The notes beneath the pieces were generated by a model. It made no database searches. It was not told the origin of the DNA and worked only from the letters and a program-made list of their open reading frames with translations. From positions 743,143 through 807,142 of the forward strand of contig JACPJW010000001.1 of the NCBI GenBank assembly GCA_016187335.1: 64,000 bases of DNA. The letters are read 5' to 3'. Below are positions 1-64,000 of this stretch, piece by piece; position 1 is the stretch's first letter, and every line of letters starts with the position of its first letter. This DNA comes from Candidatus Aenigmatarchaeota archaeon (GTDB lineage Archaea > Aenigmatarchaeota > Aenigmatarchaeia > GW2011-AR5). The position numbers and the translations under genes were made by a program.

Positions 1-160
1 AGAATTCAAAAAAGTAACTATTGTACGCAATGAAAGAGAGAATAACGAAAGAGCTGACCGGTTGAGCAAAAAAGCTATCTTTGGTCCGTAATGAATATTA
101 CTGTTATGGTATTCTGTGAAAAAAGTAATTTTATTCTTTACCTATACACAAAGCTGGAAT

Positions 161-535
161 TCACCCGTACTGCTGCCTCGTCAGGACCGAGCCGGGGTTC
201 CCGCACAGCTGCTGGGCGGGTATGTCGTAGCCCGTGAACGCCTTTGCGACTTCTTCTATGCGCTTGTTGAGGGCGGCGTCGCTGTAGCTGCTCTTTTTCG
301 CCTTCTCGCACGCCTGCACCAGCACGTTGCTTATTGCGTTGTGCTGCTGCGCCTGTGCCGTAGCCAGGCAGGGCTGCGGCGTAGGGCATAAATCAGAAGT
401 AACTGTGGTGTCAACGGTTTTCCAGCACTCGCGGAACTCGTCAATGCTTATGCACTGCTCGCCGAGCACCGAACCGCCGATGTAAAGCAGCCCGAAAACA
501 AGGATGATTATCATAACAGCGAATTTGGTTTCCAT
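161..535 (-). CDS. Hypothetical membrane-anchored/secreted Cys-containing protein
   Basis: 124-aa ORF with N-terminal hydrophobic segment. Confidence 0.75.
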   Translation of the reverse strand: METKFAVMIIILVFGLLYIGGSVLGEQCISIDEFRECWKTVDTTVTSDLCPTPQPCLATAQAQQHNAISNVLVQACEKAKKSSYSDAALNKRIEEVAKAFTGYDIPAQQLCGNPGSVLTRQQYG

Positions 536-643
536 GGTTTTATCATGGACGGAGCGGCTTATAAAAATTTTCAGTGTGATGGCGAAGCCTTTTAATATCT
601 TTCCATATATTATTACTATAAAGTAGTGTTATTTGGTGTCCGT

Positions 644-862
644 ATGGTTGTCAAAGTCCGTTTGATGAAAAAAATCAGGAAGCTGAGGAGCAGGGGCTTC
701 CTGACAAGGGAGCAGCTGGAAGTCCTGGAGGAAGCGAGCCAGCGCCCTTTCAAGGTGAAAAAGCCCGCCCAGAAATACGCCTGCGGCGAGTGCAGCTATT
801 CCTGGTTCTACAAGGCCATGAAATGCCCCACATGCTCTTCCAACAGGGTAAGCGCGGTTTAA
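644..862 (+). CDS. Small zinc-ribbon protein
   Basis: CGEC...CPTC motifs; ATG at 644 preferred. Confidence 0.7.
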   Translation: MVVKVRLMKKIRKLRSRGFLTREQLEVLEEASQRPFKVKKPAQKYACGECSYSWFYKAMKCPTCSSNRVSAV

Positions 863-932
863 GCAAATAGAAACAATCCGGAAACTGAAAAATAAAAAGA
901 AAAAATCAAAACAGCTGAATTTTTTGTAGAAT

Positions 933-956
933 TTACTTTCTTCTCTTCTTTGCCAT
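933..956 (-). CDS. Putative 7-aa basic micropeptide MAKKRRK
   Basis: ATG GCA AAG AAG AGA AGA AAG TAA, preceded by GGGGTGA SD and followed by a T-rich tract. Confidence 0.4.
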   Translation of the reverse strand: MAKKRRK

Positions 957-1094
957 CTTATTCACCCCACTTATCATGATAATAAAATATGTTTTTCCCG
1001 GTTAATTAAGTTTTCTATCAGGGTTTTTGGCGGAGCGAGAAACAAAAAAGCGCTTCGTTTGCGCGCTATAGTGTATTATCGCTGCGCAGGGAAT

Positions 1095-1280
1095 TTAAGC
1101 CCTGTATTTTTTGCCTGAAGGATTAGGATTATTAGGACTTTCCGGGTTCATTCCATCCAGAACCCTCTCGCGGTAAGTGTTCCATTTTTCTGTGTCGCGC
1201 ATGCTGTGGCCTTCATCTAAAAAAGTTTCATAAGCCTGCTCAAGAAGCCTTGCCCTCATTGCAGCTGTGTGAACTGACAT
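1095..1280 (-). CDS. Hypothetical protein
   Basis: 61-aa ORF filling the gap. Confidence 0.5.
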   Translation of the reverse strand: MSVHTAAMRARLLEQAYETFLDEGHSMRDTEKWNTYRERVLDGMNPESPNNPNPSGKKYRA

Positions 1281-1364
1281 TCCAGAATTTTGTTAAAAAA
1301 TCATAAAAACCCGTAATGGGAATTTTCCCACTTGAAAACCGACCGAGAAATTCTTTTGAGATAT

Positions 1365-1970
1365 TCACAGTTCCTCTATCCATTTTTCGCTGCCGACTGT
1401 CGTTTCCTCGCCGTGGCCTGAATAAACCTTCGTGTTGGGCGGCAGTTTGAGCAGTCTTTTCAAGGAAGCTATCATTTTACCGTGGTCGCCGCCGGGAAAA
1501 TCCGTCCTTCCGCAGCTGCCGGCAAACAGCGTGTCGCCCGAGAAAAGTATATTGCTTTTTGCCTCGTAAAGGCACACGGATCCCGGGGAATGTCCGGGCG
1601 TTTCCATGACTTCCAAGGAAATCGAGCCGAGTTTTATGACATCGCCCTCGTCAAGGTGCGTGTCCGCGCGCGACGCAGGAATATCAAATGGGGCGTTCCC
1701 CGGCTCCCAAAGCATCTTTTCATCGTTCTTGTGCACGGCTATCATCGCCTTTGTTTTTTCCTTCAGTGCTTTGTTGTCGGCGATGTGGTCCCAGTGGCCG
1801 TGGGTGTTTGCTATCAGCAGCAATTTCAGCTTGTTTTTGCCCAGCTCGTCCAGCACCTGCCCGTAGCATCCTTTCGGAGCATCTATAATCAGCGCTTTTC
1901 TTTCGTCATCATCCCATATCAAGTAACTGTTCGTCGCCGCAGGGCCGCAGGTGAATTTTTTGATGAGCAT
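1365..1970 (-). CDS. MBL-fold metallo-hydrolase (glyoxalase II-like)
   Basis: THGHWDH, TPGHSPG, FSGDTLF, GHG motifs. Confidence 0.93.
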   Translation of the reverse strand: MLIKKFTCGPAATNSYLIWDDDERKALIIDAPKGCYGQVLDELGKNKLKLLLIANTHGHWDHIADNKALKEKTKAMIAVHKNDEKMLWEPGNAPFDIPASRADTHLDEGDVIKLGSISLEVMETPGHSPGSVCLYEAKSNILFSGDTLFAGSCGRTDFPGGDHGKMIASLKRLLKLPPNTKVYSGHGEETTVGSEKWIEEL

Positions 1971-2034
1971 GCTAAATAAATGTCAGAAGCCGCTAAAATA
2001 CATTTCACGGCGAATCAAAATAATGGATTACGCT

Positions 2035-2132
2035 TATAGTGAACCCAGTAAATAATCAGGATATGTTATACTGGGTTCACATATAGTTCACAAGGAAATA
2101 ATATCCAGAATCTTTCCTTGTAGAACTATATA
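2035..2132. repeat. Twin-hairpin element, copy A
   Basis: GTGAACCCAGTA..TACTGGGTTCAC then GTTCACAAGGAAA..TTTCCTTGTAGAAC; same architecture at 5481. Confidence 0.55.
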
Positions 2133-2288
2133 CATGGAGAATACCACTGTTTTCAGACAAAGGTATTATGATGGTATTATCCTGTATAAAATCAGTCCAC
2201 TATAAAATATATGGTATTTCTCTGAAATACCACCATTTTAGATGGTGGATTGATTTTTATAAAATATATTCCATATTTAATGACTAAC

Positions 2289-2409
2289 GCCACCATAGCT
2301 CAATCCGAACTTTTCCGAAAAGTTCGATCAAAAGGGAAAGTTTGGGGGAAATTGGCAGAGCATCTGTTTTGTAAACAGAAGGTTGGGGGTTCAAGTCCCT
2401 CTGGTGGCT
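2289..2409 (+). tRNA. tRNA-Thr(UGU) with 48-nt D-loop intron (~2304-2351)
   Basis: Acceptor GCCACCA/TGGTGGC, D-stem GCTC/GAGC, anticodon arm TCTGT-TTTGTAA-ACAGA, T-loop TTCAAGT. Confidence 0.92.
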
Positions 2410-2456
2410 CTTGATGCGGCACTGAAAACTATAAAATACAAGATTGAAATAGAATT

Positions 2457-3794
2457 ATGGAAAAGGCTGTTATTTTGATTGCATTATCCGCGACACTGCT
2501 TGTTCTTGGCTGCGTATCCGACCAGCCGGCTGTGAGGCCGCTTCTAGACAAAACCGGTAAATCCGCTGAACCCGAATCCCTGGAAAATATTCCTCGTGAT
2601 GTTTTAAGCTCAATCTGCCGGCAGGAAAAGTGGCCTCCTGATTGCACAGTCATTCATGATGCCGATGGACAGGAAATATGCAAAAAATGCAAGTTAATGT
2701 TCCCAGAAGCTGTTGTCCAGGAAAATTACCAGACATCCCAGCCAGGCAGATCCCAAAGTGCTTGCTCTGGCGGCGCAATCATGTTTGACTATCCGCCCGT
2801 GAACCTGGGGAAAATAACCCATATTGAGCCGATGGGCAGTCTGCACGGAGAGCACGTAGCCCCGATTGACCACCAGTATTATCAAAATTTCAACAGCAAC
2901 GAACCGACAATAGAAGTGTACTCTCCTGCCGATGGCGTTATAACAGAAATCCAGCACATGGGATCGTTTAGAGGCGATGTAGTAAGGGAGCCCTTTGACG
3001 ATTACCGCTTAGTCATAGAACACACTTGTTCAATCTCAACATTTTTTATACATATAGACAAGCTCTCCGGCAAAATAATGGAGGTTGCCCCGGAGTTTGG
3101 AAAACAGAAGAGCGTGAGCATTCCGGTGAAAGCAGGGGAAACCATAGGATGGTTTGACAGCAATGTTGATTTTAATGTTGTTGACACTGCAATCACTATT
3201 AACCTGATTGAGCCCGAAAGTTACAGATCTTTTCCGTTCAGGCTTCATATCCAGGACCCGTTTATTTACTTTAATGAGCCGGTGAAAAGCCAGCTTATTG
3301 CCAAAAGCCTGAGGACAGCCAAGCCGGAAGGTGGGTTTATTGATTACGATATTGACGGCAAGGCCATTGGAACATGGTTCAGGGAAAACACCAACGGATG
3401 GTCTGGGTTAAATCCTGAAAGATACTGGGCAGACCATCTGGCAATAGTATATGACAGCATTGACACGGAACACATTTTGTTTTCTGTCGGCACGTTCAAA
3501 GGAAAAGCCCGGCAGTTTGGGGTGAAAGGAAATGCCCCCAAGCCGGATGAAATAAGCGTTGGGAGCGGCTTAATTAAATATGAACTGGTTGATTATCAGT
3601 ATTATGACGGGGATCAAAAATGGGATTACAAAAAATTAGTCAGGGGCCTGAAGCTGAAAAACATGGACAATGTTCTGGGTGTTGCATTACTGCAAATGTT
3701 TGAGAATAGAAAATTAAAGGTAGAGGTATTCCCGGATAAAACCGCCGCAGAAGTGCAAGGGTTTACAAGCAATGCGATGATCTATGAAAGGTAG
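2457..3794 (+). CDS. Secreted/lipoprotein-like hypothetical protein
   Basis: 445 aa; signal peptide ending LGC. Confidence 0.8.
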   Translation: MEKAVILIALSATLLVLGCVSDQPAVRPLLDKTGKSAEPESLENIPRDVLSSICRQEKWPPDCTVIHDADGQEICKKCKLMFPEAVVQENYQTSQPGRSQSACSGGAIMFDYPPVNLGKITHIEPMGSLHGEHVAPIDHQYYQNFNSNEPTIEVYSPADGVITEIQHMGSFRGDVVREPFDDYRLVIEHTCSISTFFIHIDKLSGKIMEVAPEFGKQKSVSIPVKAGETIGWFDSNVDFNVVDTAITINLIEPESYRSFPFRLHIQDPFIYFNEPVKSQLIAKSLRTAKPEGGFIDYDIDGKAIGTWFRENTNGWSGLNPERYWADHLAIVYDSIDTEHILFSVGTFKGKARQFGVKGNAPKPDEISVGSGLIKYELVDYQYYDGDQKWDYKKLVRGLKLKNMDNVLGVALLQMFENRKLKVEVFPDKTAAEVQGFTSNAMIYER

Positions 3795-3822
3795 CATTAC
3801 CGCAAGAAGGCTCGCTTAGAGG

Positions 3823-4086
3823 TTATTTCTTCCTCTTCACTATCTTCCTCTGCAAAATCCGCTTCGCCTTCTCAAGCTCGCGGCGGCGTTCCACAGGCAA
3901 TTTTTTGCCTGCGCGATTGATGAACATCTGTACCATGCGGATGGCGGAGCCGATGCCTTTGGGGCTGACCTTCCTTGATGCCATTATCCTTGCGATGCTT
4001 TCTGCTTTTTTCGTGAAAGTGCCGGGCGGCGGGTAGGTTGAAACCGTTTTAATCTTGTGGAACCAGAGCTTTTTTCCTCTCGGCAT
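3823..4086 (-). CDS. DUF3175-like small basic protein
   Basis: PPGTFT, SAIRMVQMFINRAGKKL, ELEKAK pattern. Confidence 0.75.
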   Translation of the reverse strand: MPRGKKLWFHKIKTVSTYPPPGTFTKKAESIARIMASRKVSPKGIGSAIRMVQMFINRAGKKLPVERRRELEKAKRILQRKIVKRKK

Positions 4087-4115
4087 GCTATCACTTGTAA
4101 TTTATTCAATAAAAA

Positions 4116-4292
4116 TCATGCCGGCATGCTCTTCCCTAGAGCCCATGAAAGCACGAAAAGTATCAGGAAAACGATGAACAGTATTTTCGCTATGTCTATG
4201 GCAACTCCGGCCACTGTTGTGAATCCCATAATGGCTGCTATAATTGCCAGTATAAGGAACGCCAGTGTCCATGATATGAGCCCTTTTGACAT
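4116..4292 (-). CDS. DUF1328 (UPF0391) small membrane protein
   Basis: WTLAFLILAIIAAIMGF..IAKILFIVFLILF. Confidence 0.85.
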   Translation of the reverse strand: MSKGLISWTLAFLILAIIAAIMGFTTVAGVAIDIAKILFIVFLILFVLSWALGKSMPA

Positions 4293-4484
4293 CCTGCCAC
4301 CAAATAAAAAGAAACCCGCAATAGAAATAAAAAGCATCCTTGCTGCAGCAAAAATTACTTTCTGTCCCTAAAGTTGTAAAAAATTCCATTTTTTTGCCTT
4401 TAAGAACCTTTTGGCTCCTCAGAAACTCTTGGAATGCTTTTGTGATTTTTTCCAATCAATCGGAATTTTCATCAGGTGATTTGA

Positions 4485-5477
4485 ATGAAATACAATGCGA
4501 TTATTTTTGCGCTCCTATCGGCCTTGCTTGTAGCCGGATGCGTGCAGCAGGCAGGCGCGGCGAAAGGATCTGTATTCTTTACAATGGCCGACGCGGCGGC
4601 GGACATGGGCGCGGTGAGCAGCGTTGTAGTCACTGTCGACAGCGTCAGGGCGCATAGCAACACCCAGGGATGGATAACTGTTTCTTCGGAAACGCGCACG
4701 TACGATCTGATGCAGCTGAAGGCCCAGAGCAACCAGGTTTTGCTCGCGGAAGCGCAGCTTGATCCCGGAACTTACCAGCAGGTGCGCCTGGATGTTTCAA
4801 AGGTTGTGGTTACGGACGCCGGCGGCGAACATGAAGCCAGGCTGCCTTCAGGCGAGCTGAAGATTGTTGGGCAGCTCATTGTGGAAGCCAACAAGACGTC
4901 CTCGGTCACCTTCGACTTCATAGCTGACGAGTCGCTGCATGTCACGGGAAACGGCCAGTATGTTTTCGCCCCGGTGGTGCAGCTGACCACGCGGCACAGT
5001 GCCGACGTTGATGTAAGGAACACGAACAACGTGCAGATTCGCAGCGGCACTGTAGATACCGATACCAAGGTGGGAATGGACATCAACGGAAACGTCGGCG
5101 TGGGCGTAAAGATTGACCCTAACGTCGTTATCAATGTCGGTGCGGACGGAAAAGTCATCATCGGCGTCGGCGCTCCGCCGCCTGCTCCGAAGCCAAAGCT
5201 TGTCATTAACATAACCGTCGAAGCGGACAACAACACGCTTTACCCTGTCAGCGCTGAAGTGAAAAAAGATGCGACGGTGCGCCTTACGTTCAGGGTGCGC
5301 GAGGGCACAAACTCGACGGGACTTGAATTCAGGAGCGAGAAGTTCACGACAGGCCCTGTGCTGCCGGGTGCCAGCGCAACCGTGGAATTCACCGCGGACA
5401 AATCGTTCAGTTATTCAACCTACTTCGGCGGAAGCAGCGTGAAGAGAGCCGAAGGCTGGATTATTGCATCCTTATAG
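4485..5477 (+). CDS. DUF4382-like lipoprotein with C-terminal cupredoxin-like domain
   Basis: AGC lipobox; YDLMQL, GTYQQVRL, PSGELK, FDF motifs. Confidence 0.75.
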   Translation: MKYNAIIFALLSALLVAGCVQQAGAAKGSVFFTMADAAADMGAVSSVVVTVDSVRAHSNTQGWITVSSETRTYDLMQLKAQSNQVLLAEAQLDPGTYQQVRLDVSKVVVTDAGGEHEARLPSGELKIVGQLIVEANKTSSVTFDFIADESLHVTGNGQYVFAPVVQLTTRHSADVDVRNTNNVQIRSGTVDTDTKVGMDINGNVGVGVKIDPNVVINVGADGKVIIGVGAPPPAPKPKLVINITVEADNNTLYPVSAEVKKDATVRLTFRVREGTNSTGLEFRSEKFTTGPVLPGASATVEFTADKSFSYSTYFGGSSVKRAEGWIIASL

Positions 5478-5480
5478 CTT

Positions 5481-5576
5481 CTATAGCATGTGACATAAAT
5501 AATCAAACATATTATGATGTCACTGCTATATGCAGAAGACATTAAATTGTACGAAAACTAATGTCTTCTACTATAT
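5481..5576. repeat. Twin-hairpin element, copy B
   Basis: TAGCATGTGACAT..ATGTCACTGCTA then AGAAGACATTA..TAATGTCTTCT; loop AAATAATCA shared with copy A. Confidence 0.55.
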
Positions 5577-5619
5577 TGTCAATTGATTTCCAACAGATAA
5601 ATTTTATCGGGCGATTCGA

Positions 5620-6036
5620 ATGAAATACGAAAATGCCATCATTTTCGCGCTTATTCCGGCGCTGTTCATAGCGGGATGCGTGCAGCAGTCGCAGCCGAAA
5701 GGATTAGGAGACTACACCCCGCCTACGGGCACGCCTTCCCTGGAAATGCTGTCGCCGAAAGACGGCGATGTCATAAACGGCTCGGCTGTTGCGATAAAGG
5801 TGAACGTCACGAATTTCCGGCTTGCCGACATTGCTGCAAACAGGGCAAACAGGGATAACGAAGGTCACATACATTACTATCTGGACGACAGGGAGCAGAG
5901 GGTTCCCTACACGATAGTGTCGTTCACAAACGTCCCGGCCGGCGAACATTCCATCAGGATTGAGCTGCACAACAACGACCATTCGCCGCTGTTCCCGCCA
6001 GTGACGGTTTCCATCAGGATAAGAACGACGGGCTGA
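5620..6036 (+). CDS. His-rich Ig-like lipoprotein (DUF4399-like)
   Basis: AGC lipobox; GHIHYYLD, GEH, NNDH motifs. Confidence 0.7.
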   Translation: MKYENAIIFALIPALFIAGCVQQSQPKGLGDYTPPTGTPSLEMLSPKDGDVINGSAVAIKVNVTNFRLADIAANRANRDNEGHIHYYLDDREQRVPYTIVSFTNVPAGEHSIRIELHNNDHSPLFPPVTVSIRIRTTG

Positions 6037-6049
6037 AGCCCGTAGATAT

Positions 6050-6925
6050 TTATCTTTCTCCGGCCCACTCGTGCAGCTTCTCCGCCAGTTCTTCCTTTTC
6101 CTCGGCGCCCGCCAGCTTCTCCGCCAAAGTTTTGAGAGAAAGCTTCTTCACCTTGAGGAATTTCAGAAGCTTTGCGGGCGTGAACTTCTTTTTCTGCGGC
6201 GAGCGCGGCGGCAGCATGGACTTGAGCGTTATATAATAATAAATCGCCGCGGAGACATCCCTGGCTGTTGCGCCTTTGGCTTTCTTTTTCACTCCTTCCG
6301 CAAATCCTTCGGCCTGCTTCATGAAGTAGGCATCGTCCTCGTAGAACTGGTAATAAGGGCCTATGTCTTCATTGACGAACTTCTTCGTCTGCCATGACGG
6401 CGGGCAGAAATCGTAGCCGAAGCCGACGGAGTGCAGCCAGAAGATTATCTTTGTGTATCTTATGTTCGGGACGTCGGCGTCTTTCACGAGCCCTTCTATG
6501 AATTCCCATGTCTTTTCCTTTGTGCCGAGGGTTTTTTCCAGGGTTTCCGGCGTTATGCCGTTCTTTTCAAAGAAGCGCGCGCTGCCTTTTATGGAAGCGC
6601 TTATGCGGAACATCTCCTTTTTCAGCTCGCGCAGCATCTCAAGGGTTTCTTTGTCCCTTATCCTGTACATCCGCTCGTCCAGAATCTTTTCAACAGCTTC
6701 CCTCCAGTCCTCGCCGCTTGTTTTCCTGACGTAATCCATGCCCAGCTGCGGCTTGAGGATGCTTAATACAAGATTTATTTCTGCCTCGCTTCTCTTGCCG
6801 CCCATGAAGACGATGAAAAGGAACTTGTCCCACAGCTCTCCCGTGCTTTTCAACTTTTCAGGCCGGTCCTTCATGGCCAGCCTTACCAGGTCCAGGAAGC
6901 CTTCAGGCATCTCGTTATCGGGCAT
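6050..6925 (-). CDS. Hypothetical protein
   Basis: Long ORF with host-like codon usage. Confidence 0.7.
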   Translation of the reverse strand: MPDNEMPEGFLDLVRLAMKDRPEKLKSTGELWDKFLFIVFMGGKRSEAEINLVLSILKPQLGMDYVRKTSGEDWREAVEKILDERMYRIRDKETLEMLRELKKEMFRISASIKGSARFFEKNGITPETLEKTLGTKEKTWEFIEGLVKDADVPNIRYTKIIFWLHSVGFGYDFCPPSWQTKKFVNEDIGPYYQFYEDDAYFMKQAEGFAEGVKKKAKGATARDVSAAIYYYITLKSMLPPRSPQKKKFTPAKLLKFLKVKKLSLKTLAEKLAGAEEKEELAEKLHEWAGER

Positions 6926-6991
6926 TGTTTCACGTTCCAGATCTCTAAACTGTTGTAAAGACTTAAAAACGTGAATCATGATAGTTTAAGG

Positions 6992-7624
6992 ATGCTGGAT
7001 GTAATCAACATATTCCTTCATCTTGACCAGTACTTCGGCTCGCTGATAAACGAGTACAGCATATGGATTTATCTTATCCTTTTCGTGACGGTCTTCCTGG
7101 AAACAGGAATTATCGTTACGCCGTTCCTCCCGGGAGACAGCCTGATTTTTCTCGCAGGCGCTTTCGCGGCTGCCGGCAGGCTTGATATGGCGGTACTTTT
7201 TGTTGTTTTTGCAGCTGCAGCGATTTTGGGCGACACAGTGAATTACTGGATAGGGCATCACGTTGGTCGCAGGGTTCTGCACAAAAAAGTCCGCTTCGTT
7301 AGAAAGGAATACGTAGAAAGGACTTACGATTTCTACGAGAAGCACGGCGGGAAAACAATAGTAGCCGCGAGGTTCATCCCGATAATACGCACGTTCGCGC
7401 CCTTCGTGGCAGGCATCGCAAGGATGAATTACAGCAGATTTTTGTTCTTCAACGTAACCGGCGCTGTTCTGTGGGTCGCGTCGTTCCTTGCCCTGGGATA
7501 CTATTTCGGCAGCATACCTTTAGTCAAGGAAAACCTTGGACTGGCGATAATTGCGATTATTCTGGTGACGGTTCTTTATTCTTTGTTTGAACTTTACAGG
7601 AGCAGGAAGAAAAGCGGAAAATAA
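6992..7624 (+). CDS. dedA: DedA family membrane protein
   Basis: ETG..PFLPGDSL, GDTVNYWIG, RFIPIIRTFAPFVAG. Confidence 0.93.
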   Translation: MLDVINIFLHLDQYFGSLINEYSIWIYLILFVTVFLETGIIVTPFLPGDSLIFLAGAFAAAGRLDMAVLFVVFAAAAILGDTVNYWIGHHVGRRVLHKKVRFVRKEYVERTYDFYEKHGGKTIVAARFIPIIRTFAPFVAGIARMNYSRFLFFNVTGAVLWVASFLALGYYFGSIPLVKENLGLAIIAIILVTVLYSLFELYRSRKKSGK

Positions 7625-7666
7625 TACAGTAATTTCAGAAAGAAATCCGCCGGATTGTTTCCTGTT

Positions 7667-7846
7667 GTGAAAAACCATTGCCTAAAGGCAGTGGCATCTG
7701 AAAGATGCCATTGATATTATAAACAATGTTTTTTACGCTCAAAAACCATAGGTCTTTGGCGTCTCAAAGAAGCTTTGCTTCTTTGCAGACATCTAACATT
7801 CCACCTTATAATACCACCATCTAAAGATAGGTGGAATGTTCAGATT
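7667..7846 (-). mobile_element. Non-autonomous IS200/IS605-like relic (hairpin cluster)
   Basis: On minus strand GATGCCACTGCCTTTAGGCAATGG-TTTTTCAC resembles an IS200/605 end; further hairpins follow. Confidence 0.45.
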
Positions 7847-8422
7847 TCAAGCCAGTCCCGATACGAATCCTGTGAAGACCAGCGCCACGATTATCAGGGC
7901 GAGGAGCAGGACCGGCAGGAGCCACGTAAGAGCGGCGCGGCCGGTGGAGTATTTATGGACTTCCCTCAGGCCTATGGTAAGCACGTAAAGGCTGTACAGG
8001 TTCGCGGCAGCTGATAGAATCCCGCCGACGGCGGGTATCGGTCCCAGCAAGACGCCCAGCACCCCGAAAGGGGCGTTGACAAGAGCGATAATGTGCGCGT
8101 GCTGCAGTAAATTCCCCTTTCCCTCGAGAAAATGGGCGAAGACATAGAGCACTGATGCGGATATCGCCCAGAACAGGACAAAAACAGCGGGTATCATCGC
8201 AAGCGAGATCATGTAGAAGCTGGCTGCCCCTGTAAGCGCCTTCAGCTCCAGCATTCCTTGCGTCGGAACGAGCACGCTTATGATGGCAGCAAGAACGCCG
8301 GCGAACGCGACCTGGGCAAGGGATTCAAGAATATTTCTTTTTTTGCTTTCCTTTTTCGCAGTCTTGCCGGGGTTTGTCAGCATCCCGAGCCATTTCCTGA
8401 AAGTATCGGTGAAAAAATTCAT
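7847..8422 (-). CDS. Yip1 family membrane protein
   Basis: Multi-TM; LYVLTIGLREVH..STGRA pattern. Confidence 0.8.
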   Translation of the reverse strand: MNFFTDTFRKWLGMLTNPGKTAKKESKKRNILESLAQVAFAGVLAAIISVLVPTQGMLELKALTGAASFYMISLAMIPAVFVLFWAISASVLYVFAHFLEGKGNLLQHAHIIALVNAPFGVLGVLLGPIPAVGGILSAAANLYSLYVLTIGLREVHKYSTGRAALTWLLPVLLLALIIVALVFTGFVSGLA

Positions 8423-8467
8423 GGCTATCTTCCTTTTTCACTTTGTATTTCTTTCTTTAAGAAGTTT

Positions 8468-8890
8468 TCAGACGTCCAAAATCACTCTGGCAATCCATTT
8501 CTTTTCTTTTTTCAATTCAAAGTTGTGGTAAGTCACGGCCTTAACGTCCACAAGCAGCTCATGCTTTTCCATGTCTAATTTCTCTCCGGATACCTTTGCC
8601 GTTAATACAAGGTTCTTTTCGTCTATTTTTACGGAAAATCTGCTCAGCAGAAGCTGTTTGGCGTCCTTCAGGAAAACTATTTCCTGCAAAAAATTGAACA
8701 GCAGCGATTCCAAAGAATCGCTCCTCAGCTTTATTGTTTTCGTCACCTTCGGCTTCACTTTCTTCAGATCCCTGACCATCGTGTTCGTGACAGCCAGGCC
8801 CGCTGACTCAAAAAGCTCTTTCAATGTCCCGCCCGAGGCTTCAAAGGCCACGTCAGCTATGGCAACGTCCTTGAAGAATCTGTAGGGCAT
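8468..8890 (-). CDS. Archease (RtcB activator)
   Basis: ADVAFEA, DVKAVTYH, C-terminal VILDV. Confidence 0.93.
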   Translation of the reverse strand: MPYRFFKDVAIADVAFEASGGTLKELFESAGLAVTNTMVRDLKKVKPKVTKTIKLRSDSLESLLFNFLQEIVFLKDAKQLLLSRFSVKIDEKNLVLTAKVSGEKLDMEKHELLVDVKAVTYHNFELKKEKKWIARVILDV

Positions 8891-8894
8891 TTTT

Positions 8895-9647
8895 TCACCG
8901 TTTTGATCCTTTTGATACAACTTTTTGGAAAAGTTGTTTTCCGTTCAGGTAAGCTTTCCTTTTGCTTTCAGGAAATTTTTCTATCGCATACCTGAGCGTC
9001 GTCCTAGGTATTTTCTTGTAGTGCTTTCTTAAAAACTGCTCGAGCAAGCGTTCATCCTTCTTTCCCAGCTCGCGAAGCATCCACCCAACTGCTTTCTGGA
9101 TGAGGTCGTGCTTGTCTTTAAGAAGGATTTTTGCGAGCTTTATCGTATCATCATACTGGTTGTTTCTCAGGAAGTAAAATGTTGCAATGATGGCCATTCT
9201 CCTTTCCCATATATTGCCTGATGCCGCAAGCTTGTACAAAACCGATCTGTCTTCGTTCAGCAGGTATCTGCCAAGAATCTTGTCGGCGCTCAGGTCAACA
9301 ATGTCCCAGTTGTTGATGTATTTTGTCGATTTAAGGTAAAAATCAAGGATCTCCTTTTTGCGTTTAACGTCGCCTTCTTTTTCAGCTTTCTCATAATTAT
9401 GGACCAGAAGCAGAACGGCGCACAAGCGCTCTTCATGTATTTTTGATTTCAGCAATGCTTCCGCTTCCTTTAGCGGCAGCGTTTTATGTTTTATTGCAAC
9501 TTTCCTCGTTTCCGGCACTGGCACGCCTAAAAATACATCGCCTTCCCCGTATTGCCCGGGGCCTGTCTTGAAAAATCTCGCGGATATCCTGGATTTTTCT
9601 GCGCTTCCGAGATTCGCGAGTTCCGCTCTAACAGCTGTTAATGACAT
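8895..9647 (-). CDS. alkD: DNA alkylation repair glycosylase, AlkD family
   Basis: FFKTGPGQYGEGD, NNWDIVD, KAVGWMLRE, RYAIEK. Confidence 0.9.
   Translation of the reverse strand: MSLTAVRAELANLGSAEKSRISARFFKTGPGQYGEGDVFLGVPVPETRKVAIKHKTLPLKEAEALLKSKIHEERLCAVLLLVHNYEKAEKEGDVKRKKEILDFYLKSTKYINNWDIVDLSADKILGRYLLNEDRSVLYKLAASGNIWERRMAIIATFYFLRNNQYDDTIKLAKILLKDKHDLIQKAVGWMLRELGKKDERLLEQFLRKHYKKIPRTTLRYAIEKFPESKRKAYLNGKQLFQKVVSKGSKR
8910..8936 (-). repeat. Dispersed palindromic repeat (AACTTTT..AAAAGTT-ATCAAAA) within alkD 3' end
   Basis: TTTTGATACAACTTTTTGGAAAAGTTG. Confidence 0.7.
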
Positions 9648-9656
9648 AGAACTGAA

Positions 9657-10199
9657 TTATTTCAGAAACCCTTTAGAAGCCGGGTGCTGCAGGAATTTCT
9701 CCATGCTGAGGTAAAACCATTTCGTGTACTTCTTGTGTGTGGCGTCTTTTTTCATGTCTTCTATAACTTCAGCCAGCGGCACGAACTTCGCTTCGCTCAT
9801 TTCTTCCCTGTTCGGAAAAAATCCATTGTTCCATTCCCCGGCCAAAGTCCGGCAAAACTCGTTTTCTGAGCTGTCGCCGTAATGCTCCGTGTATATGAAA
9901 GCTCCGCAATCAGTCAGGCTGCGGGAAAAATCAATGCCCAGCTCGTGCTTCATGCTTCTTTTTGCCGCGCTGTCATAGTCCTCGCCGGCAAGAACATGGC
10001 TCGTGGCGGAAACGTCCCACCTGTCGCCGCCCAGCTTCTTGCCGACACGGTGCTGCAGCAGCAATTCTCCCTTGTTGTTGATAAGAATCACGACAAATGC
10101 GCGGTGGCGCTTTCCTGCTCCCGAATGGCATTCGCTGCGCGGCGCCGTGCCTAGTTCATTGTCGTTGTCGTCAACAAGGATGAGCATCTGTTCGTTCAT
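9657..10199 (-). CDS. idi: Isopentenyl-diphosphate isomerase type 1 / Nudix
   Basis: LVDDND, CH..HRAF, ENEFC, YTKWF. Confidence 0.75.
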   Translation of the reverse strand: MNEQMLILVDDNDNELGTAPRSECHSGAGKRHRAFVVILINNKGELLLQHRVGKKLGGDRWDVSATSHVLAGEDYDSAAKRSMKHELGIDFSRSLTDCGAFIYTEHYGDSSENEFCRTLAGEWNNGFFPNREEMSEAKFVPLAEVIEDMKKDATHKKYTKWFYLSMEKFLQHPASKGFLK

Positions 10200-10265
10200 G
10201 AAAATCCACCGAGACGGGAAGGAAATAGCGATTCAGCATAACTTTACCTTCCGGCTTGCTTTTCC

Positions 10266-11159
10266 TCATTCTTCATAACGCTTTAATCTGTTTGTCATTT
10301 CTTTTTTGCTTCCTGATGCCTTCTTGCCGATAAAAACAAGCCTCGTTCTTTCTTCCTTGCTGAATTTTTCAAGGCTCCACCTGCCGGCGACGAAGTTGAA
10401 CAAATAAGTGCCGTCAAAAAATTTAACAAAGCCCTTTGCCCTGTAAATGCCCTCAGGTATGCTGCCAGAGAAATTTTCAAAATCGTCGCGGCGCATGACA
10501 GCTTCGCTTTCGTAAACGAAATACTCCATGTTGTCCAGATGCTCGCGGTGATCTTTTTTTCCCAAGGCCCTTTCAAAGCTGACGCCAAAAAGAAGCCGCG
10601 TGTTTATGTTTCCTTTAACCGCATGGAAAATTATTGCCTTCTGGTTGATGTCTTTCACGGTTTCTTCTACGCTTTCAAGGTCATCGTCGGAGACAAGGTC
10701 TTTCTTGTTCAGGATGATTATGTCGGCCATCTCTATCTGGGCAACGCCGGTATGCCCGATGTTCGGGTAGCGTATTATTGCGTCGCAGTCAACGACGGTT
10801 ATTATTGAATCAAGCCTCACCACAGGTATGTTTTCTTCTATGTCAAAAGCCAGGGCATCCGGCTCCGCTACGCCCGTTGTTTCCACAACAATCAGGTCCG
10901 GGTTCACTTTTTCAATGATTTCCTTCACCGCGGCTTCAAACTCGCCTACAAGCGAGCAGCAGACGCAGCCGCCAGCAAGCTCCACCATGTTTATGTTCTC
11001 GCCCTTTATCACTTTGCTATCAATTGCTATTTCCCCGAACTCGTTCATTAGTATTGCTATCTTATTGTCCGCCTGATCTATGATTTTCTGCAGCAGCGTC
11101 GTCTTGCCCGCGCCGAGGTAGCCGGTGATGATGGATATGGGGGTTTTCATGGTAATCAC
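10266..11159 (-). CDS. COG0523/CobW-family metallochaperone GTPase
   Basis: GYLGAGKTT, NEFGE, GCVCC, ETTG, NKKD. Confidence 0.92.
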   Translation of the reverse strand: MITMKTPISIITGYLGAGKTTLLQKIIDQADNKIAILMNEFGEIAIDSKVIKGENINMVELAGGCVCCSLVGEFEAAVKEIIEKVNPDLIVVETTGVAEPDALAFDIEENIPVVRLDSIITVVDCDAIIRYPNIGHTGVAQIEMADIIILNKKDLVSDDDLESVEETVKDINQKAIIFHAVKGNINTRLLFGVSFERALGKKDHREHLDNMEYFVYESEAVMRRDDFENFSGSIPEGIYRAKGFVKFFDGTYLFNFVAGRWSLEKFSKEERTRLVFIGKKASGSKKEMTNRLKRYEE

Positions 11160-11168
11160 AAAAGCAGA

Positions 11169-11675
11169 TTATTTCATTTTTTCAATCGCATTCAAAACTT
11201 CCCTGTACATGTCCGCAGACAAGTAAAACCCGAAGCCGACCATCCTGTCAAGATAGTTTACCGTTTCCTTTTTTGAAATTATTTTTTTCTCAAGAAGTCT
11301 CAGAAGCATGTAAATCGAGCCGTGGCTCTCTATTCCCTGCGCTTCGGCTATACTGCTTGCATGAAGCTCGTCTATGATTGCTGTTGATTCCGTTTCCTTT
11401 GACAGGGCAAGAACTTCCCTGTCAGCCTTGCTCAGGAACGGTATATCCCTTGCAGCGGTCTTGGGTTTTCTGACAGCAAAAAGCTTCTTTTTTATCAGTT
11501 CATCAATATACTTTGCTTCAGGCTCTTTTCTTTCAAAACCCTTTACTACAACCTCTTTATAGACGCTGTCAGGAATGAATTTTCTCCCTTCCAGCTTTGC
11601 TACCTTGTCCAGTATCCGCAATTTCCCCAGATAAATCAGGCTGGAGGAATCAAATACGTAGCTCATTTCGAACAC
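11169..11675 (-). CDS. PIN-domain protein (DUF3368-like toxin)
   Basis: VFDSSSLI, IPDSVYKE, IIDE. Confidence 0.85.
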   Translation of the reverse strand: MFEMSYVFDSSSLIYLGKLRILDKVAKLEGRKFIPDSVYKEVVVKGFERKEPEAKYIDELIKKKLFAVRKPKTAARDIPFLSKADREVLALSKETESTAIIDELHASSIAEAQGIESHGSIYMLLRLLEKKIISKKETVNYLDRMVGFGFYLSADMYREVLNAIEKMK

Positions 11676-11708
11676 TTTAGTGTTTGAAAGAAATGCTTAC
11701 AGAGCATT

Positions 11709-12008
11709 TCATTTAAAGTCCTCTAGGTCCTTTTCTACTATCCTGTCTTTTATCCAAGGGGTTTTAGAGTCCTTTATCTTTGCAACAAACGACCATACAT
11801 CCATGCCGGCAATCTCCGCGGCCTTGGAAACGGTGGCCCTGCCTTCTGCCAGCAGTTTCAGGGCGTACTCCTCCCTCCATTCCTGCAGGGACTTGATAAG
11901 AAGCTTTCTGACAGCCGTGGATTTCTCCAGGTGCTCCGTTTTCATGTAGTCTTCCAGCTCTTTCTCCAGCTCTTCGGGAATCCTCGCCGATATGGGAACT
12001 TCTGTCAT
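11709..12008 (-). CDS. UPF0175-like antitoxin
   Basis: RHH N-terminus plus TVSKAAEIAGM; upstream of PIN gene. Confidence 0.85.
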   Translation of the reverse strand: MTEVPISARIPEELEKELEDYMKTEHLEKSTAVRKLLIKSLQEWREEYALKLLAEGRATVSKAAEIAGMDVWSFVAKIKDSKTPWIKDRIVEKDLEDFK

Positions 12009-12040
12009 GTGTATACTATGTATACAAATACTTATAAAGT

Positions 12041-12421
12041 TTACGATGACCTGAATTTCTTTGCTGTTTCTTCCGTTGCCGCAGCCATGATGAAATCGTT
12101 CTGGCTCAAGCCTGCTATAGAATGCGTCGTCCACGTAACCGTCACACGGCCGTAGCTCAGCGCGATGTCAGGGTGATGGTCCTGCTTCTCCGCTTCCTTC
12201 CACAAAGCATGAACAAAGTCCGCGCCTTTCATTGATGAATTGAAGCGGAAAGATTTTTCCAGTGCAAGTTCTGTCCTGCCTTTTACATTGACCTGGGAAA
12301 TTTTCCATCCACGCAGTTGCTTTGAATGCTCTCTTAATTTCTTTTCCGCTTCTTTTCTGCTCATCGGCTGCACGCCGCCCTCGCACGGGACGCATCTCTG
12401 CCTAGAAAGATTTGATTCCAT
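12041..12421 (-). CDS. Pterin-4a-carbinolamine dehydratase
   Basis: HHPDI, WTTHSIAGLSQNDFIMAA. Confidence 0.9.
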   Translation of the reverse strand: MESNLSRQRCVPCEGGVQPMSRKEAEKKLREHSKQLRGWKISQVNVKGRTELALEKSFRFNSSMKGADFVHALWKEAEKQDHHPDIALSYGRVTVTWTTHSIAGLSQNDFIMAAATEETAKKFRSS

Positions 12422-12470
12422 AAGAAGAAATAGCGGGAAAGAATTTTTAAAGGGAAGGTTTTCGTTCTGA

Positions 12471-13148
12471 TTAAAAATTCTTTTCCTTCTCAATCATGCC
12501 GTCCCTCAGGAAAATGCCGCGGTCGGCCATTTTTCCCAGATCCTGTTCGTGCGTTATCAGCACCACGGTCTGCTTTGATTCTTCATTTAGCTTCCTGAAA
12601 ATGCTTATGACGTTTGCAGCTGACTTTGAGTCCAATGAAGCCGTGGGCTCGTCAGCCAGCAGCAATTCCGGGCTGTTTATCAAAGCGCGGGCGATGCCTA
12701 CGCGCTGCTGCTCGCCGCCTGAAAGCTGGTGCGGATAATTGTTCAGCCTTTCGCCAAGGCCGAGGCTCATCAGGATTTCCTTCGCGCTGCTCCTGTAATC
12801 GTCATGGTTTTTTTCGCTCATCATCTTTGGCAGCAATACGTTTTCCAGTGCAGTCAGCTCGGGAAGCAGCGAGTAAAACTGGAAGACGAACCCTATTTCC
12901 TTCAGCCTGAAAGAAGTCCGCTCCTCGTCGCTGAGCTTCGCCACTTCCGTGTCTTTTATCAGCACAGTTCCCTTTGTCTGCGTGTCAAGGACGCCGATAA
13001 GGTGGAGCATCGTGCTTTTTCCCGAGCCCGACGGGCCCATTATGGATACAAAATCGCCCTTTGCGATTTTCAGGTCTATTCCCTTCAGCGCATGTATGGA
13101 CGAGCCGCCCATCGGATATATTTTGTGAACGTTTCTGAGTTTTATCAT
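12471..13148 (-). CDS. ABC transporter ATP-binding protein (LolD/MacB type)
   Basis: [22 protein letters not shown]. Confidence 0.95.
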
Positions 13149-13175
13149 TGCTTGTCAACCTGTTTACTTACCGGC

Positions 13176-14423
13176 CTATTCCACGACCCTTATGTTCTCC
13201 AGGATATCCTGCCTTGATGCCATCCTTGCGGGGATGTAGCCCGCGACCACTGACGACACGATGAGCACCAGCAGCGACGACACAGCGGTTTCCGGCAGCA
13301 GCAGCGGCCTCAGGTTTCCTATCGCAAGATGAAGCGGGTTCGCGTTAAGATAAAATATGAATGAGTAGACAATAACAAGCCCGATAACAGCGCCTGCTAT
13401 GCCGAATATGAGCGACTCAAAAAGGAATACCTGCATTATCTGGTTCTTCTGCATGCCTATTGCCTTGAGCACGCCGATTATGCGCTTTTTCCGCGATGTA
13501 TTGATGAAAACAACGATGCCGATGGTTGACATCACGATTATGACCCCGACAATGGTTGTGACTAGGATTACCACGCCGAAAGTCTGGTTGATGCCCTCCG
13601 TGAACGCTGAGGCTTCTTCCCATGTCCTTATGTCCGCGTCAGCTATGCCCAATTCCAGTATAAGGTTCTTGTAGTAATCCGCCCTGTTCCTGTCGTCCAG
13701 CCTGACGCGGATTGATGATGCCTTGCCTTCAAGCCCCAGGATTTTTTGCACCTCTTTCTTGTTCATGTAAATCGTCTGGGATACAAAGCCGAAACCCTCG
13801 CTGCTCACGATTCCCTTGACCTTGTATTCCTTTTCAACCCCGTTCGGGAACCTTATCTTCACTTTCTGCCCTATCTCAACGCCCCCTAGGCCCTCGACAA
13901 CGCGGCCGAATGACGTTTCTTTCCCTATGGTGTCCTCGATTTTCTTGCCCGCTATTATGTTCCCGATAACGATGTCGTCTGTGTCGCTGTCTTCAAGATA
14001 TTCTCCCTTTACGACTTTCTGGTGTATTGTGGTTACTTCCATATCGTCCGAGGGCGTTATTGCCTCTATTCTTGAGCCCATTTCCCTGCCCTGGAATGAA
14101 ACGGTGCCGGCAAGGCTGACGGTGCCGGAAGACTTGACGACGCCCGGTATGAGGTCTATCTTCTTTCTCGTGCTCGACTCAAAATTAAGATAAGTCTTGC
14201 CGGATTCCACTGACGGTTGTATTATGATGTGGGAAGTCCCCGTGTTTATGATTTCGCTCTGGAAGGTGTCGCTGAGCCCGTTAAGGAACGCCGGAAAGAA
14301 CGTCAGGTTGATGTAAGAAAACGCAAGCAGCGATATTACGAGCAGCACTATCCTCCTGTCCCTTGCGATATCCTTCAGCGCCAGAAAAAATATCGTTCTC
14401 AAAGCCATCACCGTTGCAAGCAA
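13176..14423 (-). CDS. ABC permease, FtsX/MacB family
   Basis: IGVLKAIGM, FLFES, YIPARMAS. Confidence 0.92.
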   Translation of the reverse strand: MLATVMALRTIFFLALKDIARDRRIVLLVISLLAFSYINLTFFPAFLNGLSDTFQSEIINTGTSHIIIQPSVESGKTYLNFESSTRKKIDLIPGVVKSSGTVSLAGTVSFQGREMGSRIEAITPSDDMEVTTIHQKVVKGEYLEDSDTDDIVIGNIIAGKKIEDTIGKETSFGRVVEGLGGVEIGQKVKIRFPNGVEKEYKVKGIVSSEGFGFVSQTIYMNKKEVQKILGLEGKASSIRVRLDDRNRADYYKNLILELGIADADIRTWEEASAFTEGINQTFGVVILVTTIVGVIIVMSTIGIVVFINTSRKKRIIGVLKAIGMQKNQIMQVFLFESLIFGIAGAVIGLVIVYSFIFYLNANPLHLAIGNLRPLLLPETAVSSLLVLIVSSVVAGYIPARMASRQDILENIRVVE

Positions 14424-14471
14424 ATCAAAAGTTCAGTGTTCCGAAATCACGAACCTTGTGCAGCGAAGCAA

Positions 14472-15629
14472 TTAACTGACCGACCCTTTGCCTTTCTGGA
14501 ATGGCGCCAGAATTCTTTTCCTGAAAAAGACAAGCCCTCCGATGATCAGGAGGGCGAGAATTATGCCCAGCGGAGAACTTCCTGCACCAACATTCACGCC
14601 AAACTTGTCGCTCAGCTGGTGAGTCCCCGTGTCGTCCTTGTAGAAGACGTTGATGTCGCACGTGAACGTGCCGCTGCTGGGAGATGTCATCTCAAAAAGA
14701 ACAGGGGCGTCCTCGTCTTTTTTCAGCTGGCCCAGGAACGATTTTTTCTCTGCGAAAGGACATTTCATCTCGGCAGAAATAAAATCGGCGTCCCCCGGCC
14801 CGACGTTTTTCAGCCTCGCGATAACGGTGAAAGGCTGGCCGGCTGACACGGCAGCCGCCCCCGTGCTTGAGGCGACTTTTACTGTTTGTATGTTTATGTT
14901 TCCCTTGCTCACCACCTTGACGCCTAAGTTTTGGGTGCTGTTCAGGGTGTTTCCCTGCTCGTCAAGGTAAGAAATTTTCACAGGAATTGAATAAGATGTC
15001 GCTTCCAGCGACGAAGCCACGACGAAATCAAACGCAGCCTGCTTTGTTTCGTTGGGATTCAAAGTGTCCAGCGTCTTGATTGAGCCTCCTATGACAACGA
15101 AAGAGGGCGAATCAGGCTGTATCTTTATCTGCCCCGCGCGGCCGCTGCCTACGTTCGTGATGTCCAGGACAACGGAAAACTGGGAGTCGGGGGTTATGTT
15201 GCTCAGCCCTTCAGTGCTTGTTGAAAAGATGATGCTCGGCTTTCCCTGGACTTTCACGTCAATCCTTTCCCTTATTTGCGCGTTGTCCGCGAATGCCTTC
15301 ACAAAAACCGGGTACGTGCCTGAGACTGCTCCGGAATCCAAGGAAAGAAAATAAGTGTTTTTCTTGCTGCAGCTGCCGCACAGGTTGACCCTGCTCAGGT
15401 CGCTGGTTGACGACTTCAGGATAAACGGGTATCCCGATTCCAGCACAACAGAGAAATCTCCCGTGTCCGATGACAACCTGTTGTAAAGCGTTATATCGAT
15501 GGTCAAATCCCTGCCAGGCTCCACCGGCTGCGGGTTTACCTTCTCGACAAGGATTGTCGGCAGGGTTGCTGCGAAGGCTGCGCCGGCAAAAATCAAAAGC
15601 ATAGAGACAAGTATGATTGTTTTTCTCAT
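14472..15629 (-). CDS. COG1361 S-layer-domain protein
   Basis: Signal peptide, Ig-like repeats, C-terminal TM; in operon with ABC genes. Confidence 0.8.
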   Translation of the reverse strand: MRKTIILVSMLLIFAGAAFAATLPTILVEKVNPQPVEPGRDLTIDITLYNRLSSDTGDFSVVLESGYPFILKSSTSDLSRVNLCGSCSKKNTYFLSLDSGAVSGTYPVFVKAFADNAQIRERIDVKVQGKPSIIFSTSTEGLSNITPDSQFSVVLDITNVGSGRAGQIKIQPDSPSFVVIGGSIKTLDTLNPNETKQAAFDFVVASSLEATSYSIPVKISYLDEQGNTLNSTQNLGVKVVSKGNINIQTVKVASSTGAAAVSAGQPFTVIARLKNVGPGDADFISAEMKCPFAEKKSFLGQLKKDEDAPVLFEMTSPSSGTFTCDINVFYKDDTGTHQLSDKFGVNVGAGSSPLGIILALLIIGGLVFFRKRILAPFQKGKGSVS

Positions 15630-15631
15630 GA

Positions 15632-15865
15632 TTAATCCCTCTTTTTGAAAAGCTCGCCTATGCCCGTCTTTGAAGCGAGCTTTGTCACTATGTTCGGCTT
15701 TATCAGCACAATGCCCCAGCCGCCCATGCCTTCACCGCTGAGCACAAGCAGCTTCTCGCCTTTCTTTACACCGTAATCCTTCCGCAGCTTCGCGGGCAGC
15801 ACTATCTGCCCTCGCTCGCCGACTGTCGTGCTGCCGTAGTATTCCTTCAGGACTCCTCTGACCAT
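15632..15865 (-). CDS. AbrB-family regulator
   Basis: GSTTVGERGQIVLPAKLRK. Confidence 0.9.
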   Translation of the reverse strand: MVRGVLKEYYGSTTVGERGQIVLPAKLRKDYGVKKGEKLLVLSGEGMGGWGIVLIKPNIVTKLASKTGIGELFKKRD

Positions 15866-15996
15866 AGAAACCAAAGCATTATAGGGAAGCAAAACTTTAA
15901 ATCCGAATCATTCAAATCATACTTTTCATACTTTGATCCAAAATAATCCGACGCATGCAGATCAGAAGATTTTATAAATTTTGCCGAAGGCTCCGT

Positions 15997-16291
15997 CTAA
16001 TGGACGGTTCCTATAAATGAAACAAATATTGTAGCTCGCTCATTAAGATCTCTTCTGTCTGTTGGTCTCATTCCACATCCATACTCTATATCAACAGAAT
16101 AGCCAAAAAGAACTTTATTTGAATTATTAATTCCACAACCAACACAATTAAAACCGCAGCCATCACTAATATCTTTTTGGCTTTCTTGAAATGCTTCAAC
16201 AACTCTCTTTTCTGCATAAATCTTTGTAATCCATGGAGACCAAGCTATCAAAATTAAAACAGATAATGCAATAATTAGGATTATAATATTT
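15997..16291 (-). pseudogene. Secreted Cys-containing protein gene, 3' part, interrupted by transposon (5' end at 19818-19836)
   Basis: Removing the transposon and one TSD gives MKIKNIIILIIALSVLILIAW... Confidence 0.8.
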
Positions 16292-16344
16292 GGTTCTGTA
16301 AACTCTTCGGTTGGTATTAAAGTGCCAAAAAACAATAAAAATAC

Positions 16345-16923
16345 ATGAAATCTCTGAAAATAGACGATTTAAGCCGAACAGAAGCACGAAAACTCATTAT
16401 GAAACTACCGAGAAACAAGGCATTTGTTACAGATGTTCTGAAAGACAGAATAAAAATCTATTTTACAACTGATGGTGAGAAACAGAGCAAGAAAAATGGA
16501 AAAAACCTGAAAGGTCATTTTGACATAAAAATACATTTTGAAGGAGAACCTAAAAGAAAGTTCAGTTACATTAATGATATATTTATCGATTTAATCAAAA
16601 ATGAGCATATCTTGAGTAAAGAAGAAAGTGAAATTTTTCTAAAAGCCCTAAAAGATTCAATAGAGCTAGTTTCCTTAAAAGAAATATACAAAAAATATCC
16701 AGAGCTGAACGAAATTGAAAAAAAGAAATCTGGTCATTCAATTGAATTCTTATTGGCAATTCTGAAAATCCTTGCACTACAGGAAGATGTAAATTATTGG
16801 GGTATAAACCCGAAAACCAAAAAGAAATATGAAGGCAGAGAAAAACCTTATAATGCTTTGTATGATTTGCTTGTAAAGAAAATGCCTTTAACCCACGTCA
16901 CAAGAAAACACATGCTCTATTAA
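16345..16923 (+). CDS. Putative restriction endonuclease
   Basis: AT-rich ORF convergent and overlapping with the MTase; no diagnostic motif recognised. Confidence 0.5.
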   Translation: MKSLKIDDLSRTEARKLIMKLPRNKAFVTDVLKDRIKIYFTTDGEKQSKKNGKNLKGHFDIKIHFEGEPKRKFSYINDIFIDLIKNEHILSKEESEIFLKALKDSIELVSLKEIYKKYPELNEIEKKKSGHSIEFLLAILKILALQEDVNYWGINPKTKKKYEGREKPYNALYDLLVKKMPLTHVTRKHMLY

Positions 16924-17684
16924 ACAAATACTTCTAATGGCTTGATTTTTGACAATCGCTGTTTGCCGATATCTACATATTTTGGATTTATGTCTATGCC
17001 AATTGAATTTCTGTTTAGTTCTTTAGACGCTACGCAAGTTGAAAAGCTACCAGCAAATGGATCCAAAACTGTATCTCCTTCATTACTACTCGCCTTTATG
17101 AAGATTTTTAGCAAAGACACGGGTATTTGGCACGGATGAGGCGTTTTATCTTTGCTCACATTCTTCACAAGGTTAAACTGAAATACATCATAGGGAGTTC
17201 TACCATTACTGCCATTTTTTAGTCTTTCCTGTATGCGTCTATCGTTTGGATTTTTGTAAGGTTCTGCTACATCTTTTCTATTGAATTTGTTATTTTTAGT
17301 TTTGGCAAAAAACAAAATAGAATGTTGTGTTCTTGTAAAATTAGATTTTGAATGACCTGTGTTGGTAGGATAGTGCCATGTCATCCATCTTTTGAAAACC
17401 ATGTGTTTTTGAAGAAAAGGTAATATGTAAGCGTTGTTTTCTGGATAATTAAACAGATATAAACTACCATCTTTTTTCAGTAATCTCATACATTCAGTAA
17501 GCCACAATTTACACCATTCAATATACTCATCAAATTTTTTCTTGTCCTTATAAACACCGCCATAGTCTTTGCCAATATTGAAAGGCGGATCTGTTATAAT
17601 CAAATCTATGGATTCAGAAGACATTTTCTTCATTATTTCTAAAGAATCTCCAACAATGCACTTATGTTCTGTTTTCATAACCAC
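16920..17684 (-). CDS. N4/N6 DNA methyltransferase, beta class
   Basis: DLIITDPPFN precedes VLDPFAGS. Confidence 0.93.
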   Translation of the reverse strand: MVMKTEHKCIVGDSLEIMKKMSSESIDLIITDPPFNIGKDYGGVYKDKKKFDEYIEWCKLWLTECMRLLKKDGSLYLFNYPENNAYILPFLQKHMVFKRWMTWHYPTNTGHSKSNFTRTQHSILFFAKTKNNKFNRKDVAEPYKNPNDRRIQERLKNGSNGRTPYDVFQFNLVKNVSKDKTPHPCQIPVSLLKIFIKASSNEGDTVLDPFAGSFSTCVASKELNRNSIGIDINPKYVDIGKQRLSKIKPLEVFV

Positions 17685-17905
17685 ACCTTACTTCTTTACA
17701 TAATTGGCAATAAAATCTTCAAGAACTTCGGTAGCAGTTTTCTTTTTTTCCATACACTTTATTCGGAACTTATGCCACAAATCCCCATTAACATTCAGGC
17801 TTATTTTCTTTGCCCTGTCCATGTAATCACCTATACTCCTATATGTATAGATACTTTTAAATAGTTTATCCTATATAGATATATAGGAATAAAGGAGATG
17901 TTGAC

Positions 17906-18808
17906 ATGAAAACTAAAACAAAACGTGGCTATAAAGACCTTTCATATTTCAAGCCAAAAGAATGTCCGTTTTGCCAAGCCAAAGAAGTAATAAAATGGGG
18001 TTTCAGATACAACCACATAACGAAGAAAAGGCGTTACAAATGCAACAAATGTAAGAAGCTCTTTGTAGTTGATGACGGCTTCTGGAAAAGGAAAAAGCAG
18101 AGAGAGTTCATAGCGCAGTGCATAGACCTTTATGTTAATGGCATGTCGCTACGCAAGGTCAAAACACACATAGAGCAGTTTTCAGAAACTACGATAAGTC
18201 ATACAACTATAGCAAGATGGCTTAGGAATTATGCAATTCTTGTAAAGGATTTCACGGATAAACTGCCGATAGAAACAAGCGGTATCTATCATGCAGATGA
18301 GATTTTTGTTAAATGCAACGGGGAAGAAAACTATTATTGGGATGTGATAGACGCACATACACGCTTTCTTGTGGCTACACACTATTCAGATAATAGAAAC
18401 TCTCAAAATGCCAAAATTCTATTCTTGAAAGCAAAGGGCAGAGCCAATCTGCCTAACATAATCTATACGGATGGTTGGAGAGCATATCAAAAGGCGTTCA
18501 GAAAAGTATTCTGGAATCGCTACAAAGAAAACAAAGTGGATTTCATACGCATAATCGAAAAAGAGGACACAAGAAACAACATAGTGGAAAGGATACAGGG
18601 AACTATCAGAGAAAGGATTAAGGTCATGCGTGGATTCAAAAATCCAGAATCCGCTAAGGCACTTCTTGACTTGCTGATAGTTTACTACAATTTTATCCGA
18701 ATACATCAAGGCATACGAATGACGCCTGCGGAGATGTGTGGAGTAAATCTTAATCTTGGACAGAATAAGTGGTTGGGATTGATTTATAGAAGTAAAAACA
18801 AGTTCTAA
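17906..18808 (+). CDS. IS6-family DDE transposase with N-terminal Zn ribbon
   Basis: CPFC..CNKC, GMSLRKV HTH, ADEIF, TDG, NNIVER. Confidence 0.88.
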   Translation: MKTKTKRGYKDLSYFKPKECPFCQAKEVIKWGFRYNHITKKRRYKCNKCKKLFVVDDGFWKRKKQREFIAQCIDLYVNGMSLRKVKTHIEQFSETTISHTTIARWLRNYAILVKDFTDKLPIETSGIYHADEIFVKCNGEENYYWDVIDAHTRFLVATHYSDNRNSQNAKILFLKAKGRANLPNIIYTDGWRAYQKAFRKVFWNRYKENKVDFIRIIEKEDTRNNIVERIQGTIRERIKVMRGFKNPESAKALLDLLIVYYNFIRIHQGIRMTPAEMCGVNLNLGQNKWLGLIYRSKNKF

Positions 18809-19701
18809 GCTTTTGGTGGCAAATTATTTAAGATTCCTGAATCTACAGGTGTTGCTATTCCTACTCCACTCTGTATGTTTTGATTCATAGCATTAATTAT
18901 ATTATTTTGAGTTTGGAGCACTAATTGAAATTCATAAGATATGTTACTTGGAATATTTGCTGTTTGTATACCTGCAAGATTTTCTCGTCCATTAATAATT
19001 CCTATGACTTTTCCACTATTCACTAAAAATACAGGACTTCCACTATTCCCACTATTTACAAAGGAATTTACTGTTATAGTCGGTTTGTTGTTTCTAAGAC
19101 CTTTGAACGATATTATTCCTTCATGTGTTACTTGTGCTGATGAAAAAAATGGATAACCTATAAATGCTACATTTGAACCTACATCATAAGAATCACTTGT
19201 GCCTAATTCTACAGGTGTAAGATTATAATTAACTTTTATTATTGCCATATCCAAGTCTTCATTTCCAAAAAATATATTTGAAGTAATAATTTGAGCAGAT
19301 AATTTTGTTGAATTGCTTAAAACAACAAGAATTGTAGGAGAATTTTCTATTACATGTTTTGCTGTTAATATGTAACCATCAGAACGGATTACAAATCCTG
19401 CTCCACCACTTCCCCATACATTACCATTATTATCAACATATAATTCTGTTGTCTGAATAAAATTAGCTTTATTAGAAGGAGTAATAGGAACTAAAATTTC
19501 AACTACAGAATCACGAAGAGTGTATATAGTCTGCGTTAATCCCTTATTATCGTAAAGTTGGTCAATTTTATAATTTATGTTAGAAAGTTGTTGAGTCAGA
19601 TTTACATTAGAAGTACTAATTTGTTGGCTTAATCCAAAACCCACAACACCAACAACAACAATCGTAATTATGGTAGAGATGACGAGCATCTTCTTGTCCA
19701 T
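18805..19701 (-). CDS. Membrane-anchored trypsin-like serine protease
   Basis: TAKHV, DMAIIK, GNSGSP. Confidence 0.9.
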   Translation of the reverse strand: MDKKMLVISTIITIVVVGVVGFGLSQQISTSNVNLTQQLSNINYKIDQLYDNKGLTQTIYTLRDSVVEILVPITPSNKANFIQTTELYVDNNGNVWGSGGAGFVIRSDGYILTAKHVIENSPTILVVLSNSTKLSAQIITSNIFFGNEDLDMAIIKVNYNLTPVELGTSDSYDVGSNVAFIGYPFFSSAQVTHEGIISFKGLRNNKPTITVNSFVNSGNSGSPVFLVNSGKVIGIINGRENLAGIQTANIPSNISYEFQLVLQTQNNIINAMNQNIQSGVGIATPVDSGILNNLPPKA

Positions 19702-19913
19702 GTCTAAATCTTGATTTTTGCGATATTTAAACTCTGTAAAAAACCTTTTTGGCAACATTTTTTATCGCCTTTTAAAAAGGTGGACAATTAAATACCAACC
19801 GAAGACGTTACAGAACCTAATATTTTTTATTTTCATAAACTACAATAACACATTATCATGTAAAATCTTTTTAAGCCCTGAAATTTTATTATTCAAATAG
19901 GTTGGCAAGATTT

Positions 19914-20315
19914 TTACCAGTTGCATTTTCTGTTTATTCCATCACAAAAATAAGTTAGGCCGTCAAATGTTATATTCTCTTGGTTTTGACACATTATTTT
20001 AACATTTTCATCATTACAGGGATAGTTACAACCAATCTCTCTACTTTCAAAATTTTCTGTTTCAGTATAAGGTACTCCGAAGCATCTCTTTTCTCCAGTA
20101 GGAATACCAAAACAAATATCACTATAACCACAATCTGAACAATTTGTGTGTATGAATCTATACTTCATTCCAAAACAAGACTGTTCATAATAATGTAAAC
20201 CATGGGGAGGACACACAGGACCACATAAAATACCTCCAATATTTCTTGGAAAGAAGAATCCTATTAAAGCGATTATAATGATTCCAATTATCAAAAGCAA
20301 ATATTTTCCATGCAT
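19914..20315 (-). CDS. Cys-rich secreted hypothetical protein
   Basis: N-terminal TM, many Cys, AT-rich. Confidence 0.75.
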   Translation of the reverse strand: MHGKYLLLIIGIIIIALIGFFFPRNIGGILCGPVCPPHGLHYYEQSCFGMKYRFIHTNCSDCGYSDICFGIPTGEKRCFGVPYTETENFESREIGCNYPCNDENVKIMCQNQENITFDGLTYFCDGINRKCNW

Positions 20316-20391
20316 AAATAACAGTAGAATTGAGCTTTATTTAAACATATTGAAAACTTTTGGTTTTCGCCTAATAGAGAGCTGGATCTCG

Positions 20392-20419
20392 GTTGGACTT
20401 AACAAACATTATGAGAACT
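20392..20419. other. dif-like 11-6-11 site (copy 1)
   Basis: GTTGGACTTAA CAAACA TTATGAGAACT. Confidence 0.45.
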
Positions 20420-20595
20420 TTCAAGAATTTAGGTCGAGAGCCTGCAAGGCTCGAGCCGTATAAGCCCTGTTAAGTGAGGCGAGGACGAAGTCCGAGAGTG
20501 CAAAGCCCCAAGGATTTACAAAGTAAATCCGCAGAGTTATTTTAGTGGTGCAAATCAATAAAGGTTTATATATCGGTGTATTCTTCTACTATATA

Positions 20596-21921
20596 ATGAA
20601 AAAAGACTGCATTTTGAGTGGATTAATAGGTTTATGTGTAGGGGATGCTTTAGGTGTACCTGTAGAATTTAAGAGCAGAGATGAATTAAGTAAAAATCCT
20701 GTTGAAAGTATGATTGGAAATGGAACATACAATCAACTTGCCGGAACGTGGTCTGATGACAGTTCTTTAACATTTTGTTTAGCAGAAAGTCTATGTACAG
20801 GATATGATTTAAATGATTTAAGTCTTAAATTTTGTAGATGGTTAAACGAAGGTTATTGGACACCATATGGAAAGGTATTTGATGTTGGGATAAGTACCAA
20901 AAAAGCCATTCAAAATTTATGTAATGGTAAAGAACCTACAAGATCAGGAGGAAATAAGGAACAAGATAATGGTAATGGCTCCTTGATGAGGATACTCCCT
21001 ATTGCATTTTTTACAAATGATATGTATGTTAGCACTATGGTAAAGGTGGTTGAAGAAGTATCTTCTTTGACACATAGACATAATAGATCAATAATTGCTT
21101 GCTCTGCCTATGTTTTTATTGCTAATAATATAATAAGAGGAAAAAACAAAAAAGAAGCTTTTAGATTATTAAGATTAAATCTTCCGTTTTTATTTAGTAA
21201 AGAAAAGGGTGAAGAATATAACAATGAGTTAAAGCATTTCAAAAGAATATTAGATAAGGATTTCTTTAATTTACCTGCAGAAAAAATTAATTCTTCAGGT
21301 TACGTTATTGACACTTTAGAAGCTGCTTTTTGGTGTTTTATGAATAATGATAATTATAAAGACACTGTTCTTTCTGCAGTAAATTTAGGGGAAGATACAG
21401 ATACTGTTGCTGCAATAGCTGGGGGATTAGCAGGGATATATTATGGAATAAATAACATCCCAAAAGAATGGATTGACGCAATAGCAAGAAAGAAAGAAAT
21501 TATCTATTTAGCAAAAAAACTTGATGAATCTCTTAAAAAAAGATGGTCGTATATTGGTTTCGAACTATTGGATAGAATAAATATTAAAAAACCATCTAAA
21601 CATATTATCAAACAAAACTATGAAAAATATATCAAGGATTGTGAAAATGAAGTAAGAGGTGTTTTGCAGTTTTCAGCTTATTCTTTTGGATATCCAGAAT
21701 CAGATCATGCGGTTGTCGATGCTGGGGAAGTAAATAGACAGGTTTGGAGATATTATCATGCTAACAAAAAATTCGATATCTTTTCATTAGGACATTTATG
21801 CACTGCAGTTTTTTTTATTTCAAGAGCAAGGCATCACCAAGGGAGTTATCCTAAGAAACCAGAAGAAGGAGAAGTTGCTATTTCTAAAGAGATTGTTAGA
21901 AGAATACATCAATTACTATAA
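20596..21921 (+). CDS. ADP-ribosylglycohydrolase family protein with C-terminal extension
   Basis: GDALGVP, WSDDS, GNGSLMR, GEDTDTVAAIAG. Confidence 0.93.
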   Translation: MKKDCILSGLIGLCVGDALGVPVEFKSRDELSKNPVESMIGNGTYNQLAGTWSDDSSLTFCLAESLCTGYDLNDLSLKFCRWLNEGYWTPYGKVFDVGISTKKAIQNLCNGKEPTRSGGNKEQDNGNGSLMRILPIAFFTNDMYVSTMVKVVEEVSSLTHRHNRSIIACSAYVFIANNIIRGKNKKEAFRLLRLNLPFLFSKEKGEEYNNELKHFKRILDKDFFNLPAEKINSSGYVIDTLEAAFWCFMNNDNYKDTVLSAVNLGEDTDTVAAIAGGLAGIYYGINNIPKEWIDAIARKKEIIYLAKKLDESLKKRWSYIGFELLDRINIKKPSKHIIKQNYEKYIKDCENEVRGVLQFSAYSFGYPESDHAVVDAGEVNRQVWRYYHANKKFDIFSLGHLCTAVFFISRARHHQGSYPKKPEEGEVAISKEIVRRIHQLL

Positions 21922-21944
21922 TAAAATATAGCACCACTAAAATA

Positions 21945-21972
21945 ATTTCACTTAACAACTATTAAGCGAACT
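21945..21972. other. dif-like 11-6-11 site (copy 2)
   Basis: ATTTCACTTAA CAACTA TTAAGCGAACT; arms 9/11 palindromic. Confidence 0.5.
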
Positions 21973-22033
21973 CTTAAGAATTTTCGCTCGCAAAAGCTTG
22001 TAGTGCTGTTTTGTGAACAATTGAAACAGCAGC

Positions 22034-23532
22034 CTACCCTTTCACATTCCCTATCGGCACGAGCTTGCAGACCTTCTTTGAAAGCCCTGCCGTATGAACC
22101 ACTTCTATCACTTCGTCAATGTCCTTGTAAGCGCCGCCTGCTTCCTCGGCTAAGCCTGCAAACGAAACAGTTTTTACTAAAATCCCTTTCTTTTCCATGT
22201 CCCTTTGCAGTTTATCGCCGCGCCACATCTGCCTTGCGCGCGTCCTGCTCATTGTCCTGCCTGAGCCGTGGCACGTGGAGCAGAACGTTTCCGCAGCCTT
22301 ATCGCCGCCGACAAGCAGGTACGAGCCCGTTTCCATTGAGCCTCCGATGATCACCGGCGAGCCGTCGTTCCTGTACATTTCCGGTATTTCCTCGCGGCCT
22401 GCGGGATAGCTGCCTGTCGCACCCTTCCTATGGACTAAAACCTCTTTTGTCTGGCCGTCTACTTTGTGCTTCTCCAGGGATGCCCGGTTGTGAGCGACGT
22501 CGAATACCATGTGCATGTCCATGTCCTCGGCGCTGCGCTTGAATACGGAAGAAAACACCTCGCGGACGCGGTGCAAAATAACTTGCCTGTTCGCGAAGGA
22601 CATGTTTACCGCGCATTTCATAGCAGTGAAATAGTCCTGTCCCTCTGGCGAGTTGAAAGGCGCGCACGCAAGCTCGCGGTCAAGAATCTTTATTTTATAT
22701 TTCCTTTCCATGACGTTGAGAAATGACTGAAGGTAATCCGTAGCAACCTGGTGCCCGAAGCCGCGCGAGCCGCAATGGAACATGATTACAATTTGCCCTG
22801 GGAACAAGCCCCATTTCTTCGCAAGCTCTTTGTTGTGTATATTTTCTTCCTTTACCCACTGGACTTCAAGATAATGATTTCCCGAGCCGAGCGTGCCTAT
22901 CTGGTTGAAGCCGCGCTCTACTGACCTGCTGCTTATTTTTCTTGAATCCGCGCCTTCCATCCTGCCGTTCAGTTCGCAGCGCTTCAGGTCTTCTTTCCAT
23001 CCGTAATCATGCTCAACGCACCATTCCGCGCCTTCCTCAACGACCTTGCGGAACTCGTCCTTCGTTAATTTAACAAATCCTGTCGAGCCTACGCCTGCAG
23101 GCACCCTTTTGAAAAGCATGTCTACAAGCTCTTTCAGCTTGGGCTTCACGTCGTTTATAGTAAGGTTTGTAGTAACCAGTCTCATCCCGCAGTTCACGTC
23201 GAATCCGATTCCGCCAGGAGATATAACTCCTTCGTTAGCATCAAAAGCAGCAACTCCGCCGATTGGGAATCCGTAGCCCGATTTGCCTCTCTTCAGATAC
23301 CTGAAAAGATATGACCGTCAGGCATACAGAACGCGTGATTGATAATTCCGGGAAGCGTTGCGACGTTCGCTATCTGGTCGAAAACCATCAGGTCCATATC
23401 GTCAATGAGCTTTTTCGACGCGTACATCCGCGCAGGGACCTTCATACCCTGCTTGAATGAAGTAGGTATCTCCCAGATTACGTCGCTGATTTTTTTCAGT
23501 TCCGGTTTTTTCAAATTTGTCCCCCAAACCAT
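22034..23532 (-). CDS. rtcB: tRNA-splicing ligase RtcB, split by a 29-nt putative intron (489 aa when spliced)
   Basis: MPDGH|SGYGFPIGG, DVNCG, GTLGSGNH, HCGSRG, HRKGAT, CHGSGR, EEAGGAYKD; SD AGGAGGTGA. Confidence 0.95.
23282..23310 (-). other. Putative BHB-type mRNA intron in rtcB
   Basis: ATCTTTTCAGGTATCTGAAGAGAGGCAAA; 9-bp hairpin with an in-frame TGA; removal restores frame and motif. Confidence 0.85.
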
Positions 23533-24371
23533 TAATTCACCTCCTCTAATTTTGAAAATTGGTTTTCTTTTATAGTTAAACAATAGTATAAACTTCCCCA
23601 GTTATTTTCCCATGGTCCTAATATTTTTGATTTAATTCCAATTGAGTTTAATCTATTCCTTAGCTCATTAAGATTTCTTTTTATAATCGAATTCATTCTG
23701 ATTTCCTTTCTTTTAATACTTAACCTACCATTTTCTCTTATGAATTTTATTATTTCGGCTTTTTCTTTTGGTAATGTCCATTCATACGACTGATAGGAAT
23801 TTAAGGCTTCTTCTAATTTTTCTTTTTTACGTGGATGAAGAAACCCTATGTACTTTTCAAACTTAAGCAAATCATCCTTACCACATATAGTAAGCGACCA
23901 TATGTTTCTATTTTTTCTTTTCTTGATTGTAGAAGTAATTTTGAAATGTCTTTTCATGACTTTTTTGATTTGGTAAAGACCTTTCTTATTTATTGAATCT
24001 AGGCCAATTTTCCTGTCCTTTGCTTTGACAACAGAGACCCATCCATCACAATCAAAATACGATCTTAACCAACTAGAAAGTAAATTTTTGGATAATTTCG
24101 GCAAAGACCATTTATCTGAATAATAAGTGAAATTTTTTGTTAAAATAAAGAAAAGATTTTTATTTTGAATTTTGCATCTTTCTTCTGTTAAGACTGGTCT
24201 TATTCCAAATTTTCTGTGAAATTTTTCTTGAAAATCTTTCAACAAAGTAAGATTTGTATTTCTTAAACCAATATAGTAGTATTTGTGCTTCTGTGATTTA
24301 GGATTTGTAATTACGTAACCATCAGCACAAAGATAGCCATGTATAGAAGCAAGATTTTTGTTGAATTTCAT
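23532..24371 (-). CDS. Free-standing double-motif LAGLIDADG homing endonuclease-like protein
   Basis: IHGYLCADG and LRSYFDCDG motifs; AT-rich; TAATG overlap with rtcB start. Confidence 0.88.
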   Translation of the reverse strand: MKFNKNLASIHGYLCADGYVITNPKSQKHKYYYIGLRNTNLTLLKDFQEKFHRKFGIRPVLTEERCKIQNKNLFFILTKNFTYYSDKWSLPKLSKNLLSSWLRSYFDCDGWVSVVKAKDRKIGLDSINKKGLYQIKKVMKRHFKITSTIKKRKNRNIWSLTICGKDDLLKFEKYIGFLHPRKKEKLEEALNSYQSYEWTLPKEKAEIIKFIRENGRLSIKRKEIRMNSIIKRNLNELRNRLNSIGIKSKILGPWENNWGSLYYCLTIKENQFSKLEEVN

Positions 24372-24461
24372 CTTGATAATTATGTTGCCATTTATTTAAA
24401 CCTAATGTTCGTTAGTCAAATTTTTCTAAAGATATAAATTAATTTGTTAGAAAAAAGCGTT

Positions 24462-24560
24462 TCAGCGCTTCCTTCTTACTTTCTTCTTTATCGCTGCGCC
24501 GGCTTTTTTGACGTGCATTGCTGCTGCGCTGAATGCCTTCTTTATTCTTTTTCTTACCAC
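24462..24560 (-). CDS. 32-aa Lys/Arg/Ala-rich peptide
   Basis: MVRKRIKKAFSAAAMHVKKAGAAIKKKVRRKR; GTG start, AGGTGA SD. Confidence 0.65.
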   Translation of the reverse strand: MVRKRIKKAFSAAAMHVKKAGAAIKKKVRRKR

Positions 24561-24612
24561 TGTATCACCTGGTTAATCATGTGAAGAAGATGTTAAAATA
24601 AGTTTTCAGCCG

Positions 24613-24759
24613 CTATTTCTTCATCTCTTCCTCGTAGCCTTCGCTGAATTCCTTGCCGGCTTTCTTTGCGCGTTTCGCGGCCTTCTTTATGGCCTTTGTG
24701 CCCTTCGCAGCAACGCGTCCTGCTTTCCTGGCAATTTTCTTCATTCTCAGCTTTGCCAT
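24613..24759 (-). CDS. 48-aa Lys/Ala-rich peptide
   Basis: MAKLRMKKIARKAGRVAAKGTKAIKKAAKRAKKAGKEFSEGYEEEMKK; AGGTGA SD. Confidence 0.72.
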   Translation of the reverse strand: MAKLRMKKIARKAGRVAAKGTKAIKKAAKRAKKAGKEFSEGYEEEMKK

Positions 24760-24824
24760 GCATATCACCTAATTAATAAAGTAGCAGGCGATAAGTTAAA
24801 AAATGGCACTAATGTATTATACGC

Positions 24825-25079
24825 ATGGCTGAATTGGAAGTAATAGGATTCCTTGCTGGTTTTTTGGTGGCTTTTGCTTTATCCCCGCAGCTGATTAAAA
24901 CATGGAAGACAAAATCCACGAAGGACATATCGCTCCATTGGACATTGCTGCTGATGACCGGATTGTTGCTATGGATAATCTACGCGATTGTGAACAACAT
25001 TGTTCCTTTGGCGGTTTTCGCGGCTATAGAGTTTTTGATGGCAACTGCCCTGTTCATACTCAAGCTAATTTACAAATGA
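24825..25079 (+). CDS. SemiSWEET/PQ-loop transporter
   Basis: PQLIKTWKTKSTKDIS, LWIIY. Confidence 0.9.
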   Translation: MAELEVIGFLAGFLVAFALSPQLIKTWKTKSTKDISLHWTLLLMTGLLLWIIYAIVNNIVPLAVFAAIEFLMATALFILKLIYK

Positions 25080-25098
25080 GAACCGAACTGGATTTGAC

Positions 25099-25554
25099 TT
25101 AGTCCTTCCCCTTGAAAAAAAGCCAGTTGTTGCCGCGCCCCGCAAAGGCGGTTTTAATCAGTATATACCTGCCCTTTAATTTTCTTCCATGCACGCGGAA
25201 AACAATCTTGTTCCTCTTGATGCTCTCGGGCTCGTACCAGCCGCGGTCCCATATCTTGACGGCGCCGGCGCCGTACTGGCCTTCCGGTATGCGCCCGGCA
25301 AAGCGCGCATAAGCCTTGGGATGGTCTTCCGTCTGGACAGCCAGTCTCTTCTCGCCTGGTCCGAGCAAAGGCGTTTTCGGCAAGGCCCATGATTTCAGGA
25401 TGCCTTTCTGCTCAAGCCTTAAGTCCCAGTGAAGCCTCGTCGCCTTATGTTCTTGGATAACATAAATTAGCTTCTTGCCGTATTTGGCAATTTTAGGCTT
25501 AGGTTCTTTTGTTTTAGAAAAGTTCCTTTTCTTCTTGTAAGCGGCTAGGGACAT
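25099..25554 (-). CDS. Stand-alone LigD 3'-phosphoesterase domain protein
   Basis: QEHKATRLHWDLRLE, SWALPK, TEDHP, YGAG, IWD. Confidence 0.92.
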   Translation of the reverse strand: MSLAAYKKKRNFSKTKEPKPKIAKYGKKLIYVIQEHKATRLHWDLRLEQKGILKSWALPKTPLLGPGEKRLAVQTEDHPKAYARFAGRIPEGQYGAGAVKIWDRGWYEPESIKRNKIVFRVHGRKLKGRYILIKTAFAGRGNNWLFFKGKD

Positions 25555-25555
25555 T

Positions 25556-26200
25556 TCATAACCTCTTCGTCACGCCCTGCTTCGGGCATAGCTTGTTGAG
25601 AACACATTTGCTGCAATAAGGCGCAGGTGCTTTGCAAATCGCGCGTCCGTGGTCCTTGAGCAGGTGCGGAATTTTCTTCCATTCATTCTTTTGTATAAGA
25701 TTCATTAAATCCCTTTCGATTTTATCAGGATTTCTACTTTCAGTCCAGCCAAGCCTGTACGATAATCTTATGCAATGTGTGTCTATAATTATGCCATCAA
25801 CTTTATCAAAGGCATTCTGAAGAATCGCGTTCGCCGTCTTCCTTCCGACACCGGGCAGCTCTGTTAATTCTTCAATTGTCCGCGGCACTTTCCCGCCGTG
25901 TTTTTCCACAAGCATTTTACAGGCTTCCTTGATGTGCTTCGCTTTGTTCTTGTAAAAAGTGATGGAAGAAATTTCTTTTTCCAGGTCATGCAAAGAAGCC
26001 TTTGCATAATCATTCGCTGTCCTGTATTTCCTGAAAAGCCGCGGCGTCGTGGCATTGACAACCTCGTCGCGCACCTGCGCTGAAAGAATGGCTGCGACCA
26101 TTAATTCCAGCGGATTGGAGAAGTCCAGGTAGTATTTCGTATGGGGATATTCCTTTTTCAGCGCCGCGATAACTTTCGCAGCTTTTTCTTGGCCGTTCAT
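25556..26200 (-). CDS. nth: Endonuclease III
   Basis: ILSAQ, LPGVGRKTAN, DTH, C-x6-C-x2-C-x5-C. Confidence 0.95.
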   Translation of the reverse strand: MNGQEKAAKVIAALKKEYPHTKYYLDFSNPLELMVAAILSAQVRDEVVNATTPRLFRKYRTANDYAKASLHDLEKEISSITFYKNKAKHIKEACKMLVEKHGGKVPRTIEELTELPGVGRKTANAILQNAFDKVDGIIIDTHCIRLSYRLGWTESRNPDKIERDLMNLIQKNEWKKIPHLLKDHGRAICKAPAPYCSKCVLNKLCPKQGVTKRL

Positions 26201-26372
26201 TATAAAGATATAATTTTTCTCGGATTAATTCTTTTCAAATCCGGATTTTCCCACCTTAATTCCTGTTTGATGACACAATTCATCAAGGATTACGCTTTAA
26301 TTTCTTCAAAAACAAAACATTGATGATGTTTAGCGGACATATATCGTCAGTTTATTCTAGGAGGTTTGATTT

Positions 26373-27488
26373 ATGAAAATCGGGACTGTCAAAGAAATAA
26401 AAACGGGCGAAAACAGGGTAGGTCTGACCCCTCTCGGCACAGCTTCGCTTGCTGTCGCGAAACATGAAGTATTTGTTGAGAAAGGCGCCGGGGCAGGTTC
26501 AGGCTTCAGCGACGAGGAATACAAGCGCGCCGGTGCTAAAATACTGATGACGGCGAAGGAAGTCTGGAACAAGTGCGACATGGTTGTGAAGGTCAAAGAA
26601 CCGGTTATCTCGGAATTCCCGCTGCTTCGCGAAGGGCTTATTTTGTTCACGTATTTTCACCTTGCTTCGGACAAGAAATTAACGGAAGAGCTGATGAAGA
26701 AGAAAGTAACCGCGGTTGCTTATGAAACCGTCGAGCTGGAAGACAAGTCAACGCCGCTGCTCACTCCGATGAGCGAGGTAGCCGGCAGGATGTCTGTTCT
26801 CGTTGGCGTTCATTATTTGCAGAAGCATCACGGCGGCTCCGGAGTGCTTCTTAGCGGCGTGCCCGGCGTTGCTCCCGGGAAGGTTGCGATAGTCGGGACA
26901 GGCGTTGTCGGCATCAACGCCGCGAAAATGGCTTACGGCCTTGGCGCTGATGTGACAATTGTTGGAAGGAATCCGACGCAGCTGAAGTACATTGACGACC
27001 TGTTTCACGGCAAAGTGAAGACATTGTATTCAAACCCTGCAAACATCGAGCGCGCTGTTTCAGAAGCGGATCTGCTGGTGGGCGCTGTGTATAATACAGG
27101 GGCAAGCGCGCCGAAACTGGTCACAAGGGATATGGTCAGAAAGATGAGAAAAGGCTCTGTCATCGTTGATGTTTCCATTGACCAGGGCGGCTGCATTGAA
27201 ACGATAAGAGCAACGACGCATGAGCAGCCTGTTTACGTTGAAGAAGGCGTCATACATTACGGCGTGACAAACATGCCCGGCGCTGTCGCGAGGACATCAA
27301 CCTTGGCGCTGACAAGCGCCACGCTGCCGTATGCGCTTGCACTGGCAAACAAAGGAGTCGTGCGCGCGGTGAAAGAAGATCCTGCTTTGTGGAAAGGAGT
27401 CAACACGCACAAAGGCAAATTAACAGAAAAGAATGTCTCGTCGTCGCTGAAAATTCCGTACACGCCGCTGGAGCAGGCGCTGAAGTGA
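26373..27488 (+). CDS. ald: Alanine dehydrogenase (bacterial type)
   Basis: KEIKTGENRV, KVKEP, MSEVAG, IDQGG, NMPGAV. Confidence 0.95.
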   Translation: MKIGTVKEIKTGENRVGLTPLGTASLAVAKHEVFVEKGAGAGSGFSDEEYKRAGAKILMTAKEVWNKCDMVVKVKEPVISEFPLLREGLILFTYFHLASDKKLTEELMKKKVTAVAYETVELEDKSTPLLTPMSEVAGRMSVLVGVHYLQKHHGGSGVLLSGVPGVAPGKVAIVGTGVVGINAAKMAYGLGADVTIVGRNPTQLKYIDDLFHGKVKTLYSNPANIERAVSEADLLVGAVYNTGASAPKLVTRDMVRKMRKGSVIVDVSIDQGGCIETIRATTHEQPVYVEEGVIHYGVTNMPGAVARTSTLALTSATLPYALALANKGVVRAVKEDPALWKGVNTHKGKLTEKNVSSSLKIPYTPLEQALK

Positions 27489-27500
27489 AAATTAGAATCA

Positions 27501-27734
27501 TCAGCCACTAATCGAACCAATTAAAAAAATCAAACCTAGAATAATGAACACGATTCCTGCAAAATAAAATCTTATTCTGCCAAAAGTTCCGACTGGTTTT
27601 GATTCAAATTCCTTAGAACCGGTTGCTTTGCTTAATTTTTTCATATAAAATTCTGTAATTTTTCTATTAAATACAAAAAACATGATGCCCGCAACGGTTA
27701 GAACAATACCGATCAACAACGTGTGGAATGTCAT
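27501..27734 (-). CDS. Small membrane protein
   Basis: Two TM segments. Confidence 0.65.
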   Translation of the reverse strand: MTFHTLLIGIVLTVAGIMFFVFNRKITEFYMKKLSKATGSKEFESKPVGTFGRIRFYFAGIVFIILGLIFLIGSISG

Positions 27735-27763
27735 AATTTTAGTTGAATATAGAATTTATAAAA

Positions 27764-28018
27764 TTACCTCCCCATCTCGTAGAAAGGCAGCCTTCGCGAC
27801 GCTTCAAGGAAAACGATAAGCAGCGCGAACAGGATGAGCAGGGTGCCGACGACTTTCACGTCTTTTTCCGAGGGGTATGTAAGCCATACGTAAAGGAAAG
27901 GTGCAAGGACAAGCAGCATCGCGATAAAATACCACTTGGTGCGGTAAACGTAAATCTTTTTTGCCCTGTCCCTGAGTTTGGACCTGATTTTTCTGATGCG
28001 CTTCATGAAATGCACCAA
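27764..28018 (-). CDS. Small membrane protein
   Basis: Basic N-terminus plus two TM segments. Confidence 0.65.
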   Translation of the reverse strand: MVHFMKRIRKIRSKLRDRAKKIYVYRTKWYFIAMLLVLAPFLYVWLTYPSEKDVKVVGTLLILFALLIVFLEASRRLPFYEMGR

Positions 28019-28029
28019 AGCAGGAAGGA

Positions 28030-28323
28030 TTATTCCTTCCTTATTGTTATCTCCATCTTCTTCGGGTCGAAATTAATTATAACTTTGTCGCCTGTGCGAA
28101 AAAACGGGTCAAGTTTCTTCGGGATTGTCACCGCTTTGGAAATGCCTACTTTAATTACCTTTCTTTTCTCATGTATTTTTGGCAGAAGCTTTCTCTGCGC
28201 CCTTATGGCTTCATCTAAGCCAATAAGCTCTTTGCGGCATTTGTTGCAGACAGATACTTTTGTCATTTCCCCAAATATCTTCACTGTTTTTTCTTTCATC
28301 TCGCCGCCGCAACTGCATTTCAT
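28030..28323 (-). CDS. Zn-ribbon + AbrB-like antitoxin
   Basis: MKCSCGGEM..CNKC; KVIKVGISKAVTIPK. Confidence 0.75.
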   Translation of the reverse strand: MKCSCGGEMKEKTVKIFGEMTKVSVCNKCRKELIGLDEAIRAQRKLLPKIHEKRKVIKVGISKAVTIPKKLDPFFRTGDKVIINFDPKKMEITIRKE

Positions 28324-28327
28324 TTTC

Positions 28328-28594
28328 TCACCTTTTCCTTGTTGTGGTTCCGATAGTGATAAGTTCATTATAGTCGTCGTAGCCTGCAAATATGATGTAA
28401 GCAATTTTGTTCTTTTATATGGGCAATGAGACACGGAATTTATTTTTACCTTCTTGAAAAATTTCTCCGTGTTCCCATATTTCCTTTATCTTTTGGAAGT
28501 TTATCCTGTGGGCTTCCCTTTCATAAAAATGCCTTGTGAATTTCAGTTCCTTTTTCCTTATTTCATGCGCTTCCTCATCAGAAATTCTCCTCAT
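28328..28594 (-). pseudogene. DUF4258-like toxin with premature stop
   Basis: FTRHFYER motif; in-frame TAA at 28415-28417, frame continues to 28328. Confidence 0.6.
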
Positions 28595-28661
28595 TGGAAT
28601 GCCTTCTGATTTAAATTAGAATAAATTATTATAATGAAAGTTTATAAAGATTTTGAACAGC

Positions 28662-29279
28662 TTAAATCTCTATAATCCTGCCCTGCTTGCCCAGAGAGAT
28701 GACCGCAGTCCTGCCTATCTTTTCTTCAAAGCCCTCTGTTTCATGGATGTGCCCGCACAGGTGTATGTCGGGCTGCAGCTCCTCTATTGCTTTTCTGACG
28801 CCGCTGCTGCCGGGATAGCCTGAAACCTTTTCCATCGTGCTTTTCGCGGGATGCATGTGCGTGATCATTATCTTTTTTTCCGCATCCCTGACGTTCCTGA
28901 AGCCTTTCTTCAGGGCATCGAAAGTCTCCCTGTCCGTAAGGATGTTTATGCCCACGTTGCCTCCGCCGCATCCGAAAAATCCTACATTATTCACCACAGC
29001 CGAGCGTTCCTGCAGGTTGTTTATCCTGTACTTTTCCTTGAGCAGCTCGGCTGTTGCTATGCTGTCGTGGTTTCCCGCCACGAAAAAGACGTGCTTCTTC
29101 TTTTCCAGGAAAGGGCCTATCATGCCGTGCCAGTCGTTGTCGAAATAGGTAAGGTCGCCGGCGAGTATGACCAGGTCTACGTTGTATTTTTCCGCCTTAT
29201 CTGCCAGCCTTTTCGCGGCCCTTGTGTCCTCGTGGATGTCGGAGGCGGCGAGGATTTTCAGCTTTGACATAATTATCAA
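28662..29279 (-). CDS. Calcineurin-like metallophosphoesterase
   Basis: SDIH, GDLT, GNHD, GHIHE. Confidence 0.92.
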   Translation of the reverse strand: MIIMSKLKILAASDIHEDTRAAKRLADKAEKYNVDLVILAGDLTYFDNDWHGMIGPFLEKKKHVFFVAGNHDSIATAELLKEKYRINNLQERSAVVNNVGFFGCGGGNVGINILTDRETFDALKKGFRNVRDAEKKIMITHMHPAKSTMEKVSGYPGSSGVRKAIEELQPDIHLCGHIHETEGFEEKIGRTAVISLGKQGRIIEI

Positions 29280-29650
29280 GATAAACTATTTGGAAAATCC
29301 CTATATAAAACAATTCTTTCAGGCGAGGATTCAATAACCTTGTAGCCGGATTCTTTGCAAATAGGGACCAGTTTTCTCATCGTATGGCCGTCTGTGAATT
29401 CGACAAGATTCCTGAGGGGACCATGTTCCATTGCGAATATATCCAGAACGCTGAAAGACACCCTGAGGAGATAAGGCCCTATTTCCTGTCCTTGTTCTAA
29501 CGCTTCAATGTATGAAATGAACACCCGCCGCCCGTCCGGCTCTCTGCAGTCGGGATCGTGCGATATATTGCAATATCCAAGAACCCTTCCGTTTTCATGG
29601 GTGGTTAATCCTATAAATTCGTCGGATTCGATTTTCGCGACGTCAAGCAT
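29276..29650 (-). CDS. Hypothetical protein (possibly GNAT-like)
   Basis: EQGQEIG resembles the Q/RxxGxG motif. Confidence 0.5.
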   Translation of the reverse strand: MLDVAKIESDEFIGLTTHENGRVLGYCNISHDPDCREPDGRRVFISYIEALEQGQEIGPYLLRVSFSVLDIFAMEHGPLRNLVEFTDGHTMRKLVPICKESGYKVIESSPERIVLYRDFPNSLS

Positions 29651-29767
29651 CTATCAAAAACTTCGCAAATCCTTAAAAATAGAATCACGGCACCCTTTGG
29701 CCAATGATAGTTGCTCTTACTTCTCATTGAAGGCCGGATGCCTTTTGTATCTTGACGGAAAGCATAT

Positions 29768-30070
29768 TTAAGCTTTCTTCAGGCGGTCTATCTTCTCTGC
29801 CATATCGAAGTCCATTTCTGTCAGGCCGCCTTCGTCGTGGGTTGTCAGCGATAATTCGACTTTGTTGTAGCTTATCAGCATGTCCGGGTGGTGGTCGTTT
29901 TCCTCGGCTATTTCGGCTGTTTTGTTCGCGAACTTCATGGCCTCGCGAAAATCGTGGAAAACAAACTGCCTGGTTATCATGTTTCCTTCCAGCCGCCACC
30001 CATCAAGCTCGGAAAGCCTGTGCTGGATTTCTTTTTGCTCAAGCATCATTTCAGTCACCACAGCCTGCAA
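29768..30070 (-). CDS. Pterin-4a-carbinolamine dehydratase (second paralog)
   Basis: HHPDM, LTTHDEGGLTEMD. Confidence 0.9.
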   Translation of the reverse strand: MQAVVTEMMLEQKEIQHRLSELDGWRLEGNMITRQFVFHDFREAMKFANKTAEIAEENDHHPDMLISYNKVELSLTTHDEGGLTEMDFDMAEKIDRLKKA

Positions 30071-30129
30071 TTAGAATATCTGCGGAGAAGCAGGGTTTCT
30101 CCAGATTCCGGAAGGCTTTGTCTGGAAAA

Positions 30130-30240
30130 TTACTTCCGTTTTTTCTTGTACTTGCGCTCGAAGCCCTTCTTGTAGCCCTTGTACCTCTTCTTTTTCCGCT
30201 CGAAGGCTTCGTGCTTGTCGTAGTCCTGAATGAGGTTCAC
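30130..30240 (-). CDS. Lys/Arg/Tyr-rich micropeptide
   Basis: QDYDKHEAFERKKKRYKGYKKGFERKYKKKRK; start GTG at 30240 or ATT at 30231 after AGGTGA. Confidence 0.55.
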   Translation of the reverse strand: MNLIQDYDKHEAFERKKKRYKGYKKGFERKYKKKRK

Positions 30241-30452
30241 CTTTCATAAATTATTATTCTTGCATGTCATTTAAGCTTTTTTGACACTTCCAGAACTTCC
30301 CTGCCATGTTCTTCTGGAACGACTTTCGGGAAAACGTGCGCGATTCTGTCGTCTTTCCCCAAAATCCTGCCATTATTTGCCACATAAATCACTAAATAGC
30401 AATTACATTAACTTTAAAAACGCTTATATACCACCCTATACCAAGCTTTATA

Positions 30453-33400
30453 ATGCGCAAGGCGTTCGTAATTGGCTTATTTCTTGTTCTGCTCTCTTCT
30501 ATTGCCATTGCTCAAACGCTGAAGGGCGTCAATGAAGCGTGCACAAGCGGAACCGAATGCAAATCAGGCTTCTGCGTCGCAACTAATGCAGAGGTTACGC
30601 AGGGAGTATGCGCTTCCACAACATCGCCGGCTTCAACGGCGTCGCCGTGCGTTGACGGGCCTGTGCCTTTGGCCGGGTGCAAATGCGGCGGCATCGCGAT
30701 AGGCGCGGGCGCATGCAAAGGAGGCATTTTCTATTACCCGCCTTACCAGTCAGGCAAGGCTTTCGGCGAGTCCTGCACCGACGGCAACCAGTGCAGCACG
30801 GGCATTTGTTTCCTGGGTAAATGCGCTTACAGGACTTTGTGCACCTCCCAATCGCCCGGATACTGCGACACGCAGGATGACTGCCTTGCCGTATCCGGAA
30901 AATGGTGCACTTATGTATCCGGGGGCAGCAGCTGTTCTGTTTCATGCCCCACCTGCGCGTCTGATTACCTTTCGCAATGCGCAACACAAAGCAGCTGTAC
31001 AGCCGTTGGCGGTTACTGGTGCAGCAACCAATGCTCCAGCGTGGCGTGCCCTTCACAAAGCGGTTCAACGAACCAATCAACGGATTTATGCTCAGGCGTG
31101 ACATGCAATTCCCCGCCAAATTCGCAATGTTATTATTCTCCCGGAACATGCTCGGCTGGTTCTTGCTCTTACTCAAAAAAATCTGACGGCACCCCATGCG
31201 ATGACAGCAATCCTTCCACAACAGGGGATAAGTGCACAAACGGCGTTTGTTCCGGAACGCAGGCAAACGCAACCAATAAAGGGGCATGCATGGTAAGAGA
31301 CGCTTACACCAGCACGCCTTTATTTTCAGCGCCTGATATCGGAAAAGGATATGCAAAGAATGCAAAGGATGCGAACACAATTGAGGGACTGAGAACCGCT
31401 TGCACAAAAACCGATTATGACGAGCTCTTGAAAAACTACTGCACGCAAAATTCAAACACCGTGCAGCAGCAGGTTGTTGTCTACTATCCTGACGGAAACG
31501 CGTACAGTTCAGGCTGCGGCGCTTCCGGCTGCGATTTCTACTCGTGCTCGTCAACAAATACTACAACACAAACAAACCAGACAGCATCATCCGACAATGG
31601 CGCGTGCGTTGTAAGAGACAGCTACACGAGCCTGCCGCTTTATACGGATCCTGACTTGGGCAAAGGATACGCGAAGAAAACAAAAGGCGGCATCAATACT
31701 ATTGACGGCTTGAAAACAGCGTGCACAAAGGCTGACTACGATGACCTGCTGCAGAAATATTGCGCGCAAAACAACAGGTCTGTCCAGCAGGGGGTTGTCA
31801 CTTACGGTCCTGGCGGGGGGTGGTCAAGCAGCAGCTGCGGCGCATTCGGTTGTGAAGACCATTCATGCCCTGCAGGATCGGGCAACGCAACGTCCACAAC
31901 GATGCCGCCAACAAATGCAACCAATGCAACAAGACCATCCTGTCCTTCGTATTCCGTGCCTTCATGTTCTTCCGTCACTTACCTGAAAACAAATTACGAC
32001 AGCCAGGGATGCGCTTATTACCAGTGCGTTTCATCAGCATCTCCATCAACGCCTGCTGCTTCAGGCAGTGGCGCTGGCGGAGGCGGCGGGGCAGGAGGAT
32101 TGATATCAACATGCGCTCAAGTCATAACGCCCGCAATGGACGCTGCGGGCAACTGCAGGGAATATACAACATCTTGTCTGCCGCCGGGATGGAACAAGGT
32201 TGACAAATGCCCCGGACGGGCAAGCACATGCGGAAACGCCGTTTGCGAGCCGGGAGAAAGCTCTTTGACGTGCCCGGGCGACTGTAAGGGAAAATATCTT
32301 TGCGGCAATGGCCTTTGCGAGCCTGACATGGGAGAGTCTTATTTGAATTGTCCCCAGGATTGCCAGCGTGCTGACTGCCCTGTGCATCAGGCGCCTGTTT
32401 GCGAAAGAGGGTTCGCGATGGCAGGACCTTTTGACGATAAAGGATGCAGGGGGCCGCCGACGTGCTGCGGCGACAGTGTGTGCAGCGGCGGAGAGAACTC
32501 ACAGAACTGCCGGCAGGACTGCATAGGCGCTGAGCCTGACAGGATACAATGCCCGGATGGAAGCTACGCTGCGTGCAAGGTGGATGCGCGCGGCGTGCGG
32601 TATTGCGAGCCGTGCAGGATTGTCAATCTGCCTGCCGGGTGCAGGCAGGAAGTTGAGAAGGAAACAGGCTTCGTGAAGGTTGTTTGTGAAAGCATACAGC
32701 GAATCTGCCCTTCGTTTTCAATGCCGCAGAACGCAAAACAGATATGCGAACAGAAAGGAGGAATTTTCAATATCAGGAAGGATTATAACGGATGCGAGTT
32801 TCCCGACTGCTCTTTCGGCGAAGTTTCATCCTCGCCTATTCCTGTCCTGAGTTTCAGGGCGGAAAGCAGATGCTTGATTGAAAGCAAGGAGCAGCGGGAA
32901 GCCAAAAAGCAGGAATGCGAGAAGCTTGGTCTTGGTTACGTTATTTCCGTTCAGGGAGAATGCAAGATTTCCAAGTGCGTGCCAAAGGAGCAGAAAAGCG
33001 GATGCCAGCCAATATCTGAGCAGCAGCAGAAAATTGAGAGCGAATGCAGGCAGCGTGGCTTAAGCGTTGTGAAAGATTTCGACCAGAGCGGCTGTGCTGT
33101 ATTGAAATGCGGAGAAATTTCGCAATGCTTCAAAGACCTTCCAACGGAAGCCTACGAGAAATGCGGCTCGCAGGGCGGCGAGCTGGTTATAAGAAGGAAC
33201 GAGCAGGGATGCATCATGCTTTCGCAATGCATCCGGAAAGCGGATGTACGCCAGGCATACGTTGAGCCGATAGAAAAAATACCCGAATCAGCAGATATTC
33301 TTTCAATGGCATTCAAGATGGAAGAACTGAGAATAGAACTGGACAAGCTGGCAAAGAAGACAGATGATATTGCAAACTATTATGCGTCGGCAAATTCACC

Positions 33401-34076
33401 GGATGAGGGACGTTACAGGAGAGTTTCAAACATGTTCTCGGCAGCGAAAAGCAAGGTTGATGAGATAAAAGACAAGCTGCGCAATGTCGCCCAGAAAACC
33501 AACCCAACCGAAGATGACCTGATAGAAGTGAAGCGCGATGTCAGGTACATAAAAGACGTCATGATGAAGGATGCGATCTACGTTATGCTGAGTTCCAGCG
33601 ACGACGTGAAGAGCATAAAAGAATCGCAAGCCGTTAAAGTAGGCGACAAGTTCGAGGAAGTAAATATTACAGACGACACCAACTGCGGTTCCGACAACAG
33701 CTGTTTCGACAGGGCTTTCAGGCTGTGCAAGAAAGTCGTATTCTATCCGGAAGGCAAGCAGGGGTCCAAGGTGGAAATAAGAGGGCTTGAAGGCGACGCG
33801 TGCATAATGTACGCGGTCACACCGGATACAGGAGAACTGCCGCCTGAAATTGTAAAAGAAATCAAGCCGCCTTACGACATGACGTGCAGGATAAAGAACT
33901 ACGCCTTGGGAATGCAAATTACCGAAAAAGATATACTTTCCAACTGCGAGGGACCAATGGTTGAACTTACGAAAAAGTTCAAGGAACAGGGCGGAGTGCA
34001 AGAAGAACTTTCTAAGCCTGCGCCAGCTGCAATAGCCGCACCGCCGCCTGCAGCGCAGTCAACGGCCAGAGGGTAA
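30453..34076 (+). CDS. Large secreted Cys-rich repeat protein
   Basis: Signal peptide, duplicated ~95-aa module, CGNxxCExxE..CPxDC repeats. Confidence 0.88.
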   Translation: MRKAFVIGLFLVLLSSIAIAQTLKGVNEACTSGTECKSGFCVATNAEVTQGVCASTTSPASTASPCVDGPVPLAGCKCGGIAIGAGACKGGIFYYPPYQSGKAFGESCTDGNQCSTGICFLGKCAYRTLCTSQSPGYCDTQDDCLAVSGKWCTYVSGGSSCSVSCPTCASDYLSQCATQSSCTAVGGYWCSNQCSSVACPSQSGSTNQSTDLCSGVTCNSPPNSQCYYSPGTCSAGSCSYSKKSDGTPCDDSNPSTTGDKCTNGVCSGTQANATNKGACMVRDAYTSTPLFSAPDIGKGYAKNAKDANTIEGLRTACTKTDYDELLKNYCTQNSNTVQQQVVVYYPDGNAYSSGCGASGCDFYSCSSTNTTTQTNQTASSDNGACVVRDSYTSLPLYTDPDLGKGYAKKTKGGINTIDGLKTACTKADYDDLLQKYCAQNNRSVQQGVVTYGPGGGWSSSSCGAFGCEDHSCPAGSGNATSTTMPPTNATNATRPSCPSYSVPSCSSVTYLKTNYDSQGCAYYQCVSSASPSTPAASGSGAGGGGGAGGLISTCAQVITPAMDAAGNCREYTTSCLPPGWNKVDKCPGRASTCGNAVCEPGESSLTCPGDCKGKYLCGNGLCEPDMGESYLNCPQDCQRADCPVHQAPVCERGFAMAGPFDDKGCRGPPTCCGDSVCSGGENSQNCRQDCIGAEPDRIQCPDGSYAACKVDARGVRYCEPCRIVNLPAGCRQEVEKETGFVKVVCESIQRICPSFSMPQNAKQICEQKGGIFNIRKDYNGCEFPDCSFGEVSSSPIPVLSFRAESRCLIESKEQREAKKQECEKLGLGYVISVQGECKISKCVPKEQKSGCQPISEQQQKIESECRQRGLSVVKDFDQSGCAVLKCGEISQCFKDLPTEAYEKCGSQGGELVIRRNEQGCIMLSQCIRKADVRQAYVEPIEKIPESADILSMAFKMEELRIELDKLAKKTDDIANYYASANSPDEGRYRRVSNMFSAAKSKVDEIKDKLRNVAQKTNPTEDDLIEVKRDVRYIKDVMMKDAIYVMLSSSDDVKSIKESQAVKVGDKFEEVNITDDTNCGSDNSCFDRAFRLCKKVVFYPEGKQGSKVEIRGLEGDACIMYAVTPDTGELPPEIVKEIKPPYDMTCRIKNYALGMQITEKDILSNCEGPMVELTKKFKEQGGVQEELSKPAPAAIAAPPPAAQSTARG

Positions 34077-34093
34077 AAATAATCGGTGATTTT

Positions 34094-34321
34094 ATGACTG
34101 AAGCAACAAAGAAAGAAAAGTTTTCCGGCGGAAGAAAGTTGATTTCACTAATCGTTATGCTTTTGCTCGTTGTTTCCGTGATTTTCGCCAGCGGCTGCGT
34201 ATCGCAGCCGAAGACGACGATAAAGAGCGAGCGCGAAGTCGGCGAAGCCGTGACGAACATAAGCGGCGACGTGGAAGACGTCTCGCAGATACTCAACGAC
34301 ATAGACAGGAAGCTGGGATAA
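34094..34321 (+). CDS. Small lipoprotein-like protein
   Basis: ASGC lipobox-like, GGTGA SD. Confidence 0.7.
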   Translation: MTEATKKEKFSGGRKLISLIVMLLLVVSVIFASGCVSQPKTTIKSEREVGEAVTNISGDVEDVSQILNDIDRKLG

Positions 34322-34442
34322 TTTATCAGATCAGAAAGCTATTCATGCTGCAAAATTTATTTCAAGAACATTGAAACTGCTGTCTTCAGAGACTCTAAGT
34401 TTCTGAAAGAAAACCTTTGGTTTCTCCGAGTTTTTGAAAAGT

Positions 34443-35009
34443 TCACCTGAAGCTCTTCCCGCAGCCGCATGCTGAGCGCACGTTGGGATTGCTTATCTTG
34501 AATCCGGAGCCCTGCAGGGTTTCCACGTAATCCAGGGTCGAGCCGCCGAGATGCTCCAGGTCTGATTTGCTTATAAAGAATTCCACGCCCTGCACATCAA
34601 AAACCATGTCGCCCTCGACAGCGGTTTGCTCAAAATCCATAAGATATGTTAATCCGGAGCATCCGCCGGGAACAACGCCGACGCGCAGGCCCCACCCTTC
34701 CTTTCCGTCCTTTTGCATGAATTCCCTGGCCTTCATGGCGGCTCTTTCCGTAACAATAAAGCTCCTGTCTTCTGTTTTTTCCGGCTGGTTTTCAGCCAGG
34801 TGGTTCAGGTCTTCAACGAGCGCTGCCAGCTGCTCCTCGGGCATGCCGTGCCCCGATGCTCCCTGTTCTATTGTTTCGTAAAGTGACACTCCGCAGCCGA
34901 AGCAGTGCAGGCCGTGGCGAAGCATTATATCAATGGAAGCAGGGTATTTCCTGACCAGATCGGCTATTACCATGTCCTTTGTTATTGTTGATGCCTGCAT
35001 AATGATCAC
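34443..35009 (-). CDS. DUF1858 + IscA/HesB Fe-S carrier fusion
   Basis: GLHCFGC; GGCSG and CGCGKSF. Confidence 0.88.
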   Translation of the reverse strand: MIIMQASTITKDMVIADLVRKYPASIDIMLRHGLHCFGCGVSLYETIEQGASGHGMPEEQLAALVEDLNHLAENQPEKTEDRSFIVTERAAMKAREFMQKDGKEGWGLRVGVVPGGCSGLTYLMDFEQTAVEGDMVFDVQGVEFFISKSDLEHLGGSTLDYVETLQGSGFKISNPNVRSACGCGKSFR

Positions 35010-35065
35010 TTAATTTCTGTCAAAACTACTAAAACTTTATTTATGCCGCCTGCTCATTATAGGAC

Positions 35066-35683
35066 ATGAGAAATATAAAAGCCATCATCTTCGACCTCGG
35101 GGGCGTCGTTATAGACTGGAGCGACGACATCGTCTATAGAAAAGCGGCAAAGATATCAGGAATTCGTTTCAAAAAGCTGCAAAAGGCCGCTGAAGACGAG
35201 ATGGATTCGTTCTGCAAAGGAAAGATAACCGAGACGGAATTCTGGCGCCGCGCGCTGAGAAAAAGCGGGCATCCTAAGAATCATGTCTTGCTCAGGCTGG
35301 ACAGGCTGTGGTACCATGAATACAGGAAAAGCGCCCGCCTGAACAGGGAAGTCATAAAGATAATCAGGAAAATACGCGCCAGATATAAGGTAGGCGTTAT
35401 TTCCAACATTTCGCCTGTGCACGATGCTGTCAACAAAAAAAGAAGATATTACAGATACACGGACAACGAGGTTCTTTCGCATAAGGTGGGCATCATAAAG
35501 CCCGACCTGCGCATATACCGCATAGCCTTGAAGAAGCTCAGATGCGAGCCTTCGGAATGCCTGTTCATTGACGACAAAATCAGAAATGTCAGAGGCGCAC
35601 GCAAGGCTGGAATGAACGCCGCGCAGTTCAAAGACGCTGCCCGGCTGAAAAGGGATCTGAAGAGGTTTGGCATTGAAGTTTAG
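35066..35683 (+). CDS. HAD-family phosphatase
   Basis: FDLGGV, ISN, KPD, FIDD. Confidence 0.92.
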   Translation: MRNIKAIIFDLGGVVIDWSDDIVYRKAAKISGIRFKKLQKAAEDEMDSFCKGKITETEFWRRALRKSGHPKNHVLLRLDRLWYHEYRKSARLNREVIKIIRKIRARYKVGVISNISPVHDAVNKKRRYYRYTDNEVLSHKVGIIKPDLRIYRIALKKLRCEPSECLFIDDKIRNVRGARKAGMNAAQFKDAARLKRDLKRFGIEV

Positions 35684-35713
35684 GTTTTAATAATTAAGGC
35701 ACTTAGCTAATTC

Positions 35714-36013
35714 ATGGAAAGAAGAATGCCCCTAGAAGAGCTTGTGGATTCTAAGGTTGCGCTTGCTGCTTACCGAATGGCTGGTGAAATAGGCAGGGTT
35801 TATGAACCCGAACTTATTGAAAGATGCAGCCAGTTGGAGTTAGAACCAGGATTAACATTAAGCCCCCGCGATGTTTTTGCATCAGTCAGACGGCTTCAAA
35901 TAAATAGATATTTGACGCCAGCTGAAGAAGAAGAATGGTATGTTGTTAACAAGAAAGAAATAGATCTGCACTGGGGCCTATTGAAAAGAAATAATTTGAA
36001 GCGGTTGTCTTAA
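35714..36013 (+). CDS. Hypothetical protein
   Basis: 99-aa ORF. Confidence 0.55.
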   Translation: MERRMPLEELVDSKVALAAYRMAGEIGRVYEPELIERCSQLELEPGLTLSPRDVFASVRRLQINRYLTPAEEEEWYVVNKKEIDLHWGLLKRNNLKRLS

Positions 36014-37140
36014 AACTCTGTCAAATCCGCCCGCTTAAGAGCTTCCTTTATCATTTCTCCTGTGTCCAGCTTGCTTTCTAATTCCTTTATCTTTTTTACT
36101 GCTGCTTTGGTTTCCGGATGCTTCGCGACGAGGAATGTGCAGCAGTCCTCGTAAGGGATTATTGACGTCTTGTAAGTTCCTATGTGCTCGGCTGCTTCTA
36201 TTATCTCCTGCTTGTTCATGCCTATGAGCGGCGCGAACACGGGGTAGCGCGCGGCTTCGTATACGGCGTTTATGTTCTCCAGGGTTTGCGACGCTACCTG
36301 GCCTATGTTGTCGCCCATGACAAAGCCTTTTGCGCCTTCCCTGCGCAATATCTCCTCGGCAATTTTCAGCATGAGACGGCGGTAGATGAGAATGCGGTAG
36401 CGCGGCGGCACATGCTTCACAAGCTCGGTTTGCAGTTCCAGGAACGGAACCATGTACAGTTTTGATTTTAACTGGAATCTGTTCAGTTCTTTGACGAGGT
36501 TTTCAATTTTCTTTTTCTTTGCCGCCTTAGCTTTTTCATCGTAGTTGTAGAAATGAACAAAAACAACCTCGCATCCCCTTTTCATCAGCGAATAAGCCGC
36601 CACGGGCGAATCAATTCCTCCGGAAAGCAGGCAGACCACCTTTCCTGCTGTGCCCACAGGCAGGCCGCCTATGCCTCTGGCTTTCTCGGTGTAAACAAAT
36701 GCCTGCTTGGGATCTATTTCTAGGTATACAGTCAGGCCCGGCTTGTTCAGTTTCACCCTCATCTTTGTGTGCGCAAGAACGTATTCGCCCAGTATGTTGT
36801 TCAGCTGCAGCGAGTTGTAGGGGAACTTCTTGTCGGAGCGGCTTGCATCTATGCGGAACGTTTTCGCCTTGCTTTTCTTTGCCACAGCAAGAACAGTGTC
36901 CTTTATTTCTTCCAGCTTCGGTTCGACAGAGCGGCAGAAAGAAAAATGGGCAATGCCTGGAATGTGCTGTAGGACAAGCCCGTTTTCTTTGCTGTGCGTT
37001 GCTTCGACAAGTATTTTCCCGTAAAGCCTTTCTGCTTTTGCATTCAGGGCCTTCCCGATGTTTCTGACCAGCGTGTTTTCAAAGAACGGCCTGTTGTTGC
37101 CTTTGGTGCCGATTTCGGAGTAATGCACAAGAATGGACAT
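36010..37140 (-). CDS. thiI: tRNA 4-thiouridine synthase ThiI
   Basis: THUMP plus SGGIDSPVA, GQVASQTLEN, EDCC. Confidence 0.95.
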   Translation of the reverse strand: MSILVHYSEIGTKGNNRPFFENTLVRNIGKALNAKAERLYGKILVEATHSKENGLVLQHIPGIAHFSFCRSVEPKLEEIKDTVLAVAKKSKAKTFRIDASRSDKKFPYNSLQLNNILGEYVLAHTKMRVKLNKPGLTVYLEIDPKQAFVYTEKARGIGGLPVGTAGKVVCLLSGGIDSPVAAYSLMKRGCEVVFVHFYNYDEKAKAAKKKKIENLVKELNRFQLKSKLYMVPFLELQTELVKHVPPRYRILIYRRLMLKIAEEILRREGAKGFVMGDNIGQVASQTLENINAVYEAARYPVFAPLIGMNKQEIIEAAEHIGTYKTSIIPYEDCCTFLVAKHPETKAAVKKIKELESKLDTGEMIKEALKRADLTEF

Positions 37141-37211
37141 GATTACACCAATAAGAATGAAGTTTCAAAGAAACTTATATTCATTTCTTGAAAAGAAAGA
37201 TTAAAAGGTAA

Positions 37212-37853
37212 TCATATCAATCTGCATAATCTTTCTAAAGTAATCAGCGATTGGGTATCATTCGGAGACCCTAAGTTAAGATGAATGGATAAGGAACCCT
37301 TTCTATAAGCTTCAGGTACGCTTCGGTCGCTTCCTGTGTATTGTATATTCATCCTTGAATATCTTGCTTCTGCTTGCGGCACTCGTTTTGTTGCTTTAAT
37401 GTAAACTTTTAGTGGCAGAATTTCTCTCACAGGGTCTTTCATAACAAACGGGACGTCCAGTTCAAATCTGATAACACCTACTCTGCCTGTTTCTGTAGAG
37501 TATCTGAACCCCCCTTGGTGTAGTATTTTTCCCATTTCTTCAAATGCGGCAACATGCAAAGGTTGCGTTACTTTATGCAAATCTAACATTCCTAATGGCA
37601 TTTGCGGCTGTTCTTCTCCATTATAGGCATGGCCGAAAGGCGGATATATCTGGGCATTATAGCCCGACTGTAAGGAAAGTTGAGGTGCAAAAGATATGCA
37701 AGTGCTTCTTGCTACGTTTCCAACATGTATGTTCCATTCCAGGGGAGTTGTCTGAAGAGCATTGAGTATTTCTTTGACAACACCGTCATAATTACATTCT
37801 GGTATAACTATGGGTGGTTTTGTAACAACTTTAGTGTCCGATTCTACAGCCAT
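37212..37853 (-). CDS. Hypothetical protein
   Basis: 213-aa ORF. Confidence 0.6.
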   Translation of the reverse strand: MAVESDTKVVTKPPIVIPECNYDGVVKEILNALQTTPLEWNIHVGNVARSTCISFAPQLSLQSGYNAQIYPPFGHAYNGEEQPQMPLGMLDLHKVTQPLHVAAFEEMGKILHQGGFRYSTETGRVGVIRFELDVPFVMKDPVREILPLKVYIKATKRVPQAEARYSRMNIQYTGSDRSVPEAYRKGSLSIHLNLGSPNDTQSLITLERLCRLI

Positions 37854-37964
37854 AATGATTGTAATTCATGTTAGAGATTTAAAGTAAAAGTCAAATATAA
37901 CCGTGGTGGTATCGAAGTACAGGCTAATTACAATTCTTTTGGTTAAACTTTGGAGAAGCAAAGT

Positions 37965-38738
37965 TTACCTGAAATACTCCACGGCATTCCTGAATATCTT
38001 CATGCCGTCGCCTTCCCTTGGCAATGAGCCTTCTGCTTTCATTCTTGTCCATCTTGGGTGCAAAAAAGGATGAACATACGCTTCAGGATGGGGCATCATG
38101 CCGTATACCCTGCCAGAAGGGTCGCATATGCCCGCAACAGCGCGCATAGCGCCGTTGGGATTTTCGGGATAAGGAGGGCTGCTTTCACCGTTTCTTCCTA
38201 CGTATCTTGCTACAACCAGATTTTCCCTTTCCAGCCTGTCAAGAATATCATCAGGAGCATAAAACATTCCTTCGCCGTGGCGGACAGGCAGATATGTAGT
38301 GCCTTGCGTGAATACGCAGGGCGATCTTTCATTGACGGCAAGATAAACCCACCTGTCCTCGAACTTCCCTGAAGCGTTGTAAGTAAGCGTGACCAGCTGC
38401 TCAAAATCAGCATAAGGCAGAAGGCCGCTTTTCACAAGCGCCTGAAAACCGTTGCATATGCCTAAAACAAGCCTGTCTCCTTCGATGAATTTTCTTAATT
38501 TGTCTTCTATCCTTCTTAGTTGCGTTGCAAAAACGCGCGCAGACGCTATGTCGTCGCCGTCAAGAAATCCGCCCGGGATAACGAAAATCTGGTAATTCAG
38601 GATATCAGCATCACCTGAAAGAACATCTCCTGTAAGAATGCGTTCAGCTTCTGCTCCAGCCCGTTCAAACGCATATTTCATTTCCAAATCCGTGTTCAGA
38701 CCTCTTCCGGTCAGGACCAATGCTTTCGGTTTTGCCAT
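37965..38738 (-). CDS. purQ: FGAM synthase glutaminase subunit
   Basis: PGGF, GICNGFQ, HGEG, MMPHPE. Confidence 0.95.
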   Translation of the reverse strand: MAKPKALVLTGRGLNTDLEMKYAFERAGAEAERILTGDVLSGDADILNYQIFVIPGGFLDGDDIASARVFATQLRRIEDKLRKFIEGDRLVLGICNGFQALVKSGLLPYADFEQLVTLTYNASGKFEDRWVYLAVNERSPCVFTQGTTYLPVRHGEGMFYAPDDILDRLERENLVVARYVGRNGESSPPYPENPNGAMRAVAGICDPSGRVYGMMPHPEAYVHPFLHPRWTRMKAEGSLPREGDGMKIFRNAVEYFR

Positions 38739-38739
38739 G

Positions 38740-41655
38740 CTACCATCTCAGCGTTTTTTGCCACGCTTCTTTCAGCTCGTGCACAGGCAAATATGCTATA
38801 TTCTTATTTCCGGAATATATCTCCAGATTGTTTCCGCCTACGTAACCGATTAATCTCGCGTTTCTTCCTAAAACAGATTCAAATCTCTGTGCGCGCTGCT
38901 CAGGAACTTCGACAACAAAACGGGAGTTCGATTCGGAAAACAGAACATAATCGTTTCTGGGAATTGCGCCTGCGATGTTGTCCAGATACACCCGCATTCC
39001 GTAACCACCGGCAAAGGCCATTTCAGCCAAAGCAACGCCAAGCCCGCCATCAGAACAATCATGGCATGAAGCAACGTAACCCCTGCTTATTGCTTGGTTG
39101 AGCGCTCTATAGGTTTTTCTGGCTTTAGCTGCGTCCACCTTAGGAATATTGTTGCCGATCCATGCCTCGCCTTTACGGGAGCCCATCATCGCGAAGTATT
39201 CAGACCCGCCTAATTCAGGATAAGTACCACCAACAACGTAAACCAGATTTCCAGGGCGCTTTGCATCCATTGTGACCGCTTTTCTTATGTCAGGTATTAC
39301 TCCACCTGAAGAGATGAGCAATGTCGGCGGAACAGAAATTCTTATGCCGGTTTCTTTGTCAAAATAATCGTTGAACATGCTGTCCTTTCCTGAAATAAAA
39401 GGCGTGCCAAAGGCAACGGAGTAGTCATGACATGCCTTTCCCGCCCTGACAAGCTGCGCAAGCCTGTATGCGTCATCAGATGATGACCAGCAGAAATTGT
39501 CAAGCAGCCATATTCTTTCAGGAGTTGCACCAGCCGCAACAGCGTTCCTTATTGCCTCGTCAATATTAGATGCAGCCATATGATACGTGTCAACTAGTCC
39601 GTAATTGGCATTGATGCCGTGAGCAACCACCAAACCGCGGAACGACATTTTTCTCTGCATTTCCAGCGGCCAGATAACAGCAGCGTCGCTCGGTCCGTCG
39701 TTGGCTGCGCCGGTGAAAGGCTTGACAACTGTCTGTGCCTGCACTTCATGGTCATACATCCTCACGGTTGATTCCTTGCTTGCAATATTATGTCTTCCTA
39801 GAATTTCCAGCAATGCATAATCAATATCAGGCTCGGGAAAATCGGGCTCTTCATAACAGGGCTGTTGCCATTTTGCGCGAAGACGTTTTTTGGGAACGCC
39901 GTTATGCAGGAAATCCATCTCAAGTTTTGTCGCAAGCCTTCTGTCAAATGTAACTTCGAAATAACCGGTGTCCGTAAACTCGCCGATGACAGTTGCTTCC
40001 ACTCCATACCTGCGCGCCAGCGAGCGGAACTCATCAATCTTGCTCGGATGGACAGCAAGCGTCATCCTGTTCTGCGACTCACTGAGTAATATCTCCCATG
40101 GCTTCATTCCAGCGTATTTCAGCGGCACCTTGTCTAAATAAAGTCTGGCGCCGCCGCTCTCTTTTGCCATTTCGCCTACGGAACACGACAAGCCGCCGGC
40201 GCCGTTGTCCCCTATACTTTTGTATAATCCCCTGTCACGCGCTGCAAGAAGGAAATCAAACTCGTTTTTCTGCACGATAGGCTCGTCAAGCTGCACTGCT
40301 GTTGCAGGCGATCCTTTATGCAAAGCTTCAGAAGAAAATGTTGCGCCGTGTATGCCGTCCTTCCCTGTCCTGCCGCCGACAAGAATTATTTTATTCCCCC
40401 CATCCGCTTTTTTCACATGCGTCGGTCTTCCGTTGATTTGCGCAGGCATGATTCCCTCCGAGCGGACATAAACCAGAGGCTTGCCCATGTAACTGATTAT
40501 TGTTTCCTTTCCTGAAAGGGTTTCAACAACAGATCCATGCGGATAAGAATCAAACCTTATCGAGCCGTTAACAGTCGGAATACCGCATTTGTTTCCGCCG
40601 TCACGCACGCCGCTCCTGACACCGGTGAAGGTGCGTCTTGGATGGAATATTCTGGGCGGCAGAGGTCCAGAATAATCAGGCGGCGCAAAGCAGAATATAT
40701 CCGCGCGTGCGATTTCTCTTGCCCCAAGTCCTGCAGCCATTGTGTCACGTGCAACGCCGTTGACGCCTGTGATTGCCCCTCCGTAAGGGTCCAGAGCAGA
40801 AGGAGAATTATGAGTTTCGGCCTTGTCAGCCACATGAAATTCATTATCGAATTTTACTATGCCCGCGTTGTCGCTGAACACGGAAACCAGCCAGTCCAGT
40901 CCCCGTCTTTGTAATTCATCAGTTGCGCCGCGTATGTAGGTTGCGAATAAAGAATTTATTGTTTCTACGGCTCCGTTTTCTTCATATTCTATGACAGCGC
41001 GGAAAATGTTGTGCTTGCAGTGTTCGCTCCATGTCTGCGCTAGTGATTCTATTTCAGCATCAGTGTAAATATCACGATGAGCCTGTATTGCTCTCATGAA
41101 TTCAAGGTCGAGCGCAAGGTTTCTTTCCCTGCTTATCTGCATCAATCCTTCACCGCTTACGCCAAGGTCTATGTATTCGATTACTGGTGCTTCTGTGAGG
41201 CGGACAACTGGAAGATAGATGCCCATGCCTTCGCGTGGAATCCACTCACTTCTTTTTTTTACATGCATGCGATGTATCAGCGGGTTGTAAAGATGATGAC
41301 CGCCGGCTATACCCGCAGCTTCTTCCTCACTGACGCCTTTGACAAAATACAGCCTTGACGTATAAACAGGATGATTTTTTCCTATAACATCAGCCATTGC
41401 AGAGCTTGCAGTATTGCCTACATTGTCGGTGACGCCCGGCCAGAATCCGATTTCTACTGCATAGTCCCAGTCAAAATCATTCCCTAAAGGCGTCAAAGAA
41501 AACCTTTGCATCACGGGGTCGGTAAAAAGTTCCCTACCAAGCTTTTGCGCTTCTGTTTCGTTTATCCCGTCTAATGTGTAAACATCCGCCGTAAGGACAT
41601 CAGCATCTCTCACTCTTTTGCTCGTGGCATCAGAAACTTCTATGCGCACAGCCAT
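38740..41655 (-). CDS. purL: FGAM synthase PurL with N-terminal PurS-like extension
   Basis: WSEHCKH, ETHNSPS, GAGG, SESQ, ISGKDS, HDCSDGG. Confidence 0.95.
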   Translation of the reverse strand: MAVRIEVSDATSKRVRDADVLTADVYTLDGINETEAQKLGRELFTDPVMQRFSLTPLGNDFDWDYAVEIGFWPGVTDNVGNTASSAMADVIGKNHPVYTSRLYFVKGVSEEEAAGIAGGHHLYNPLIHRMHVKKRSEWIPREGMGIYLPVVRLTEAPVIEYIDLGVSGEGLMQISRERNLALDLEFMRAIQAHRDIYTDAEIESLAQTWSEHCKHNIFRAVIEYEENGAVETINSLFATYIRGATDELQRRGLDWLVSVFSDNAGIVKFDNEFHVADKAETHNSPSALDPYGGAITGVNGVARDTMAAGLGAREIARADIFCFAPPDYSGPLPPRIFHPRRTFTGVRSGVRDGGNKCGIPTVNGSIRFDSYPHGSVVETLSGKETIISYMGKPLVYVRSEGIMPAQINGRPTHVKKADGGNKIILVGGRTGKDGIHGATFSSEALHKGSPATAVQLDEPIVQKNEFDFLLAARDRGLYKSIGDNGAGGLSCSVGEMAKESGGARLYLDKVPLKYAGMKPWEILLSESQNRMTLAVHPSKIDEFRSLARRYGVEATVIGEFTDTGYFEVTFDRRLATKLEMDFLHNGVPKKRLRAKWQQPCYEEPDFPEPDIDYALLEILGRHNIASKESTVRMYDHEVQAQTVVKPFTGAANDGPSDAAVIWPLEMQRKMSFRGLVVAHGINANYGLVDTYHMAASNIDEAIRNAVAAGATPERIWLLDNFCWSSSDDAYRLAQLVRAGKACHDYSVAFGTPFISGKDSMFNDYFDKETGIRISVPPTLLISSGGVIPDIRKAVTMDAKRPGNLVYVVGGTYPELGGSEYFAMMGSRKGEAWIGNNIPKVDAAKARKTYRALNQAISRGYVASCHDCSDGGLGVALAEMAFAGGYGMRVYLDNIAGAIPRNDYVLFSESNSRFVVEVPEQRAQRFESVLGRNARLIGYVGGNNLEIYSGNKNIAYLPVHELKEAWQKTLRW

Positions 41656-41716
41656 TGCGTAAACTAACCCGCAAAAATATAAAAGCAGAACCAGTAAAGC
41701 GTTTAGTTTATTTTGT

Positions 41717-42610
41717 TTAAATAGAAGACGTTAAGACTCCTTCCATCGAATATCCGCCGTAAGGAAGTTCTCTCCACACTTTGTCTTCCTGAAGCATGAA
41801 TACTGTTGAATCGTCGACTGCAATGCGCCCCGAAGCTACTAATTCCATGGCTTTCACAAAAGCCGGACCGTCGCAGTTCCACTTCATCCATTCCTGCAAT
41901 TCCGGAGCCTTTTCAGGACCTACATCAGCAATAACTGGAGGCGACCTCACTATTATCGATCCTTCATCAACATTCCTTGTTGCTATATGTATCGAAGACC
42001 TCAGCAATATTTCGTTTGCCAAAAGCGCATCGCGTACTGCGTCAGCACCCTTGAATTTCCTTTGAAGGTTGTCTGCCGCTCTTAATGTTGCAACATCTTT
42101 TGTTTTCATATCGCCGGCATTTATTCTTTTCACATATTGTCCGGACAAAACAGCAAGGTCAGCGGGGTGGACGTTAAATACGTGGTTGTCATACAATCCT
42201 GATCCCCACTCTCTGCCGTTTTTATCGGTTTCTCTTACGAAAGGATATCTGAGAATCTTCATCAGGCCTGAAAGAACCACAAAATCCGGGTCGAAGCGCC
42301 CTTCTATAAGATCTAAAACATAACCCCAATAACCATATTTCGAATATTGATTTTTCGGATCTAGTCCATGTTCAGCAAAATATTCTTCAGGCTCCTGGAA
42401 CCTGACAACCGGCATGTGAGGTTTTAAATGTTCTATGCCGCTAGCTTCGGGATTGTGGGTCGCTGCAACTACAAACTGGTAAAGCTTGCCGTGGTTAGGG
42501 TCGTTGAGCATATATCTTATCGAGCTCGCCCCGCCGCTGAACAGCCCGGCAACGTACATCGGCCTTTGGAGTTTCTGCGCAGGAAAAATAGGTTGCATTT
42601 CTTTTTGCAT
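41717..42610 (-). CDS. Divergent PurN-like formyltransferase
   Basis: LFSGGAS, LSGLMKI, NVHPADL, VDEG; within purine cluster. Confidence 0.75.
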   Translation of the reverse strand: MQKEMQPIFPAQKLQRPMYVAGLFSGGASSIRYMLNDPNHGKLYQFVVAATHNPEASGIEHLKPHMPVVRFQEPEEYFAEHGLDPKNQYSKYGYWGYVLDLIEGRFDPDFVVLSGLMKILRYPFVRETDKNGREWGSGLYDNHVFNVHPADLAVLSGQYVKRINAGDMKTKDVATLRAADNLQRKFKGADAVRDALLANEILLRSSIHIATRNVDEGSIIVRSPPVIADVGPEKAPELQEWMKWNCDGPAFVKAMELVASGRIAVDDSTVFMLQEDKVWRELPYGGYSMEGVLTSSI

Positions 42611-42737
42611 TTTTTTGTTATCACTAATGTCTTTTTAAGATTAAGAAATTGCGGCGAAGCGTAATTTATCTGTAATTGAAAAGTGATTTGTCGAATCCCG
42701 AAAGAAGCGTAAAAAAGGTTTCTGTGAAAATGATAGC

Positions 42738-44105
42738 ATGAACGTTCTTGTTGTGGGTTCCGGCGGGCGCGAGCATTCTATTGTTTGGAAGCTTCTGCAG
42801 GAGCTTGGAAAATCCGATACAATTTACGTTGCCCCAGGAAACGGAGGAACAAAGATCTTAGGAATGGACTTGAACAGGGCTCGCTTAGGAACGGATTTGG
42901 ACAAAGCTTGCGTCGTTAATGTCCCTATAAAATCCGATGACCTGAAACATCTGACTTACTTTGCCAGGAATAATGACGTGGACTTGACCATCGTCGGGCC
43001 TGAAGCGCCCCTCGCCGCGGGAATTGTTGACGCTTTTAGTTATCAGGGGCTGAACATATTCGGTCCTACAAAAATCGAGGCGAGGATAGAGTCAAGCAAG
43101 TCTTCTACGATGAGGTTGGCTTCGAGACTCAAAGTCCCTATACCGGAATACATGGTTGCTGAAGACCGCGATATTGCAATGAGATGCGGCAGATACTTTC
43201 TTCAAACCGGGAATCAGAGAGGCGTGGTAAAAGCTGACGGCCTTGCTGCCGGGAAGGGCGTCAAAGTTTATTCATCATTTGAAGAATTGGAAAAAGCTGT
43301 TAATGAAATGATGCGCGACGAGGTTTTCGGTTCAGCAGGCAAGAAAGTCATTCTCCAGCGGTTTCTTGAAGGCGAGGAAGCGTCTTTCATCGTCTGGACC
43401 GACGGCAAAAGCGTGGTGCCGCTTATCCCGACGCAGGACCACAAGCGCGCTTATGACGGCGACAAGGGACCTAACACAGGCGGAATGGGCGCTTACACTC
43501 GGCCGAATGCAACGCGCGGTCTGGAACAAAAAATAATGCGCGAAATAATTCATCCTGTGGTAGAAACGCTTCCTAATTACAGGGGAATCCTTTACGCCGG
43601 CTTGATGGTTGTAAACGGACAGCCTTATCTCCTTGAATTCAACTGTCGTTACGGCGACCCTGAGACGCAGGCAGTCATGCCTTTGCTGAAATCATCGCTT
43701 CTCGACATAACAAATGCGTGCATTGACGGCAGGCTTGATCAGGCAAAAATAGAGTGGCATCCCGATGAAGCGCTCTGTGTTGTCCTTGCGACAAAAGGCT
43801 ATCCTGATGATTACAGTGACAATAAAGGAAAAGAAGTTTACGTTCCGGAAAGGCTTCCGGACAACACAATTGTATATCACGCAGGAACTGCGCTCAAAGA
43901 CGGCAAACTGGTCAACTCAGGCGGCAGAGTCCTGAACGTTGTTGGAAAAGGAAAAAATCTCCCGGTGGCGTACACCAACGCTTACCGTGTCATCGGTCAT
44001 GACGGCGTCCATTTTGATAACATGCATTTCAGGAAAGATATCGGGTGGAGAACGTTAGGTAATGATTTTATGGAATCAGTAGGTGTTAGCAAATTCATTT
44101 CCTGA
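42738..44105 (+). CDS. purD: Phosphoribosylamine-glycine ligase
   Basis: GSGGREH, GPEAPL, KADGLAAGKGV, QDHKR, NTGGMG. Confidence 0.96.
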   Translation: MNVLVVGSGGREHSIVWKLLQELGKSDTIYVAPGNGGTKILGMDLNRARLGTDLDKACVVNVPIKSDDLKHLTYFARNNDVDLTIVGPEAPLAAGIVDAFSYQGLNIFGPTKIEARIESSKSSTMRLASRLKVPIPEYMVAEDRDIAMRCGRYFLQTGNQRGVVKADGLAAGKGVKVYSSFEELEKAVNEMMRDEVFGSAGKKVILQRFLEGEEASFIVWTDGKSVVPLIPTQDHKRAYDGDKGPNTGGMGAYTRPNATRGLEQKIMREIIHPVVETLPNYRGILYAGLMVVNGQPYLLEFNCRYGDPETQAVMPLLKSSLLDITNACIDGRLDQAKIEWHPDEALCVVLATKGYPDDYSDNKGKEVYVPERLPDNTIVYHAGTALKDGKLVNSGGRVLNVVGKGKNLPVAYTNAYRVIGHDGVHFDNMHFRKDIGWRTLGNDFMESVGVSKFIS

Positions 44106-44109
44106 AATT

Positions 44110-44328
44110 TTATTCTGGCAGATAATTACGTTCTTTCAAGTCAAGCCTCAAATATTCGCCATCCGAAGTCTGGTAGTAAATTATCGGCTTGTTTTTTAAT
44201 GCTTCTTCGATTATCCTTCGTGGAAGTTCTTCTCTTATCCGTCTGACCGCCAAATCTGGCAATTCGCTGCAGCCGGATAAAGACAACGATGCGGCAGTGA
44301 GCATCATAAGATAAGCCATTTTTCGCAT
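44110..44328 (-). CDS. Small lipoprotein-like protein
   Basis: LSGC lipobox. Confidence 0.6.
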   Translation of the reverse strand: MRKMAYLMMLTAASLSLSGCSELPDLAVRRIREELPRRIIEEALKNKPIIYYQTSDGEYLRLDLKERNYLPE

Positions 44329-44406
44329 TCTGAATCAGAATAATTAAGCAGAAAAACTTTTTACTCTTTCAGGGTTTTATGTATAAAAGCTTTTCTCACG
44401 TAAAAT

Positions 44407-45468
44407 ATGTCAATGGCTCTAGAAAAATTAGAGGGCGCAATGACAGCGCTCGTGACGCCGCTTTCTTATTCTGATACCCGCGCCGTTCACGTTGATTACG
44501 ACGGTCTTGAGAAGCTTGTACATTTTCAGGTGGAAAACGGAATTCACGGAGTCGTTGCGTTGGGAACGACCGGACAGGGCCCTCTTCTGGCTGATATAGA
44601 TGTTGATTTATGGAAAGAAGTTGCCAGATTGGTCGAAGATGGTGTTAGTGAAAGAGTTCCGCTAGTTATAGGCTGTGGCAGCGTTCCTACAATCAAAGCG
44701 GTAAAGCTTACCCATTATGCAAGTGAACTAGATGTTGATGCAACACTTCATGACACTGGCTATAAAATAAAAACTTCACCACAAGGCTTTTTTGAATACT
44801 TCAGAACCGTGGCTGGCGTAAATCCAAACATGCAAGTGATCGTCTACGATGTCCGTAGTAGAGGTCATCCGCCGATAAAACCGGAGACGCGCATCAGGAT
44901 TGCAAAAGAAGTGCCGAACGCACGCATCATAAAAGATGCGTCCGGGTCCGAGGAGGACTGGGTCGAGACAAGACGGCTGGCGGACGAAGCAGGTTTTGAC
45001 GAGCATACTTACAAAATATTGTCAGGCGACGATCCTGCGACACAGAGAATGTGGACGGACCCAAGGATAAGGGCTCGCGGCGTTATTTCTGTCTGGTCTA
45101 ATATGCTGCCGCATGTTTATGCTATGCAGAATGAATTGCTGGATAAAGGAAGATATGAAGAAGCAGGGCGCATTGATGAAGATCTATCAGGGATTAACGG
45201 GATTGTAGGTATGACGGTCAACGGCCAGAATTACAGCAACCCCCAGGTTGTTCAGCACGCCCTTTACATGATGGGAATGATAAAACAACCTTGGCTTGTT
45301 CACCCGCTTTTGGTTCTTCCTAAAGAAGGAAGGGATGAATTAGGCAGAAGACTTGCAAAACTTTATGCAAAAAGGTCTGACTGGTTCGGACCTATAGAAA
45401 GTGCTTTTGGAGTCCGCACCACTGACAAATTAGGCACATATCTCAAGCAGGTCGAAACGACTCTTTGA
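44407..45468 (+). CDS. DapA/DHDPS-family aldolase (divergent)
   Basis: TALVTP, GTTG, IKDASG, LSGDD. Confidence 0.88.
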   Translation: MSMALEKLEGAMTALVTPLSYSDTRAVHVDYDGLEKLVHFQVENGIHGVVALGTTGQGPLLADIDVDLWKEVARLVEDGVSERVPLVIGCGSVPTIKAVKLTHYASELDVDATLHDTGYKIKTSPQGFFEYFRTVAGVNPNMQVIVYDVRSRGHPPIKPETRIRIAKEVPNARIIKDASGSEEDWVETRRLADEAGFDEHTYKILSGDDPATQRMWTDPRIRARGVISVWSNMLPHVYAMQNELLDKGRYEEAGRIDEDLSGINGIVGMTVNGQNYSNPQVVQHALYMMGMIKQPWLVHPLLVLPKEGRDELGRRLAKLYAKRSDWFGPIESAFGVRTTDKLGTYLKQVETTL

Positions 45469-45483
45469 TTCTATCATTTTTCT

Positions 45484-46539
45484 TCACAGCAGCGATTCCG
45501 AGTTCAAGGGATACGCCGTTGTCGCACGGATGTCTTTTGTGCCCAGCACGAACTGCGTGATGCGGTTCAGGCCGATGCCGCATCCCGAGTGCTGGACAGG
45601 ATTTTCCCTGATGAGGTCGAGATACCACTCAAAGTCGCGGATGTCCTTTCCTCTTGCCTTGAGCTTTTTGTACATCTCCGATTTCAACAATTTCTCACGT
45701 AGAATTTCATGGTTCCATTCCCTTTCGGCGGAGCCCACGGCTTCTCCGCTGTTGGGCAGAATAAGGTCAGAGCTGTTCACTACCTTGGGATTGTTTTCGT
45801 TCCTTTTCATGTTGAAGAATTTTATTTCCTCAGGATAGTGCGTTATGAACGTCGGAATGCCGTCCTGGACGATTAACGCTTCGTGGCTGCTTTTCAGGTC
45901 GTCGCCCCACTCAACGCTGACGCCGTTTTCGTTGAGCAGTCCAATGGCTTCCGCATAGGTTACGCGGCGGAAAGGCAGGCTTATTTTTCTCAGGCTATTC
46001 ACGTCGACGCCCAAGAACTGCAGCTCATGCTTCCTGTAATGCACTGCGCGCTGTATCATTGAGTGAACGGTGTTTTCTATATGGACAAGAAGTTCGTCAA
46101 AACCGCCGGGAAACTCGAATTCAACAAGAGAAAATTCGGCAAGGTGCCTTGCGTCCGCCGCCGGCTCTGCGCGGAAGCTCGGGCCGATGCAGAACACGTT
46201 GCCCAGAGAAGGTATCAGAGCCTCAAGGTAAAGCTGGCCCGTCTGCACAAGATACGCTTCCTCGCCGAAATAATCCAGCCCGAAAAGCGTGTCTATGTTC
46301 TCGCAGCTGCCTGTTATCCGGGTTATGTGCGGAACAATCACTTCCGTGAAGCCGTGCGCGTCAAAATACTGCCTTGCGCCTTTCAGCAGCTCGGCTTCAA
46401 TGCTCACCACTGCTGCCAGCTCTGCTGACGTCAGGACTGCAGAGCGGTTTTTTGTCTGGTTCAGCTTTTCCATGTTTCCGCTTTCAAGAAAAGTGAACGT
46501 GGACTTGTCTAGTCTTGCTTCTTCAATAATATTTTCCAT
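45484..46539 (-). CDS. Truncated AsnRS paralog (archaeal asparagine synthetase-like)
   Basis: Class II motifs FRAE, RHLAEF, GSAERE, GIGLNR; no anticodon-binding domain. Confidence 0.82.
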   Translation of the reverse strand: MENIIEEARLDKSTFTFLESGNMEKLNQTKNRSAVLTSAELAAVVSIEAELLKGARQYFDAHGFTEVIVPHITRITGSCENIDTLFGLDYFGEEAYLVQTGQLYLEALIPSLGNVFCIGPSFRAEPAADARHLAEFSLVEFEFPGGFDELLVHIENTVHSMIQRAVHYRKHELQFLGVDVNSLRKISLPFRRVTYAEAIGLLNENGVSVEWGDDLKSSHEALIVQDGIPTFITHYPEEIKFFNMKRNENNPKVVNSSDLILPNSGEAVGSAEREWNHEILREKLLKSEMYKKLKARGKDIRDFEWYLDLIRENPVQHSGCGIGLNRITQFVLGTKDIRATTAYPLNSESLL

Positions 46540-46553
46540 TTGAAAACCTCCAA

Positions 46554-46583
46554 GCAACTTTTTCACAAAAAGTTGCATCAAAA
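46554..46583 (+). repeat. Dispersed palindromic repeat
   Basis: GCAACTTTTTCACAAAAAGTTGCATCAAAA. Confidence 0.7.
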
Positions 46584-46666
46584 ATTTCTGGAGGGAGAAT
46601 CAGACCCTCTCTTACATTGTCCGGGCGGCTTTATAAAGATTTTTGGTTTTCTTCTAACCGGTCGAT

Positions 46667-47071
46667 ATGGCACCAAAGCTGATGCGCTACGTTGCGGCAG
46701 GAGTTGCTTTTGCATTTCTAGCCGGATTTGGAGCCGGTTATAAATTCACAGACACCAGACGCAGGGCTGAAATAGAGAACTTGACCCACGACCTTCAGAT
46801 GCGGGAATACCTTTTCCGTGAAGCAGAAGAAAGGGCCAATAAGCTCAGCAATAGCATTCTTCCTGCGCGCTTCGTTGAGGCAAAGACACAACTCCCTAAA
46901 GAAGAAATTCTTAGGAGGGTTGAGAAGTACAACAGGGAAGACCCGGAATACTCCTTATCAGCATTTTTCTACGGCAGTACTCTTGGTGGTTTTTTTGTTG
47001 TACCAAAAGAGCCCGGGGTTGGGTATCAGAAAAAAAGAATTGAAGAAGATACTAAAAAACTTTCAAGATAA
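46667..47071 (+). CDS. Hypothetical membrane-anchored protein
   Basis: N-terminal TM. Confidence 0.6.
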   Translation: MAPKLMRYVAAGVAFAFLAGFGAGYKFTDTRRRAEIENLTHDLQMREYLFREAEERANKLSNSILPARFVEAKTQLPKEEILRRVEKYNREDPEYSLSAFFYGSTLGGFFVVPKEPGVGYQKKRIEEDTKKLSR

Positions 47072-47075
47072 GGAA

Positions 47076-48254
47076 TTATTTCAGAAAGGCAGTCAGCTTC
47101 TTCTGTGTGAACATGTTCCTGAGCATCGTGCTTCTCCTGATCCATGTCTGCATCTTTATGCGCATGCGGCTGTTTATGTGGTTCAGCGCCGAAAGCATGC
47201 TGTCGAATATTGTTGGTTTCTGCTGCAAAGCATCGCGCATACATTGTCTCACGTTCCAAACACCGAGAGGCACATAGCCCTCGTAGCATTCCCTGAACAC
47301 AACCGCGCCTGCCTGTCTTCTCTCCTCAGCAAGCTTCTCCGCTATGGCAAAGCGCGCGGAATAGTAGCATCCTCCGATCTGCGCATAGCCGCGCTTGCCG
47401 CTGTGCGGCTCCCAGTCGCCGAAGATTTCCAGTTTATCGCCGATTATCTGGGGAAAGAACGCCTCCATGGTCTCGTACTGCCAGTGCGTCGGCGCCAGCA
47501 ATATCATGAACTTGTTCTGCAGGTGCTCTGTTTCATAAACGCGGTATTCATTTATCGTTGGCTGCTGCTTAACGTCTTCCAGCAGATGCAAGCCAAGCAT
47601 GTCATCAACAGCAGTGATGGACCAGCGCGTCGGCACGAGCTTCCTGTTTTCTTCCAGTCCGAAAGCGCCCGTGCTGAAGGCTTTCTGGATCGCGGAGAAG
47701 AAAACGCCCTTTTCATATAGCGTTATGACAGCGTCCCTTGAAAGCAGGTCGGTATCATAATAAGCCTTTTCCATATGCGGCACGAACTTTGCCGCATCAA
47801 CCTTCATTTCCTTGAGCGGTGCGCTGGGGCCAAAAGGCTGCATTTCTTCGTGGACAAACCTGCCGCGCGGCTTCTTCTTGAACTGCGCATCAATCTCAAC
47901 GGATTTTTTGGCTAAAGCAATCTCCTGCAGAAGCGAAATCATTCTGCTTCTGTCCTTGATGTTCACAGGCTCCTTGCCGCGGATCAGCGTGAGGCGAAAA
48001 TCTATGATTTCTCCTTGCGTCTTATTTCCTATCCATCGCTCGGGCGTGTCCATTATGGCCGTGTCGCCCTGCATTGGCGGGACAAGGGGGCCCACATGAA
48101 CGCGGGGGTATCCCTCGCGGCCAATAAAGACAGAAGGAGGGCTTGAGCCTTCTATGTGATCGCTCGGCACAGTAATTGTCCTGAAAGGAAACCTGTAATA
48201 CAAGCGCTCCAGATAACGCAGCTTGCCCTTGAACATAAAACCACACGCCATCAT
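47076..48254 (-). CDS. nreA: Nre-family archaeal DNA repair protein
   Basis: GSSPPSVFIG, LVPTRWSITAVD, GVWNVR, C-terminal PIP box QKKLTAF. Confidence 0.9.
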   Translation of the reverse strand: MMACGFMFKGKLRYLERLYYRFPFRTITVPSDHIEGSSPPSVFIGREGYPRVHVGPLVPPMQGDTAIMDTPERWIGNKTQGEIIDFRLTLIRGKEPVNIKDRSRMISLLQEIALAKKSVEIDAQFKKKPRGRFVHEEMQPFGPSAPLKEMKVDAAKFVPHMEKAYYDTDLLSRDAVITLYEKGVFFSAIQKAFSTGAFGLEENRKLVPTRWSITAVDDMLGLHLLEDVKQQPTINEYRVYETEHLQNKFMILLAPTHWQYETMEAFFPQIIGDKLEIFGDWEPHSGKRGYAQIGGCYYSARFAIAEKLAEERRQAGAVVFRECYEGYVPLGVWNVRQCMRDALQQKPTIFDSMLSALNHINSRMRIKMQTWIRRSTMLRNMFTQKKLTAFLK

Positions 48255-48328
48255 AAATTATGGCGCGGGAGTTTATTAGGATTTATGAAGAGAAGAAGAT
48301 ATACCATACCTAAGCGTGAAGTGATTCA

Positions 48329-48730
48329 ATGCAGTTCCGTGCAAACCATTCCCAGAAAGGCTACCCTTCTAAAAAAGGCGCCGCAAGGATGACACTGGCG
48401 TCGCACGCGAAAAAGTTGCACAACATAGCGCTTTACCGTCCCTCCGGCAAAGAAGATATCAGGGAAGCTGCGGCGCTCCGGGACTTAATCAAGCAGTATG
48501 GAGGATTTGTCCGATATGTCGGCGACCTCAGATACCATAAGCCCAAGCTCCGAAGCCTTGCCGAGATAGGCATTTCAATCGGCAGAAGTCAGCATTATTT
48601 TGCCGGGCTTTCCAGGGCGGGCGTGTATCCGCTTACAGAAGATATTTGCAAGATCGCCGACTCTCTCGGAATGAGCATGCGGGATTTCTCGGAAGGATAC
48701 AGGTCGGCTTGTTGCAAGAAAACGGCTTAA
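48329..48730 (+). CDS. Hypothetical protein
   Basis: 133-aa ORF; start uncertain. Confidence 0.45.
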   Translation: MQFRANHSQKGYPSKKGAARMTLASHAKKLHNIALYRPSGKEDIREAAALRDLIKQYGGFVRYVGDLRYHKPKLRSLAEIGISIGRSQHYFAGLSRAGVYPLTEDICKIADSLGMSMRDFSEGYRSACCKKTA

Positions 48731-48909
48731 CTGCTACGCTACAAAAAAGGCAAGTTCTTTTCCAGAGGCAAGTTAGCCAACTCCATTGGCTATGCGACCT
48801 TTGACGTAATCGAACGTTATGTGAGAAATCAGGAGAAACATCATCAGATTTCTTTGCATTCTTTCTAAATCACAGGGAGATGCGGGCTTTAGCCCGCAGA
48901 GGAAGTCAC
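48731..48909 (+). mobile_element. IS200 TnpA C-terminal relic plus right end
   Basis: RYKKGKFFSRG..SIG..IERYVRNQ; hairpin TGCGGGC-TTTA-GCCCGCA, ending TCAC. Confidence 0.75.
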
Positions 48910-49150
48910 ATTAATGATTTTTTGGATAATTACCAATACGATTTCGTTTAAATCGTATTGACGCTGCGGAACCCCCGAAACTTGGCCATTTAAGGGTGTA
49001 TGGCGGCGATGTAGAATCATAATCCCCGTCGAATAGACCTTTATAAGGTCCGTCCTCTTCCAGGCGGCTTGTTAAAACCAAATTTCTGCGTAGCATGGTG
49101 TCACCAAACATATTTTCATCTTCAAATATTTTAAAAATTACTGTTCAGAC

Positions 49151-49387
49151 TTATTTCCACCCGCTGAAGCATTCTTCTATGTCCGACGGGTCATATTTAA
49201 TATCCTTTATTTTCACGTACCATATCATCGCTTTACTGGGATTCAAAGGGTCTTCAACTATTATGGTTTCTACTTCATAAATGCCCATAGGCTTTCCCGT
49301 CTTGAATTGAACGTAGCGTATTTGCTTTAGGACTTCTACATCCCCGCTTTTCCACAAGTCTTGCTGTATTTCCTTCAGTTTGGGCAT
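49151..49387 (-). CDS. Hypothetical protein
   Basis: 78-aa ORF. Confidence 0.5.
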   Translation of the reverse strand: MPKLKEIQQDLWKSGDVEVLKQIRYVQFKTGKPMGIYEVETIIVEDPLNPSKAMIWYVKIKDIKYDPSDIEECFSGWK

Positions 49388-49458
49388 GAGATTCCAGACA
49401 TTTCAAACAATTTAACGCAGCGTCAAAGAAAAAACGTAATTTTCTCGTAATTCATGCG

Positions 49459-50106
49459 TTATTTCTTCCTATTCGGCTGTGTTTTCATCCAGACCCACGC
49501 CGCGACAGCGCCGAACAGGAAGCCGCCGACGTGCGCCCAGAAAGCGATGCCGCTGCCCGAGCCGCCAACAAGGCTTGTCGTGCCGAGGAAAAGCTGCATC
49601 AGAAACCAGAAGCCTATCATGTACTGCGCTGATATGGTGCCGCTGTAATATCCAGACAGGATACGCACGCGGACATCCGGAAAGAATATCCAGTAAGCGC
49701 CAAGCACGCCTGATATGGCTCCTGAAGCCCCTATTGCCGGTATGCTGGAGCCGATATTTGTCAGGTAATGCGTGGCTGTAGCTGCTACCCCCGAAAGCAG
49801 GTAGAAAACGACAAATTTTGCCTTGCCTAATTTGTCCTCAACGTTGTCGCCGAAAATCCACAGGTACCACATGTTGCCGAAGATGTGGTCGAAGCCGCCG
49901 TGCAGGAACATAGAAGTGAATATGGTGAGCAGCGAAGCGGCCGCGGGCTTGAAGCCGTAATTGTCAATAACAGCTTCGAAATTAGACAGCGACCACAGGA
50001 AAATCAGGACGTTTGTCGCAATCAGCGCATAAGTAACGTAGGCTCTGCTCTTCGCTATGTTCTCGTCCTTGTAAGGGAAAAACTGTCCTTTCATGAAAAC
50101 CATCAA
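49459..50106 (-). CDS. Rhomboid intramembrane protease
   Basis: HGGFDHIFGN, GASG, AHVGG. Confidence 0.94.
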   Translation of the reverse strand: MMVFMKGQFFPYKDENIAKSRAYVTYALIATNVLIFLWSLSNFEAVIDNYGFKPAAASLLTIFTSMFLHGGFDHIFGNMWYLWIFGDNVEDKLGKAKFVVFYLLSGVAATATHYLTNIGSSIPAIGASGAISGVLGAYWIFFPDVRVRILSGYYSGTISAQYMIGFWFLMQLFLGTTSLVGGSGSGIAFWAHVGGFLFGAVAAWVWMKTQPNRKK

Positions 50107-50251
50107 TTAAACGGAAAATTCTGGCGCATCACGAAAGAATTACGCTTGAGCACAGATTTCTATTTCCGCTTTAATCCCTCGTTTCTCCGCGAAATTTTAA
50201 ATACTACGGCTTGCATATTCTGACTTACCTATGATTTGACGAGGTGATTTG

Positions 50252-50422
50252 ATGAGCTATGTGGTTGCTTCGCAGGTGAAGGAACTGATAAAGAAGCACG
50301 AGATGCAGTGCGCTTCGGACTTCTGCGACGCTTTGGACAAGGTTGTGGAGGCAAAGGTTGCAAAGGCGACTGAGCGCGCAAAGAGCAATGACAGGAAGAC
50401 TGTCAGAGCGGGCGACTTGTAA
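50252..50422 (+). CDS. Short histone-fold protein (56 aa)
   Basis: MSYVVASQVKELIKK..AKATERAKSNDRKTVRAGDL; GAGGTGA SD; T-rich terminator. Confidence 0.88.
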   Translation: MSYVVASQVKELIKKHEMQCASDFCDALDKVVEAKVAKATERAKSNDRKTVRAGDL

Positions 50423-50586
50423 GGCGGGTTTCTTGTTTTTTAATCTGTTTCTTGTTTTTATTTTTACTAAGCAGAAATAGAAGCGCAGATATTAAAGTAG
50501 AAAACGAGAAATATTTTCTGCCTTAGAAAAAGGTTATAGAAAATAAAAGAAAAAAATCAGAATACTTTTTGACCCTTTTGATCAAA

Positions 50587-50616
50587 TGAAACTTTTTGAA
50601 AAAAGTTTCATCAAAA
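50587..50616 (+). repeat. Dispersed palindromic repeat
   Basis: TGAAACTTTTTGAAAAAAGTTTCATCAAAA. Confidence 0.7.
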
Positions 50617-50618
50617 TT

Positions 50619-50771
50619 TTACTTCCCAGACAGCTTGTGCTTCTTGATGTATACCCACAGCTTCTTCGTCATCTCGCTCGGAGCGAGCTTGCCTGAGCCG
50701 AATACGTCCTCAACAGTTTCCTTGCGGCCCTTGAAGCTTATGGAATATCCGCCAAATGCTTTCTTTGCCAT
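50619..50771 (-). CDS. Minimal SWIB/MDM2-like protein (50 aa)
   Basis: VFGSGKLAPSEMTKKLWVYIKKHKL; AGGTGA SD. Confidence 0.72.
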   Translation of the reverse strand: MAKKAFGGYSISFKGRKETVEDVFGSGKLAPSEMTKKLWVYIKKHKLSGK

Positions 50772-51112
50772 TATTGTTCACCTGAGAATAATTAGGAAAA
50801 TAGTTTTTTAAGTCAGAAAAAAGGCAGTCTTAACGACTAGGAAGAGGTGATAATCAAGTCAATTCAATATCCCAGCAAGTCGTAACGAACTCTTATATGA
50901 GCACCCTGCGCTACCATCCAATAAGGATCTAGTCACAATCTTTCGCCCTGAGTTAGACAAAGTACAGCGAACCTTTCAGAAATTCTTCCCATCATAAAAT
51001 CATGGAAAATGCCATCTACATACTGTAACGATTTTTTTCGAATATCTCTTTCTTCCCGAACATCTCGGATAAATGTAGTTACGCCTTTCAACATTTGAGA
51101 AATCATAGTAAT

Positions 51113-51451
51113 TTATTCCCTCTGTATCCTTGCCCTGCTTGGGGTGACTATAATCCAGTCGTCGCCGACGCCTGCAATGTCGCCGTTCAGGTTGCCGACG
51201 CTGAGCTTTAATTTGTTCACGCACTGCTTCAGGTCGTCCAGGTTGGTTTCCTTGAGATCGCGCATTCCTGCCACGACAATGTTGCCCGCCTTTATCTGCT
51301 TTATGATGCGGTCCACTGCGCCCAGAGAATCAATCTTGTCAACAACAACGTGAACCATCGGAAGCTCCTCTTCGCCTTCCAGCTCGTGGTATTCTTCCGC
51401 AGCCGGCTCCGGCTCTTCCTTCTTTTTCCTGAACATGTCCAATAGTCCCAT
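51113..51451 (-). CDS. sepF: Cell division protein SepF
   Basis: Amphipathic N-terminus; GNIVV, GDIAGVGDDWIIVTP. Confidence 0.88.
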   Translation of the reverse strand: MGLLDMFRKKKEEPEPAAEEYHELEGEEELPMVHVVVDKIDSLGAVDRIIKQIKAGNIVVAGMRDLKETNLDDLKQCVNKLKLSVGNLNGDIAGVGDDWIIVTPSRARIQRE

Positions 51452-51631
51452 GATATCACGTAATAAAACGCTGCTGAACTTTTTAAGGTTATCACGGAAA
51501 AAACTTTAAGAAGGGAAAATCAATCCGGAAATGCAACTGAAAGCCTGTTATGAATGTAATCCACCATAAAGGACTTTCACTTTCTGTTTTACGATTTTTT
51601 ATAGTTTCAAGTGCATTTTATCTTGATATTC

Positions 51632-51763
51632 ATGGGTATACTAAGCCTCGAAGACAAGCCCGTTGCAGGCAAGTGCGCCATGTGCGGCGGCAAGATGGAA
51701 AGGGCGGCATTAGGCTACATCTGCAACGCCTGCAGGGACGGCATGAGGCAGAAGAAGCAGTAA
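51632..51763 (+). CDS. 43-aa zinc-finger microprotein
   Basis: CAMC..CNAC. Confidence 0.65.
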   Translation: MGILSLEDKPVAGKCAMCGGKMERAALGYICNACRDGMRQKKQ

Positions 51764-51791
51764 AGTTTTTTTAAGGAAGAAAAACAATACA

Positions 51792-52217
51792 ATGGCATTA
51801 CAGGTTGCGAAAAGATGGCATATGAAACAAAATTCATCAGGAAAGTTTTCGCGAAGGTATATCATTATTTCTGACACAGTATTAGAAAACTGGAGACAGG
51901 GAAATTCTGCATTCTTTGACAACGGTTATAGATGCGCATTGCCTCTAGGCTACGTTGTCCAGAGGCCAAAGGGGCCTACAAGCCCGAGACCGGGTGTAAT
52001 TTACCATGAATACGAAGTTTCATGTATAAAGGACGGGTCAAGGTCGCTAATGGCTGGCTATGCCCACGAAAATGAGGTAAATATACTTTACTCGGGATTT
52101 CATGGATGGACTTCATGGAAAGAAGTCGGAAGAGCGCTGCGTAAAATATTTTGCCCTGACGGCGGAAGGATGGTCAGGGGAAAATTGCATCAAAACATAA
52201 GGAGAGAGCCCGACTAA
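51792..52217 (+). CDS. Hypothetical protein
   Basis: 141-aa ORF. Confidence 0.5.
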   Translation: MALQVAKRWHMKQNSSGKFSRRYIIISDTVLENWRQGNSAFFDNGYRCALPLGYVVQRPKGPTSPRPGVIYHEYEVSCIKDGSRSLMAGYAHENEVNILYSGFHGWTSWKEVGRALRKIFCPDGGRMVRGKLHQNIRREPD

Positions 52218-52244
52218 AGCCCCCTATAGAAGGAGGCAGAACTT

Positions 52245-53693
52245 CTATCCCTTCTTCCACAGCTTCTTCCTCATCTTCGCGAGTTCGTAAGGATACCTGA
52301 ATGTATATTCAACGGCGTGCTTCAGCCCGTGGGCAGGCTCAACGGCGACGGCGCGCCAGAACACGTAGCGCACGGGTATGATTTCATGCTCCTTTGTTTT
52401 GAGGTCGGATATCATTGTCATGAACACAAGCGACGCAAGGCGCAATAAAAATGATGCAAAAAATATTATCTGGAGCCCGCTCATGAAAAGCAGCGCCCTG
52501 CCTTCCAGGTGAGCCACGATAAAATAGCCGCCGAGAGAGCCTGCGACTGTAGCAAGTCCCCTGAGAAATGTATGGTTGGCAACATACTGCGGCCTTTTCT
52601 CGCTGGGCGTAACGGCCAGCAGGAAATTGAAGGATACAAGGTCAAATCCCGCCCATGCAAAAGACGAGAAGAAGTTGGCTATGAGTATGTGGCCGGGCGA
52701 CGAGACGAACAGCCATATGAAAGGCACGAAGCATATCATTATGCCTGTTACAGCTAAAATTTTTCTCTCGCCATAGCGGTCGCTGAGCTGCCCCCAATAG
52801 GGCTGGAAAATGAGGGTGATTAATGCTTCAAAGGAAACCAGAGCCGCGAACCATAAATAAGAAATTTTGAGGTCGCGCAGCATGTAGACGGCAAAAAAAG
52901 GCCCCGCAATGCTGACGGCAAGGCTCATTGCTGCAAGGAAGAGTGTGAAAAGGACGAAGTTCCTGTTTATTCTCAGCGCCGCCGCAAGGTCTTTCAGGCT
53001 CAGCGTGTAAGAATGCCTGTAGTGATATACAACCGGCGTCTGCGGTTCGTGCATCTTCGCAAAAAAGTACACTGAAGCGAGGCCAAGAACGACGGAGACG
53101 GCGAATATAAGCGAGAAGCCGTATTCAGACAGCAGGGCTCCGGAAACCAGCGTTGCCGTCAGCCCCGCAAGGCCGGCAATCATGTTCCTCCTGCCGAAAT
53201 AATGCCCTCGCATGTCCTGCGGGACAATGTCGCCCATCAGGCTGCTCCATGCCGGCGCGCGCATGGCGGTGAAGAAGCTTACCGCAAATAGCAGTGAAAT
53301 GAGCAGATGCACGGGGCTGTTAACATTGACAAAGGGCAGCAGCAGTATGGGTATCCACAGAATTCTGGAAATGAGCGTGGAAAACGTCCATATTGTTTTC
53401 CTGGAAAAGTACTGCGTGAGCAGCGCTCCCGGTATCTGCGCCAGGGTTTCTCCAAGCGTTCTCAGCGATGCGATTAACGCTATTTCGCTGCTCGTTGCCT
53501 TCAGGGCGAGCGCAAAGGGAGTGACGAAAGAATTGTTGATGCTTGATGCCGCAGAGCTGAGAGCCCCTTCTATTGTTGAGAAGTGCATGCTCTTCTTTGC
53601 ACGGTCGTCATAGGGCATCTTTTTTTCGGAAACCCCGCCCTTCACGAGGACTTGCCGCTCTTTTTCGCCCAGCTTGCGGTTAGCAGGAGGCAT
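52245..53693 (-). CDS. MFS transporter
   Basis: Multi-TM; WGQLSDRYGERK. Confidence 0.9.
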   Translation of the reverse strand: MPPANRKLGEKERQVLVKGGVSEKKMPYDDRAKKSMHFSTIEGALSSAASSINNSFVTPFALALKATSSEIALIASLRTLGETLAQIPGALLTQYFSRKTIWTFSTLISRILWIPILLLPFVNVNSPVHLLISLLFAVSFFTAMRAPAWSSLMGDIVPQDMRGHYFGRRNMIAGLAGLTATLVSGALLSEYGFSLIFAVSVVLGLASVYFFAKMHEPQTPVVYHYRHSYTLSLKDLAAALRINRNFVLFTLFLAAMSLAVSIAGPFFAVYMLRDLKISYLWFAALVSFEALITLIFQPYWGQLSDRYGERKILAVTGIMICFVPFIWLFVSSPGHILIANFFSSFAWAGFDLVSFNFLLAVTPSEKRPQYVANHTFLRGLATVAGSLGGYFIVAHLEGRALLFMSGLQIIFFASFLLRLASLVFMTMISDLKTKEHEIIPVRYVFWRAVAVEPAHGLKHAVEYTFRYPYELAKMRKKLWKKG

Positions 53694-53775
53694 TCGTATA
53701 ATTATTGCAGGTCAGATTAAATAATTCGGTTTGCATTAATTCATCCTTTTTAAGCGTTAAGGGGAAATCAATAAC

Positions 53776-54291
53776 ATGCAACCCAATCTTCTTGTTACAT
53801 ACGAGCCGGCTCACGGCGGCAAGGCGATGCAGGAAGTGAAGCTGTTTCTGGAAGAGGCAGGCGAAAAAGTAGAATTTCACGACAGCGGCACGGACGGCGT
53901 TTTCTTTGTCAGCGTCGGCGATGCAAAGCAAGCCGTAAGGCATCTGGTTGGGCTGTGCAGCAGCAGTCCTGAAAGGTTCCGGTACACGCAAAGGTGGATT
54001 CCTGTCGAGCGCTGGGTTTCGTCGGACATCGACGAAATGTCGTCTGTGATGGTTGAGATGAACGACAGGATTGACGACGGAGAAAAGTGGAAGATAGACA
54101 TTGTCAAGCGGGGATACGACAGGTACGGCACGCCGGAGCTGATAAAAACGCTGACGGAAAACATAGACAGGCAGCACGTGGACCTGAAAAACCCGGACAA
54201 GATAGTAAAGGTGGAAATTTTCGGGGAGAAGGCAGCTGTTGCATTGCTTAACAGCGACGAGCTCCTGGAAGTCGCCAAGATGAAAAAATAA
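53776..54291 (+). CDS. THUMP-domain protein
   Basis: RWIPVE, VDLKNPDKIVKVEI. Confidence 0.85.
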   Translation: MQPNLLVTYEPAHGGKAMQEVKLFLEEAGEKVEFHDSGTDGVFFVSVGDAKQAVRHLVGLCSSSPERFRYTQRWIPVERWVSSDIDEMSSVMVEMNDRIDDGEKWKIDIVKRGYDRYGTPELIKTLTENIDRQHVDLKNPDKIVKVEIFGEKAAVALLNSDELLEVAKMKK

Positions 54292-54320
54292 GGCGGAGCC
54301 GCTTTCAAAGACCGGAGAAT

Positions 54321-54947
54321 CTATTTCTTTACCTTCTTTGTCGTCTTGAAGTGGACTTTTGCAATGCCCTCCAGCACTTCGGGGCCGTACTTCTCAGTGA
54401 GGAATTTCAAGGCCTCGTCAACATGCGCCGCTCCTTTGGGCAGTTTATACCCTACCTGCAATGAAAGCTTCCTGAGCGACGAGAGGAATTCCGCCCTTGC
54501 AAGAATTGATGCTGCAGCGACAGCAGTGTCCCTCTCGCCCCTGACCGTCTGGATTAATTTTATTTTCCTGCCCTTTTCAAAAAGCTGTTTTTTCAATAAG
54601 CTGTCATCTGCGAACTTGTCCACGATTATTATGTCCGCATTCCCCTTTTCCAGCAAATTCTCAATTGCCCGCGCATGCGCCCACGAAAGAATCTTGTTGA
54701 GGTTCCTGAATTTTTTGTGCAGAAGGTTGTATTTCTCCGGCGATATCTTGACTACGGAAAAATTGCACACCTTCTTTATCAGCGCCGCGAGCCTCTTGAC
54801 TTCATTATCGCTGATCAGCTTGGAGTCCCTTATGCGCAGCTGCTGCAGCTTCTTTTCGTCAGCAGGACCGGCAGCGACAGCGGCGACGACGAGATACCCG
54901 AAATAATCCCCTTTCCCGGATTCGTCGGTGCCGATTTTCATGGTCAT
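54321..54947 (-). CDS. RNase HIII-like catalytic domain
   Basis: IGTDESGKGDYFG, DSK, AVAAASILAR, KVHFKT. Confidence 0.85.
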   Translation of the reverse strand: MTMKIGTDESGKGDYFGYLVVAAVAAGPADEKKLQQLRIRDSKLISDNEVKRLAALIKKVCNFSVVKISPEKYNLLHKKFRNLNKILSWAHARAIENLLEKGNADIIIVDKFADDSLLKKQLFEKGRKIKLIQTVRGERDTAVAAASILARAEFLSSLRKLSLQVGYKLPKGAAHVDEALKFLTEKYGPEVLEGIAKVHFKTTKKVKK

Positions 54948-55083
54948 TCTGATGCCCCAGTAGTTTTTTCCTTTTCAAGTTTATAAATAAGGAAAATAAT
55001 AAAATAGTCAAGCAGAAGGAAAGGTTCTGCTTCATTAGGAATTTGATTCCGAAATTCCGTTCCAGATTGATAGAGGTCTAGAA

Positions 55084-55365
55084 ATGGTCTGGCTCATTGA
55101 TTTCATTCTCGGCAGGACATTTGTCTACAGGATAAGGCGCCGCTACGACAAGGCCCGCGAGCGCGCGGACAGGATAAGGAACAGGATGGACAGGCTGGCA
55201 ATACTCCGCATTCTGGACCAGGCGGAGCCTCAGCTGGTCATTCTGGAAGAGCAGAGTTTGTCGAGAAACGACAGGAAAAGAATCTTCGCTTACGTCAAGT
55301 CAGGCATTATCAAAGCCGAGAGAATGCTCCAGCAGCTGAAGGAAAGGAAGAAATTACAGGCGTGA
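55084..55365 (+). CDS. Hypothetical protein
   Basis: 93-aa ORF with GAGGT SD. Confidence 0.65.
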   Translation: MVWLIDFILGRTFVYRIRRRYDKARERADRIRNRMDRLAILRILDQAEPQLVILEEQSLSRNDRKRIFAYVKSGIIKAERMLQQLKERKKLQA

Positions 55366-55761
55366 TTGGAAAAAATCACGGCTTTGATGCCAAATTTCCT
55401 TTTAAAGATTGAATTTTATTTAACCGTTATGGATTTTGAATTCGGAGACTTGTCCGGATTGCGCGGAAGAAGAGTGTCTGGTTTTGTTAGATTTTCATAC
55501 CTCACTGGTCCAAGTGCAGAATGCCAACATAACTATATATTTTCATTCCAAGACAGGATTCCGGAAGCCGATGAACAGCCAAGGTTGTATTCAGGTGCAG
55601 ATGTCGAAGATATAGAACCTAATAATGTTCTTTTAACATACAAAGATGCACCAAATGAAAGAATAGTGCTCGCTACCATTGAAATAGATGACAGATGCAG
55701 AGACGAAAGTCCTGATAGTGTTTCTCAGATGGAATTATTCAGAATGGACGTTGACCGCTGA
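55366..55761 (+). CDS. Hypothetical protein
   Basis: ORF; start uncertain. Confidence 0.45.
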   Translation: MEKITALMPNFLLKIEFYLTVMDFEFGDLSGLRGRRVSGFVRFSYLTGPSAECQHNYIFSFQDRIPEADEQPRLYSGADVEDIEPNNVLLTYKDAPNERIVLATIEIDDRCRDESPDSVSQMELFRMDVDR

Positions 55762-55798
55762 AAACCTTTATAATAAACGAAGTTTATAATTTACAGTG

Positions 55799-55936
55799 AT
55801 GAAGCTTTCTATTTCGCGGTGTTCCGAGTGCAGCAAAATACGCCTAGTTGACAGAATCAAGGAAAGGAACATGGAACGCTACCTGTGCTTTGCCTGCAAG
55901 CAGAAGCTGCACAAGACGTCGCGGAGCAGGAAATGA
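55799..55936 (+). CDS. 45-aa zinc-finger microprotein
   Basis: CSEC..CFAC. Confidence 0.6.
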   Translation: MKLSISRCSECSKIRLVDRIKERNMERYLCFACKQKLHKTSRSRK

Positions 55937-55997
55937 TTCGGATAAATATTTTTGGCTTCTTAATTAATTCTACAGGAAACCCAGGCAGGTTATTATT

Positions 55998-56849
55998 ATG
56001 AGAAGAACAGCGAAAAGAACAGCAGCCTTGGCTGCGGCTGCGATGATCGCGGCTCCTTTGATTTTCCCTGCAGCTGAATCTGCGGTTAATGCTGATAAGC
56101 CGCCGGTTGTTGAGGAAGCAAGCAGCAATTATACGAAATTCCTTAACGCAGGCCCGAAGGAATTATTAAGCCGGTTCCTTCCGCAGAAAGCCGAAGCTTC
56201 CAGCCGCACGAGCCCTTATGTTGTCGTGATGGAATGCAGGCCTGTGACATTTTATACGCTGAGGATATTCGTGAATTCCTGGGGTTACAGGCACGCCATA
56301 GTGAGGGCATGGCTTGATGCGCGTGTAAGACAGGATTGCAGGGTCGTGTCGGTTGTCCGCGATCCTCCAAGAAGAATTTACGTGCCGGGTGATCGTCCCG
56401 GAATTTACGTGCCAGGCGAGCCAGTGCCCGCGCAGCCTTCAGATCTTATCTCTTCCGTTAGCGATTTGAGGGAAGAAATCGCCCGGTATTATGAAGACCT
56501 TGGACTGGGGCTTTTGACAAAGCCGGGAGAAATATGGAAAAGGCCCGGCTACATAATGTGGAGGCGGGGATTTGAAAAAGATGGGGAATTGGTGACAACT
56601 TCTATAGCTTCAACTGCAAATCTCGGCAAAATAATAGTTCTTTATGACATGCTGCCGGAGGGGTCCGATGTGGAAGCAAGGCGAACAAGGAACTGCAATG
56701 CGCTTGAAATATACGTCAACCCCAGGCTTAAAGGAAAAACTGCAAATTATATACAGCTGCCTTCCCTGGCAATGGAAAGGAGCTCTTTGATAGAAGGGCT
56801 CGACAGGGGGCTGAGGGGCGAAACGGACTGCCTGCCGTCATACAGGTAA
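55998..56849 (+). CDS. Secreted hypothetical protein
   Basis: MRRTAKR plus Ala-rich signal. Confidence 0.65.
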   Translation: MRRTAKRTAALAAAAMIAAPLIFPAAESAVNADKPPVVEEASSNYTKFLNAGPKELLSRFLPQKAEASSRTSPYVVVMECRPVTFYTLRIFVNSWGYRHAIVRAWLDARVRQDCRVVSVVRDPPRRIYVPGDRPGIYVPGEPVPAQPSDLISSVSDLREEIARYYEDLGLGLLTKPGEIWKRPGYIMWRRGFEKDGELVTTSIASTANLGKIIVLYDMLPEGSDVEARRTRNCNALEIYVNPRLKGKTANYIQLPSLAMERSSLIEGLDRGLRGETDCLPSYR

Positions 56850-57079
56850 TAATCTGAAAAATGGGTTTATCATATTGAAGGAAAGAATAATTCCTTCCAT
56901 CACATCTTATTAAAAATGGAAATAATTCCCATTTGATTTTGAGCAAAATTCTCTTTCCACTTGGTAAAAATTTCATTTTCGCGGAATTCCGTTCCGCACG
57001 CCGAATTTTTTAAATAAGCTTTGCCTTCTATTTTATTTTGTCTGGTTCTTTCCTAAACAAAAAATAATGTAGTGATTTT

Positions 57080-58141
57080 ATGGGACTTACCCGAAGGTTT
57101 TTGCGAACACTTGCGGCGGCGGGCGCTGCGGCAGTTTTAGTCCCCAGCTTGGCTCCTGGGTCGGCCAGGGGTCTGTTTCCTCCATCCGAGGCATACGCAT
57201 CTGAACGACAGGCAGCGTCCAATTTATCGGCTCAATATGAGAATGAACTGCCAAGGCAGTATCGCGCTTTCTATTTTGGCTCTGCGCCCGTTTTAATCCA
57301 GTATGAACATTCGGCATTAAGGCCTTACCCGCTGCCCCGCGCGGTGAATTCCTTTGTCACACCCGGAATGCTCGCTTTGCAGCCTTATTCAACTGCAGGC
57401 GACGTCATAACGTCAGAAGCGGATGCAATAAAAGCAGGCCGTGAAGTTCTCAGAAAAATGGGAGTGAAATTCCGGCCGGGAAGGGGGGTTTTGACATTTG
57501 TGCGCGTGGATGACGGGAGGGAAGCTGCCATAAGCTTTGGTTCAAATATGTCCCTCAGCGAGCTTCAAAGAAGGGCGGATGCTCTTAATATTCTTAACAC
57601 GCCTCATTATCTGAAAATCGTGCAGCCCGGAATGCCCCGGGGTAATTATGAAAGAGAAGTGGAAGCGGAGCTTCGTGATTTCCTTGGAATCCCCGCGCCC
57701 GCACTTGTTCTTTCAGTGACACCAGCTTCTGCTCCCGCACAAAGCGGCCAGCCAGGCCAGGTAGTCATTCGCTATGGTTCTGTTTCGGAGCTGAGGCAGA
57801 CATGTCCGACCGCGGACCGGGGCGCCTTGCCAGTATTCCCCGCATCGCGCCGGATTGGTGCTAGCGGTCATGCCCCTATGTATGGCATCGGCGTTGCCGG
57901 AGAAAAAAAACGTTTCGGGGATTTCAATCCAGACATAATCAAAGACGCACTTGATTATTACATGCAATCCGGTCTTCCACTTCAGTTATTTGTACGGCAT
58001 GGGGATCCCATTCCAACGGACGTTGATGCCACTGGCCGTCCCGTACCATTTGTTGATGCAACCGGTCGTCCCATACCGATAGTTCCATGGAGCGGGCGGG
58101 GGCCATTGAGCATTCCTGTCCCGTACCCCTGCGGGAATTAA
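57080..58141 (+). CDS. Secreted hypothetical protein with Tat-like signal
   Basis: LTRRFL then Ala-rich helix; VDATGRP repeat. Confidence 0.65.
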   Translation: MGLTRRFLRTLAAAGAAAVLVPSLAPGSARGLFPPSEAYASERQAASNLSAQYENELPRQYRAFYFGSAPVLIQYEHSALRPYPLPRAVNSFVTPGMLALQPYSTAGDVITSEADAIKAGREVLRKMGVKFRPGRGVLTFVRVDDGREAAISFGSNMSLSELQRRADALNILNTPHYLKIVQPGMPRGNYEREVEAELRDFLGIPAPALVLSVTPASAPAQSGQPGQVVIRYGSVSELRQTCPTADRGALPVFPASRRIGASGHAPMYGIGVAGEKKRFGDFNPDIIKDALDYYMQSGLPLQLFVRHGDPIPTDVDATGRPVPFVDATGRPIPIVPWSGRGPLSIPVPYPCGN

Positions 58142-60156
58142 GCAGCAATCCTTGACGTATGGTCTTCCTTGTAGATGCGGATGACGTTGTCAACGTACGT
58201 GTCTATCTTGGGCTCGTGCGAAACAATGACCACTTGCTTTAGCTTCAGTTCATTCAGCACCTCCCTTATCCTGTCCAGCTGCTCGGTGCTGAAGCCGTCC
58301 GTGGGCTCGTCCAGAATAAGCAGGTCCTTTGTTTTAATTGAATGTATCATGTCGTTTATCACGCGATTCAGCGCAAGCCGGTACGCCAGAGCTACCGATG
58401 TTTTTTCGCCCCCCGACAGGTTCCTGTATTCCGTTTCGTAGCCGTTCTGCTCTATTATGGGCGTGAACTGCTCGTCTATCCTCACCGCCAGGGCGTCGCT
58501 CATCAGCAATGAAAACCATTTCTGGAAGCATCCGTCAAATTCCCTTTGTATTGCCAGCATGACGTTCTTTTCCATGGAGTCCATGAGCGCCGTGAAGTGA
58601 TTCCCCAGCCAGTTCATCATTTCGTTCAGCATTTCTATTTTCTGGAAAGCCTTTTTCTTTTCCTCTATTTCTTCCCTGATTTTGGCTATCCGGCCTGCCG
58701 TTTCCCTGAGTTCTGTCTCCATTGACGCGTGCTTTCTCTGCTCGGTTATATACATGGCATTGATTTCATCGAATCTCTTTTCGGCATCCCTGAGTATTTT
58801 TTCGTATTTTCCGGATTCGGACGCCCTGCTTTCAAGGCTTCCTATATCCCTCTCCAGGATTGCTATTTCTTTGTCACACTCGGCATTTTCCGAGGAAAGC
58901 ATGCCGCGCCTTTTTTCAATCTCATTTATTTCCTGCTCCAGCGAATACCTTCTCTCTATGGCGTATAAGTAGTCTTTAGCGTCCATCTGCTTTTTCCTTA
59001 AAGACGCTATTTTTTCTGCCACCGCTTCTTCTTTTTCCGACAGCTCAGCCGCAAGCCGGGAGTTGAGCTGTATGCTGGCTGCAAAGCTCTCCTTGTCATG
59101 AACGGGCTGGCCGCACACCTCGCATATGCCGCGCTCGTGTATCCTTTTCAGGTTTTCTGCGTGCGCTTGCGCCCTGCTTTTTTCGTAAACAACGCCGCTT
59201 TTTTCTTTCTCTCCGCTTTCAATCGCCGCCTTTATCTGGTCGGGATCCATGTCAGGCTTCCTGACAGCGCTGTATTTTTCCAGGCTGCCTTTTCTTGAAG
59301 CGGCCCTTTCTTCCATCTCCTTTATTTCGGCGGCGTTCCTTTCGCGCCTTTTTTTCCTTGCCGATTTCTCCTTTTCCTTGGTTTCGATGTCTTTCCTGAT
59401 GGAAGCGAAATTGTCGACGTCTTTCCTCGCCTTTTCTGTTTCATTTCTTTTTATTATTATTTCGTTTTCTATTTTTTTCATTATTATCGACTGGTTTTCC
59501 AGCTCGGAGGATATTTTTTTCACTTTGTCCTCCTTTTCAAGAAGTTCCTCCTTCCTGATTTCCAGGTCTTTTGTGTAGCCCTCCAGCGATTTTTTCTCTT
59601 CCCTGGCAGCGGAAAGCAGTAGCGAGACGTTGCTCTTTATCGTCCCGTACTTGTCAACGTCAAATATTTTTCTCAGCGTTTCAAGCCTCCCTTCGTTCTC
59701 AATTATCTGCTTCATCTCTTCCTGCGGGGTGTAAACGGTGTAGCGGAATATGGGCCTGTTTTTCCTCAGCATCTCCTGCGGGTATCCGATCAGGTCGAGT
59801 ATTTTTGCCGTAAGCTCCGTGGGGGTAAGCTCGTTCCTGTAGCCGTTTACGGAAAGATAGCCCGGCTCCTGGTTTATTGAGTCTTTCCTTTTTTTCAGCA
59901 CTCTTTTGACATTTATTTCCCTGCCGTCAGAAAGAAACTCCAGCTCTATCTCGCCCGTTTCGCAGCCGTGCCTCAGGAGGTCCGGGCCTGTTATCTCGCC
60001 CCGCCTTATGCCGAACAGGGCAAAGTCTATCGCTATAAGCAGCGTGCTCTTCCCCGAGCCTATGTCGCCCGAAAGCAGGGTGGACCCCAGGGGAAAGTCT
60101 ATCCTGGCATCTGAATAACTCCTTACGTTTTTCAGGCGCAGCGATTTCAGCAGCAT
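58138..60156 (-). CDS. rad50: Rad50 ATPase
   Basis: GDIGSGKST, CEVC zinc hook, LSGGE, LDEPT. Confidence 0.93.
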   Translation of the reverse strand: MLLKSLRLKNVRSYSDARIDFPLGSTLLSGDIGSGKSTLLIAIDFALFGIRRGEITGPDLLRHGCETGEIELEFLSDGREINVKRVLKKRKDSINQEPGYLSVNGYRNELTPTELTAKILDLIGYPQEMLRKNRPIFRYTVYTPQEEMKQIIENEGRLETLRKIFDVDKYGTIKSNVSLLLSAAREEKKSLEGYTKDLEIRKEELLEKEDKVKKISSELENQSIIMKKIENEIIIKRNETEKARKDVDNFASIRKDIETKEKEKSARKKRRERNAAEIKEMEERAASRKGSLEKYSAVRKPDMDPDQIKAAIESGEKEKSGVVYEKSRAQAHAENLKRIHERGICEVCGQPVHDKESFAASIQLNSRLAAELSEKEEAVAEKIASLRKKQMDAKDYLYAIERRYSLEQEINEIEKRRGMLSSENAECDKEIAILERDIGSLESRASESGKYEKILRDAEKRFDEINAMYITEQRKHASMETELRETAGRIAKIREEIEEKKKAFQKIEMLNEMMNWLGNHFTALMDSMEKNVMLAIQREFDGCFQKWFSLLMSDALAVRIDEQFTPIIEQNGYETEYRNLSGGEKTSVALAYRLALNRVINDMIHSIKTKDLLILDEPTDGFSTEQLDRIREVLNELKLKQVVIVSHEPKIDTYVDNVIRIYKEDHTSRIAA

Positions 60157-60178
60157 AATCAGAACCCCTCATATTATT

Positions 60179-60254
60179 TTTGATGAAACTTTTTCTAAAA
60201 GTTTCTTTGATGAAACTTTTTCTAAAAGTTTCTTTGATGAAACTTTTTCTAAAA
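60179..60254 (-). repeat. Tandem ~2.8 x 27-nt copies of the dispersed palindromic repeat
   Basis: Unit TTTGATGAAACTTTTTCTAAAAGTTTC. Confidence 0.85.
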
Positions 60255-61472
60255 TATTCCCAGGATTTTTCTTCCGGCTGACTTTATCCTTTCCTCGTAA
60301 GCCCTTGATGATTCGTCTTCCTGCTTTTCCTCCTTCAGGACGCTCATCAGGCTGGTTATCAGGTTTTCCGTTTCATTCCTGCCAAGCCAAGAAACCTTCA
60401 TTTTTTCAGAGTTGGCTGAAACGATTTCCATCTCCATCTCTTCCGTGCTTACGTGCTCTTTCACCAGGATTTCTCCCAGTTCCTTCGAGGTTATCTTCAT
60501 GTTTTTCTTTACGGAAAGCGCTCCTTTTCCCGCCGCCATAGCGATCACGGGCTTGAGGTTTATGTCGCTGGTCTTTCCGTCTATGGTTCCTTCAATTTTC
60601 ATCAGCAGTATCTTCCCCTCGAGGTTTTCTTTCTCGACGGCTTTTTCCGCTTCTTTCTGTATTTCCGCCGGCATCTTCCCGTCGGCGTTTATTTTTATGA
60701 TGCACACGTCGCACAGCTTTGCCGAAACCCGCTTCACGGAAACAGGCCCGGGCGGCGTATTGCTTGTGTCAAGGTCCACGATGTAAAAGCCGCTGTCATA
60801 CCTTTCAAGCTCGTGAAAATCCGCGGGAAAAAGAGGACCCGGGAACGCCACGCGGCTCTTTTCGTCGTAAGAATGGGCATGAATGTGGCCGGATGCGTAA
60901 TATTCAAAGCCTTTCGGCAGCAGCGATAGCGGTATTCCCGCGCCGAAATTTTCAGGCAGGTTTTCGGAAATGCCCGAATGAAAAACAAATATTTTCCTGC
61001 CCTTTTCGTTTTCAATTCCTCTGTCAAGGTTCTCAAAATACGAGCGCTCCAGGGCGCCCCTGCGCCCTACTACCCCGCATAATCTGGCGCCGGTTTTCCT
61101 GTCCTCGGTGAACTCAAGGAAGATTTTTCCGCCAGCTTCCCTGATTTTTCCTACGTTTGCCAGCAGCCCCGCGTCCTCAAGGACGTTGAGCATGCTCTTT
61201 CCCGTCGGCGAGAAGTCATGAGAGCCCGCTATGGCGTATACATTGATGCCAGCTTCTTTCAGCCGCCGCAACTCCAGCGCCGCTTTTCTTATTACGTCTA
61301 TGGAAGGCAGTGACGTGTCAAAGAAGTCGCCAGCAATGATGACAAAATCCACAGCTTCTTCGATGCACCTGTCAACGGCTTTTTCCCACGCTTTCAGCGG
61401 ATATTCCCGCAGGTCCGGGTGGTTGTTCCACGAGCCCAGGTGCACGTCAGAAATGTGGGCAAATCTTGCCAT
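60249..61472 (-). CDS. mre11: Mre11 nuclease
   Basis: SDVHLG, AGDFFD, GSHD, GHIH; upstream of rad50. Confidence 0.93.
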   Translation of the reverse strand: MARFAHISDVHLGSWNNHPDLREYPLKAWEKAVDRCIEEAVDFVIIAGDFFDTSLPSIDVIRKAALELRRLKEAGINVYAIAGSHDFSPTGKSMLNVLEDAGLLANVGKIREAGGKIFLEFTEDRKTGARLCGVVGRRGALERSYFENLDRGIENEKGRKIFVFHSGISENLPENFGAGIPLSLLPKGFEYYASGHIHAHSYDEKSRVAFPGPLFPADFHELERYDSGFYIVDLDTSNTPPGPVSVKRVSAKLCDVCIIKINADGKMPAEIQKEAEKAVEKENLEGKILLMKIEGTIDGKTSDINLKPVIAMAAGKGALSVKKNMKITSKELGEILVKEHVSTEEMEMEIVSANSEKMKVSWLGRNETENLITSLMSVLKEEKQEDESSRAYEERIKSAGRKILGIF

Positions 61473-61579
61473 GTCATAAAAGAAGCAGCCAAAACTTAAA
61501 TCTGCAAAGAGCGAAGCTCTTTGCGATGACAGAAGATTTTCGAGCTTGAATGTTCAGGTTTCAGCTTTAATTTTCGCAA

Positions 61580-62416
61580 TCAAGGCAGTCTTTTGGCGAT
61601 CCTTTCAGGTCCCTTCGCAGCCTCAGCCCTTTCCGTTATTGCCTTGATGCTTTTCCTTCGGGTTTCCTGCCTTCCCCTTTCCTGCTCAAGCTCTTTCCTG
61701 GCGGATGATTCAATCATTTCTTCCCTTGTCTCGGGAGCGGATATCGTTGCGGCAGCCAGCTGTCCTGACACCGGCAATTCTTGAGGATGGATTATCTCCG
61801 GAATTCCTGTTACAGCTAAAATTTTTCTCTCCGCGCTTATCCTTGCGCTCTTTTCCAGAGAGTTGTTTATTGCCCTGTCTATGGAATGCTTCGCTTTTTC
61901 CGGTACCTTCTCCCTTACAAGCTCAAGGACAAGCGTGCTTTTCTGGAGCGTGTCCTCCGTTTCCCTGGCGATAGCAGAAATATTCGCGCCGATTCCCTGC
62001 GTCCTGTTCAGTTCCTCGTTGTATTCGTTTATGTATCTCAGCGCCTCGTCTGTTTTGTTTTTTCTCATCAAATAGCGGGCTTCCGCCAGCCTTTCTTTCG
62101 CAAAGCCCAGGTGCAGCCTTGCCTTATCTTCCCTGCTTACTGCGAGAGCTTCCCTGAAGAATTCGCCCATTCTTTTGAAGACATGGAAAGGGCTGTCAGG
62201 AGCGATTCCGGGGCTGGCAAACGATTGTTCTGCCACGTCCAATTCAGCTTCGGTCACCACGGAATCCGAGAAATCTATGCGGGCGGATGCCTGCGAGCCT
62301 ATTTCATTCTGCGCCCATGCGGGGCCTGCAACCAGCGTTATTACTGCGATTACTGCAAACAGCGGCTTCATACTTATCATCTCTATTCTGAATATAAAAA
62401 TAAAAAGGATGCGCAT
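61580..62416 (-). CDS. DUF5667-like secreted helical protein
   Basis: GIAPDSPFHVFKRMGE, ERLAEA. Confidence 0.75.
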   Translation of the reverse strand: MRILFIFIFRIEMISMKPLFAVIAVITLVAGPAWAQNEIGSQASARIDFSDSVVTEAELDVAEQSFASPGIAPDSPFHVFKRMGEFFREALAVSREDKARLHLGFAKERLAEARYLMRKNKTDEALRYINEYNEELNRTQGIGANISAIARETEDTLQKSTLVLELVREKVPEKAKHSIDRAINNSLEKSARISAERKILAVTGIPEIIHPQELPVSGQLAAATISAPETREEMIESSARKELEQERGRQETRRKSIKAITERAEAAKGPERIAKRLP

Positions 62417-62434
62417 CCATTGTTAGTCATCAGG

Positions 62435-62662
62435 TCATTCAGCAAGATATTTCGTGACCGGAGATTCCATTACTGTCGTGGACCTTTTGACAAGGTGAAC
62501 GTCCGAAGCGCACACCGGGCATTTGATAGGGCGGAAATAATATTCGTCCCCGCAATTGTCGCATTTCCAGACATTGTAATTCCTCTTCCGGGCCTTGGGT
62601 TTTAACGTCAGGACGTGGATGATTTTCTTTTCCTTCTTGCTGAACAGTTTTTCCAGCAGCAT
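62435..62662 (-). CDS. Small zinc-ribbon protein
   Basis: CDNC..CPVC. Confidence 0.7.
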   Translation of the reverse strand: MLLEKLFSKKEKKIIHVLTLKPKARKRNYNVWKCDNCGDEYYFRPIKCPVCASDVHLVKRSTTVMESPVTKYLAE

Positions 62663-63172
62663 CTAATCAGCTCCGTTTCTGGCCTTGATGTGGAACCCGA
62701 AACCTTCGGACCTTTTGTGAAAGCTGCGGGTTCTTGTGAGGTACAGATTATAAGAGTGGCCGTCAAGGTTCATGGTGCCGTGCCACAATTTTGTGTTATT
62801 TTCCTTGGGCTTCAGGCTGAAAGAGCCCACAAGCGTGTCGTTCCTGTAAAGGCTGCCTGATAATGAGCCGTTGCTGATAGAGACGTTTCCCGCCTTTATG
62901 CGGCGGCTCCCTATTCTCATGAAACCGTGCAGGGCAACCCCTTCGTTATAGGATTTTTTTGCGGCAATCAGCAGCTTTACGTCCCTGAACGATTCCGGGT
63001 CGTTAACCCAGACGGCAGCCCCTCTCGCGATCAGCCTCAGGCCATTTATCTCTTCCGGGGAAAAAATGCCGACCTGGTTCCCGCCCGTTGAATCCGCCGG
63101 TATGTTGATTAATGTTATTATCATTATCGGCATCCTGTTTGTTTTTTCCTTCATTCCGACCACCCTTTCCAC
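62663..63172 (-). CDS. Hypothetical protein
   Basis: 169-aa ORF. Confidence 0.6.
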   Translation of the reverse strand: MERVVGMKEKTNRMPIMIITLINIPADSTGGNQVGIFSPEEINGLRLIARGAAVWVNDPESFRDVKLLIAAKKSYNEGVALHGFMRIGSRRIKAGNVSISNGSLSGSLYRNDTLVGSFSLKPKENNTKLWHGTMNLDGHSYNLYLTRTRSFHKRSEGFGFHIKARNGAD

Positions 63173-63323
63173 TCAGCTTCACCAGCTGCTCATGATATGT
63201 AAATATAGACTGTTTCACCAATGAGAAGGCGTGGTGAAACAGTCGTGAAACAATTGTAATTCATGTGTAAAGGAGTAAGTAAGAAAGAAATTTTTAAATA
63301 TTCTCAAAACAAGAAAAAATGTA

Positions 63324-63770
63324 ATGAAAATAGCTGATTTGTTTTCAAGAATAGTCACAAGTTATAGAGATTTCTCTATTAGAAGAAAACAAGAAGTAGA
63401 GAGAGTTAGAAATGCGCGGTCTGACCTAATAAAAGAGTTGGAATCTCACGGCATACATGCTTGGGATAATGAATACAGACCAGATTTAGGGCCTGATTCA
63501 TTGGATTTCGCACCTCAAATAACAGAAGAATGTCTGTCAGTAGGCGTTTCAACGCCATGGTTGCTTGAAGACCACCTTATGACAGAAGGATACGTAAATT
63601 TCGTAAATAAGACTGCCCGGCAAATAGCTTCTCGATATGGTCTTAGAAGCTTTAGTTTGGATTCGGATTATTCCGGATTTGGTGTTGTAAGCTACGTAGG
63701 GTTCAGGCTTCAACCTCAACCCCCTTTATGCAGATCCGGTTCCTGTGCTATTCCTCTTTCAGCCAGGTGA
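63324..63770 (+). CDS. Hypothetical protein
   Basis: 148-aa ORF. Confidence 0.5.
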   Translation: MKIADLFSRIVTSYRDFSIRRKQEVERVRNARSDLIKELESHGIHAWDNEYRPDLGPDSLDFAPQITEECLSVGVSTPWLLEDHLMTEGYVNFVNKTARQIASRYGLRSFSLDSDYSGFGVVSYVGFRLQPQPPLCRSGSCAIPLSAR

Positions 63771-64000
63771 GCCTGTTCGTCCTGCCTTTCCTTTTCTTTG
63801 CCAGCAGCCTTTTCTCCGCAAGCTTCTGCACGATTCTGGTCATTTTTGCCCGCGAGAACTTGAATTCCTGCTCCACTTTATTCTGGTAAGCGGTTTTGTG
63901 TTTTTCCATGTACTCTATCACCTTCTTTTCGTCCTCGCGGAAGCCGGTGAAGAATTCCTGTCTTGCATTTTCCTTTGCATGCCGGGATACCTTCTTGTGG
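63748..64000 (-). CDS. Partial gene with C-terminal winged-helix domain
   Basis: ..EDEKKVIEYM..YQNKV..FSRAKMTRIVQKL..KGRTNRL; runs off the window edge. Confidence 0.75.
   Translation of the reverse strand, partial: HKKVSRHAKENARQEFFTGFREDEKKVIEYMEKHKTAYQNKVEQEFKFSRAKMTRIVQKLAEKRLLAKKRKGRTNRLTWLKEE

What the first reader, a model, noticed from the sequence alone, without database searches (positions are those of the whole stretch)
23282..23310. The RNA ligase gene rtcB carries a BHB-type mRNA intron in its own active-site motif
Seen: the coding strand reads ATG CCT GAC GGT CAT [ATCTTTTCAG GTAT CTGAAGAGA GGCAAA] TCG GGC TAC GGA TTC CCA ATC GGC GGA. The 29-nt insert follows His74, contains an in-frame TGA (79-aa product if unspliced) and shifts the frame. 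It folds into a 9-bp stem (TCTTTTCAG/CTGAAGAGA), a 3-nt bulge ATA, a 4-nt central helix GGTC/GGCA (one G.A) and a 3-nt bulge AAT; exon pairing GCCTG/CGGGC is possible but slightly offset. Cutting after the second nt of each bulge removes exactly these 29 nt and restores MPDGHSGYGFPIGG in a 489-aa RtcB with its other motifs intact. Established: archaeal EndA cuts BHB motifs this way, RtcB with archease ligates the ends, and cbf5 is the main known archaeal mRNA intron. Inference: RtcB synthesis depends on RtcB activity, an auto-regulatory splicing loop reminiscent of IRE1/XBP1. I do not know of a prior description.
Basis: partly seen in the sequence, partly recalled or inferred. Interest (0 to 1): 0.95.

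Follow-up and report, generated by a model that had tools for sequence, protein, structure and literature searches.

The report
Mini-intron inside the RNA ligase gene
The only gene for the RNA-joining enzyme RtcB in this tiny groundwater archaeon is interrupted by a 29-base insert shaped like an archaeal tRNA-type intron, relatives carry similar inserts nearby, and a homing-endonuclease gene next door may be what spreads them.

Summary
A 29-nt insert (window 23282-23310, minus strand) follows the His74 codon of the only rtcB in a 1.01-Mb genome. It shifts the frame, and its removal gives a 489-aa RtcB.

The insert folds as a relaxed bulge-helix-bulge (BHB) motif. An independent groundwater study holds both halves of it, so it is not an assembly error.

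It is not a one-off. I resolved 30 short inserts (17-33 nt) in 27 genomes or records of the same archaeal class. They sit at 8 sites within about 32 codons of the rtcB active-site region. With splice sites fixed by the protein alignment alone, 25 of these were scored: 82 of 100 central-helix positions pair in register, against 26-54 of 100 when slid.

EndA and archease are present. No second rtcB or ATP-dependent RNA ligase family was found. No RNA data exist, so splicing is inferred.

New here: a free-standing LAGLIDADG endonuclease gene lies directly upstream, its stop overlapping the rtcB start. Its close homologues were found only beside rtcB (12 of 12), always with an insert within 13 nt after the His codon. 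This suggests collaborative homing rather than evolved autoregulation. Four literature searches found no prior description.

The parts
23311..23532 (-). rtcB exon 1 (74 codons, ATG at 23532-23530, ends with the His74 codon CAT)
   Evidence: matches Pfam RtcB profile positions 1-22.
23282..23310 (-). 29-nt BHB-type intron. Coding strand: A + 9-nt stem arm + GTAT loop + 9-nt stem arm + GGCA + AA.
   Evidence: present in an independent study's contigs.
23288..23309 (-). Intron hairpin h': arms 23301-23309 and 23288-23296, loop 23297-23300
   Evidence: 9 of 9 pairs form in the minimum-free-energy fold. The helix starts exactly one base after the 5' cut.
23313..23316 (-). 5' strand of the central helix H (GGTC, last bases of the Gly-His codons). 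It pairs with intron bases 23284-23287 (GGCA): G.A, G-C, U.G, C-G.
   Evidence: Among 10 site-a introns examined, the third position co-varies (U.G, C-G, U-A, one C.A); seen.
22034..23281 (-). rtcB exon 2 (415 codons plus stop)
   Evidence: Pfam RtcB E = 2.7e-158, profile positions 24-426, no internal stop.
23532..24371 (-). Free-standing LAGLIDADG homing-endonuclease gene (279 aa, about 28% G+C). Its TAA stop overlaps the rtcB ATG as TAATG.
   Evidence: Pfam LAGLIDADG_3, E = 1.1e-25, two stretches. Sequence and composition. Homologues lie next to intron-bearing rtcB in 12 of 12 cases. Both motif acidic residues are conserved in 5 of 5 intact copies.
8471..8860 (-). Archease gene (RtcB cofactor)
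   Evidence: Pfam PF01951, E = 5.5e-39 at G000:C2:751613-752002, converted to window coordinates.

Best explanation
The 29 nt are a protein-spliced (BHB-type) intron in the rtcB pre-mRNA.

Inferred steps:
- The transcript folds so that the last bases of exon 1 (GGUC) pair with the 3' end of the intron (GGCA), next to a 9-bp intron hairpin.
- The cell's single alpha-type splicing endonuclease EndA cuts two bases 3' of each strand of that helix (CAU|A and AA|U).
- Pre-existing RtcB, with archease, joins the exons. This restores the frame and the metal-binding motif PDGH-SGYGFPIGG.
- Unspliced mRNA gives only a 79-aa fragment, so new RtcB can be made only where RtcB already exists. This is a self-dependence, not necessarily a regulator.

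The position of the intron is most likely a legacy of DNA-level mobility. The LAGLIDADG endonuclease gene directly upstream probably cuts intron-less rtcB DNA in the segment coding PDGHxGYGFP. The intron would break that target and protect its own genome, and repair of a cut allele would copy endonuclease gene, exon 1 and intron together (collaborative homing).

Shown: the sequence, the fold, the comparative pattern, the gene content and the synteny. Inferred: cleavage, ligation, endonuclease activity and its target.
For: 1. Frame and protein. Removal gives a full 489-aa RtcB. The two exons match contiguous parts of the Pfam profile.

2. Single copy. rtcB is the only copy in a genome that is 90.8% complete. 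EndA (202 aa with both N- and C-terminal domains; best solved match 1a79) and archease are present. PF09414 RNA ligase was not found.

3. Fold. -27.9 kcal/mol, z = -3.66.

4. Real DNA. Both halves of the insert are present in an independent study's contigs.

5. Relatives.
- In the order, 14 of the 62 genomes with an rtcB match (70 searched) have short inserts in the gene. This is a lower bound, because some genes are fragments.
- Inserts also occur in further families of the class.
- In all, 30 inserts of 17-33 nt were resolved, at 8 sites. Some lengths are multiples of three but contain in-frame stops.

6. Geometry test (25 introns, splice sites taken from the protein alignment).
- H positions paired: 82 of 100 in register, against 26-54 of 100 with the partner slid by 1-3.
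- First three hairpin pairs: 71 of 75, against 29-45 of 75.
- The 5' exon ends in AT in 24 of 25.

7. Canonical cases. Several inserts are canonical BHBs with a perfect 4-bp H:
- G050 site c, 17 nt with a GAAA loop.
- G056 and G045 site d.
- G086 site e.
- G165 and G198 site b2.

8. Covariation. Hairpin sequences differ while pairing is kept, for example G048 against G050 with U-A changed to C-G.

9. Codon bias.
- The His codon is CAT in 10 of 10 genes with a site-a intron, against 15 of 38 others.
- The preceding Gly codon is GGY in 10 of 10, against 11 of 23 Gly codons elsewhere.

10. Endonuclease link.
- In a 301-genome class sample, 9 genomes have a homologue at E <= 1e-30. All 9 lie beside rtcB, and all 9 rtcB genes carry an insert within 13 nt after the His codon.
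- G016, G003 and record L042 bring this to 12 of 12.
- No other homologue in the 44 genomes of the family lies beside rtcB (one search compared).
- 5 copies are intact with conserved catalytic Asp/Glu; 4 carry stops (G016, G250, G092 and the partial G003 copy).
Against: - No RNA evidence: no listed sequencing run is RNA, so neither the spliced junction nor a circular intron has been seen.
- The 3' splice site of this particular intron is not a clean 3-nt bulge. The helix has a G.A at one end and the loop is 2x3.
- The only EndA is of the homotetramer-like alpha type. The passages I read in PMC5829648 describe that type as strict for canonical BHB. The same paper notes loop-bearing alpha4 enzymes in DPANN lineages with many disrupted tRNAs.
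- A naive genome-wide scan for BHB plus restored reading frame found no excess over a decoy geometry (232 against 210). I therefore cannot show other mRNA introns in this genome.
- For the homing part: no nuclease assay and no known target. No clear co-conversion signal in exon 1. 13 genomes have site a/b introns without an adjacent endonuclease gene. That fits loss after fixation but is also what no link at all would give for those genomes.
- Related genomes are not independent, so the counts overstate the number of separate events.
Confidence: 0.82

Rival explanations
1. The intron is real and has been kept because it regulates. By making RtcB synthesis depend on EndA and RtcB activity, it tunes ligase level to splicing capacity.
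For: - rtcB is single-copy and no PF09414 ligase was found, so self-dependence is a logical consequence.
- Inserts recur in rtcB at 8 sites across many families.
- cbf5, the classical host of an archaeal mRNA intron, is uninterrupted here.
Against: - The dependence is positive feedback, which cannot by itself hold a level steady.
- Most relatives lack any insert: 48 of the 62 order genomes with an rtcB match.
- Presence varies within a genus. In genus g9, G009 has none, G056 has two, and G057 has two different alleles.
- Inteins and a dedicated homing-endonuclease gene crowd the same codons, which is the signature of selfish elements that target conserved DNA.
Confidence: 0.15
2. rtcB is a decaying pseudogene, and the insert is simply a frame-breaking insertion.
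For: The unspliced frame stops after 79 aa. The genome is small and reduced.
Against: - It is the only rtcB in a 90.8% complete genome.
- The 415 codons downstream are open and score E = 2.7e-158.
- The only lesion is a structured insert whose removal is exact.
- At least 26 other genomes or records have the same kind of insert, each with an otherwise intact gene.
Confidence: 0.04
3. The ribosome hops over the 29 nt (translational bypassing, as in phage T4 gene 60), or shifts frame, without RNA splicing.
For: There is a hairpin and an in-frame stop shortly after the take-off point.
Against: - There are no matching take-off and landing codons around the insert.
- Insert lengths vary from 17 to 33 nt at 8 sites, yet all obey the BHB cut geometry, which involves exon-intron pairing. 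Bypassing does not predict this.
Confidence: 0.03
4. The insert is an assembly or sequencing artefact.
For: The genome is metagenome-assembled. In run X5 the contigs break inside the hairpin.
Against: - Contigs at about 70x and 15x depth span the region unchanged.
- An independent study holds both halves of the insert with zero differences.
- No contig skips it.
- Relatives from other assemblies have homologous inserts.
Confidence: 0.01

Closest known systems
cbf5 pre-mRNA intron of Crenarchaeota (Watanabe 2002; Yokobori 2009, PMC2738675) and the HVO_1309 5'-UTR intron of Haloferax
   Same: A short intron in a protein-coding transcript, bounded by a somewhat relaxed BHB motif and removed by the tRNA splicing endonuclease and a ligase. 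Passages read: PMC10485636, PMC7714728.
   Different: - The host gene is the ligase itself.
- The lineage is a DPANN (Woesearchaeota-like) class with a single alpha-type EndA, not the hetero-oligomeric enzyme linked to cbf5.
- There are 8 insertion sites in about 32 codons rather than one.
- The introns are as short as 17 nt.
- A dedicated endonuclease gene accompanies them.
- Splicing is not yet shown.
Collaborative homing of a group I intron and a free-standing endonuclease (F-CphI with psbA in cyanophage S-PM2; Zeng, Bonocora and Shub 2009, as described in PMC6083498, passages read)
   Same: A free-standing homing-endonuclease gene lies next to an intron-bearing gene, and the intron itself has no endonuclease ORF. 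In the model the intron breaks the enzyme's target, and the enzyme mobilises both.
   Different: - The intron here is protein-spliced (BHB), not self-splicing.
- The enzyme is a LAGLIDADG protein.
- The host is a cellular archaeon, not a phage.
- The cleavage target and the protection are untested.
Archaeal rRNA BHB introns that encode LAGLIDADG homing endonucleases (such as I-DmoI; recalled, not read here)
   Same: A BHB intron combined with a LAGLIDADG endonuclease as a mobile unit in a highly conserved target sequence.
   Different: There the endonuclease ORF lies inside a long intron in an rRNA gene. Here the ORF is outside, upstream of a protein gene, and the intron is 17-33 nt.
IRE1/XBP1 (HAC1) unconventional mRNA splicing
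   Same: A very short frame-shifting intron is cut out by a protein endonuclease at stem-loops, and RtcB joins the exons (general knowledge; RtcB's role in XBP-1 is named in the abstract of PMC8718801, search listing).
   Different: A different endonuclease (IRE1, not EndA) and a different motif. That system is a stress-signalling switch. Here no signal is known, and the substrate encodes the ligase.
RtcB inteins
   Same: Selfish intervening elements in the same active-site region. Relatives carry inteins at IN|CG (open frames of 827-1033 aa) and at GF|CIGG (L043).
   Different: Inteins are removed from the protein, not from the RNA, and they carry their endonuclease domain internally.

Membership tests
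Archaeal BHB (bulge-helix-bulge) intron | Two 3-nt bulges on opposite strands, separated by a 4-bp helix | tested here: inconclusive
   The 5' bulge AUA and the hairpin are canonical. The helix has 3 pairs plus a G.A. The 3' site lies in a 2x3 internal loop, so this is a relaxed form. Related rtcB introns at other sites meet the feature fully, with perfect 4-bp H: G050 c, G056 d, G086 e, G165 b2.
Archaeal BHB (bulge-helix-bulge) intron | Cuts at symmetric positions, two bases 3' of each helix strand, give functional exons | tested here: met
   These cuts remove exactly 29 nt and restore RtcB. The same rule fits 25 of 25 scored introns, with 82 of 100 H positions paired against 26-54 of 100 when slid.
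Archaeal BHB (bulge-helix-bulge) intron | The genome encodes the splicing endonuclease and the ligase system | tested here: met
   EndA, rtcB, archease.
Archaeal BHB (bulge-helix-bulge) intron | Spliced RNA and excised (circular) intron observed | not testable with these tools
   No RNA run holds the sequence.
RtcB 3'-phosphate RNA ligase (PF01139) | Full-length match to the family profile | tested here: met
   Exon 1 matches profile positions 1-22 (E = 0.0018, below the cut-off on its own). Exon 2 matches positions 24-426 (E = 2.7e-158). Ligase activity was not tested.
LAGLIDADG homing endonuclease | Two LAGLIDADG motifs, each ending in a catalytic acidic residue | tested here: met
   Pfam LAGLIDADG_3, two stretches. 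The motifs ..YLCADGYV.. and ..FDC(D/E)(G/A)WV.. have Asp and Asp/Glu in 5 of 5 intact homologues. No solved relative at E <= 0.01.
LAGLIDADG homing endonuclease | Site-specific DNA cleavage of an allele that lacks the element | not testable with these tools
   Needs an enzyme assay.
Collaborative homing (free-standing endonuclease plus ORF-less intron) | The endonuclease gene lies next to the intron-bearing target gene, and the intron has no ORF | tested here: met
   12 of 12 close homologues lie beside rtcB with an insert at sites a, b1, b2 or b3.
Collaborative homing (free-standing endonuclease plus ORF-less intron) | The enzyme cuts the intron-less allele at or near the intron insertion site, and the intron prevents self-cleavage | not testable with these tools
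   Inferred only.
IRE1/XBP1-type regulated unconventional splicing | A signal-activated endonuclease, with splicing that switches protein output in response to a stimulus | not tested
   No IRE1-like component was sought and no expression data are available. The likeness is by mechanism only.

The most novel reading that the evidence does not exclude
BHB mini-introns in this archaeal class are mobile at the DNA level. A dedicated, rtcB-specific, free-standing LAGLIDADG endonuclease targets the DNA that codes the RtcB metal-binding motif. The 17-33-nt intron is both its immunity element and its passenger.

This would be the first case of collaborative homing for a protein-spliced intron, and the first in a cellular archaeon. 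It would leave the RNA ligase permanently dependent on its own activity for expression.
Probability: 0.5. Interest if true: 0.92.

Novelty: new variant of a known kind. Interest (0 to 1): 0.86.

Why it matters
Only two archaeal mRNAs are named as splicing-endonuclease substrates in the passages of the 2023 review I read (cbf5 and HVO_1309). That review states that more probably remain to be discovered. Here the substrate is the gene of the ligase that must finish the reaction. The inserts recur at 8 sites in many uncultured DPANN genomes, which will be annotated as having a broken or missing rtcB.

If the endonuclease link holds, it gives a testable mechanism for how BHB introns enter protein genes. 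It would also explain why introns, inteins and endonucleases pile up on one active-site motif. It would add a natural, very small (17-nt) EndA substrate and a new sequence-specific LAGLIDADG enzyme.

Tried and rejected
- RNA evidence. The look-up of sequencing runs listed no RNA holder, so expression and splicing could not be examined.

- Genome-wide search for further mRNA introns in G000. I scanned for BHB geometry plus a restored reading frame. The lax criteria gave 4686 candidates against 4105 for a decoy geometry. The stricter criteria gave 232 against 210. The rtcB intron was recovered, but the scan does not discriminate, so I make no claim either way.

- Co-conversion of exon 1 among endonuclease-bearing loci: no clear signal.

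- tRNA introns. aragorn with intron search predicted 23 tRNA genes, 18 of them with introns, some implausibly long. I treat this as unverified. The window itself has no tRNA and no Rfam hit.

- The roughly 165-nt insert in G026 after GFD. I could not place its boundaries by the BHB rule.

- G057:C12 starts inside a site-a intron, so it was not scored.

- Solved structures. The endonuclease has no match at E <= 0.01.

- Literature. Searches found no rtcB intron. Tocchini-Valentini 2011 (PMC3064391) is not held and was not read. Supplementary files were not consulted.

- The class survey listed only the best 150 matches, with 200 unlisted, so counts of interrupted genes are lower bounds.

Full report
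**What is there**

rtcB lies on the minus strand. Exon 1 runs from the ATG at 23532 to 23311 (74 codons, ending in CAT for His74). The 29 nt at 23310-23282 follow, and exon 2 runs from 23281 to the stop at 22034. Read through, the frame ends after 79 aa. With the 29 nt removed it gives a 489-aa protein. Exon 1 matches positions 1-22 of the Pfam RtcB profile and exon 2 matches positions 24-426 (E = 2.7e-158).

**The fold**

A 74-nt stretch folds at -27.9 kcal/mol (z = -3.66; 1 of 200 shuffles folds as well). The fold has:
- a 9-bp hairpin with a GUAU loop;
- a 3-nt bulge AUA;
- a short helix between the exon bases GUC and the intron bases GGC, whose fourth position is G.A;
- a 2x3 internal loop;
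- twelve exon-exon pairs.

The 5' half is a textbook BHB. The 3' site is relaxed.

**Is the DNA real?**

The genome has 1,014,551 bases in 2 contigs and is 90.8% complete. It has one rtcB. Contigs of two runs of the probable source study cover 22800-23800 without a difference. An independent groundwater study holds two contigs, 23001-23292 and 23294-23564, both identical to the window, which together contain both halves of the insert. No contig skips the insert. No RNA run is available, so splicing cannot be observed.

**Relatives**

I searched the RtcB family through 41 relatives, all 44 genomes of the family, 70 of the order, and a 301-genome sample of the class. I then read the 5' parts of the interrupted genes.

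In the order, 14 of the 62 genomes with an rtcB match carry short inserts. In all I resolved 30 inserts of 17-33 nt in 27 genomes or records, at 8 sites:

| Site | Position | Genomes or records |
|---|---|---|
| a | after the His codon | G000, G008, G014, G003, G039, G056, L042, G122, G091, G079, G246 |
| b1 | 7 nt further | G016, G048, G050, G092, G160, G217 |
| b2 | 9 nt further | G036, G062, G165, G198, G219, G284 |
| b3 | 13 nt further | G250 |
| c | PGG\|IGFD | G050 |
| e | GIG\|YD | G086 |
| d | GFD\|INCG | G056, G057, G045 |
| f | GFDI\|NCG | G079 |

Some lengths are multiples of three but contain stops, so these are not simple frameshift errors. Many relatives also have inteins at IN|CG, and one has an intein at GF|CIGG.

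**Geometry test**

I took the splice sites from the protein alignment only. I then asked whether the BHB rule holds, namely a helix of four positions with cuts two bases 3' of each strand and the hairpin starting right after the third bulge base. For the 25 introns in hand:
- 82 of 100 helix positions pair in register, against 26-54 of 100 when the partner is slid by 1-3 bases;
- 71 of 75 of the first three hairpin pairs form, against 29-45 of 75;
- 24 of 25 5' exons end in AT.

Several introns are perfect canonical BHBs. One is a 17-nt intron with a GAAA loop and helix GAGG/CCUC in G050. Site d has UUCG/CGAA, changing to UUCG/CGAG in G045. G086 has UAGG/CCUA. G079 site f has CGAC/GUCG.

Hairpin sequences differ between genomes while the pairing is kept. 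G048 and G050 differ by a U-A to C-G double change. At site a the third helix pair is U.G, C-G or U-A, with one C.A. In G122 the G.A becomes G.U.

Synonymous codon choice also fits pairing or a target preference. His is CAT in 10 of 10 site-a genes against 15 of 38 others. The preceding Gly is GGY in 10 of 10 against 11 of 23. Related genomes are not independent, so these counts overstate the number of events.

**Machinery**

EndA is a single 202-aa protein with both Pfam domains. Its best solved match is 1a79 (E = 6e-33); I recall that entry as the homotetrameric Methanocaldococcus enzyme. Archease lies in the window at about 8471-8860. The ATP-dependent RNA ligase family PF09414 was not found. 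cbf5 is uninterrupted.

The passages I read in PMC5829648 say that alpha4 enzymes were thought strict for canonical BHB. They also say that loop-bearing alpha4 enzymes of DPANN go with many disrupted tRNA genes. Whether this EndA accepts the relaxed 3' site is the main open biochemical point.

**The neighbour**

Directly upstream lies a 279-aa ORF of about 28% G+C, while rtcB is about 50%. Its TAA overlaps the rtcB ATG as TAATG. It is a two-motif LAGLIDADG protein.

- Within the 44 genomes of the family, its only close homologues lie immediately upstream of rtcB, in G016 and G003. Record L042 shows the same arrangement.
- In the 301-genome class sample, 9 genomes have a homologue at E <= 1e-30: G000, G092, G122, G160, G198, G217, G246, G250 and G284. 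All 9 lie beside rtcB. They are on the same strand and upstream, except in genus g53, where they are divergent.
- All 9 of those rtcB genes carry an insert at site a, b1, b2 or b3.
- With G016, G003 and L042 this makes 12 of 12.
- Five copies are intact, 53-59% identical, with both catalytic acidic residues conserved. Four carry stops.
- Thirteen genomes have a/b-site introns without the gene.
- The introns near GFDINCG are not linked to it in the genomes searched for it. Some of those genomes (G026, G039) were checked only by a flank or not at all.

**Reading**

The core claim is that this is a BHB-type intron removed by EndA and rejoined by RtcB with archease. It rests on sequence, fold and a broad comparative pattern. 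I put it at about 0.8-0.85, and the missing piece is RNA evidence.

Self-dependence of RtcB follows from that claim. I see no evidence that it is a tuned regulator.

The position in the active-site motif, the intein crowding and the exclusive endonuclease synteny fit the life cycle of homing elements. They fit in particular the collaborative homing described for cyanophage psbA (PMC6083498, passages read). In that scheme the enzyme cuts intron-less rtcB in the PDGHxGYGFP-coding DNA, the intron breaks the site, and repair copies the enzyme gene, the 222-bp exon 1 and the intron. This part is inference, at about 0.5.

**Novelty**

Searches of the held library and passages of reviews name only cbf5 and HVO_1309 as archaeal mRNA substrates. 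I found no rtcB intron and no BHB intron paired with a free-standing endonuclease. Papers that are not open access were not searched, and one key paper was not held.

The closest named relatives of the RtcB protein are groundwater MAGs labelled Candidatus Woesearchaeota, at 72-75% identity.

Noticed in passing
relatives: G018, G019, G040, G023, G041-G043, G048, G050, G053-G055, G058, G067; L043: Many relatives have an intein in rtcB at IN|CG (open frames of 827-1033 aa). One record has an intein at GF|CIGG. G048 and G050 carry both an intein and mini-introns in the same gene.
   Followed up: partly
G057:C12 and G057:C42 (L033, L034): One genome bin holds two rtcB alleles. One has a site-a intron but no site-d intron; the other has the reverse. 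This points to strain-level presence/absence variation (the bin has 3% contamination).
   Followed up: no
L029 (G039, another family of the order); Its rtcB is the closest to the window's (84% identity in exon 1, 81% in the C-terminal part). Members of the window's own family are about 60-73% identical. This suggests possible horizontal transfer of rtcB together with its site-a intron.
   Followed up: no
window 18800-21900 and 23550-24400: Stretches of 27-32% G+C flank rtcB, which is 49-58% G+C. The left one includes a 458-aa ADP-ribosylglycohydrolase gene (20545-21921, +). The right one is the LAGLIDADG gene.
   Followed up: partly
window 25099-25554 (-): A stand-alone 151-aa LigD_N 3'-phosphoesterase-domain protein (E = 9e-38) lies about 1.6 kb from rtcB. 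It may be an end-healing partner, or the proximity may be coincidence.
   Followed up: no
L020 (G026), after GFD of rtcB: An insert of about 165 nt with several stops sits at about the site-d position. It is much longer than the other inserts, and I could not fit its boundaries to the BHB rule.
   Followed up: partly
whole genome G000: aragorn with intron search found only 23 tRNA genes and predicted introns in 18 of them, at varied positions. If real, this genome has heavily interrupted tRNA genes, but the prediction is unverified.
   Followed up: no
loci L046, L048-L120: Dozens of bacterial MAGs (Syntrophobacteraceae, Latescibacterota and others) encode RtcB that is 64-68% identical to this archaeal protein. 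All but two of them showed the PDxH-GYGFPIGG motif uninterrupted; the two were L043, with an intein, and L089, which is cut by its contig end.
   Followed up: partly
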